DNA of 27,320 nt from a virus (lineage: Duplodnaviria > Caudoviricetes), in the IMG/VR virus record IMGVR_UViG_3300033412_000056, positions 1-27,320 of that record; one strand, written 5' to 3'. A program made the translations under genes and the position numbers. This document shows, piece by piece, positions 1-27,320 of the stretch. Position 1 is the first letter of the stretch; every line of letters begins with the position of its first letter. The notes beneath the pieces are model-generated. The model was not told the DNA's origin, did no database searches, and saw only the letters and a program-made list of their open reading frames with translations.

Positions 1-70
1 ACAGTTCCCAATGAAACCAGACGATTTATTAAACCTAGTCTGGCTTCTTTTTGGGTTTGGCGGATATAGC

Positions 71-223
71 TTAGTTAAAAATAGAATATAGTAATGATAC
101 TAATAAAAAAAATATAGCCATTCCCATATATAATATAGATAAAATATTTTTTTTATCACACATTATACATCCAGCTATTAACCAAAGTGTTCCTATTATT
201 TGATAAAATTGAAGTGAACTCAT
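71..223 (-). CDS. Small membrane protein, 50 aa, two hydrophobic segments
   Basis: Hand translation MSSLQFYQIIGTLWLIAGCIMCDKKNILSILYMGMAIFFLLVSLLYSIFN. The ATG overlaps the TGA of the upstream gene (ATGA). Below the ORF-track cut-off. Confidence 0.6.
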   Translation of the reverse strand: MSSLQFYQIIGTLWLIAGCIMCDKKNILSILYMGMAIFFLLVSLLYSIFN

Positions 224-384
224 TTTGTTTTCTTCCCTAATTCTTCTTGCTTGTACATATAAAAATAAAGCAAAGCCCTTCGGATAATAGCCGTTCTTGA
301 TTCTCTCAAGTTTTCGGATAAGTGGTTTAATATCCGCATGTCTTCGTGGGTTAATGTTACGCTTGTCTTAACTGTCTTTTTCAT
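220..384 (-). CDS. Ribbon-helix-helix (CopG/Arc-like) DNA-binding protein, 54 aa
   Basis: Hand translation MKKTVKTSVTLTHEDMRILNHLSENLRESRTAIIRRALLYFYMYKQEELGKKTK. It has an alternating beta strand (KTSVTL), a helix, and the SRxxIIRxAL second helix typical of RHH proteins. AAGGGA RBS upstream. Confidence 0.75.
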   Translation of the reverse strand: MKKTVKTSVTLTHEDMRILNHLSENLRESRTAIIRRALLYFYMYKQEELGKKTK

Positions 385-658
385 GTGATCCCTTATTTAG
401 AATTTTATTTTCATAATCTTCATAGGAAATAATATTTAGTTTATGTTTTATGCAATATCTATTAAATATGCCTTTTCTCAATGAAGGATGTAAACCCCAA
501 TCGGCTTGATATTGATCGGATAAAACATACCTGTCAAATTTTTCTATTAAATATTCTGGTCTCATTTCCATTATTTCCTCAGCAAGTTCTAAATCTTCGC
601 CAAATACTATCGCTAGAAATGCGAATATGTTTTTAACTTTTTGTTCGGGTGTGAGCAT
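368..658 (-). CDS. Hypothetical protein, 96 aa
   Basis: ORF track. AGGA RBS upstream on the minus strand. Packed in the leftward operon. Confidence 0.75.
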   Translation of the reverse strand: MLTPEQKVKNIFAFLAIVFGEDLELAEEIMEMRPEYLIEKFDRYVLSDQYQADWGLHPSLRKGIFNRYCIKHKLNIISYEDYENKILNKGSHEKDS

Positions 659-677
659 TAATTAAGTCCTGTTAAAG

Positions 678-869
678 TTAAGGCATTTTTGGTAATGGTT
701 TATCTAAGTAAACAACATTTTCTATTGCTTTATTTAACCACTGGCATTTTGACCAATATTCATCGTCTTTTTGTGTGCACTCAGGTATTTTTAATAAGCC
801 AGTTGCATAGCCTAATAGTAGTAGCAATGATTGGTTCATACGCATTAATTTTTCAATTTCATCTGTCAT
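678..869 (-). CDS. Hypothetical protein, 63 aa
   Basis: ORF track. AGGAA RBS upstream. Operon packing. Confidence 0.7.
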   Translation of the reverse strand: MTDEIEKLMRMNQSLLLLLGYATGLLKIPECTQKDDEYWSKCQWLNKAIENVVYLDKPLPKMP

Positions 870-884
870 TTTGGTGGTTCCTTT

Positions 885-1061
885 TTATTCGGGTAAAATT
901 ATTACTATACAAACGATTTGTTCGTCTTTGTCTTCATCTCTTGCCATATAAAATTTTAAACTAGTCTCTCTTAATTCTTCTACTTTTGATTTTAGCTGAA
1001 AAGTTTCAGCCTCATTCTCCGCCGTAAATACTATAAAACCTTTTGAAATATCTATTTTCAT
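885..1061 (-). CDS. Hypothetical protein (start MKIDISK, 58 aa)
   Basis: In-frame ATG at 1061 is preceded by GGAGA (1069-1073). The longer track start at 1118 would overlap the 1087-1254 gene. Confidence 0.7.
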   Translation of the reverse strand: MKIDISKGFIVFTAENEAETFQLKSKVEELRETSLKFYMARDEDKDEQIVCIVIILPE

Positions 1062-1086
1062 TTTGTTGTCTCCGTTATTAATTTTA

Positions 1087-1254
1087 TTAAAAAACTTTTT
1101 GGCCATTTTTATCAACATCTTTCATGCATCTCAAGCATGTTTCACCTGGCCATGTTTTATGAGTATAATTAGACCAAGGACAATCGATTCTTTTTTCTAA
1201 TGCTTTCTGTTTTCTTTGTCTTTGCTCTCTACAAAAATCTGCGTAATCACTCAT
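1087..1254 (-). CDS. Hypothetical Cys/His-containing protein, 55 aa
   Basis: Hand translation MSDYADFCREQRQRKQKALEKRIDCPWSNYTHKTWPGETCLRCMKDVDKNGQKVF. ACGGAGAC RBS upstream. Confidence 0.7.
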   Translation of the reverse strand: MSDYADFCREQRQRKQKALEKRIDCPWSNYTHKTWPGETCLRCMKDVDKNGQKVF

Positions 1255-1275
1255 TTTTTTGTCTCCGTTAATTAT

Positions 1276-1293
1276 AGGGGCATTTCTGCCCCT
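1276..1293 (-). terminator. GC-rich hairpin with GAAA tetraloop (attenuator, terminator or stabilising stem)
   Basis: Minus strand AGGGGCA-GAAA-TGCCCCT in the intergenic gap. Only a weak A/T-rich tail follows. Confidence 0.4.
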
Positions 1294-1315
1294 GTTGTAA
1301 TTCCACTCGTGAATT

Positions 1316-1495
1316 TTATATTTCTATTTGTGCTTCTGTTCCGTCTGATGATCTATAAAACATTAATATCCAGTCTTGCGCATCTTTTTCATCTTTTAAA
1401 TATTGTTTTGCTTGTCTACGAGCGCCTAGGTCAGTTTTAGCTGACAATGGCCATGTATTTTCAGTTTTTAAATTATATAAATGATAAATCGTCAT
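1316..1495 (-). CDS. Hypothetical protein, 59 aa, first gene of the leftward operon
   Basis: Hand translation MTIYHLYNLKTENTWPLSAKTDLGARRQAKQYLKDEKDAQDWILMFYRSSDGTEAQIEI. ACGGAGA RBS upstream. Confidence 0.7.
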   Translation of the reverse strand: MTIYHLYNLKTENTWPLSAKTDLGARRQAKQYLKDEKDAQDWILMFYRSSDGTEAQIEI

Positions 1496-1534
1496 TTTTA
1501 AATCTCCGTTTGTTTAAGTAGTGTTGATAAAATG

Positions 1535-1563
1535 ATAATACCCTGATTAGGGTATCATAGCAA
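1535..1563 (-). promoter_or_regulatory. Leftward sigma70-like promoter with operator palindrome in the spacer
   Basis: Minus strand TTGCTA (1563-1558), 17 nt, TATTAT (1540-1535). Inverted repeat ATACCCT-GATT-AGGGTAT (1538-1555) covers the spacer. Confidence 0.65.
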
Positions 1564-1682
1564 TACTTATTTAATTATTTTTAATGACTTTCTTCGTCTT
1601 CTATAAAACAAGATGCCTATTTTTAGATCAAAAATAAACTGTTGAAGTTATTACATTTTTGTGTAATCATTGTGATCATTAT

Positions 1683-1702
1683 TTAAGCTAAGGATGGCTT
1701 AA
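1683..1702 (+). promoter_or_regulatory. CsrA/RsmA-type GGA hairpin over the terS RBS
   Basis: TTAAGCTA-AGGA-TGGCTTAA, ending just before ATG 1704. Confidence 0.6.
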
Positions 1703-1703
1703 C

Positions 1704-2117
1704 ATGACATTGAAAGTCATAAAACGTGATACCACGCCTAAATGCACACCTGTTCGCTGTCAAGCAATACTAGATAGCATTTCCCGACGAATTCCTTACA
1801 AGATAGCTGCCCACTCCGCAGGAATTGGCGCAACTACGTTGTATGACTGGCTTAGAAAGGGTAAAACTGATTTAGCAGAAAATGTCGAGAGTGAATATGC
1901 TTCATTTGCGCAATCTGTTTCTAGTGTTGAGCAAGAGCGCATTGCAGAACATCTCGATAATATCCGAATGCGTTTAAAGAATTGGCAAGCTGATGCGTGG
2001 ATTTTAGAAAGACGCTGGCCCGATTTCTTTAGCCAGTCAGCACATTTAACAGATTTGGCTAAAAAGATTGATTTTCTTGAAAAACTTCTTATGTCAAAAG
2101 GCAAGGATGCTGTATGA
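1704..2117 (+). CDS. terS: Probable terminase small subunit (N-terminal HTH)
   Basis: HTH-like AAHSAGIGATTLYDW and the WQADAWILERRWP motif seen in phage small-terminase-like proteins. First late gene, upstream of TerL. Confidence 0.7.
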   Translation: MTLKVIKRDTTPKCTPVRCQAILDSISRRIPYKIAAHSAGIGATTLYDWLRKGKTDLAENVESEYASFAQSVSSVEQERIAEHLDNIRMRLKNWQADAWILERRWPDFFSQSAHLTDLAKKIDFLEKLLMSKGKDAV

Positions 2118-2404
2118 CCATTAATAAATCGATAGATTGGAATAAATTTGATTTCAAAGAATACAAACGTTTATGTAGACAATACGAACGTGCTATTAAA
2201 AAACGAGAAATAGACTTTGATGCTCGTGAAGAGCTTTGTGATTTTTTAAATAAATCAAAATGCAGGATGCCGAAACCAAAATATCCTTATTCAATTGATG
2301 ATGAAAAAACTCATAAATATCTAGATGGAATAGTTTACAAAATAGATGACCATCTTATTTATGAGTCTGTATTAAATCCAAAGTTTAAGTATGGGAATAA
2401 ATAG
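2114..2404 (+). CDS. Hypothetical protein, 96 aa
   Basis: ORF track. ATGA coupling to terS. GGCA-AGGA-TGCT hairpin at 2100-2111 just upstream. Confidence 0.75.
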   Translation: MTINKSIDWNKFDFKEYKRLCRQYERAIKKREIDFDAREELCDFLNKSKCRMPKPKYPYSIDDEKTHKYLDGIVYKIDDHLIYESVLNPKFKYGNK

Positions 2405-2406
2405 AG

Positions 2407-2595
2407 ATGGATTGCGTTAATTGCAAATATCCTGAGACACAAGTTGTTGAATCGCGTGTTCGAGACAGCGGGGTTGTTTACCGGAGACGTGAATGCAGTA
2501 AATGTGGCATTCGGTTTTCCACAGTAGAAAATCTAAAAGTTCGGAAGAGTCATGAAACGATTAAACCTCAAGTCCCGAAGGTTTATATTGAATGA
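2407..2595 (+). CDS. NrdR-like N-terminal zinc-ribbon protein lacking the ATP-cone
   Basis: CxxC...(V)VESR...RRRECxxCGxRFSTVE matches the NrdR Zn-ribbon signature. The protein ends at 62 aa. Confidence 0.85.
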   Translation: MDCVNCKYPETQVVESRVRDSGVVYRRRECSKCGIRFSTVENLKVRKSHETIKPQVPKVYIE

Positions 2596-4145
2596 TTACC
2601 GCATCATCTCTTGATAAGCGTATTGCGGATTTATTAGATCGTGCAAAAGCCGAAGAAGAGTCGCATATTAAATATACAGAGTATGGAGTGGAAATATATG
2701 ATCAGGAAGATACTAGGGTTTATGTTCCAAGCAATACTGGTAGCATTTTTCATAGTGATGATACTTTTGTTCGCTGCGTTATGGGTCCCTACGGATCAGG
2801 GAAATCAACCCTTTGCATCAATGAAATCGTCAAACGAACTTGTACTATGCCGAGATGGAGTAATAATAGACGAAGATCAAGATGGGCAATCGTAAGAAAT
2901 ACGTCTGGTGAACTTCAAACGACAACTCTTCAAACATGGCTTGCTTGGTTCGGATCGCTTGGAGACATTTATAAGCGCCAAAAGCCGATATTAACTTATG
3001 AGCATACATTTAATGATGGTGAAGGAGTTATTGAGCTAGAGCTATTATTTTTAGCTTTAGACAGGCCAGACGACATACGTAAAATTAAATCTCTTGAGTT
3101 AACGGGATGCTATATCAATGAACTATCAGAAGTACCCAAAGCTGCATTAGATCACATGAAAGGGCGCGTTGGTCGTTATCCAGGTCCTAATTTTTGTAAT
3201 GATTCCTATTGGTATGGAGTCATTTCAGATACAAACCCACCGGACGATGACCATTGGATTTATCATACATTCGAAGAAAAAATATTACCTGAATATAAAA
3301 TGTTTAAGCAGCCAACAGGACTTATTAAAGATGAGGAAGGTAAATGGATTACAAATCCTAATGCTGATAACATTAAAAATCTGCCCGTTGGATATTATGA
3401 GAAGATGGCAAGTGGCCAGACTGAGGAGTTCATTAAAGTATTTTGCCGTGGAATATATGGCTCGGTAGGCACAGGCAAGCGCGTTTATCCTGAATACAAT
3501 GATGACATGCATTCGATTGATGAAATCCAGCCTATCGCTGGTGAACTCATTCATCTTGGATGGGATGGAGGACTAACTCCCGCTTGTGTGGTTATTCAGA
3601 TTACACCAAGAGGTCAGTTATTGATACTCAAAGAATATTGTGCAGAAGATATGGGGATTAGAACATTTGCCGAATCAGTGGTATTGCCTGGACTTGCTAG
3701 AGATTTTCCAACAAATAAAATAGGTAAATCAGTGGCTGATCCAGCCTGTATCAAAAGAGATGAAATTATGGAAGAATTAAGCTTTATTGGGGAACTTAAT
3801 TCATTGGGTATAGAAACTATACCCGCTCGCACTAATAACCCAGACACTCGTATATCGGCTGTAAGATACTTTTTAAATGGTATGGTAGATGGTAAGCCTC
3901 GAATGCAAGTTTCTCGTAAAGGTGCGCCTATTATTAGAAAAGGATTTAACAAAGATTATGTTTACAAGAGATTAGCTGTTCCAGGTGAGGAGCGTTATAG
4001 AAATGTGCCAGACAAGAATAGAGCTTCTCATCCACATGATGGAACCCAATATATTTGTCTAGAGTTTGCTGCTGAGAGCATAGTGGGGAGTAAGATACAG
4101 CCAAAAGCAATAGATATTTTTAATCCTATTATGAGGACATTTTAA
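2592..4145 (+). CDS. terL: Terminase large subunit
   Basis: Walker A GPYGSGKS, Walker B-like YINE, DTNPP coupling motif, RNase H-like LGWDGG and C-terminal HPHDGTQY. Confidence 0.95.
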   Translation: MITASSLDKRIADLLDRAKAEEESHIKYTEYGVEIYDQEDTRVYVPSNTGSIFHSDDTFVRCVMGPYGSGKSTLCINEIVKRTCTMPRWSNNRRRSRWAIVRNTSGELQTTTLQTWLAWFGSLGDIYKRQKPILTYEHTFNDGEGVIELELLFLALDRPDDIRKIKSLELTGCYINELSEVPKAALDHMKGRVGRYPGPNFCNDSYWYGVISDTNPPDDDHWIYHTFEEKILPEYKMFKQPTGLIKDEEGKWITNPNADNIKNLPVGYYEKMASGQTEEFIKVFCRGIYGSVGTGKRVYPEYNDDMHSIDEIQPIAGELIHLGWDGGLTPACVVIQITPRGQLLILKEYCAEDMGIRTFAESVVLPGLARDFPTNKIGKSVADPACIKRDEIMEELSFIGELNSLGIETIPARTNNPDTRISAVRYFLNGMVDGKPRMQVSRKGAPIIRKGFNKDYVYKRLAVPGEERYRNVPDKNRASHPHDGTQYICLEFAAESIVGSKIQPKAIDIFNPIMRTF

Positions 4146-4147
4146 TT

Positions 4148-4234
4148 ATGAGCGCCTGTTATTGGTTTCACATTAATCAAAAAAGTTGTCCATTTTGCGG
4201 TTGGATTATAGGAAAAAATTACCCATCAGCTTAA
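4148..4234 (+). CDS. Tiny Cys/His peptide, 28 aa
   Basis: MSACYWFHINQKSCPFCGWIIGKNYPSA. GAGGA upstream within the end of terL. CxxxH..CxxC pattern. Confidence 0.4.
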   Translation: MSACYWFHINQKSCPFCGWIIGKNYPSA

Positions 4235-4253
4235 AATTATTGGAGAATATTTT

Positions 4254-4427
4254 ATGGCATGTACATGTGTAGATGAAAATGGAGAACCAAGGGATTTATG
4301 TTTTGGAACATGTTCAAAAGCAGATTTTATTCAAATTAAAAAAGATGAATTTGATAAACAGTTAAAATGGTTTAAAGAAGGGGTTAGATTCGGAATTGAA
4401 CTAGGTGAAGAATATAAAGGATTTTAA
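4254..4427 (+). CDS. Hypothetical protein, 57 aa (CxC...CxxxC)
   Basis: Hand translation MACTCVDENGEPRDLCFGTCSKADF...EEYKGF. GGAG RBS at 4242. Confidence 0.65.
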   Translation: MACTCVDENGEPRDLCFGTCSKADFIQIKKDEFDKQLKWFKEGVRFGIELGEEYKGF

Positions 4428-4440
4428 AAGGAGAAAAGTT

Positions 4441-4599
4441 ATGCCATTAAAGAAATCAGCAAGCAAGAAAGCGTTTAAAGAGAATGTGAAGAAAGAAATT
4501 GAATCAGGAAAAAAACCGAAGCAAGCGGTTGCCATTGCTTATTCGGTTAAGCGAAAAGCTAAATCAAATAGAAAAAATGATATGAATAAAGATAAATAA
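4441..4599 (+). CDS. Small basic phage protein (MPLKK...KQAVAIAYS family)
   Basis: Motif common near terminase/portal genes of podoviruses. A GGAG RBS just upstream supports ATG 4441 over the track start at 4405. Confidence 0.8.
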   Translation: MPLKKSASKKAFKENVKKEIESGKKPKQAVAIAYSVKRKAKSNRKNDMNKDK

Positions 4600-4605
4600 G
4601 TTTAT

Positions 4606-4676
4606 GGCTGACGATACTTACTAGAGACCGACGATGACGTCATCGGGCTACACTTAGTTGGGAAAATAAGCCGCCA
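4606..4676 (+). ncRNA. Array unit 1: 71-nt CCA-ended structured RNA
   Basis: 5' GGCT pairs with AGCC, followed by G-CCA. Internal palindrome CGATGACGTCATCG (4632-4645). No T-arm. Confidence 0.5.
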
Positions 4677-4682
4677 GTTTAT

Positions 4683-4837
4683 GTTGCTTGAAGCTCAAAA
4701 AGACAGACTGGTGTCTGATCGAAGAGCCTCTGATTTTGCCATAGGCGAGGTCGTGCCCTTTAAATGATAGGGTTGAATGGATTAGTAACAGCGGCTAACC
4801 AGAGAGGTTGCAGGTGGAATCCCTGCCAGCAACGCCA
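4683..4837 (+). ncRNA. Array unit 2: 155-nt tRNA-like RNA with expanded D-loop and anticodon-loop insertion
   Basis: Acceptor GTTGCT/AGCAAC + G-CCA. D stem GCTC/GAGC. Anticodon-like stem CTCTG/CAGAG. Variable AGGTT. T arm GCAGG-TGGAATC-CCTGC. Confidence 0.75.
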
Positions 4838-4843
4838 GTTTAT

Positions 4844-4933
4844 GGATATCTAAGCGAGAATGCCGTGCCTTAGATCGACCCTAGATTTGGGTGATAACGC
4901 AGAGATTTGCGGAGGATTACCGGATATCCGCCA
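4844..4933 (+). ncRNA. Array unit 3: 90-nt CCA-ended structured RNA
   Basis: Perfect 7-bp acceptor-like stem GGATATC/GATATCC + G-CCA. Internal hairpins TAAG/CTTA, ACCC/GGGT and CGCAG/TTGCG. No canonical T-loop. Confidence 0.6.
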
Positions 4934-4939
4934 GTTTAT

Positions 4940-5113
4940 GACAATTGCGGCGCTGACAGTGAAGCGTGTTCCCAACCAATGAGGGGAACGTAACACGGCA
5001 GGTCATTGGGGTGAATGAAATGGGACCACCATGCATTGAGCTGAAGGAAATCCCATAAAAGGCTCATTCGTAGCGAGAGTTACAAGCCGGTGCAATTCCG
5101 GCCAATTGTCTCA
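4940..5113 (+). ncRNA. Array unit 4: ~172-nt tRNA-like RNA with 8-bp acceptor and giant variable arm
   Basis: Acceptor GACAATTG/CAATTGTC. D-like CGCT/AGCG. GTTCCC-10 nt-GGGAAC arm. GTAAC/GTTAC encloses about 84 nt. T arm GCCGG-TGCAATT-CCGGC. Ends TCA, with no full encoded CCA. Confidence 0.7.
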
Positions 5114-5129
5114 TTTTACGGAGTAAAAC

Positions 5130-5231
5130 ATGGAATCAATAACTAATTGGCCACAAGCGTTTACTTTATCTGTTCTCGCACTATGTTGCGCCGCTGTTTT
5201 AATAGCGTTTATCATTGAAATGAATAAGTAA
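5130..5231 (+). CDS. Single-pass membrane peptide, 33 aa
   Basis: MESITNWPQAFTLSVLALCCAAVLIAFIIEMNK. RBS GGAG within hairpin TTTTAC-GGA-GTAAAA (5114-5128). Confidence 0.6.
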   Translation: MESITNWPQAFTLSVLALCCAAVLIAFIIEMNK

Positions 5232-5267
5232 TCAAAAATTTAATTTAAACATAATAGGAAAATACAC

Positions 5268-5489
5268 ATGTTTTTTAGAAAGTTAGCGCCGTACGAAACA
5301 GAACAGTTAAAAAATGATGATTATAATACCCCGATTCACAGCAATGCAAAAAGCGCTCTATCGCTTGATCTTATGCTGCACCTTGCGTCTCTTTCGGTAA
5401 TTGTAGGGTTAATCGTTTATATAAAATGTTCTAGGAAAAATAAAGATAGAGAACAAAGTAATTTAGAAGGAAGGACGTTACGAATATGA
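5268..5489 (+). CDS. Single-pass membrane protein, 73 aa
   Basis: Hydrophobic LMLHLASLSVIVGLIVYI followed by a basic tail. AGGA RBS. Confidence 0.7.
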   Translation: MFFRKLAPYETEQLKNDDYNTPIHSNAKSALSLDLMLHLASLSVIVGLIVYIKCSRKNKDREQSNLEGRTLRI

Positions 5490-5695
5490 ATGAATGGATC
5501 AGCGTTAAAGATCGACAACCTCATGCTGGACAAGAAATATTATTTTGTAATATAGGAGAAAATTTCCTTCCTGCTCAATTTGGTATTTATCTAGGTGATA
5601 AGTTTTCATCTAAAAGATTTTATCGACATGATAATACCTCTCATGATGCAACACACTGGATGCCTTTGCCATCTTTACCGGAGCCGACAAAATGA
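5486..5695 (+). CDS. DUF551-family phage protein
   Basis: WISVKDRQP ... THWMPLP signature. Confidence 0.85.
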   Translation: MNEWISVKDRQPHAGQEILFCNIGENFLPAQFGIYLGDKFSSKRFYRHDNTSHDATHWMPLPSLPEPTK

Positions 5696-5736
5696 TTGAA
5701 CAACCAACAATCACAAGAACTAATGGAAATTAAATA

Positions 5737-6114
5737 ATGAGCAAACAAGATTTTATTAATCCAGATATAGATATAAGCGATGGAGAAAACAAATACGATA
5801 CCTGGGATATGTGGGAGTTCTTTAGGGTTCCATATGCTTCATATAATTCATCAATAGATGAAAAATTTATTAGAATTATAGAAAATAACATCCTTGATAA
5901 GGATAATTCATATAGTACTGTAGCAGCAAAAAAATTAGATATAGACCCAGACTTTGTTGAGTTTATTTATTATGTTCTTTGCGGAACTGAACTATGGGAA
6001 TACGGCACATCGCCTCGTGGATGCTGGGCTATAGATGAAGAAAAATGCAAAGAACTCCTTAATAAATGCAAGAAATATTTTTTTATACATTGGATAAAAG
6101 AGGAAGACTTATAA
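5737..6114 (+). CDS. Hypothetical phage protein, 125 aa
   Basis: ORF track. Contains EYGTSPRGCW. Operon packing. Confidence 0.75.
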   Translation: MSKQDFINPDIDISDGENKYDTWDMWEFFRVPYASYNSSIDEKFIRIIENNILDKDNSYSTVAAKKLDIDPDFVEFIYYVLCGTELWEYGTSPRGCWAIDEEKCKELLNKCKKYFFIHWIKEEDL

Positions 6115-6117
6115 ATA

Positions 6118-6327
6118 ATGAAATACCCAGACTGCGAAAAAGAAGATAAAAAATCTAGTGTTTATGTTGGCATTACATCGTCAACTGCTATGCATTGTCC
6201 TTCTTACTATGATGAAGATGGAAGACTTCATTCTCATGATCAAAATACGACACATACTGCTTATAAATGTTCAAATGGTCATGAATGGTCAGAAAAGTAC
6301 AAAGGTAAATGCTGGTGCGGAGAATAA
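6118..6327 (+). CDS. Small Cys/His-rich (probable Zn-binding) protein, 69 aa
   Basis: CSNGHEW and CWCG motifs. GAGGA RBS. Confidence 0.75.
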   Translation: MKYPDCEKEDKKSSVYVGITSSTAMHCPSYYDEDGRLHSHDQNTTHTAYKCSNGHEWSEKYKGKCWCGE

Positions 6328-6328
6328 A

Positions 6329-6451
6329 GTGAACGAAGATAAAGAGAAATGCCCATGCTTAAAAAACTGCTGTGAGAAACCAGAAATAGACTATGATGAT
6401 GGATATTCCTCATGTTTGAATTGCCATGCAGGTTGCTATTGTTGCAGCTAA
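6329..6451 (+). CDS. Very Cys-rich peptide, 40 aa (9 Cys)
   Basis: GTG at 6329 after GGAG, 1 nt past the previous stop. MNEDKEKCPCLKNCCEKPEIDYDDGYSSCLNCHAGCYCCS. This is the 3' part of track ORF 6158..6451. Confidence 0.6.
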   Translation: MNEDKEKCPCLKNCCEKPEIDYDDGYSSCLNCHAGCYCCS

Positions 6452-6476
6452 TTCATCTAAATTATAGGAAGATAAA

Positions 6477-6680
6477 ATGAAATTCAGAATAGTAAAAGAT
6501 GGCAATAATCATTTCCATGTACAAATGAAGGGTAATATTTTTGATAGTTGGGGTACTATTTCGCATGGTAATCATTTTAGCGAAGAAGAGGCCCAAGAAT
6601 TCATGGATGAAAGAATTTTATATTATAGAGATAAAAAAAAGAAAAATAAATTCATAGTAATAAAAACAGAAAAGGTATAA
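6477..6680 (+). CDS. Hypothetical protein, 67 aa
   Basis: ORF track. AGGA RBS. Confidence 0.75.
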   Translation: MKFRIVKDGNNHFHVQMKGNIFDSWGTISHGNHFSEEEAQEFMDERILYYRDKKKKNKFIVIKTEKV

Positions 6681-6682
6681 AC

Positions 6683-7066
6683 ATGAAACTTAAAGACCAA
6701 TGTTGCGCATTAGAATTAGCTAAACGTCTGAAAGAATTAGGCGTGCCGCAAAATAGTATATTCGTATGGGAATATGAAGATGATCATTGTTATGGCATTA
6801 AATTTTTTCCATATGCTGTTGTTCCTAATGATTTTAATAGTTTTAAATTATACTCAGCATATACCGTCGCTGAATTAGGTGAGATGCTTCCTGATTTTGT
6901 TGAATTAACAAAAATAAAAAATATAAAAATAGCAACCATATACAGTGAAGATAATGGTACAGAAAATAATGTTTCAGTTATTGATGACACTGAAGCTAAT
7001 GCCCGCGCCAAAATGCTAATTCATCTAATAGAAAACGGCTTAGTCAAATTAGGGGATTTAAAATGA
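6683..7066 (+). CDS. Conserved-looking phage hypothetical protein, 127 aa
   Basis: LELAKRLKELGV...AYTVAELGEMLP...TEANARAKMLIHLIEN pattern seen in phage accessory genes. Confidence 0.8.
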   Translation: MKLKDQCCALELAKRLKELGVPQNSIFVWEYEDDHCYGIKFFPYAVVPNDFNSFKLYSAYTVAELGEMLPDFVELTKIKNIKIATIYSEDNGTENNVSVIDDTEANARAKMLIHLIENGLVKLGDLK

Positions 7067-7236
7067 AAACAGAATTTAATCTGCTAGAATATATATGTAA
7101 AGTTCATGGAAATGTTGGGAATGACTGGGTTAGTTTTACTAAAAACGATATTGAAATAATTAAATATTGCAGTTATTGTTTCCATGAAAATGTATTGATG
7201 AAGAACTGTGAAGTTTTAATAGAGGATTTAAAATGA
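7063..7236 (+). CDS. Probable Zn-finger protein, 57 aa
   Basis: Hand translation MKTEFNLLEYICKVHG...YCSYCFHENV...IEDLK. ATGA overlaps at both ends. Confidence 0.7.
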   Translation: MKTEFNLLEYICKVHGNVGNDWVSFTKNDIEIIKYCSYCFHENVLMKNCEVLIEDLK

Positions 7237-7529
7237 GCGGATGCCATCCAACAGAAATTAGAGAAGATAATGATTACGATGAGCGTATTTCAGATTTAGA
7301 AAATATTTCTTCTGAATCGAGATTAATCAGACTTGAAAAATTGGCACAAGATAGAGATCAGTATTTTTTTGAATTAAAAAATAGAGTTGATAAACTTGAG
7401 TCAGATCATCTTGGTCAGCAACTTGACCCTAAAGTTTGGAAATTCCTTCATGAAAAAGTTGATAGGCTGAAAGAGCAATTAGAAGAAATCGCACGCAGAT
7501 TAGATCAAGTTTATGTCGAAATAAAATAG
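7233..7529 (+). CDS. Coiled-coil protein, 98 aa, possibly the N-terminal part of a frameshifted gene extending to 7663
   Basis: Heptad-rich sequence. An ATG-less zinc-finger frame continues in the -1 frame. Confidence 0.7.
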   Translation: MSGCHPTEIREDNDYDERISDLENISSESRLIRLEKLAQDRDQYFFELKNRVDKLESDHLGQQLDPKVWKFLHEKVDRLKEQLEEIARRLDQVYVEIK

Positions 7530-7663
7530 CGCCGTTTAAGTGCCCTGTTTGTGATGGTAAAGGTGGAGAACCAACAGCTTTTGCAAAAGGATTTGATGGA
7601 AAACCAATAAAAGCTGATGCTCTTTGCAATCCATGCGAAGGAAAAGGTATTGTATGGGGATAA
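7511..7663 (+). pseudogene. Start-less DnaJ-type Zn-finger frame (CPVCDGKG...CNPCEGKGIVWG)
   Basis: Read by hand in the -1 frame relative to ORF 7233. No ATG or GTG lies between the upstream in-frame stop and the motif. Stop TAA at 7661-7663. Confidence 0.65.
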
Positions 7664-7854
7664 TTAAAAAATTTTATTATTGCTTCATTAAAAGAAAGTA
7701 TCGTCTTTGTAATTTATGTAAAGGAGTCGGAGCAGTGATCACTATTGGTTATAGTCCAAATGAACTTTATGAGGATAAATATTTTTCTAGTTGCGTTGGT
7801 GAAATTTATATAAAATGTCCGGCTTGCGATAAAAGTGGAATTATTTGGGGTTAA
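7654..7854 (+). CDS. DnaJ-type Zn-finger protein (CNLCKGVG...CPACDKSGIIWG)
   Basis: Two CxxC motifs. Likely start ATG 7654 after AAGG. Confidence 0.7.
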   Translation: MGIIKKFYYCFIKRKYRLCNLCKGVGAVITIGYSPNELYEDKYFSSCVGEIYIKCPACDKSGIIWG

Positions 7855-7937
7855 AATATTCTGTATTAGAATAAATAATAGTGTTATATTACGTGAGTTT
7901 TAGGAGTTAAGGTCATAATTTACTAAGGAGAGTAAAG

Positions 7938-8186
7938 ATGTCAATTAAGCAGTTTACAATTAATTTCCCAGGTCAAAATAATATTATTCCACGCATTGGG
8001 CATTTGTATGCACCAGATAATACCTTAGCTGAAATAGCAGCATCGGGTTATCTTGATTCTTATGTTCAAAGTCAAGGATTTAGCGTTTTAGAAACTGATG
8101 TTATTTTGGCAGTAGGTTCTGATGGTACACAATGGTATAAGCCAGTAATTACTAATGGATCTATTAATTTGAATACACTACCATAA
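7938..8186 (+). CDS. Hypothetical protein, 82 aa (possible virion component)
   Basis: Strong AAGGAG RBS inside hairpin TTTACT-AAGGAG-AGTAAA. Composition resembles the structural genes. Confidence 0.8.
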   Translation: MSIKQFTINFPGQNNIIPRIGHLYAPDNTLAEIAASGYLDSYVQSQGFSVLETDVILAVGSDGTQWYKPVITNGSINLNTLP

Positions 8187-8205
8187 TTTAAAAAGGAGTT
8201 TTTAA

Positions 8206-8454
8206 ATGTTATTTAATGAAGCATTAGAGGCACTAAAAGAAGGGAAACATATTAGACGTGCGCTTTGGTCAAAAGAAGAAGGTTATTTAGTTCTTTTACC
8301 TGGTATTAGAACTGTTTGGAGAATTCAAAGTATTCCTAACGTTACAGCCGGAAATCATTTATTTTTATCCGATGAATTTCAAGCCTCAGATTGGGAGATA
8401 CTAGATGTTGAAAAATATTTAGCAGAACCAAAACCCCAAGAAAGCGATTTATAA
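8206..8454 (+). CDS. DUF2829/Tad2-like protein (putative Thoeris anti-defence sponge)
   Basis: FxEALEALKEGKHIRRxxW ... ASDWEI matches the recalled N- and C-terminal motifs of the family. Confidence 0.7.
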   Translation: MLFNEALEALKEGKHIRRALWSKEEGYLVLLPGIRTVWRIQSIPNVTAGNHLFLSDEFQASDWEILDVEKYLAEPKPQESDL

Positions 8455-8466
8455 AAGTAGTATAAT

Positions 8467-8527
8467 ACTCTCAATGCTGGCTAGGATGGCTAGCTTGAGA
8501 GTGTGAATTATTTCCCACGGATGGGAG
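8467..8527 (+). promoter_or_regulatory. Two GGA-loop hairpins in the portal leader
   Basis: ACTCTCAA-T-GCTGGCT-AGGAT-GGCTAGC-TTGAGAGT and TTCCCA-CGGA-TGGGAG (the latter includes the RBS). TATAAT at 8461-8466. Confidence 0.65.
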
Positions 8528-8536
8528 TATACCGCA

Positions 8537-10723
8537 ATGGAGATGCCGATTGATCCAATCGACCAAACTACTTTGGGCGAAATGGAAGAACAGCGCGTTG
8601 CTGCTTTGAGTGATGCGCAAATTGATGAAGCAGATGTTTTAGCTAGCGCCCAAGATGATTTAACCCTATGGGATGGTTACTTTAGCGAAAACATAACTCG
8701 CGGCAAAGACGACATGAATTTCGTCTTACGTGACCAGTGGACAGCTATTGAACGAAGTGAGTTTACTCGCTTATTTAAACCGGCTATGACGTTCAATAAG
8801 TTGTATGATACTGTTAAAAAGATAGTTGGCGAACAACGAAAAAACAAGCCAGACTTATTAGTAAGATCGCTAACAGGAAAAGCAACACAAGAGCAAATAA
8901 ACCTCCGTGCAGATTTAGTGCGCACGATTTCATATCAATCACAAAACGATTTAGTCTATCAAATAGCATTTAAACAAGCCTTACTGATGGGGTATGGAGG
9001 ATATGATATAGTATTAGACTATGAGTCGCCCACTAGTTTTAATCCTGTCATTCGATATGAATTGATACCTGACATTACCAGAACGTCTTATGATCCCACC
9101 GCAATAAAACCACATAAGGGAGATGGGAATTTTTGTGCTAGACAGTTTGTTTATACAAAACAAGAGTTTTTTGCTGAATATCCTCATGTTTCAAATCCTG
9201 TTTCTTATTCTGATCCTAGATCTCTTTTAGATTTTCAGTGGGAAACCAGAGATACCATTGTTGTTTGTAAATATACTCGAAAAGAATGGTTTAACGTAAA
9301 AATGTTAAAACTATCTAATGGTATGGTTGTAACGGAAGAAGAATGGGAGGATATGCAAAAACAGTTTGAAATGGTTAAAAATCTAGCAAAAGAAGATGTT
9401 ATTGTAAGAAATATTATTTTAAATGAAATTCCTAAAATTGTTGCTGATCGCAGAACAAAAGATTACAAGATTCGTCAATATAAGCTCACACAAAATCAAG
9501 TATTAGAGTTTACGGATTGGCCTTCTAAGTATTTAAACATGATATTTGTCGATGGCGATTCTTATTTTGTAAATGGACAGCAATATACAAGATCATTTGT
9601 TCATGAAGCCCGCGATGCTCAGCGATTTATTAATTATGTTGGGTCTGAAATTGCAGCCGAAATTAAGAATCGTCGACGTGAACAATGGTTGGGAACCCCT
9701 GATAATATTATTGGTTATGAGCAATTATGGCGTAATCCTGAATTACAAAATGGTATTTTGATTGCAAAACCTGATCCAAAAACAGGTCAAATGCCTATAA
9801 AAATGCCTCCTTGGGAACTTTCTAATTCGCTTTTACAACATTTTCAACGAGGCAATCAGGATATACGTGAAATTCTTGGGTTTTCTGAGCAAGAAGAGCT
9901 TCAAGGGCGGGATATGTCTGGAAAAGCTCGCAGAGAACGAAAAATGGAAGGTTCAATGTCAGCTTATGTTTATTTTGATAACTTGAATCAAGCTATTGAG
10001 CAAGGCGGAAGAGTAGTGCTTGATTTGTTACCTATTATTGCAGGTGAAGATGAACGTCACATGGTTGTATCTAAAGCAGATGGTCGAACTGAATCAGTTA
10101 TTCTTAATCAACGTACAAAGGACGGTATCATTAATGCCTTAGATCAAGGCGATTATGATATTGAAATTGATACGGGTCCTTCATTTGCTGTTCAAAAAGA
10201 TACTGCGCTAGAGTTCTTCCAACAAACGATTGCGGCTAATCCGCAAACTTTCCCATTAATAGCTGATTTATGGGCTAAAAACTTAGATGTTCAGTTTATG
10301 CCGCAAATTTCTGAACGGTTTAAGTCAATGGTTCCACCTGAGATTCTGGCTAAAGAAGAAGGAAAGCCGGCTCCTCCTTCACAGCCAAATCCACAAGCTA
10401 TGATGGCTATGATGGAGATGAAGTCTCAACAAGAGAAAATGCAAAATGATCGCGTTCAACTTGAATTAAAGAAAGAGGAATTGCGACTCAAGCAAGAGCA
10501 GCACGAGTTAGATAAAGCTGAAGCTATCATCAAAGCACGTCAAATGGATATGGAAAATCAATTGGATGTTTATAACCACCAAGCCAATATTGAAGAAGCG
10601 AAAATTCGTCACGGATTAGATCATAAAAAAGCAGATTATGATTTTACTTCTAAAATAGCAAACATGCTTACAGATATCCATAAACATGAAAATCCACAGA
10701 AAAAGGAAAATAAAAATATTTAA
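8537..10723 (+). CDS. Portal protein (P22 gp1-like)
   Basis: 728 aa. DQW..R...KPAMTFNKL, DAQRFINY, SGKA, FDNL and YDIEIDTGPSF motifs. C-terminal coiled-coil barrel. Confidence 0.92.
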   Translation: MEMPIDPIDQTTLGEMEEQRVAALSDAQIDEADVLASAQDDLTLWDGYFSENITRGKDDMNFVLRDQWTAIERSEFTRLFKPAMTFNKLYDTVKKIVGEQRKNKPDLLVRSLTGKATQEQINLRADLVRTISYQSQNDLVYQIAFKQALLMGYGGYDIVLDYESPTSFNPVIRYELIPDITRTSYDPTAIKPHKGDGNFCARQFVYTKQEFFAEYPHVSNPVSYSDPRSLLDFQWETRDTIVVCKYTRKEWFNVKMLKLSNGMVVTEEEWEDMQKQFEMVKNLAKEDVIVRNIILNEIPKIVADRRTKDYKIRQYKLTQNQVLEFTDWPSKYLNMIFVDGDSYFVNGQQYTRSFVHEARDAQRFINYVGSEIAAEIKNRRREQWLGTPDNIIGYEQLWRNPELQNGILIAKPDPKTGQMPIKMPPWELSNSLLQHFQRGNQDIREILGFSEQEELQGRDMSGKARRERKMEGSMSAYVYFDNLNQAIEQGGRVVLDLLPIIAGEDERHMVVSKADGRTESVILNQRTKDGIINALDQGDYDIEIDTGPSFAVQKDTALEFFQQTIAANPQTFPLIADLWAKNLDVQFMPQISERFKSMVPPEILAKEEGKPAPPSQPNPQAMMAMMEMKSQQEKMQNDRVQLELKKEELRLKQEQHELDKAEAIIKARQMDMENQLDVYNHQANIEEAKIRHGLDHKKADYDFTSKIANMLTDIHKHENPQKKENKNI

Positions 10724-10855
10724 TACGCTATAGGTTGTGTGGAATATTTAATCAATATCAGTATATTAGATAGTACGAGATAAAGGATTTATCTCTGGGT
10801 TTCGAGCCACCGTAGGTCTCTGGGCAATAGAATTGCCAAGCATGGAGCAAGAGAT

Positions 10856-11638
10856 ATGGAGAATGCTCAAGAAGATTTGAGCCAAGACAATGCGCCTGAA
10901 ATTGTCGATGCTGAAGGTTCTGCTGAAGGTGTAGCTGATGAAGTCGCATCAGAGGCAGCAAACAAGGATGATCCTTATGGCGTAAAAAAACGCTTAGGGA
11001 TGCAAGCGAAAAAGCACTCAAGGGAAGTGAGGGCGTTGCAAGAGCAGTTAGCTCATGTGCATAATCGTTTGGATCAACAGCAATCAAATGAAGGGCAAAG
11101 TTCTTTTTACCAGCCACAAACCCAGGATATGGGAATGGGGCTAACGGAAGAACAAAGGATACAAAAAGCCGTACATTTAGCTTTGCAAGCCAGGGAGGCT
11201 CAAGAAGCTAAAAGTCGTGAAGCCGAAAAAATGGCTCATGTACATAAGTCTTACCAAAGACTTCAAGATGAGTTAGATAAGGGTTCCGATAAGTATGAAG
11301 ATTTTGACGATATAGTGAGGGGAGATGCCCCATTCACTACAGCAATCAGGGATTCATTGCTATTCGTTGATAATCCTGCCGATGTAGCCTACAAACTTGG
11401 AAAAAATCTTGATGAACTTCAACGTATATCACAACTCCATCCGCTAGATCAGGCACGAGAAGTTAACAAGCTTTCGTTTGCTTTATTGGGTGGAAATATT
11501 GGTAAACCATCATCAACCACTCAAAGACCTAATCCAATGGGTCAAAGTAGACCTAATCCAGTTAACACAAGTGCCATTACGGATAAGACTCCTGTTTCGG
11601 ATATCCGAGCCAGGATGAAGGCTGGCACCTGGAAGTGA
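10856..11638 (+). CDS. Scaffolding protein
   Basis: Acidic N-terminus, coiled coil, YxLGKN motif and basic C-terminal tip. Located between portal and coat. Confidence 0.8.
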   Translation: MENAQEDLSQDNAPEIVDAEGSAEGVADEVASEAANKDDPYGVKKRLGMQAKKHSREVRALQEQLAHVHNRLDQQQSNEGQSSFYQPQTQDMGMGLTEEQRIQKAVHLALQAREAQEAKSREAEKMAHVHKSYQRLQDELDKGSDKYEDFDDIVRGDAPFTTAIRDSLLFVDNPADVAYKLGKNLDELQRISQLHPLDQAREVNKLSFALLGGNIGKPSSTTQRPNPMGQSRPNPVNTSAITDKTPVSDIRARMKAGTWK

Positions 11639-11640
11639 TG

Positions 11641-11714
11641 GATTGGCGTTTTTAAGGATAAAAGCGTCAATCTGCTTTTAAGTCGTTCAGTGTGCCATTT
11701 AATGGATTAAATGG
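11641..11714 (+). promoter_or_regulatory. Two GGA-loop hairpins in the coat leader
   Basis: GATTGGCGTTTTTA-AGGA-TAAAAGCGTCAATC and CCATTTAA-TGGA-TTAAATGG, the second overlapping the GGAG RBS. Confidence 0.7.
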
Positions 11715-11726
11715 AGACTGGCTGAA

Positions 11727-12938
11727 ATGTCAAATCAATTTATTACTACGGATTTAGTGAGCAACACCGCGTTAGCAATGTTTGCTAACAATTCACCTTT
11801 TGTAATGACTGCATCACGAATTTACCAAGATGACTTTGTGTCTTCTGGTTATAAAATTGGTGATAACTTACAAGTACGAAGACAGAACCATTTTATCGTT
11901 GGTGATGGTTCAACAGCAACCCCGCAAGATATTATCGAAACAGTTGAAAATATCACTGTATCGCATCAATACCATGCTTTGATTGCATACACAATTCAAG
12001 ACTTATCATTACGTATTGAAGATTTCTCAAGAATCTTTATTGCGCCTGCCATTCAAGAAATTATTACCCAGATGGAAAAAGATATTGCCTCACAAGCTGA
12101 GCAACAACTTTATTTTTACACTGGAACGCCTGGCACACCGATCAATTCTTTTACAACTGTTGACCTAGCTGGTGCAAAATTGCTCGAACAGGGGGTTAAT
12201 ATTGCACAAAATGCTTATATGGCAATTACAGTAAGGGATGGTTCTTCGTTAAAAGGTGCGTTACTTAATAATTTCACACCTGTATTTAACGAAAATATTG
12301 TTAAAAATTCTGCTATTGGACATATGTCATATTTTGACATTTTCCAATCTCAAAATATCAAACGTCATACTGCTGGTGCTGGCCCAAGACTCTATTCATC
12401 CGATACATTATTGGTGAATGGTGCAGTTTCGTCAGGCAGTACAATTGCAATGGACGGAGCAACAATCAGCATTACTGATTATTTTGTTGTTGGCGACGTT
12501 TTCTCGATTGCAGGAGTTGAATCAGTAAATCCGGTTGGACGCGCTTCTACAGGCCAAGATATGCAGTTTGTTGTAACTGCTAATGCAAGTTCAGATAGCA
12601 GTGGGAATGTGACTGTTTCAGTCCAACCAACCATTATCTCTGATACTTCTAATCCAAATAGAAATGTCAGTAATCCTATTCCGAATAATGCTGTTGTCAC
12701 TATGATTACAAGTCATAATGTTAATGTCGCTTATCCAGAACGTGGATTAGATATCGTATGTCCTCCTCTTTATAAATTACAGGTCCCTTATGCCTCTGTT
12801 GCAGTTGATCCTGAAAGTGGATTATCACTTGCTGTGACACAGACGGGCGATATTTTGGGATATCAAAACTATATGCGTATTGACTTATTGTGTGGTTTCT
12901 CTTGGCACCCACAATATTCAGTACGTGTATTGTCATAA
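11727..12938 (+). CDS. Major capsid protein (P22 coat protein family)
   Basis: MSNQFIT...ALAMFAN, KIGDNLQVR, GDVFSIAGVESVNP insertion domain and C-terminal RIDLLCG motifs. Confidence 0.92.
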   Translation: MSNQFITTDLVSNTALAMFANNSPFVMTASRIYQDDFVSSGYKIGDNLQVRRQNHFIVGDGSTATPQDIIETVENITVSHQYHALIAYTIQDLSLRIEDFSRIFIAPAIQEIITQMEKDIASQAEQQLYFYTGTPGTPINSFTTVDLAGAKLLEQGVNIAQNAYMAITVRDGSSLKGALLNNFTPVFNENIVKNSAIGHMSYFDIFQSQNIKRHTAGAGPRLYSSDTLLVNGAVSSGSTIAMDGATISITDYFVVGDVFSIAGVESVNPVGRASTGQDMQFVVTANASSDSSGNVTVSVQPTIISDTSNPNRNVSNPIPNNAVVTMITSHNVNVAYPERGLDIVCPPLYKLQVPYASVAVDPESGLSLAVTQTGDILGYQNYMRIDLLCGFSWHPQYSVRVLS

Positions 12939-12952
12939 TAAGGAGAAGCCCA

Positions 12953-13141
12953 ATGCTACATTGTTTATATCATCCCATTGATTCGATGAAAGTCGTTTCA
13001 GATGAAGAAAGAGAGAGACTTTTAGCAACGGGCTTTTGGTTTGATTCACCTAAAGAAGCTTTGGCATTTCGTTTGGAACAAGAAAAAATTGTTCGCGAAA
13101 AGTCAAAGAAGGAAAAAAGAAAATTGGAGGATAAACAATGA
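12953..13141 (+). CDS. Small conserved head-region protein, 62 aa
   Basis: AGGAG RBS and ATG 12953. GFWFDSP motif, in the gene directly after coat. Confidence 0.75.
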   Translation: MLHCLYHPIDSMKVVSDEERERLLATGFWFDSPKEALAFRLEQEKIVREKSKKEKRKLEDKQ

Positions 13142-13338
13142 AAGATTCAGTTATGAGTAACAATGCGTTTGTTAAAGCCGAACAAGGAAGAATGAAGGGC
13201 ATGATGGGTGATCGTCCTAAACAAAAAGCTGAAAGTTATAAAACTGATGCTTATATGTGTAATGACGGTGATCATGCTCAATCGTTTGCATCTTCTTTAA
13301 CTGCTGGAATGGATAAAAAAGCATTTCCGGTTAAGTAA
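13138..13338 (+). CDS. Hypothetical protein, 66 aa
   Basis: GGAGG RBS and ATGA overlap. Confidence 0.75.
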   Translation: MKDSVMSNNAFVKAEQGRMKGMMGDRPKQKAESYKTDAYMCNDGDHAQSFASSLTAGMDKKAFPVK

Positions 13339-13345
13339 CCTTGAT

Positions 13346-13363
13346 TAGCATAAGGATATGCTA
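13346..13363 (+). promoter_or_regulatory. CsrA/RsmA-type hairpin at the gp4-like gene start
   Basis: Perfect TAGCATA-AGGA-TATGCTA. The stem includes the A of the start codon. Confidence 0.7.
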
Positions 13364-14085
13364 TGAGCCAGGTCACACGGACGACAAATGATCTTATTAT
13401 TAATTCATTGTATTTGATTGGTGAATTAGGCGTCGGTGAAACACCCGATGCCTTTATGCTTTCAACTGGCCTTGAATTAATTAATGAACTATTGGATAAG
13501 TTTTCTGCTGATAGTATTTATATTCCTTTTCTAACACCTATTGATTTTACTATGGTGGCAGGGAAGGCCACCTATAGTATTTCTGATATGGTATCAGCCG
13601 ATATTAATGCAGATCGAATCGTTGATTTGTCTCTTGCTAATTATACGGTTCAGACAATTGTCTATCCTATTAGGATTATTAATAAAGCAACTTATTATGG
13701 TGTTGTTCGTTTAAATAATTTGAATGCAAGACCAGGATTTTGTTTTTTAGATAAACAAGATACTGAAAGTTTTGTGACATTTTATCCGGCACCTGACCAA
13801 CCTTATCCATGCAGTTTAAAAGCGAAAGTAATGATTAACCAGCTTTCGGCTTATGAAGATTTAACAGAATTAGCACCATATTATTATGGATTTTTGAAAT
13901 ATGCTTTAGCAAGAAAATTTAAAGCTTATTATCCTTCTGCTAATTGGCCTCAAGAAAATGAGGAAGAATATTTAGATTACTTCAACAATTTGAAGAACTC
14001 TAATGAAACCGATTTAACTATTAGACCGTCAGTCATAATGGATGCTCCTCAGCCATTTTACTGGCCCAATATATTGGCGTATTGA
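13363..14085 (+). CDS. Head-tail adaptor / packaged DNA stabilisation protein (P22 gp4-like)
   Basis: DLIxxSLxLIG...GLELINELLD N-terminus, YPAPD and LKYALA motifs. Position after coat. Confidence 0.75.
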   Translation: MSQVTRTTNDLIINSLYLIGELGVGETPDAFMLSTGLELINELLDKFSADSIYIPFLTPIDFTMVAGKATYSISDMVSADINADRIVDLSLANYTVQTIVYPIRIINKATYYGVVRLNNLNARPGFCFLDKQDTESFVTFYPAPDQPYPCSLKAKVMINQLSAYEDLTELAPYYYGFLKYALARKFKAYYPSANWPQENEEEYLDYFNNLKNSNETDLTIRPSVIMDAPQPFYWPNILAY

Positions 14086-14086
14086 T

Positions 14087-16153
14087 GTGTTACAAGACTA
14101 TGACATTGTTGGAAGCTATAATAACGAACGGTTTAGCAATATCGATGCTGAACGCACTGTCAATTTGTTTGAATATCGTGATCCAAAAGCTAAAAAATCT
14201 AAGATTTTAATATCGACCTCTGGTTTAACTAATACAGGAATGGATTTTTCTCCTAATAGTAGTGGGTCAAGGGCTTCATTTATATTTAACAATATTACTT
14301 ATCAAGTTTTTGGTTCAGAAGTCTATCAAATACAGGGATTTCCTACTTCTTTTTCTTATTCAAGAATAGGTAGTTTATCAACAAATACAGGTTATGTTGG
14401 AATTGAAGCGAATACATTCCAGGTTATTTTTGTTGATGGATCTGATGGATATATTTATGATACCAATGCCGAAACATTTACTCAAATAACAGACACTTCT
14501 TTTCCTGAAGCCCCTATTGATGTGACTTATTTAGATGGGTTTTTTGTTGTTGCAAATGGTAATACAAATACTTTTCAGTTATCAAGTTATAACCAAGGAT
14601 TAGTTTGGGGTCCTGCACAAAATAATTTTGTGAGTGCGTCAGCAACTACTGATTTAATTACATTAGCATCAACTGTTAATTATCAGACAGGCATTCCAGT
14701 TTCTTTTTTAATTGGAGATCCAGGGAGTTCTTTTACAGCAACAGATGCGGGTGATTTATTTACTGTTTCTTCGACGACAAATTATCCTAATGGATGTGCT
14801 GTGAGATTTACAGGAGGCAGTTTGCCGCCGCCTGTAGTAATTAACACTACTTATTATATTATTAATGCGACTGCGACGACATTTCAAATTTCTACGACAT
14901 TTGGTGGTTCAGCATTAGTTTTAACAGGTAATGGGTCTGGAACCATTATTGCACAATTACCGGATGGATTATCAACAAGTACGACATATTACACCATTCG
15001 TTTTTCTTCAACTTCTATACGGGTAGCCACAACTTATGACAATGCTATTAATAATATCTATATTGATTTGCTGTCTAATGGCAGCCCCTCGAATGAGATT
15101 TTAAGTGAAGGACAATTGCAACTTGGAACAATAACAACGCACCCAGGGAATATTGTTGCTTGCAGGACACTTCATCGAAAACTTTTCTTATTCAGTAAAA
15201 ATTTTACCGAAGTTTGGGAAAATGCAGGGATTGGGACTAATTTACCATTTAGACGTGTTAATAGCGTTGTTATGGAAATAGGAACACCCGCAATAGGAAG
15301 TATATCTGTTGCATTTGATAGGATGTTTTTTCTATCACAAGACAAGGATGGCCTAGGGTCTATTGTTCAAGTTGATGGCATGCAATCAACACCTGTTAGT
15401 ACACGTGCCTTAGATTTTCAATTAGCACAATATGCGGCAGATCCTGCTAAAGGGGTTTCTGATGCAAGAGGTATTTTAATTAAAGAGAATGGATTAATTT
15501 TTTACCGATTAAATTTTACTGCCGCAGATCATACTTACGTTTATAACGTCACATTAAGTTCTCCAAGTGATCCATTATGGCATGAAGAAGAAATGCTAGA
15601 TGGATCTCGCCATGTAGCACAAACGCATTTTTATTATGGTGGATTGAATTATTACGCATCTTATAATCAGGCAGTAATTTATATTGTTAGCCCAAATGTT
15701 CCAAATAATGATGGCGAAGCCATAAAACGCATGAGAATAAGTCGGTGTATGGTTCCTTCCACTTATAACCGTACTCGCATTGATCGTCTTCAAATAGACG
15801 TACGACAAGGATTTGTTGATATTGAAATTCTTCAAGACTGGCTAAAAACAGATGAAGGACAGGATTTATTAACAACTAGTGGCTTACAACTTTTATTAGA
15901 ACAACAAATTTCGGTTCCTAGTGAAATTCCTCCTATTATTTTTCTATCTTATTCAAAAGATGGGGGTATTACTTATGGAAACAGGCTTTCTGGAAACATG
16001 GGTAAAATAGGTGAACGTACACATAGAACGGTTTACAGAAAATTAGGTACTGTTCCAAGAGGACAAGGTTTTATTTCTAAAACTGAATTTTTTAATAAAG
16101 TACCCTTTATTGTTTTAGGTGCTGCATGGAGCTTTGAAGTGATGCCGGAGTAA
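14087..16153 (+). CDS. Tail hub / packaged DNA stabilisation protein (P22 gp10-like) with internal insertion
   Basis: DVTYLDGFFVV, TEVWENAG..PFRR, PVSTRALD and LSYSKDGGITYGN..GKIGE motifs. A GTG start at 14087 is preferred over the overlapping track start at 14042. Confidence 0.85.
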   Translation: MLQDYDIVGSYNNERFSNIDAERTVNLFEYRDPKAKKSKILISTSGLTNTGMDFSPNSSGSRASFIFNNITYQVFGSEVYQIQGFPTSFSYSRIGSLSTNTGYVGIEANTFQVIFVDGSDGYIYDTNAETFTQITDTSFPEAPIDVTYLDGFFVVANGNTNTFQLSSYNQGLVWGPAQNNFVSASATTDLITLASTVNYQTGIPVSFLIGDPGSSFTATDAGDLFTVSSTTNYPNGCAVRFTGGSLPPPVVINTTYYIINATATTFQISTTFGGSALVLTGNGSGTIIAQLPDGLSTSTTYYTIRFSSTSIRVATTYDNAINNIYIDLLSNGSPSNEILSEGQLQLGTITTHPGNIVACRTLHRKLFLFSKNFTEVWENAGIGTNLPFRRVNSVVMEIGTPAIGSISVAFDRMFFLSQDKDGLGSIVQVDGMQSTPVSTRALDFQLAQYAADPAKGVSDARGILIKENGLIFYRLNFTAADHTYVYNVTLSSPSDPLWHEEEMLDGSRHVAQTHFYYGGLNYYASYNQAVIYIVSPNVPNNDGEAIKRMRISRCMVPSTYNRTRIDRLQIDVRQGFVDIEILQDWLKTDEGQDLLTTSGLQLLLEQQISVPSEIPPIIFLSYSKDGGITYGNRLSGNMGKIGERTHRTVYRKLGTVPRGQGFISKTEFFNKVPFIVLGAAWSFEVMPE

Positions 16154-16159
16154 AAGATT

Positions 16160-16438
16160 ATGGCACAAGATATTGATCAACTACCAGTTTATGATGCTTT
16201 AATTAAAATGGATGGGAATAGATTAAGTCCTTATATGTCTGATATATGGATTAGTTTTATGACCACTTTTGCCCAAACTGTATCTGAAACAATATCTCAA
16301 TTTGGTCTATTTGTTCCTCAAATTACAACTAGTCAAAGAGACAGTTTAAATAGCCCACTCAATGGTCAAGTGATTTATAATACAAGTACGAATAAGTTTC
16401 AGGGAAGAGAAAATGGAGTTTGGGTTAATTTGATCTAA
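16160..16438 (+). CDS. Small tail-associated protein, 92 aa (tail needle position)
   Basis: PQITTSQRD..SP.NGQVIYNT...W motif of trimeric fibre proteins. Position after gp10. Confidence 0.7.
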   Translation: MAQDIDQLPVYDALIKMDGNRLSPYMSDIWISFMTTFAQTVSETISQFGLFVPQITTSQRDSLNSPLNGQVIYNTSTNKFQGRENGVWVNLI

Positions 16439-16456
16439 TCAAAAAGGAATTTGATT

Positions 16457-17026
16457 ATGGGGTTTAATATTGGTGATATGTTTGGCTTTAATTCTGGCGA
16501 TCCATACAAAAAAGGTATGGAACAGTTACAGCATTATTATAATGAGGCTAAAAAAACTCAACAGCCTTATTATGATGCTGGAACCAATTCTATACCACAA
16601 TATCAAAACTGGTTAAATACCATGCAAGACCCATCAGGATTTATTAATAATATGATGGCGGGATACTCCGAATCACCCTGGGCTAGATATCAACAAGATC
16701 AATCAATGCGTGCTGCAACTAATATGGCCTCTGCCAATGGGTTGGCAGGGAGTACCCCCATGCAACTACAAGCACAACAAAATGCCGCTAATATTTCATC
16801 GCAAGATATGAACAGTTGGTTAAGCAATGTTCTTGGGATTAACACTCAATATGGTGCAGGCGAAGGTAATCTTGTAAATATGGGTCAAAATAATGCTAAT
16901 TCATTAATGAATTTAATGTCTAGTATGGGTGGCGGAATGGCTAAAGGGGCTTTTGGAAAAAAAGCGGCTAATCAGCAAGATATGATAAATATGCTTTCTA
17001 TGATAGCGATGATGTTTGGAGGATAA
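16457..17026 (+). CDS. Probable DNA ejection/pilot protein (gp7-like)
   Basis: Gln/Asn/Gly/Met-rich. QPYYDAG and SPWxRYQ motifs. Position in the P22-like gene order. Confidence 0.7.
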   Translation: MGFNIGDMFGFNSGDPYKKGMEQLQHYYNEAKKTQQPYYDAGTNSIPQYQNWLNTMQDPSGFINNMMAGYSESPWARYQQDQSMRAATNMASANGLAGSTPMQLQAQQNAANISSQDMNSWLSNVLGINTQYGAGEGNLVNMGQNNANSLMNLMSSMGGGMAKGAFGKKAANQQDMINMLSMIAMMFGG

Positions 17027-17029
17027 GAA

Positions 17030-18229
17030 ATGGCTGGGTTAGATATTGATTTTCCGATGCCGAATGTCGTCGTTCCCGGTGGACGATTTGCACAATCTTA
17101 TAATGCGCTTTCTAATGCGTTAGCAGATGCCAGTTTAAATCAGACAAAGGCTAAATTTGCTCCATTATCAACATTAGCAGATGCTGAATCTAAAATGACA
17201 TATTCAAGGCTAATGGGGCCTCAGTTTGTTTCTAAATTAATGGCCAATAAAGATATATTAGCCAATTTGAAAAATCCAGAAGAAGCAACAAATATGTTGT
17301 ATCAAGCTGGAACTGGACAAACCGCTTATGATAATGCCCTTAATAATATTATTCAGCAACAATCACATGGATCTGTAGCTAGTCAGTTTATTAATAAATT
17401 AAAAGATAAAATATTTGGAAATAAAAATAATGCTATTTCTCAACAACAAACACAATATGAACAACCTATTAATTATGTAAATAGTCCACAAGAAGTAATC
17501 AATCCAGGTGATGCGTACACTATACCAATGCAACAACCATCACAACAAACAGAAATTAATCCTCGACAAAGATTTTTTGAAAAATCAGGGGAAGCGGCAG
17601 GTCTTGAAAAAGAAGGAGAAGTATTAGGAGATATTCGAGCTAAGGCAATAGATGAAATGGATCAGGAATATGAACAGGCTATAAAAGCAGATGTTCCAAT
17701 AAAAAATTTAATGGATATTTCACAAGATGAAAGATTTATTAATTTGAGAAATAAATTTCCATTTTTTCAAGATACGCAATTGAATGCTTTATCTAAAATA
17801 GGTAACCCAGAGGAACAAAAATTAATAGGTAATTTTACTACATCTGCAAAAAAAGCTGTTGCAGAAACTTTAATGGGATTTAGAGGAAGAATATTAGATA
17901 AAGAAGTATCTTTATCTAATCAAATGAAAATTTCAGATAATGATACATGGAATGTCATGTTAGGAAAATTAGAGTCAATTGCTACATTTAATGAAATGTC
18001 TAAACAACGATCAAGACTTGCTTCTGATTTAATGAAAAATAAACATATAACAAGAGGTGAAGCGCTTGAACAAGCTGATAAAAAAATAAATGGTAAAGAA
18101 ATTAGAAATCGTGTTGAATCTCAATTAAATTCATACTCAAAAATGGTTACTTTAAGAAATCCAAATACAGGTGAAATAATCACAATTCCTCTAAGCCAAG
18201 CAAAAAAAGGAGGATTTAGGAGTGACTGA
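17030..18229 (+). CDS. Probable DNA ejection protein
   Basis: Helical, Gln-rich, 399 aa. Inferred from position only. Confidence 0.55.
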   Translation: MAGLDIDFPMPNVVVPGGRFAQSYNALSNALADASLNQTKAKFAPLSTLADAESKMTYSRLMGPQFVSKLMANKDILANLKNPEEATNMLYQAGTGQTAYDNALNNIIQQQSHGSVASQFINKLKDKIFGNKNNAISQQQTQYEQPINYVNSPQEVINPGDAYTIPMQQPSQQTEINPRQRFFEKSGEAAGLEKEGEVLGDIRAKAIDEMDQEYEQAIKADVPIKNLMDISQDERFINLRNKFPFFQDTQLNALSKIGNPEEQKLIGNFTTSAKKAVAETLMGFRGRILDKEVSLSNQMKISDNDTWNVMLGKLESIATFNEMSKQRSRLASDLMKNKHITRGEALEQADKKINGKEIRNRVESQLNSYSKMVTLRNPNTGEIITIPLSQAKKGGFRSD

Positions 18230-19469
18230 TTATTCTGGATGGGAGCTTGTTGATAATGAAAAAGAAGTGCCGTCTTCACCAGATTATTCTGATTGGGAGA
18301 TGGTTTCTTCTTCGCAACAACAAGAACCACAAGAAAATTTTAAAACCGCATTGTCTAGAGCGCCTGGTCGAATAACTCAAGATGTTTACAATTCTGCAAT
18401 GAATTTTGCGGGTGAAATACCAGGATATTATGAGAAAGCTAAAACTGAAGTACCTGGTATTTTTTCTACTCTTATCAAACATCCTGTGCATTTAGCAGGA
18501 CAGGGATTAGCAGGACTAACAGAACTAGGTCATGGTATTTTAAATGCTCCTCACGGTATTGCTGAATATGGATCAAATAGACTTCATCTGATTCCAGAAA
18601 AAGTAACTTCACAAATACCGTATCAAAAAGACATATCGCAAGATATCTCTGGATTATTAGGAAATCCAGAATATCCTGGTGAATCATTAATGAGAGGAAC
18701 CACACGAAATGCTTTAAATTTAATGGGTGTTAAAGGTGTTGGATCTGCTCTTAATCCATTAAAATTAAGTAAGAAAAATATAATTAAAGATGTTTTACAA
18801 ACTAGAAAAGAAAATAAAAAAATATATTCTGAAAAATATAATGACTTATTTAACGAAGCAAAAGAACAAGGGATAGGGGATGTTTCAAATGCTATTCCAG
18901 AAATTGATTATGAGACTATAAAAAAATATTCTCCAAGTAAAAAAATTGAAGGACTTAATGTTTTTCTTGAAAACCCAAGCGTTAAAAATGCACATAAAGC
19001 AAAAAGTGACTTATTAAGAATTGATAGAGACTTAAATAAATTGAGTACCTTAAATACTGCTGAAAGAAAACACTCAACTGCTGTTAAGAATGCCATTAAT
19101 TCTTTACAAAATAATATGTTTACTCACGAAAGTGGATTACGAAATCTAGATTTATTTGAGAGATATAATAATATACAAAAAGGATATGCACTGGATGTTG
19201 TACCTTATAATAATAAATCAATAAAAAAATATCTTTCTCAAGAACTGACAGATAAGGAGTTAATAAATTCTTTATCAAAAGGAGCTTTTAGAGCTAAAAG
19301 AGGAAAATATCATCCTCAATTTGGGATAAGAGAAAAAATATTACCCATTGGGACAGCTCTAGGAACAGTTGGGCTAGGAAAATTCCTTTATGATAAATTT
19401 GACTTGCTTGGTAGCCTGCTTGATAAGCCAGGTTATAGAGAGATTCCAGCTTATAGTGAAAATGAATAA
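18222..19469 (+). CDS. Probable DNA ejection protein
   Basis: GTG start after AGGAGG. N-terminal DYSxWExV duplication and Gly-rich amphipathic segments. Inferred from position. Confidence 0.55.
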   Translation: MTDYSGWELVDNEKEVPSSPDYSDWEMVSSSQQQEPQENFKTALSRAPGRITQDVYNSAMNFAGEIPGYYEKAKTEVPGIFSTLIKHPVHLAGQGLAGLTELGHGILNAPHGIAEYGSNRLHLIPEKVTSQIPYQKDISQDISGLLGNPEYPGESLMRGTTRNALNLMGVKGVGSALNPLKLSKKNIIKDVLQTRKENKKIYSEKYNDLFNEAKEQGIGDVSNAIPEIDYETIKKYSPSKKIEGLNVFLENPSVKNAHKAKSDLLRIDRDLNKLSTLNTAERKHSTAVKNAINSLQNNMFTHESGLRNLDLFERYNNIQKGYALDVVPYNNKSIKKYLSQELTDKELINSLSKGAFRAKRGKYHPQFGIREKILPIGTALGTVGLGKFLYDKFDLLGSLLDKPGYREIPAYSENE

Positions 19470-19490
19470 AAGATAGTAGAATAGGTTAAC

Positions 19491-19506
19491 TTCACAAGGA
19501 TGTGAA
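19491..19506 (+). promoter_or_regulatory. Consensus CsrA/RsmA site
   Basis: TTCACA-AGGA-TGTGAA contains ACAAGGATGT and ends 2 nt before ATG 19509. Confidence 0.75.
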
Positions 19507-19508
19507 AG

Positions 19509-21101
19509 ATGACTGTATCGGCGTTATTGGCACCCATTCCCAAATGGGTGATTATGGATAATTCTGGCAGGCCGGCTGGCGGTGCTAAGCTTTATACCTA
19601 TAGAAATTTAAACCCTACGCAGCAAAAGACTGTGTATCAGGACCCAAGCTTATCATCAGCTTGGACGAATCCTATTGTCTTTGATTCAAACGGTTCACAA
19701 GGCCCTTTTTATTGGGAAGTCGATAGCGATAATCTTGATGATACTTATTATTTAGAGGCTTATGATAGTAACAACAATCTTCTATGGACAATTGAGGATT
19801 ATTTTCCTCCTGGTGATGGAGGAGGTGGAAGTTCAACAACTTACGTCTCTTTAGCCAATCTTATTGCTAATAATACTTTTTTAGATCATATTGACGATAC
19901 GGCTAATCCTACTAATACAACTAACTTAGTTTTAGCGCCTAGTAATCACAAAGGATTTACCCCAGCGGATTTAAACCCCGTATCAACGTCAACAGCGGGT
20001 GTGGTCGGTCCCGATATTCGTTTTGTGAAAAATAATACGGATGCCTCAGATCAAATCACGTTTGTTAATTTTTCTGGAAATGAGTTAACAGGTGATATTA
20101 CACCGCCATATTATTTAAGATATCAGTGCAATAATTCTCCTGTTGGAGAAACCTATAAAGGTTTTCAGTTCCCAATTACGCAAAACATATTTAACTTAAA
20201 TAATGAAGTAGTAAGTTTTACGATTTGGGCGCGATCAGGAACAAATCCTCATACATTGTCTCTATATACACGGCAATATTATGGGACGGGCGGTTCGCCT
20301 TCAACTGAGGACATTACCTTTTCTGGCAGTCTTTCTTTAACGACAAGTTGGCAAAAATTTGTTTTAAGTTTCACTATTCCTTCTACTTCGGGTAAAACAT
20401 TAAGTTCCACTGGCGATGACGCATTATATATGCAGCTTTGGATGCCTCTAGGTCAAGTATGTGATGTTTGGTTTACAAAACCATCGTTATTTATAGGTGA
20501 TATTAACCCAGGTCAAGAATATATTACTTATGATCAAGTAGATTCTGTTACCCAAACTTTTAGAACAAGTGATACAAAAACAAGTTTTATTTCGACAGCA
20601 CAAAAAGGTTGGGTTGCAATGAATGATGGCTCTATTGGCAGCGCATCATCAGGCGCAACAACTCGCGCCAATATCGATACTTTTTGCTTATATAAAACAA
20701 TTTGGGATGGTGTGTCAGATACCTATGCGCCAGTTGCAACAGGTAGAGGCGCTACAGCATCAGCCGATTTTAATTCAAATAAAGCTCTTACATTACCAAG
20801 ATCATTAGGCCGTGCCCTAGCAGGAGCAGGAGCAGGTTCTGGTCTTACTTCTAGAGCATTGGGCGAATATCTAGGCTCCGAAACTCATACATTAAGCATT
20901 GCTGAAATGCCTGCTCATAATCACCCTAATTCGGTTGCTTCTGATGTTCGATTATTTGCTGCTGGTAGTTCAGGTTCGGGAAATTTTTGGCAAAATTTTG
21001 GAGGAATCAACTTGCCAATTTCTGTTACATCGCAGGGTGGCGGAACGGCACATACAATTATGCAGCCTACAAGCTTTATGAATGTATTTATAAAACTTTA
21101 A
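19509..21101 (+). CDS. Tail fibre/spike with head-binding N-terminus and collar-like C-terminus
   Basis: GRPAGGAKLYTY...NPIVFDSNG anchor domain. Central beta-sandwich (LTTSWQKF). GSETHTLSIAEMPAHNH...AHTIMQP tip motifs. Confidence 0.85.
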   Translation: MTVSALLAPIPKWVIMDNSGRPAGGAKLYTYRNLNPTQQKTVYQDPSLSSAWTNPIVFDSNGSQGPFYWEVDSDNLDDTYYLEAYDSNNNLLWTIEDYFPPGDGGGGSSTTYVSLANLIANNTFLDHIDDTANPTNTTNLVLAPSNHKGFTPADLNPVSTSTAGVVGPDIRFVKNNTDASDQITFVNFSGNELTGDITPPYYLRYQCNNSPVGETYKGFQFPITQNIFNLNNEVVSFTIWARSGTNPHTLSLYTRQYYGTGGSPSTEDITFSGSLSLTTSWQKFVLSFTIPSTSGKTLSSTGDDALYMQLWMPLGQVCDVWFTKPSLFIGDINPGQEYITYDQVDSVTQTFRTSDTKTSFISTAQKGWVAMNDGSIGSASSGATTRANIDTFCLYKTIWDGVSDTYAPVATGRGATASADFNSNKALTLPRSLGRALAGAGAGSGLTSRALGEYLGSETHTLSIAEMPAHNHPNSVASDVRLFAAGSSGSGNFWQNFGGINLPISVTSQGGGTAHTIMQPTSFMNVFIKL

Positions 21102-21137
21102 TAAGCAGGAAGCTTATTTATTACATGGAGAGTAAAA

Positions 21138-21440
21138 ATGGCCTTACCAACAGTACAAGTGCCGCCATTAGATCCTATGGCCTATACAGGGCCTGTAAGA
21201 ACTATGTCAGGCATCGCAAGAACAGGGGATATAACCCTTGATTCTCCTTATGGATCGAATGGCGCCCCTGAATATGGCCGTTGGCTATATGTGGGAGCCT
21301 CTGGCAACGTGACATACCAAAAATGGGATGGCACAAGCCAAACTCTAGTTAACCTTGCAGGTGGTGCGTGGCATCCGATTTATTCCACGATGGTTTATTC
21401 GAGTGGCACATCCGCTACAGGGTTAGTTTGGGGAAGTTAA
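21138..21440 (+). CDS. Small virion protein, 100 aa
   Basis: RWLYVGASGNV...VYSSGTSATGLV beta-rich pattern. GGAG RBS. Confidence 0.7.
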   Translation: MALPTVQVPPLDPMAYTGPVRTMSGIARTGDITLDSPYGSNGAPEYGRWLYVGASGNVTYQKWDGTSQTLVNLAGGAWHPIYSTMVYSSGTSATGLVWGS

Positions 21441-21486
21441 TTAATTTTTTACATGGACGTTTATTTTATTTACAGGAGTTTTAGAG

Positions 21487-22704
21487 ATGACTACAACATA
21501 TTCACAAACGGTTTTTTCTCCCTGGCTGACACCAGTTCGCCTGGCATCAACATCAAACATTTCTGGTACATATTATAATGGACCAAATAACAATGGTTTG
21601 GGAGCTACTTTAACGATTGCCGCATCATCCTTAACAGTTGATAGTGTAGCTGCTGAAGTGGGAGATCGTATTTTATTACAAACACAGACCAATACTTATG
21701 AACAAGGTATTTATGTTGTAAATAGTATCGGTTCTACCGTTGTTTTACAACGTTCAGCGGATCAACAAAGTATTGAACAGATGAAAGCAGGTCAATATGT
21801 TTCGGTTGGTGCTGGTTCTACACATGCTGGTAACTTTTACAGTTTGGTTGAGCCTTTGCCCAGTGCTATTGGCGTAGATGCTATTGTGTTCAATGCTGAC
21901 CCTTCAGCTGGGGATGTTTCATTCTCTGGCGGCGCATCAACAGCAAACGCATTGCCAGTGTTCTCTGACACATCAGGTAACATCAAAGCTGCAACAACCA
22001 CTGTAACGTTGGGTCAAGCTTTGTCAATCACTGGCGCATTAACTGCATCAGGAGCGATTGCCTCTACTGCTGGAAATATTACTTCTGGCTCTAGTGGTGA
22101 TGCTGGCACTTTTATTTCATTTCCTGCAACGGCTACAAACGGTACTTTGATTGTTGCTGCTGCAAACGCTGGTGGTGCATACAATACCACAATCAGCAAT
22201 GGAACAATGGGGCAATCTTCTGTTATCACAATTCCTGATCCAGGCGCGGCTACTAGTAAATTTGTGCTGCAAGATGGCAGTAACACTTCAGCGTCGATCA
22301 TTAATCTGAAATACGGTGCAACACCTGTTGCTCAAGTTGATCCTGCAAGTTGTACGATTTCAGGTGCTGCTGGTGCTGCTAACGTATGTACTGTCACCAT
22401 TCAATTAAAAGATGGCAGCGGTACAAATATGGCAAGAGTCATTCCCTTCACGGTTTACGCATCTTCTGCATCCGATGGTCTAACATTAGCTTCTGCTGCA
22501 TCAACTGGTTTCTCTGTTGCTTCTGGTGGTATGAGTCTAAATAATGGAGAAGCTATTACAACGAGTATTCGTTGTATGTCCTCTGCAACTGGTGGTTGTG
22601 TATTAAGCTTAACTGATACGGGCAAACAAACGAGCTATCTCGTCCTTGTTTTAAATAATGGAGTAAAAATTAGCGCTCAATTATCTGCTGGATCGTACGG
22701 TTAG
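21487..22704 (+). CDS. Tail fibre/decoration protein, 405 aa
   Basis: GDRILLQTQT...QGIYVV domain shared with the 22903 protein. Ser/Thr/Gly/Ala-rich. Confidence 0.75.
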   Translation: MTTTYSQTVFSPWLTPVRLASTSNISGTYYNGPNNNGLGATLTIAASSLTVDSVAAEVGDRILLQTQTNTYEQGIYVVNSIGSTVVLQRSADQQSIEQMKAGQYVSVGAGSTHAGNFYSLVEPLPSAIGVDAIVFNADPSAGDVSFSGGASTANALPVFSDTSGNIKAATTTVTLGQALSITGALTASGAIASTAGNITSGSSGDAGTFISFPATATNGTLIVAAANAGGAYNTTISNGTMGQSSVITIPDPGAATSKFVLQDGSNTSASIINLKYGATPVAQVDPASCTISGAAGAANVCTVTIQLKDGSGTNMARVIPFTVYASSASDGLTLASAASTGFSVASGGMSLNNGEAITTSIRCMSSATGGCVLSLTDTGKQTSYLVLVLNNGVKISAQLSAGSYG

Positions 22705-22716
22705 TAATAAATAAGT

Positions 22717-22742
22717 TGGGGGATGTAAAAGTCTCCCATTTT
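22717..22742 (+). terminator. Rho-independent terminator-like hairpin
   Basis: TGGGGGAT-GTAAAA-GTCTCCCA followed by TTTT. Confidence 0.55.
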
Positions 22743-22755
22743 GTAAGGGATTAAT

Positions 22756-22896
22756 ATGAATACTTGGGGTAGTGGGTTTATACCTATTATTATTTATTCA
22801 GCAACGACGCCATCCTATAGTCAAAATTTAATTTTGACTGAGGATGGTTTGAATCATTTAGCAACAGAAAATTTAATACAACTTACAACGGAGTGA
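22756..22896 (+). CDS. Small tail-region protein with LxTE repeats, 46 aa
   Basis: MNTWGSGFIPIIYYSATTPSYSQNLILTEDGLNHLATENLIQLTTE. AAGGGA RBS. Confidence 0.7.
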   Translation: MNTWGSGFIPIIIYSATTPSYSQNLILTEDGLNHLATENLIQLTTE

Positions 22897-22902
22897 TAAG
22901 TT

Positions 22903-23799
22903 ATGTCCGGTATAATGATATCCAATTTGTCTACTCTGACATCATTAAATGTTTCTGCTATGTTTCCTGTTGTTCAATCAGGATTAACATATAAAGTATC
23001 TCTTTCTCAAATGGCATCGCTTGCGTTTTCAACTAGCGCAACAAATGTTGCAACAACAACGGCATTAACTGTTATTTATAATAATGGAACTTTAGGAGTT
23101 GGTGCTACATTAACAAATAATGGGGCATTAGCTGCATTATCTATAGATGGAGTTTCATTAAATGTTAATGATAAAGTTCTTGTTAAAGATCAAGCAACAT
23201 CGACTCAAAATGGTATTTATACAGTAACAACTGTTGGAGATGGATCTACTGCATGGGTTATGACAAGAGCAATAAGTTATGATTTAGGCGCTCTGATTAA
23301 TCCTGGCGATGTTTTTACAGTCACACAAGGAACAGTTAACGAAAATACTCAATGGATACAAACTGAGGATGTATCTACAGTTGGTTCAGATAATATATTA
23401 TTTGTTTCTAATATTATTGCAGGTTCTGGTCTTGTAAAAACAAATAATTCTATTGCTTTATCTTCTTCTTATTCTCCATTTTCTTATCAGGTGATAACTG
23501 GAACCTCACAAAGTGCTGTAGCAAATACAAGTTATATTATAGGAAATGCGGGAGCAACTACTATAACTATTCCTGCAACTGTTTCAGTTGGTTCTGTATT
23601 TGGTGTTGTTGGAAAAGGTGCGGCTGGTTGGATTATACAGATGAACACAGGACAAGTTTGCAATTTAGGAACTAATCCTACTACTGCTGGTGGAACGCTT
23701 ACTTCTACCGATCCGACAGACTGCTTAGAAATGGTGTGCATTACCGCAAATACAACTTTTACAGTGAGGAGTTATGTAGGAAGCATAACACCTGCTTAA
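22903..23799 (+). CDS. Tail fibre-like protein, 298 aa
   Basis: ISNL N-terminal motif and DKVLVKDQ...QNGIYTV domain. C-terminal beta domain. Confidence 0.8.
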   Translation: MSGIMISNLSTLTSLNVSAMFPVVQSGLTYKVSLSQMASLAFSTSATNVATTTALTVIYNNGTLGVGATLTNNGALAALSIDGVSLNVNDKVLVKDQATSTQNGIYTVTTVGDGSTAWVMTRAISYDLGALINPGDVFTVTQGTVNENTQWIQTEDVSTVGSDNILFVSNIIAGSGLVKTNNSIALSSSYSPFSYQVITGTSQSAVANTSYIIGNAGATTITIPATVSVGSVFGVVGKGAAGWIIQMNTGQVCNLGTNPTTAGGTLTSTDPTDCLEMVCITANTTFTVRSYVGSITPA

Positions 23800-23802
23800 T
23801 TT

Positions 23803-23814
23803 AACAAGGATGTT
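23803..23814 (+). promoter_or_regulatory. Consensus CsrA/RsmA site
   Basis: AACA-AGGA-TGTT contains ACAAGGATGT and ends 5 nt before ATG 23820. Confidence 0.7.
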
Positions 23815-23819
23815 TAATT

Positions 23820-26756
23820 ATGCCAGATATTAAAGTTTCACAATTACCTACAGTGGGTGCGTCCGATGCAGCTGATCTTATTTATGCTGTTCAAGGTGGT
23901 GTTTCTGTTCAAGAAACACTTCAGCAAGTGTTAGACCTTGTTCAAGGGAGTGTTTCTGGAATTCCACAGCTTATTTATATCAATTCAGATATTGGTAGTG
24001 ATACGACTGGCAATGGAAGTATTAATAATCCTTATGAAACATATGAAAAAGCACGTTCCGTTGCTGCATTGTCAGCGACTTCTGCAATTCCATATTCTAT
24101 TGTACCAATAGGTGTATTTAATATAACTGGAAATTTAGCATTATCACCATTTGTTAATATTGTTGGATTGAATGATGGATCATCAAAAATTGTTTTAACG
24201 GGAAGTGTAGGATTAAATTCTTCTTTTGATGCAACTTCTAATCCTTTTTGTTATATATCAAATGTAGCATTATCAGCAACAGGTGGCGTTAGTTTAACAT
24301 TTGGTGTTTCGCAAAGTGCTAGTATTTATTTTGATATTGATTTATCAGGTAGTGCATCTATTACATTAAATGGTACAGGAAGTGAAACAATTGTTTTTGA
24401 AGATGGTATAACATTAAGTGGAATGCCTGCGTTATATTGCGAAGATTGTAGTCTCATATTAACTAAAACTAACTTAGGCGATGTCACTTTAATTAATACA
24501 ATAACAACTAATATATCGCTTTATATGCAAGGAAATGTTGGTAATATTGGCGGTGTTGTTCTACAGAATAATTCTACGGGGCAAGTTAATGCGTATATAA
24601 GTTCTTGTCCGTCAATGTCATCCTTGCAGATAGTCGGAACATTAGTAAATCTATCGATTGACTCATCAAGTTACACTGTTGTTCCAACATTTGGAAGTAG
24701 CGCAACTGCTTCACAAATTACATTGTTATCGATATCTGAAGGCGTTAATGCAGATTATACACCAATTAACTACTCTCCTAATGATGGAAGTTTACATGGT
24801 CATTTAATCGGAATTGATAATGCGCTGGCTGGGTCAGGTCCAGGCAGTGAATCATTGCAAGATGCTTATGACACTGGTGATGATGCAATCATAGATATGA
24901 GCGCAAGCCGTCCTGTGATTTTTCAGACATCGACGGATGGGTCAGAAACAAATGCTATAACAACTCAAGGAACAGGTAGTCAAGCATCTCCTGTTTACAG
25001 AGTGATAGGATGGAGATTTACACCTGCTGTTGATATGCAAGTTGTATCTCTTCAATACGATGATGCGCTTATGGTATCAACAACGTTTGGTCATGATACT
25101 GCAATTTATAATTATACTACTTTTGAAGAACTAGGAAGGGTGACTATTTATAAGACTGACCCACTTGATCCATCAACAGTTTATAGGACGAAGGATTTAA
25201 ACTCACCGATATTGTTACAAGGTGGAACAGACTATGTATTTGCAACAGTTGAGCCAATCAATGATCTTGTTTATTTAACAAAAACTGCAACGCCTAACGC
25301 AAATATAACACTTGTTCAATTAGCATCATTGCCGCAGTCATCAACGGGTGTTAGTTTACAATTTCCACAAACTTTCACACCTGCAACGCCTAATCAAGTT
25401 TATTTAGGTTCATTTGTTTTCACTACTCTAACGGTTAATGAAAGTATTAACATTAATGATGGAACAACAAGTAATAATAAAATTTATGAAGTGAAATCTA
25501 CAGCGCGCGCAGTAATTGACGAACCAGTTATGACAACAGCTCAAATGAATGGTGTTGTATCTCCTGAAATTGGAATGCGAATTTTTAACTCTAATAGCTC
25601 GCCTATAGCGCCTTATTTTTATAATGGCAGTGCTTGGATAAATGTTTTAAATGCTTCAGTTACATCAACGATAACTGTCACTAATACCTCAGCTAGTGCA
25701 TCTTATTTTGTACCAATTATTACAGCAAGCTCAACAGCAGCTTATCCTTTATATGTTGGTGCTGGATTAACATTTAATCCCAATACTAATACTTTAACGA
25801 CTACTACATTTTCAGGCGCATTAAGTGGAAATGCAACCTCCGCAACTTCTGCCGCAACGGTTAATTCATCAAATGAAGCAACTGACACAACTTGTTTTCC
25901 ATTGTTTATAACAGCAAGTGGAACACAAACATTAGAGCCAAAGAATAACACTGGACTCACTTATAACTCAAATACTAATAATTTGGGTTGTACTACTTTT
26001 ACAGGTGCATTGAGCGGTAATGCAACAACTTCAACAACAGCAACTAATGCGACTAATGCGACTAATGTGGGAACAACAGTACAAACAACAGGTACTTTTT
26101 ATCCTTTGATGGTTTCATCTTCTTCTAGTGGAAACCAAGCTGCTAAAATGGGTACAAGTTTTTCAGTTGCACTAGATGGTAGTTGGCTTTTTAAAACTTC
26201 ACAAGATAATGGCGGATTTAGTTTTGAAAGTTCAAGTGGCTCTGTTTACAGAAATTTGGTTAGAACAACAACAAATAATAATGCTCAAGATGTTTATTCA
26301 ACTGCATCAACGAATAACTGGAATGTGGGTCTAGTATTTGGTTCTGGTAGTAGCAATTACGGAATTCTTGATGCTGTGAATAGCGGCGCAACCGTTTTAA
26401 CTATTACGCCTGGGTCAACAGCAATAACACAATTTAATGGGAATTTTGGTCTTAACGGCGCATCATTTGGAAGCGGTACAAAAGTTCTTTTCGTTGCAAA
26501 TGCTTCCGCTGATCCTTCTACTAATCCATCCAACGGCGGCATTTTATATTCTAGTTCAGGTGCTGGAAAGTGGCGCGGTAGTGGGGGAACAGTAACAACA
26601 TTCGGTCCTGCTGAACCACATTGTCCACAATGTGATAGTGACTTTGGTTTCGAATGGCAAAACGAAAAATACGGCGGAAATTTACGCGTCTGTATGAAGT
26701 GTTTTTCGGATGAAATTGGCAGTAAGAAATGGATTAGATGGAACGAAGGGAAATAA
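23820..26756 (+). CDS. Long mosaic tail fibre, 978 aa
   Basis: IKVSQLP N-terminus. GSDTTGNGSINNPY beta-helix start. SLQDAYD linker. FxGALSGNAT repeats. C-terminal CxxC...CxxC. Confidence 0.85.
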   Translation: MPDIKVSQLPTVGASDAADLIYAVQGGVSVQETLQQVLDLVQGSVSGIPQLIYINSDIGSDTTGNGSINNPYETYEKARSVAALSATSAIPYSIVPIGVFNITGNLALSPFVNIVGLNDGSSKIVLTGSVGLNSSFDATSNPFCYISNVALSATGGVSLTFGVSQSASIYFDIDLSGSASITLNGTGSETIVFEDGITLSGMPALYCEDCSLILTKTNLGDVTLINTITTNISLYMQGNVGNIGGVVLQNNSTGQVNAYISSCPSMSSLQIVGTLVNLSIDSSSYTVVPTFGSSATASQITLLSISEGVNADYTPINYSPNDGSLHGHLIGIDNALAGSGPGSESLQDAYDTGDDAIIDMSASRPVIFQTSTDGSETNAITTQGTGSQASPVYRVIGWRFTPAVDMQVVSLQYDDALMVSTTFGHDTAIYNYTTFEELGRVTIYKTDPLDPSTVYRTKDLNSPILLQGGTDYVFATVEPINDLVYLTKTATPNANITLVQLASLPQSSTGVSLQFPQTFTPATPNQVYLGSFVFTTLTVNESININDGTTSNNKIYEVKSTARAVIDEPVMTTAQMNGVVSPEIGMRIFNSNSSPIAPYFYNGSAWINVLNASVTSTITVTNTSASASYFVPIITASSTAAYPLYVGAGLTFNPNTNTLTTTTFSGALSGNATSATSAATVNSSNEATDTTCFPLFITASGTQTLEPKNNTGLTYNSNTNNLGCTTFTGALSGNATTSTTATNATNATNVGTTVQTTGTFYPLMVSSSSSGNQAAKMGTSFSVALDGSWLFKTSQDNGGFSFESSSGSVYRNLVRTTTNNNAQDVYSTASTNNWNVGLVFGSGSSNYGILDAVNSGATVLTITPGSTAITQFNGNFGLNGASFGSGTKVLFVANASADPSTNPSNGGILYSSSGAGKWRGSGGTVTTFGPAEPHCPQCDSDFGFEWQNEKYGGNLRVCMKCFSDEIGSKKWIRWNEGK

Positions 26757-26779
26757 TTTTTTAACTAAGGAGCTTTAAG

Positions 26780-27151
26780 ATGAACTTAAATACAGATCAA
26801 CAAATTTCTTTTATTCAAACAATTGATGATACCCTTGTAAAAGGCGCTCTTTCCTATACATTGCCTCAAGATTCTTATAATAGTGTAAAAGTAGAAATAA
26901 CTTGTGCTAATACATTGACTGGCGATATGTATACAACTTTTATTTCTCCTCTTGTTCAAAGGAGTAAAGCAAGTAGTCGTTCCGTTGCTTCTTTAAATGC
27001 TCCTGTTAAAAATGGGGATGTTTCATTAGGTGGTGCTTCTGTAGGAACAGAAATAATTGGTGCTAGTTTAATTGTCAATGTTCAAGGTGTAGCAAATACT
27101 GTATTGCAGTGGGCTATTAAGTTAACTATTGATAAATTTACCACAGCATAA
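26780..27151 (+). CDS. Tail fibre-associated beta protein, 123 aa
   Basis: AAGGAG RBS. Beta-rich. Follows the tail fibre gene. Confidence 0.7.
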   Translation: MNLNTDQQISFIQTIDDTLVKGALSYTLPQDSYNSVKVEITCANTLTGDMYTTFISPLVQRSKASSRSVASLNAPVKNGDVSLGGASVGTEIIGASLIVNVQGVANTVLQWAIKLTIDKFTTA

Positions 27152-27164
27152 GGTATTAAATTAT

Positions 27165-27320
27165 ATGTTAATTGAAAATCTACAGGCTAGGTTAGTTGAG
27201 TTAGATCAATCTATTATACAAGGAATGGCTCAAGTTAATGCGTTGATAGGTGCGAAACAGGAAATTCTTGAATTAATTAAAACGATTGAAGAAGAATCGA
27301 AAAATAAAGATGCCTGCAAT
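27165..27320 (+). CDS. Coiled-coil protein, truncated by the window end (possible fibre chaperone)
   Basis: MLIENLQARLVELDQSIIQGMAQVNALIGAKQEILELIKTIEEESKNKDACN, open to the window edge. Confidence 0.6.
   Translation, partial: MLIENLQARLVELDQSIIQGMAQVNALIGAKQEILELIKTIEEESKNKDACN

Follow-up and report, generated by a model that had tools for sequence, protein, structure and literature searches.

The closest precedent for the locus described here comes from phage T4, whose rnaC and rnaD are non-tRNA RNAs of 119-139 nt carried in a polycistronic phage precursor; PMC9697503 describes them as late RNAs whose function is not known. T4 rnaC consists of a terminal stem, a T arm and a large interior, and a short A/T-rich spacer separates it from the preceding ACCA end of rnaD. 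Phage P4 encodes CI, a small RNA matured by RNase P. The same maturation is described for the C4 RNA of phage P1 (PMC11143913). CI and C4 are both single RNAs that have complementary targets and belong to an immunity operon. Irregular tRNAs are also known: the allo-tRNAs reported by Mukai et al. from soil data are polycistronic and have 8-bp acceptor stems, and some RNAs of this type are thought to act outside translation (PMC5389517). Their acceptor branches are of 12 bp (8/4 or 9/3) and they carry anticodons. Finally, the bacterial Y RNAs (YrlA/YrlB) are encoded beside Ro60 and carry a Ro60-binding helix.

We analysed a DNA stretch of 27,320 nt (the window, to which all coordinates refer unless a locus is named). 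It comes from a P22-like podophage, whose linear record is 78% complete. Between terL and the portal gene, this phage carries on the + strand four different structured units separated by a short repeated linker (Table 1). We propose, with a probability of about 0.5, that these are exchangeable structured-RNA cassettes that would be released by RNase P and act as decoys for host proteins.

Table 1. Features of the array and of its genomic neighbourhood (coordinates of the 27,320-nt window)
Feature	Position	Strand	Remarks
terS	1704-2117		
terL, terminase large subunit	2592..4145	+	phrog_2
Small basic 52-aa ORF	4441..4599	+	phrog_2423 (function not assigned); stop codon abuts leader 1
Leader 1, GTTTAT	4600..4605	+	A(-2)U(-1) ahead of G(+1)
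Unit 1	4606..4676	+	71 nt, GCCA end
Unit 1 internal loop	4610-4616 with 4662-4668	+	7x7, 5S rRNA loop E type
Linker 2, GTTTAT	4677..4682	+	CCA-G-UUU matches RNase E core RN/WUU
Unit 2	4683..4837	+	155 nt, GCCA end
Unit 2 acceptor	4683-4690 with 4827-4833	+	
Unit 2 D stem	4693-4696 with 4724-4727	+	lengthened by hairpin
Unit 2 anticodon-like stem	4728-4732 with 4800-4804	+	closes multi-hairpin insert
Unit 2 T arm	4810-4826	+	preceded by 5-nt variable region
Linker 3, GTTTAT	4838..4843	+	
Unit 3	4844..4933	+	90 nt, GCCA end
Unit 3 closing stem	4844-4851 with 4922-4929	+	8 bp
Linker 4, GTTTAT	4934..4939	+	
Unit 4	4940..5111	+	171-174 nt, no encoded CCA
Unit 4 acceptor	4940-4947 with 5103-5110	+	8 bp
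Unit 4 D arm	4950-4967	+	5 bp
Unit 4 T arm	5086-5102	+	TGCAATT loop
33-aa ORF	5130..5231	+	ribosome-binding site starts about 10 nt past unit 4
Portal, P22-like	8537..10723	+	PF16510
Coat protein	11727-12938		

An earlier note, made from the sequence of the window, had described a GTTTAT-punctuated array of four CCA-ended, tRNA-like RNAs, and the layout that it gave is correct. GTTTAT occurs at 4600, 4677, 4838 and 4934, and CGCCAGTTTATG, with copies at 4672, 4833 and 4929, is the only 12-mer with three copies inside 300 nt anywhere in the window; such triplets are present in none of 100 dinucleotide shuffles. The unit ends are complementary, as had been claimed, with closing stems that open at the G right after the leader and comprise 4 bp, 6 bp (+1), 8 bp and 8 bp in units 1-4, respectively. 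The G+CCA ends seen in the note hold for units 1-3, and unit 4 ends in TCA. We also recovered the GC-richer stretch without an ORF: G+C is 0.49 in the array versus 0.36 in the window, and the array contains only frames of 28-48 aa and no ORF of 60 aa or more.

The ends of the units resemble substrates of tRNA-processing enzymes. The preferred substrates of RNase P have U(-1), A(-2), G(+1) and a 3' RCCA, the optimal leader placing A(-2)U(-1) ahead of G(+1), and the enzyme also accepts continuous helices such as that of pre-SRP RNA (PMC10731613). All four RNase P features (U(-1)/G(+1), A(-2), a terminal helix and a 3' RCCA) are found in units 1-3, and all but the RCCA in unit 4. The cleavage core of RNase E is RN/WUU (PMC5222698), and in E. 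coli precursors this enzyme cuts 1-3 nt past the CCA (PMC2190699). We consider it likely that the units are released as separate RNAs through RNase P and 3' trimming.

None of the units is a canonical tRNA, in line with the earlier reading. ARAGORN found 0 genes (tRNA or tmRNA) on the array and Rfam matched nothing inside it at E<=10, an absence of clean hits that the note had anticipated. The units do not show the canonical combination of a 7/5 cloverleaf, 7-nt anticodon loop, D-loop GG, T-loop TTC and a match to ARAGORN or RF00005, nor do they show the tRNA-like domain with tag ORF, recognized by ARAGORN or Rfam, that marks a tmRNA. The argument for the array rests on its relatives, because the folding z-scores of units 1-4 (-1.28, -2.26, -1.84 and -1.96, respectively) are modest when taken alone.

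Relatives were collected by several searches. A terL search gave 114 viral loci, of which 80 were kept (55-67% identity), and a metagenome scan gave 16 further loci, one of them being the window. Core patterns were scanned for each shell, yielding 84 loci for unit 1, 120 taken of about 170 for unit 2, and 120 taken of about 150 for unit 4. The sequencing runs listed as containing this stretch were four DNA runs, with no RNA run among them; the DNA contigs of runs X3 and X4 were used for sequence variants only, and locus L427, identical to the window, was left out of the counts. Shell patterns were present in 8 of 82 terL loci, and a unit-1 model added L076 and a weak L039. On the window and 38 related loci, Rfam reported only neighbouring true tRNAs. 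Cultured phages and plasmids did not match the array, with only chance-level hits to the 5' end of unit 4. By these comparisons, uncultured phages have conserved families for three of the four units.

The earlier note had given all the units a tRNA shell, which holds for units 2 and 4 but not for unit 1, a loop E hairpin, or for unit 3, which lacks a T loop. Unit 1 is a hairpin that carries the loop E motif of 5S rRNA, the bL25 site, and is not tRNA-like. It is made up of a 4-bp closing stem, the 7x7 loop, C-G and U.G pairs placed beside the loop as in 5S helix IV, and a variable 41-nt interior. Among 76 matches to the unit-1 pattern, the closing stem is present in 42; U(-1) is found in 40 of these 42 and A(-2)U(-1) in 33 (counted by eye), numbers that are independent of the search since the leader was absent from both pattern and filter. 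A relaxed search led to 61 core units, whose fixed part consists of the 4-bp stem, the loop GACGAUA with GAAAAUA, and then the C-G (48/61) and U.G (38/61) pairs, which are the same in several 5S genes; the near-invariance of the loop is partly a product of the scan patterns themselves. Stem-closed RNAs of this type are 55-110 nt long, and their interiors (25-83 nt) form 54 clusters among the 61 units. The interior in the window contains a perfect 14-nt palindrome (4629-4642) that could permit RNA dimers and is not conserved in the family alignment.

Unit 1 shares with the bacterial 5S loop E its symmetric 7x7 shape, the conserved G-A...U-A ends of both strands, and the flanking CC/GG, C-G and U.G pairs. 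It differs from 5S rRNA in being a free, stem-closed phage RNA with an RCCA end and a variable interior, and it has no other 5S domain, no three-domain fold and no match to RF00001; unlike rplY leaders, it is not located ahead of rplY. Seven real 5S genes have the same layout, with 2-5 differences over the 14 positions of the loop; the central loop pairs of unit 1 differ from those of all seven, and the Cupriavidus gene is one double change away from the unit-1 loop. Over 22 positions, the majority sequence of the family agrees with these genes at 16-18 and the window's own unit 1 at 14-16. When a profile made from the seven genes was run over both strands of 2.14 Mb of phage DNA, from loci fetched without the unit-1 pattern, 7 of the 8 top hits were unit-1 shells (6 flagged by script plus L076, confirmed separately), and at the next score level down 1 of 5 was. 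Real 5S genes did not stand out when scored with a unit-1 covariance model (at most 7.4 bits, E 7.4), and a scan for 5S genes bearing exactly the loop of unit 1 gave 16 matches, all of them chance matches. We take the loop variant of unit 1 to be that of plastid and cyanobacterial 5S.

L25 binds the symmetric loop E of 5S rRNA (PMC4408793) and is dispensable for viability, yet required for normal growth (PMC10931766). Judging from the likeness of the loops, unit 1 probably binds bL25/Ctc. Some unit-1 variants flip or alter the central loop pairs, and these may not be suited to bL25. At their 3' ends, some 5S genes look like the RCCA-G-UU terminus of unit 1, so that unit 1 may have descended from the 3' half of 5S rRNA. 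A 5S rRNA-like stretch is also seen in two records of Bacteroides phage LoVEphage (OY731433.1 and MW660583.1), in one of which it is annotated as 5S rRNA; this stretch may be host DNA.

Unit 2 is an expanded tRNA cloverleaf shell, in which a hairpin lengthens the D arm and a branched insert stands for the anticodon loop. At least 7 distinct units passed among 120 pattern matches, and BLAST added more. In an alignment of 10 sequences, 34 columns are invariant, 92% of cells are paired, and 20 of 35 pairs change on both sides, a number reached by 0 of 500 shuffles. Covarying stems in homologues were what the earlier note had asked for, and the acceptors of unit 4 (below) supply them as well. The insert of the window is common to L310, L329 and one run-X3 contig, the latter showing two additional double changes. 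A compensatory 19-56 elbow pair was considered for unit 2 and dropped, as the D-arm bases involved pair in the inserted hairpin. In L066, a degenerate tRNA-like gene with mismatched stems (9358-9431 of that locus) lies directly 3' of the unit-2 RNA.

Unit 3 has three arms and no T loop, and its family is poorly sampled, the relatives being a partial one in L128 and one run-X3 contig that matches 4847-4903 with 9 differences. One scan for this family returned the L128 contig alone and another returned 0.

Unit 4 is a 13-bp (8+5) acceptor/T shell with a D arm and without an anticodon arm, having a 118-nt variable interior in place of the anticodon and variable arms; a loop-loop pairing of 4976-4982 with 5003-5009 may form. 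The pattern used in the scan covered the D arm and position 8 only, not the acceptor strands. Among the loci listed, 118 D-arm matches had room for the rest of the shell, and the T-loop motif was found in 91 distinct units and missing in 18. The acceptors of this family are 93.5% paired, versus 53% when 5' and 3' strands are permuted (maximum 59% in 1000), and at least 7 of the 8 acceptor pairs form in 83 of the 91 units, with 52 different 5' strands. Hardly any variation is seen in the D loop or in the TGCAATT T loop (72/83), whereas the interiors range from 29 to 254 nt and form 75 clusters in 83. Double changes occur at 13 of 18 pairs when 33 rows, chosen beforehand for pairing and short interiors, are aligned. 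G.U pairs outnumber C.A pairs 23 to 6, and the + strand is therefore favoured as the RNA.

G+C-rich and large (120-200 kb) phage contigs without a TTTAT leader (L286-L405) have the unit-4 shell too, so that the distribution of this shell is wider than the phage group of the window. In four loci with unrelated flanks (L314, L325, L359 and L362), unit-4 shells hold one interior family with long invariant stretches, whose complementary segments suggest a nested pseudoknot. A likeness of the unit-4 interior to twister was considered and rejected, the order of motifs being wrong by eye and Rfam giving no match. As for the shell itself, tRNAs with an 8/5 geometry are excluded from EF-Tu. The 8/5 acceptor/T geometry is that of bacterial tRNA-Sec (PMC5389517).

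Having tRNA-like D and T arms, and with true tRNAs near 5 of 31 unit-1 loci versus 1 of 45 chance loci, the units could be taken for decayed tRNA genes or for aberrant decoding tRNAs of the allo-tRNA type. We find this barely credible. The stems covary rather than decay, and there is no sign of the simple decay that the earlier note had named as a refuting finding; the D and T loops are near-invariant and non-canonical, the 7-nt anticodon loop is missing in units 2 and 4, and neither ARAGORN nor the Rfam tRNA models match. The 8/5 geometry of the 13-bp unit-4 family is not the 8/4 or 9/3 of allo-tRNAs, and the units do not show the allo-tRNA/selC* set of a 12-bp branch, long V arm and anticodon loop. 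In the supplementary sequence table of PMC5389517, the D-loop and loop E motifs of the units are absent.

The junction between units is itself shared among phages. A strict test requiring a stem, RCCA, a short linker, G and a stem identified 41 distinct junctions in 29 locus groups (the window and 28 others) and 0 in 739 kb of terL flanks; the junction counts were taken from this test, as an automatic array walk over-extends into coding DNA. The note's proposal, several different structured RNAs joined in one polycistronic cassette through junctions of the RNase P type, is supported, as are its fixed shells with unlike interiors. The note had suggested looking for such arrays between terL and portal, and to this interval they are not confined: in five hand-picked records, units lie elsewhere in such genomes too. 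Arrays mix unit-1, unit-2 and unit-4 shells with other cassettes and sometimes with true tRNAs. Cassettes of the same family are 53-97% identical, and no flanking DNA could be aligned in 29 of 30 pairs. Two cassettes stand in opposite order in L126 and L144, and the 465 bases that the window has between two flanks are replaced by 259 between the same flanks in a close relative from run X3. These comparisons indicate that phages gain, lose and reorder cassettes at a common junction, which may serve as microhomology for the exchange.

Such gain, loss and reordering might also mark a DNA-level element without RNA function, namely single-strand hairpins or integron-like recombination sites. This is highly improbable in our view: G.U exceeds C.A on one strand, loop E and the T-loop are RNA tertiary motifs, the closing stems vary from cassette to cassette, and no recombinase is found among the 35 window proteins.

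At least four further candidate cassette families share the array junction, in loci such as the L081, L095, L124 and L126 groups. Cassettes without loop E or a T arm were observed in L081, L099 and L423; in L095, L156, L158 and L362; in L124, L316 and L421; and in L126 and L144. On the minus strand of L128 (about 670-800, counted in that orientation), an array cassette has a hammerhead-ribozyme-like core with three short stems, by pattern match, and a cassette upstream of the unit-1 RNA in L095 looks hammerhead-like by eye as well. Rfam gave no match for this L128/L095 cassette.

A reading close to ours is that the RNAs are released and that their shells alone are functional, with unit 1 titrating bL25, units 2 and 4 titrating tRNA enzymes or tRNA-cutting defence nucleases, and the interiors being neutral spacers. 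The contrast between fixed shells and variable interiors, which are mostly unique in both the unit-1 and the unit-4 family, speaks for it, as does a weak folding signal (interiors exceed shuffles in stability by little, median z -0.81). Still, members of an interior family keep 53-97% identity where their flanks are unrelated, and they show invariant motifs and double changes; a single array in L126 combines four unit-1 shells with four different interiors. We consider the shell-only version unlikely. Among 148 interiors, none was common to different shell types.

Variable interiors would also suit the target specificity of antisense regulators like P1 C4 or P4 CI, whose target-specific loops would then lie in the interior, and the RNase P maturation of C4 fits this option, which the earlier note had listed. 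It did not hold up in the window: the longest complementarity to the rest of this sequence is 8-11 nt, no better than in shuffles (p 0.44-1.0), in a search for unbroken matches within the window (78% of the genome). There is likewise no match to Rfam C4 and no target in the same phage of the kind that C4 and CI have, and we regard an antisense role as very unlikely.

The ends of the RNAs bear on another possibility. The CCA end described for the array applies to units 1-3 of the window and is not a family-wide property, being encoded in 30 of 61 unit-1-type RNAs and in only 6 of 83 unit-4-type RNAs. With 77 of 83 unit-4-type RNAs lacking it, and with 27 of the 83 having a start codon and its ribosome-binding site no more than 35 nt away (no control set), as in the window, the units might be cis-acting elements for mRNA processing and stability, the operon being cut into segments by RNase P and the downstream message keeping the last shell as a protective 5' cap. 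It would agree with this that arrays begin directly behind stop codons, first units lying at most 15 nt from an upstream stop in 17 of 40 cases versus 42 of 800 random positions. On the other hand, the internal units of 3-5-unit arrays adjoin no gene and end in RCCA, a single cut would be enough, and the loop E motif would be left without a role. We therefore hold a cis-acting function to be quite unlikely.

The stop codon of the 52-aa ORF abuts leader 1, and the array is therefore probably co-transcribed with that ORF. As no sigma-70-like promoter was found on the + strand between 4100 and 5400, we infer read-through from the packaging operon. The small basic ORF was seen near unit-1 RNAs in 2 of 31 loci versus 0 of 45, a comparison of few cases. 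Just ahead of the portal gene of the window lies a Tad2-like (PF11195) gene (8206-8454). Tad2-like genes are present in 52 of 80 terL loci and lie directly 5' of single RNA units in L052 and L066; near unit-1 RNAs these anti-defence genes are not clearly enriched (3/31 versus 3/45).

The best cultured matches of terL have 39-40% identity, and in GTDB it is found on two MAG contigs of unlike lineages that are probably mis-binned. For the coat protein, 765 relatives pass E<=1e-50, and the top 119 of these are 84-89% identical; the protein is far more conserved than terL (55-67%), and its homologues carry no informative host name. From its protein relatives, the window phage belongs to a large uncultured group of podophages of about 35 kb. 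The ORFs upstream of the arrays in L423, L127 and L421 resemble a cold-shock protein and small coiled-coil proteins of the sort present in amoeba-associated gammaproteobacteria, and they hint weakly at the host.

We thus return to the proposal of exchangeable decoy cassettes. The array would likely be transcribed together with the head-packaging operon, and host RNase P would likely cleave at every U|G junction, with the GUUUAU trailers predicted to be trimmed by RNase E and exonucleases; both RNase E and bL25 are assumed for this host. The products would be four stable, separate RNAs serving as decoys, each with a fixed shell copied from host translation RNAs. Unit 1 would offer loop E/helix IV of 5S rRNA, a predicted ligand of bL25/Ctc. 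Units 2 and 4 would offer the acceptor-D-T frame of tRNA with its 13-bp acceptor domain; since they lack the anticodon loop, they would be recognized by RNase P and other tRNA-binding proteins yet would not decode. In each RNA, the shell would supply maturation and stability and titrate its own protein, and the structured insert would provide a second, cassette-specific binding surface. That shells and inserts act in this way as decoys against host translation or defence proteins seems to us a little short of an even bet.

By analogy, the array groups with the stable non-tRNA RNAs of phages that are matured like tRNA, for which T4 is the precedent; the terminal stem, T arm and large interior of T4 rnaC are an architecture common with units 2 and 4. 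Unlike the units, T4 rnaC and rnaD have a canonical T loop, occupy a fixed site in a tRNA cluster and contain no rRNA motif. They show no sequence similarity to 265 units save for one 13-nt T-arm match, and in the literature searched we found no report of their exchange as cassettes. Cassette exchange and the free 5S mimic fall outside the T4 precedent. Y RNAs offer no closer parallel, as no Ro60/TROVE match occurs among the 35 window proteins (in a 78%-complete genome) and Rfam Y RNA models do not match. A literature search in which subscription journals were thinly covered gave no description of such phage cassette arrays, and supplements 3-6 of Fremin et al. 2023 (PMC10690425) gave no match; its other alignment files may hold these families. 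The array system is real and widespread, and it is apparently undescribed.

These results add at least three strongly supported RNA families that are new to Rfam and that move as cassettes in dozens to more than 100 uncultured phage contigs. Within the searches made here, unit 1 would be the first virus-encoded free mimic of 5S loop E, and bL25 binding offers a simple way to test whether a ribosomal protein is titrated by phage RNA. From the tRNA-shell families come many natural variants for the decades-old question of the role of T4 rnaC and rnaD, and the junction and shells are ready-made parts for freeing several structured RNAs from one transcript. More tentatively, and at clearly less than even odds, the arrays may represent a new class of phage weapon: exchangeable RNA-decoy arrays freed by host tRNA maturation from the RCCA-GUUUAU junction, whose shells, copied from tRNA and 5S rRNA and including a free bL25 sponge, would carry a large and shuffled set of natural aptamers against host translation and defence proteins. 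If so, anti-defence gene islands would have an RNA counterpart in them, and expression engineered with tRNA scaffolds and tRNA spacers a natural version.
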